Source: a virus
Taxonomy: Duplodnaviria; Heunggongvirae; Uroviricota; Caudoviricetes
DNA: 7,168 nt
Strand: one strand, 5' to 3'
IMG/VR virus record: IMGVR_UViG_2724678985_000019
This document shows, in pieces, positions 1 through 7,168 of this stretch; the stretch's first letter is position 1; each line of letters opens with the position of its first letter. Under the pieces are notes generated by a model. The model made no database searches, was not told where the DNA came from, and saw only the letters and a program-made list of their open reading frames with translations. The translations under genes were made by a program, and so were the position numbers.

Positions 1-6284: not shown

Positions 6285-6467
6285 TGTTTTGCTGTGGCAG
6301 TGATATCAGAAAAATCTTCCTGTTTCACATAAAGCGGATATGCGCGTACTGTAACGGCCCCATCAACGGGGATCGGATTTGAAATCCCGACCCAAGCTAT
6401 GTACCAAATGCCATGTCTTGGATATATGATGATTGCCATTCTAAACAAAGCTAAAGGGAGGGTTGGT

Positions 6468-6818
6468 GTGAATGCTCAGGCTGTCATCATGGTTTTCCTT
6501 GGTCTGATTGTCGCAAAACTATATCCAGACTGGTGGAAAGGGGCATTAGCAACTGTCGCCATCTATTTGCTTTTATCCGTCGTTAAGCGATCGTTCGTTA
6601 AGACCGTAAATCAAGCAAAACGTTTCTCATTTAAGAATTTAATAAACTATATTACTGGGCTTATTTTTTGCCTTTCAATTTTGATCGCCTCAGCTTTTTT
6701 GCCCGTATCAATAGCTAATTTTTTTGGCGCACCATATGAGGTAGGTTATCTATTCTCTGTTTTTTGTCTTGTTCTTTCCCTTCTTTACCTATGGATGAGA
6801 GCAAAGAACAAAAATTAG
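6468..6818 (+). CDS. Small integral membrane protein (~4 predicted transmembrane helices), unknown function
   Basis: The longest ORF starts at 6399, but a GTG at 6468 has a strong AAGGGAGG Shine-Dalgarno 6 nt upstream and sits just before the first hydrophobic helix (AVIMVFLGLIVAKL); in-frame ATGs at 6399, 6408, 6426 and 6429 lack a Shine-Dalgarno. Four hydrophobic segments ~15-20 aa each. Visibly AT-rich. Start is uncertain; the stop at 6816-6818 is firm. Confidence 0.6.
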   Translation: MNAQAVIMVFLGLIVAKLYPDWWKGALATVAIYLLLSVVKRSFVKTVNQAKRFSFKNLINYITGLIFCLSILIASAFLPVSIANFFGAPYEVGYLFSVFCLVLSLLYLWMRAKNKN

Positions 6819-7020
6819 CCATCCATGACGTTTTTATGTTAGTACCAACAGATTTACCACATTTATCATCTTAACAGTTTGAGTGAAAATGCAGGCTGCG
6901 CCGCAAAGGGAGGAGACTGAGTGGCGTGTTCAGTCTAAAAGAGGGTTGATGCCAGCATACAGGGGCGAAGCTGGTCAACAAGTCAACATTAAGATAATGG
7001 AATATTCGGAGAGAAACGTC

Positions 7021-7168
7021 TGAACCGCCCCGGAAAACCTGGAGACTAAACTCCCTGAGAAAGAGGTAAACAGGATGACTAAAAATACTCGTTTTTCCCC
7101 CGAAGTCCGTCAGCGGGCGATTCGTACGGTTCTGGAAAGACAGGATGAATATGACTCACAGTGGGCGG
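7021..7168 (+). mobile_element. IS3-family insertion sequence, left (IRL) end, partial; element continues rightward out of window
   Basis: Begins TGAACCGCCCCGGAAAACCTGGAG; inverted copy of 1-94; contains the OrfA start. Confidence 0.85.
7075..7168 (+). CDS. IS3-family transposase OrfA, N-terminal fragment (truncated by window edge)
   Basis: Translation MTKNTRFSPEVRQRAIRTVLERQDEYDSQWA; AGG Shine-Dalgarno-like sequence in GGTAAACAGG upstream; matches my recollection of IS629/IS1203-group OrfA. Confidence 0.8.
   Translation, partial: MTKNTRFSPEVRQRAIRTVLERQDEYDSQWA

What the first reader, a model, noticed from the sequence alone, without database searches (positions are those of the whole stretch)
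6399..6818. AT-rich small 4-helix membrane protein as terminal cargo gene next to the IS
A ~116-139 aa protein with four hydrophobic helices and a basic C-terminus (RAKNKN) is encoded in the most AT-rich part of the window, preceded by palindromic operator-like sites and followed ~200 bp later by the IS end. Small multi-pass membrane proteins in such contexts are often abortive-infection effectors, superinfection-exclusion proteins, or immunity/toxin components. I do not recognise the family.
Basis: partly seen in the sequence, partly recalled or inferred. Interest (0 to 1): 0.45.

Follow-up and report, generated by a model that had tools for sequence, protein, structure and literature searches.

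The report
Orphan gene from a phage's sieA slot
The small four-helix membrane protein gene is real, but it is not insertion-sequence cargo: it is a stranded leftover of a P22-like prophage, sitting in the slot where phage P22 keeps sieA (a gene that stops related phages injecting their DNA), so it is probably an untested, unrelated replacement for that gene.

Summary
The ORF is real. Its true start is GTG 6468, giving 116 aa rather than 129 or 139. It encodes a predicted 4-TM protein with N and C termini inside and a basic C-terminus. GC is 37.9% against 46.3% for the window.

It matches no curated family and no solved or predicted structure. The family is tiny: 13 cluster representatives among 1.84 billion proteins, all from Enterobacterales.

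In 25 of 25 other loci, from E. coli, Yersinia, Edwardsiella and Serratia, the gene lies 17-24 nt from the 3' end of a convergent P22 gene-16 (ejection protein) homolog. That is the position of P22 sieA. In intact P22-like prophages it follows the same leader, RBS and GTG start as P22 sieA. That same 22-nt leader precedes at least 12 unrelated small proteins, nearly all with hydrophobic N-termini.

The protein is not a detectable SieA homolog (hhalign probability 0.15%) and lacks the SieA motif.

In this window, prophage DNA ends 9 nt after the stop codon and joins core chromosome just upstream of ykgL. The right IS1203 copy is a strain-specific insertion inside ykgL.

Best reading: a non-homologous replacement of sieA, probably an inner-membrane protein that excludes superinfecting phages. 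That function is inferred, not shown. Interest is moderate.

The parts
6468..6818 (+). Coding sequence of the 116-aa four-helix membrane protein (GTG start, TAG stop at 6816-6818). This is the sieA-slot gene.
   Evidence: ORF. Start fixed by the conserved RBS/GTG junction and by relatives that start at the same residue. Four helices. dN/dS about 0.35. PGAP annotates 6429-6818 as a hypothetical protein, WP_000560496.1.
6433..6470 (+). Diverged copy of the sieA-type leader with RBS (GGGAGGG 6456-6462) and GTG start: TTGCCATTCTAAACAAAGCTAAAGGGAGGGTTGGTGTG.
   Evidence: It aligns with the P22 sieA leader TGGTATCCTGCACAAAACTAAGGAGGTTGGTGTG and with the identical block in prophages PU-1 and L019 and in phage S.Kent 1-2-1.
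6399..6467 (+). Probably untranslated leader.
   Evidence: It is not conserved in the intact-prophage contexts PU-1 and L019. Conservation across contexts begins only at the RBS.
6819..6827 (.). Last 9 nt of prophage-derived DNA. The rearrangement junction lies between 6827 and 6828.
   Evidence: Window 6700-6827 aligns to strains 83972 (96.9%) and PU-1 (90.6%). Homology stops at 6827, and K-12 homology starts at 6828.
6828..7020 (+). Core chromosome: 61 nt of the matA-ykgL intergenic region plus ykgL codons 1-44 (ATG 6889), cut off by the IS.
   Evidence: 100% identical over 193 nt to K-12 MG1655 312,051-312,243. ykgL is intact in O111 strain 11128.
7021..7168 (+). Left end of an IS1203/IS629-type IS3-family element (orfA ATG at 7075), inserted in ykgL.
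   Evidence: Inverted repeat with 1-97, 98% complementary. The other copy is annotated as an IS1203 family transposase in O111 11128. The insertion in ykgL is absent from every complete genome searched.
1..95 (-). Left end of a second, inverted IS1203 copy at the other edge of the window.
6228..6249 (.). Perfect 22-bp palindrome AGTTGCAAAATTTTTTGCAACT, about 220 nt upstream of the start.
   Evidence: It is present only in island-type upstream flanks (window, 83972, D2; altered in SEC470) and not in intact prophages.
6259..6281 (+). Third copy of the 23-nt motif CGCGCGCGTACTTGTCNCGAAAT. The other copies are at 4229 and 5972.
   Evidence: Three matches against 0.00 expected in 200 shuffles.

Best explanation
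The gene is an allele of the sieA cassette slot of P22-like (Lederbergvirus-type) prophages. In intact prophages it sits between the antirepressor region and gene 16. It is transcribed towards gene 16 and follows the same leader, ribosome-binding site and GTG start codon as P22 sieA.

It encodes a 116-aa protein predicted to span the inner membrane four times, with N and C termini in the cytoplasm. The loop between helices 2 and 3 and the C-terminal tail are basic. Two short periplasmic loops are conserved (YPDWW and GAPYEVGY).

Most likely it is made from the prophage in the lysogen and acts at the inner membrane to stop related phages delivering their DNA, as SieA does by interfering with the gp20/gp16 ejection-protein conduit. 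It is not a detectable homolog of SieA, so it would be an analogous replacement.

In this window the rest of the prophage has been lost. The gene survives intact at a rearrangement junction 9 nt past its stop codon, fused to core DNA upstream of ykgL. An IS1203 copy later inserted into ykgL.

What is shown: the gene's reality, its start, its architecture, its slot identity, the cassette swapping and the junction. What is inferred: membrane localisation, expression and the exclusion function. My confidence in the slot identity is about 0.95. My confidence in the exclusion function is about 0.45-0.5; the confidence figure given for this explanation refers to the whole statement, including that function.
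For: Position:
- P22 sieA lies 22 nt from the end of gene 16 and converges on it.
- The target family lies 17-24 nt from a convergent gene-16 homolog in 25 of 25 loci. These are E. coli prophages and IMG/VR contigs, Yersinia enterocolitica (intact P22-like prophage), Edwardsiella tarda, and a Serratia relative only about 34-36% identical.
- Intact prophages show the order int, tailspike, ant, arc, mnt, further genes, TARGET, then convergent gp16, gp20, gp7.

Shared leader:
- The P22 sieA 5' flank is TGGTATCCTGCACAAAACTAAGGAGGTTGGTGTG. It differs by one base from the flank of the target in PU-1 and L019.
- The 22-nt leader precedes at least 12 unrelated small-protein families in 120 viral contigs, including SieA type A and the target. 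In 106 of 113 usable cases a convergent gp16 follows. Eleven of the 12 families have an N-terminal hydrophobic segment or signal peptide.

Cassette swapping:
- Strain D2 has the same upstream flank and a 98%-identical gp16 but a different slot gene encoding a signal-peptide protein.
- No locus carrying the target also carries SieA type A or B.

Protein:
- Topology by hydropathy and the positive-inside rule, and a four-helix model.
- Purifying selection.
- The copy in the window is 100% identical to copies in a contig with a complete P22-like structural module (L030).
Against: - There is no sequence relationship to SieA. BLASTP gives E = 0.95 and the profile-profile probability is 0.15%. In contrast, SieA types A and B find each other at 1e-19.
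- The conserved cytoplasmic SieA motif FxRYPxEAxxFNK is absent.
- The protein is smaller (116 aa against 164-212) and lacks SieA's long charged loop.
- The ant-moron region is known to hold genes of unknown function unrelated to exclusion, such as hkcB and hkcC (PMC2629481). Position alone therefore does not prove function.
- The simple scan found no promoter upstream of the gene in the window. The window's leader is a diverged form of the P22 one.
- No experimental data exist for any family member.
- The gene is absent from all 50,697 deposited phage records at DNA level.
Confidence: 0.5

Rival explanations
1. The protein is a prophage-expressed membrane protein with a different role. It might be an abortive-infection or toxic membrane effector triggered by infection, an excluder of unrelated phages, or a lysogenic-conversion or fitness factor. 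On this reading it simply uses the same expression slot as sieA.
For: The slot holds at least 12 unrelated families, including one without a hydrophobic segment. Other ant-moron genes have unknown roles. The protein has no SieA motif or homology. A small 4-TM architecture is also seen in lambda RexB, an Abi channel (from my own knowledge).
Against: There is no partner gene such as RexA in the slot; most slots hold a single gene. PADLOC and Pfam found no match to a holin, toxin or Abi family. The tight linkage to the end of gene 16 and the swapping with sieA behind the same leader fit a like-for-like replacement best.
Confidence: 0.25
2. The protein is a true but extremely diverged SieA homolog (a fourth type), with the same ancestry and mechanism, and the sequence signal has been lost.
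For: [quoted passage not shown] The gene has the same slot, leader and orientation as sieA, and a membrane character.
Against: hhalign probability is 0.15%. The one motif conserved across types A-C is missing. Length and helix layout differ. Types A and B remain mutually detectable at 1e-19.
Confidence: 0.1
3. In this strain the gene is an inert remnant. The family is real, but the copy here is no longer expressed or useful and persists only because it was recently stranded.
For: The rest of the prophage is gone. The 3' flank is replaced 9 nt after the stop codon. No promoter-like site was found upstream. The surrounding island is decayed, with a diverged duplication, an IS insertion and an interrupted ykgL.
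Against: The ORF is intact and 100% identical to copies in complete structural modules. It keeps more than 1 kb of its native upstream flank, with the same AlpA-to-gene arrangement as L030 and L034. The gene-ykgL junction is kept unchanged in 35 complete genomes.
Confidence: 0.12
4. The gene is passenger cargo of an IS1203 composite transposon formed by the two inverted IS copies.
For: Two IS1203 ends in inverted orientation bracket positions 96-7020.
Against: The right copy interrupts the core gene ykgL, and 193 nt of core DNA lie between it and the gene. No complete E. coli genome has this right-hand copy, while 35 have the same gene-ykgL junction without it. Everywhere else the gene travels with P22-like prophage DNA, not with IS elements.
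Confidence: 0.03

Closest known systems
P22 SieA (type A) and prophage HS1 SieA (type B), superinfection exclusion protein A (Pfam PF26849)
   Same: Same genomic slot, convergent with and about 20 nt from gene 16. Same leader, RBS and GTG start. A small multi-pass membrane protein encoded by P22-like prophages. Mutually exclusive with SieA in the loci examined.
   Different: No detectable sequence or profile similarity. Lacks the FxRYPxEAxxFNK motif. It is 116 aa with four closely spaced helices, against 164-212 aa with three or four helices and a long charged loop. Function is untested.
Other genes of the P22-like ant moron (hkcB, hkcC, orf59a; epsilon34 genes 14 and 15)
   Same: Variable genes of unknown function in the region between gene 16 and gene 9 of P22-like phages (PMC2629481).
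   Different: The target is not found in any deposited P22-like phage genome. It occupies the sieA position itself rather than a neighbouring one.
HK97 gp15 and T4 Imm (inner-membrane blockers of phage DNA entry)
   Same: Small phage-encoded inner-membrane proteins, expressed to block genome injection by related phages. HK97 gp15 is cited as a moron-encoded exclusion protein in the reference list of PMC10883804. T4 Imm is from my own knowledge.
   Different: No sequence similarity detected in the PHROG, Pfam or BFVD searches. Different helix number and different host phages.
Lambda RexB
   Same: A prophage-encoded inner-membrane protein of about 140 aa with four transmembrane helices (from my own knowledge).
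   Different: RexB works with RexA as an abortive-infection channel. No partner gene is present here and there is no PADLOC or Pfam match.

Membership tests
SieA (P22 superinfection exclusion protein A, types A/B/C; PF26849) | Detectable sequence or profile similarity to SieA proteins | tested here: not met
   BLASTP against P22 SieA gives E = 0.95. hhalign of the family profile against a SieA A+B profile gives probability 0.15%. As a positive control, types A and B hit each other at 1e-19 to 1e-20. The Pfam copy available lacks PF26849, because P22 SieA itself gave no hit, so the Pfam scan was not a valid test.
SieA (P22 superinfection exclusion protein A, types A/B/C; PF26849) | Conserved C-terminal cytoplasmic motif FxRYPxEAxxFNK | tested here: not met
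   The motif is described in PMC10883804 and is visible in alignment A3. The target ends ...LLYLWMRAKNKN and has no such motif.
SieA (P22 superinfection exclusion protein A, types A/B/C; PF26849) | Located between gene 16 and gene 9 of a P22-like prophage, next to and convergent with gene 16 | tested here: met
   Seen in 25 of 25 loci outside the O111-type junction. In the window itself gene 16 has been deleted.
SieA (P22 superinfection exclusion protein A, types A/B/C; PF26849) | Expressed from the sieA leader (RBS and GTG start; putative PsieA) | tested here: met
   A block identical but for one base precedes the target in PU-1 and L019, and the window carries a diverged copy. Promoter activity itself was not tested.
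SieA (P22 superinfection exclusion protein A, types A/B/C; PF26849) | Inner-membrane localisation | not testable with these tools
   Prediction only: four hydrophobic helices and a positive-inside charge pattern.
SieA (P22 superinfection exclusion protein A, types A/B/C; PF26849) | Blocks DNA injection by P22-like phages, with escape mutations in genes 16 and 20 | not testable with these tools
   Requires plating, K+ efflux and escape-mutant experiments of the kind reported in PMC10883804.
IS1203 composite transposon cargo | The same IS-bounded unit is mobile: found elsewhere, with IS copies directly flanking the cargo | tested here: not met
   The right IS lies in ykgL, beyond 193 nt of core DNA. 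It is absent from all complete genomes. There are no plasmid copies of the gene.
Known defence, toxin or holin families (PADLOC, Pfam, NCBIfam, PHROGs) | Match to a curated profile at or near its threshold | tested here: not met
   There were no hits, or only weak chance-level hits far below the cut-offs (best NCBIfam hit 16 bits against a cut-off of 200). There were no structural matches in BFVD or PDB (best E = 0.7 and 3.7) and no PDB sequence match.

The most novel reading that the evidence does not exclude
The interval between the sieA leader and gene 16 may be a dedicated cassette hot spot. P22-like prophages would use it to exchange at least a dozen unrelated small envelope proteins, each a different way of blocking the ejection-protein DNA conduit or another envelope step of infection.

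On this reading the 116-aa four-helix family would be a new, structurally distinct injection blocker. It would act through its conserved periplasmic loops rather than SieA's cytoplasmic motif. Orphan copies such as this one would be kept by the host after prophage decay as domesticated anti-phage genes.
Probability: 0.35. Interest if true: 0.55.

Novelty: new variant of a known kind. Interest (0 to 1): 0.4.

Why it matters
SieA is the only characterised occupant of this slot, and how it recognises very divergent gp16/gp20 conduits is unexplained (PMC10883804). An unrelated protein sits behind the same leader at the same position. At least ten other uncharacterised envelope-protein families do the same. 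This suggests a natural panel of alternative injection blockers that could be compared directly.

Testing them would show whether exclusion at the inner membrane has evolved repeatedly. It would also show which part of the ejection machinery is the common weak point.

For genome annotation, the result gives a context-based label, sieA-slot membrane protein, to a gene that is currently a hypothetical protein in more than 200 complete E. coli genomes, including O111 STEC, strain 83972, APEC O1 and S88. It also corrects the start codon.

Tried and rejected
**Searches that gave nothing**
- Pfam, NCBIfam, PHROGs and PADLOC scans gave no usable hit.
- The Pfam copy lacks the SieA family: the P22 SieA control failed. 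Membership therefore had to be tested by BLASTP and hhalign instead.
- tblastn against 50,697 phage records gave no match even at E = 10. This is probably partly due to the low-complexity filter, so I rely on the DNA searches, which were also negative.
- The genome-contig scan (one genome per species) found no relative.
- The afdb50 fold library was unavailable.
- BFVD and PDB fold searches gave only non-specific helical hairpins. The PDB sequence search gave nothing.
- Rfam gave nothing in the window.
- The promoter scan gave nothing upstream of the gene. I noted a possible extended -10 element (TGGTATCCT) in the conserved P22-type leader by eye only.
- Literature searches for the protein accessions, and for other characterised slot genes, gave nothing.

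**Ideas considered and rejected**
- Strict coupling between the slot allele and the gp16 type. Rejected because D2 and the 106-aa family share the PU-1/D2-type gp16 with the target.
- The minus-strand ORF 6068-6448 as the real gene of the region. It has no homologs in any library, and the conserved frame is the plus-strand one.
- IS composite-transposon cargo (see rival explanations).

**Left unresolved**
- Whether the P4-like elements carry ejection-protein genes as satellites, or whether these are tandem P4-like and P22-like insertions fused by deletion.

Full report
**1. The observation**

The window carries an ORF at 6399-6818 on the plus strand. The hydropathy profile shows four hydrophobic segments. 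An AlphaFold2 model built on 13 family members has four helices (2-18, 22-50, 55-85, 90-115; mean pLDDT 75.5).

The charge distribution puts the loop between helices 2 and 3 and the C-terminal tail in the cytoplasm. That loop (KRSFVKTVNQAKRFSFK) has six Lys/Arg, and the tail (MRAKNKN) has three. Two short loops, PDWWKG and PVSIANFFGAPYEVG, face the periplasm. This topology is an inference from the positive-inside rule.

The gene has 37.9% GC against 46.3% for the window, which makes it the second most AT-rich stretch. Between the two main alleles there are 11 synonymous and 13 non-synonymous differences, giving dN/dS of about 0.35. It is therefore a real coding gene.

**2. The start codon**

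Conservation between different genomic contexts begins only at CTAA(AG)GGAGGGTTGGTGTGAAT. The GTG at 6468 lies 6 nt after a GGAGG. Relatives from E. coli, Citrobacter, Yersinia and Serratia all begin at this residue (MNAQ.../MNGQ...). The product is 116 aa.

**3. Where the window comes from**

The region is E. coli chromosome of the O111 type. It contains:
- an IS1203 end at 1-95;
- an m5C methyltransferase and an HNH endonuclease;
- a P4-like island segment (a 119-aa ORF, a pRiA4b-ORF3 protein, PerC and AlpA);
- the target gene;
- ykgL, cut by a second, inverted IS1203 copy at 7021.

BLAST shows that prophage-type homology ends at 6827, 9 nt after the stop codon. Positions 6828-7020 are 100% identical to K-12 DNA starting 61 nt upstream of ykgL.

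Thirty-five complete genomes share this gene-ykgL junction. None has the IS in ykgL. The IS is therefore a late, strain-specific insertion into a core gene, and the target is not its cargo.

**4. What the gene is**

No curated family matches it, and no structure does either. The family is very small: 22 clusters at 90% identity and 13 representatives at 50% identity among 1.84 billion proteins. Members come from E. coli, E. albertii, Salmonella, Citrobacter, Yersinia, Edwardsiella, Serratia and Pluralibacter, and all are named hypothetical. The gene is present in 227 of 5,426 complete E. coli genomes at several chromosomal sites, and never on plasmids.

The decisive evidence is context. In strain PU-1 the gene lies in an intact P22-like prophage, between the immI/antirepressor region and the three ejection-protein genes, converging on the gene-16 homolog. 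The same holds for:
- 15 of 15 IMG/VR contigs;
- strain 83972;
- further contigs carrying the identical protein, one with a full P22-type head and tail module;
- a Yersinia prophage, an Edwardsiella element, and a Serratia relative only 34-36% identical.

That makes 25 of 25 loci, with 17-24 nt between the two stop codons. In P22 this is the position and orientation of sieA, which lies 22 nt from gene 16.

**5. The same leader as sieA**

Upstream of its GTG start, P22 sieA has TGGTATCCTGCACAAAACTAAGGAGGTTGGTGTG. The target in the intact prophages PU-1 and L019 has the same block with one base changed. So does an unrelated 68-aa gene in Salmonella phage S.Kent 1-2-1. The window has a diverged version, and HS1 type-B sieA shares part of the block.

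I scanned IMG/VR for the 22-nt leader and took a truncated sample of 120 loci. Translating from the GTG gave at least 12 unrelated small-protein families. These include SieA type A (9 loci) and the target (6 loci). Eleven of the 12 families have an N-terminal hydrophobic segment or signal peptide. A convergent gene-16 homolog follows in 106 of 113 usable cases.

Strain D2 has the same upstream flank and a 98%-identical gp16 as the window-type allele, but a different slot gene. This is a clean cassette swap. The target never co-occurs with SieA A or B in the loci held.

**6. Is it a SieA?**

By ancestry, no, as far as these tools can see:
- BLASTP gives E = 0.95.
- The profile-profile probability is 0.15%, while SieA types A and B, only 24-28% identical, still find each other at 1e-19.
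- The one motif shared by SieA types A-C, FxRYPxEAxxFNK (PMC10883804), is absent.
- Length and helix layout differ.

I therefore do not file it as a SieA family member. It works from the same place and is the same general kind of protein.

**7. Likely mechanism**

[quoted passage not shown] Escape mutations fall in the C-terminal parts of gp16 and gp20 (PMC10883804).

The best-supported reading for the target is the same job done by a different protein. It would be expressed from the prophage, insert in the inner membrane, and interfere with assembly or function of the ejection-protein conduit, or with a host partner of that conduit. The most conserved parts of the family are helix 1 with the following YPDWW loop, and the start of the second periplasmic loop. 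Contact may therefore be periplasmic rather than cytoplasmic.

All of this is inference. I put it at about 0.45-0.5. The rivals are a different prophage-encoded membrane role (0.25), a very diverged SieA homolog (0.1), an inert remnant in this strain (0.12), and IS cargo (0.03).

**8. Novelty and score**

The variability of the region between genes 16 and 9 is known (PMC2629481), and so is the existence of three SieA types. I found nothing on this family, or on the shared-leader cassette pattern, in the searchable literature.

I rate it a new variant of a known kind: a non-homologous occupant of the sieA slot. Interest is moderate (0.4). It is unlikely to astonish a specialist, but it offers a direct and simple experiment and a panel of sister cassettes.

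Noticed in passing
IMG/VR loci L035-L154 (leader CAAAACTAAGGAGGTTGGTGTG); also L021 6040-6396, L022 6040-6438, L024 3533-3739: The sieA leader precedes at least 12 unrelated small-protein families. Examples are 27 copies of a 109-aa protein with a TM helix and coiled coil, 24 copies of a 129-aa signal-peptide protein, and 62-aa and 75-aa two-helix proteins. Nearly all are followed by a convergent gene 16. Apart from SieA, none matched a characterised protein in this work. One locus (L154) has two slot genes in tandem.
   Followed up: partly
L002 9400-17600; L026 8348-16022; L021 6416-12102; L022 6500-10718: A block of P22-type ejection-protein genes (gp16, gp20, sometimes gp7 and gp14) plus a slot gene recurs directly next to P4-like primase genes (Toprim/DUF927 or DUF5906). 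It is seen in E. coli 83972, SEC470 and D2 and in Edwardsiella. These are either tandem P4-like and P22-like insertions fused by deletion, or satellites that carry their own ejection proteins. Not resolved.
   Followed up: partly
window 4611-4637 and 4681-4731: There are six exact copies of GTTGGTTCA (0.09 expected by chance). Three are head-to-tail, and three are inverted copies spaced 21 nt apart. They lie just upstream of the PerC gene (start at 4574, minus strand). The pattern looks like iterons or an operator array.
   Followed up: partly
window 4229-4251, 5972-5994, 6259-6281: A 23-nt motif, CGCGCGCGTACTTGTCNCGAAAT, occurs three times on the same strand (0 expected). It contains a CG-rich palindrome (TACGCGCGCGCGTA in the first copy). 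Its function is unknown. One copy lies about 190 nt upstream of the target gene.
   Followed up: partly
window 3818-3995 and 4820-4997: A diverged duplication (72-77% identity) is spaced 1,002 nt apart. Each copy encodes a small ORF (61 aa and 72 aa, MTPREI.LLTIAKLEHGGHQL...) that matches phrog_7271 of unknown function.
   Followed up: no
window 541-1611 (+) and 1590-2249 (-): An m5C DNA methyltransferase and an HNH endonuclease converge and overlap by 22 nt. The endonuclease matches PADLOC REase_II at 5e-21. This is a likely type II restriction-modification pair, placed directly inside the left IS1203 copy.
   Followed up: no
window 6889-7020 / 7021: ykgL is interrupted after codon 44 by an IS1203 copy. 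This insertion is not present in any of 5,426 complete E. coli genomes. With the inverted copy at 1-95, it brackets 6.9 kb in a composite-transposon-like arrangement, but there is no evidence that the unit is mobile.
   Followed up: yes
window 6068-6448 (-): A 126-aa minus-strand ORF overlaps the target's upstream region. PGAP and JGI annotate it in some genomes (D2 WP_001444474.1; L030 839-1210). It has no match in any library and contains the 22-bp palindrome and one CG-rich motif. It is probably not a gene.
   Followed up: partly
window 2795-3154 (+) and 3147-3689 (-): A 119-aa ORF with no family match converges on, and overlaps by 8 nt, a pRiA4b ORF-3-like (PF07929) gene. The pair is conserved next to paoD/yagP in strains SEC470 and D2. 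It may be a two-gene module of the P4-like island.
   Followed up: no
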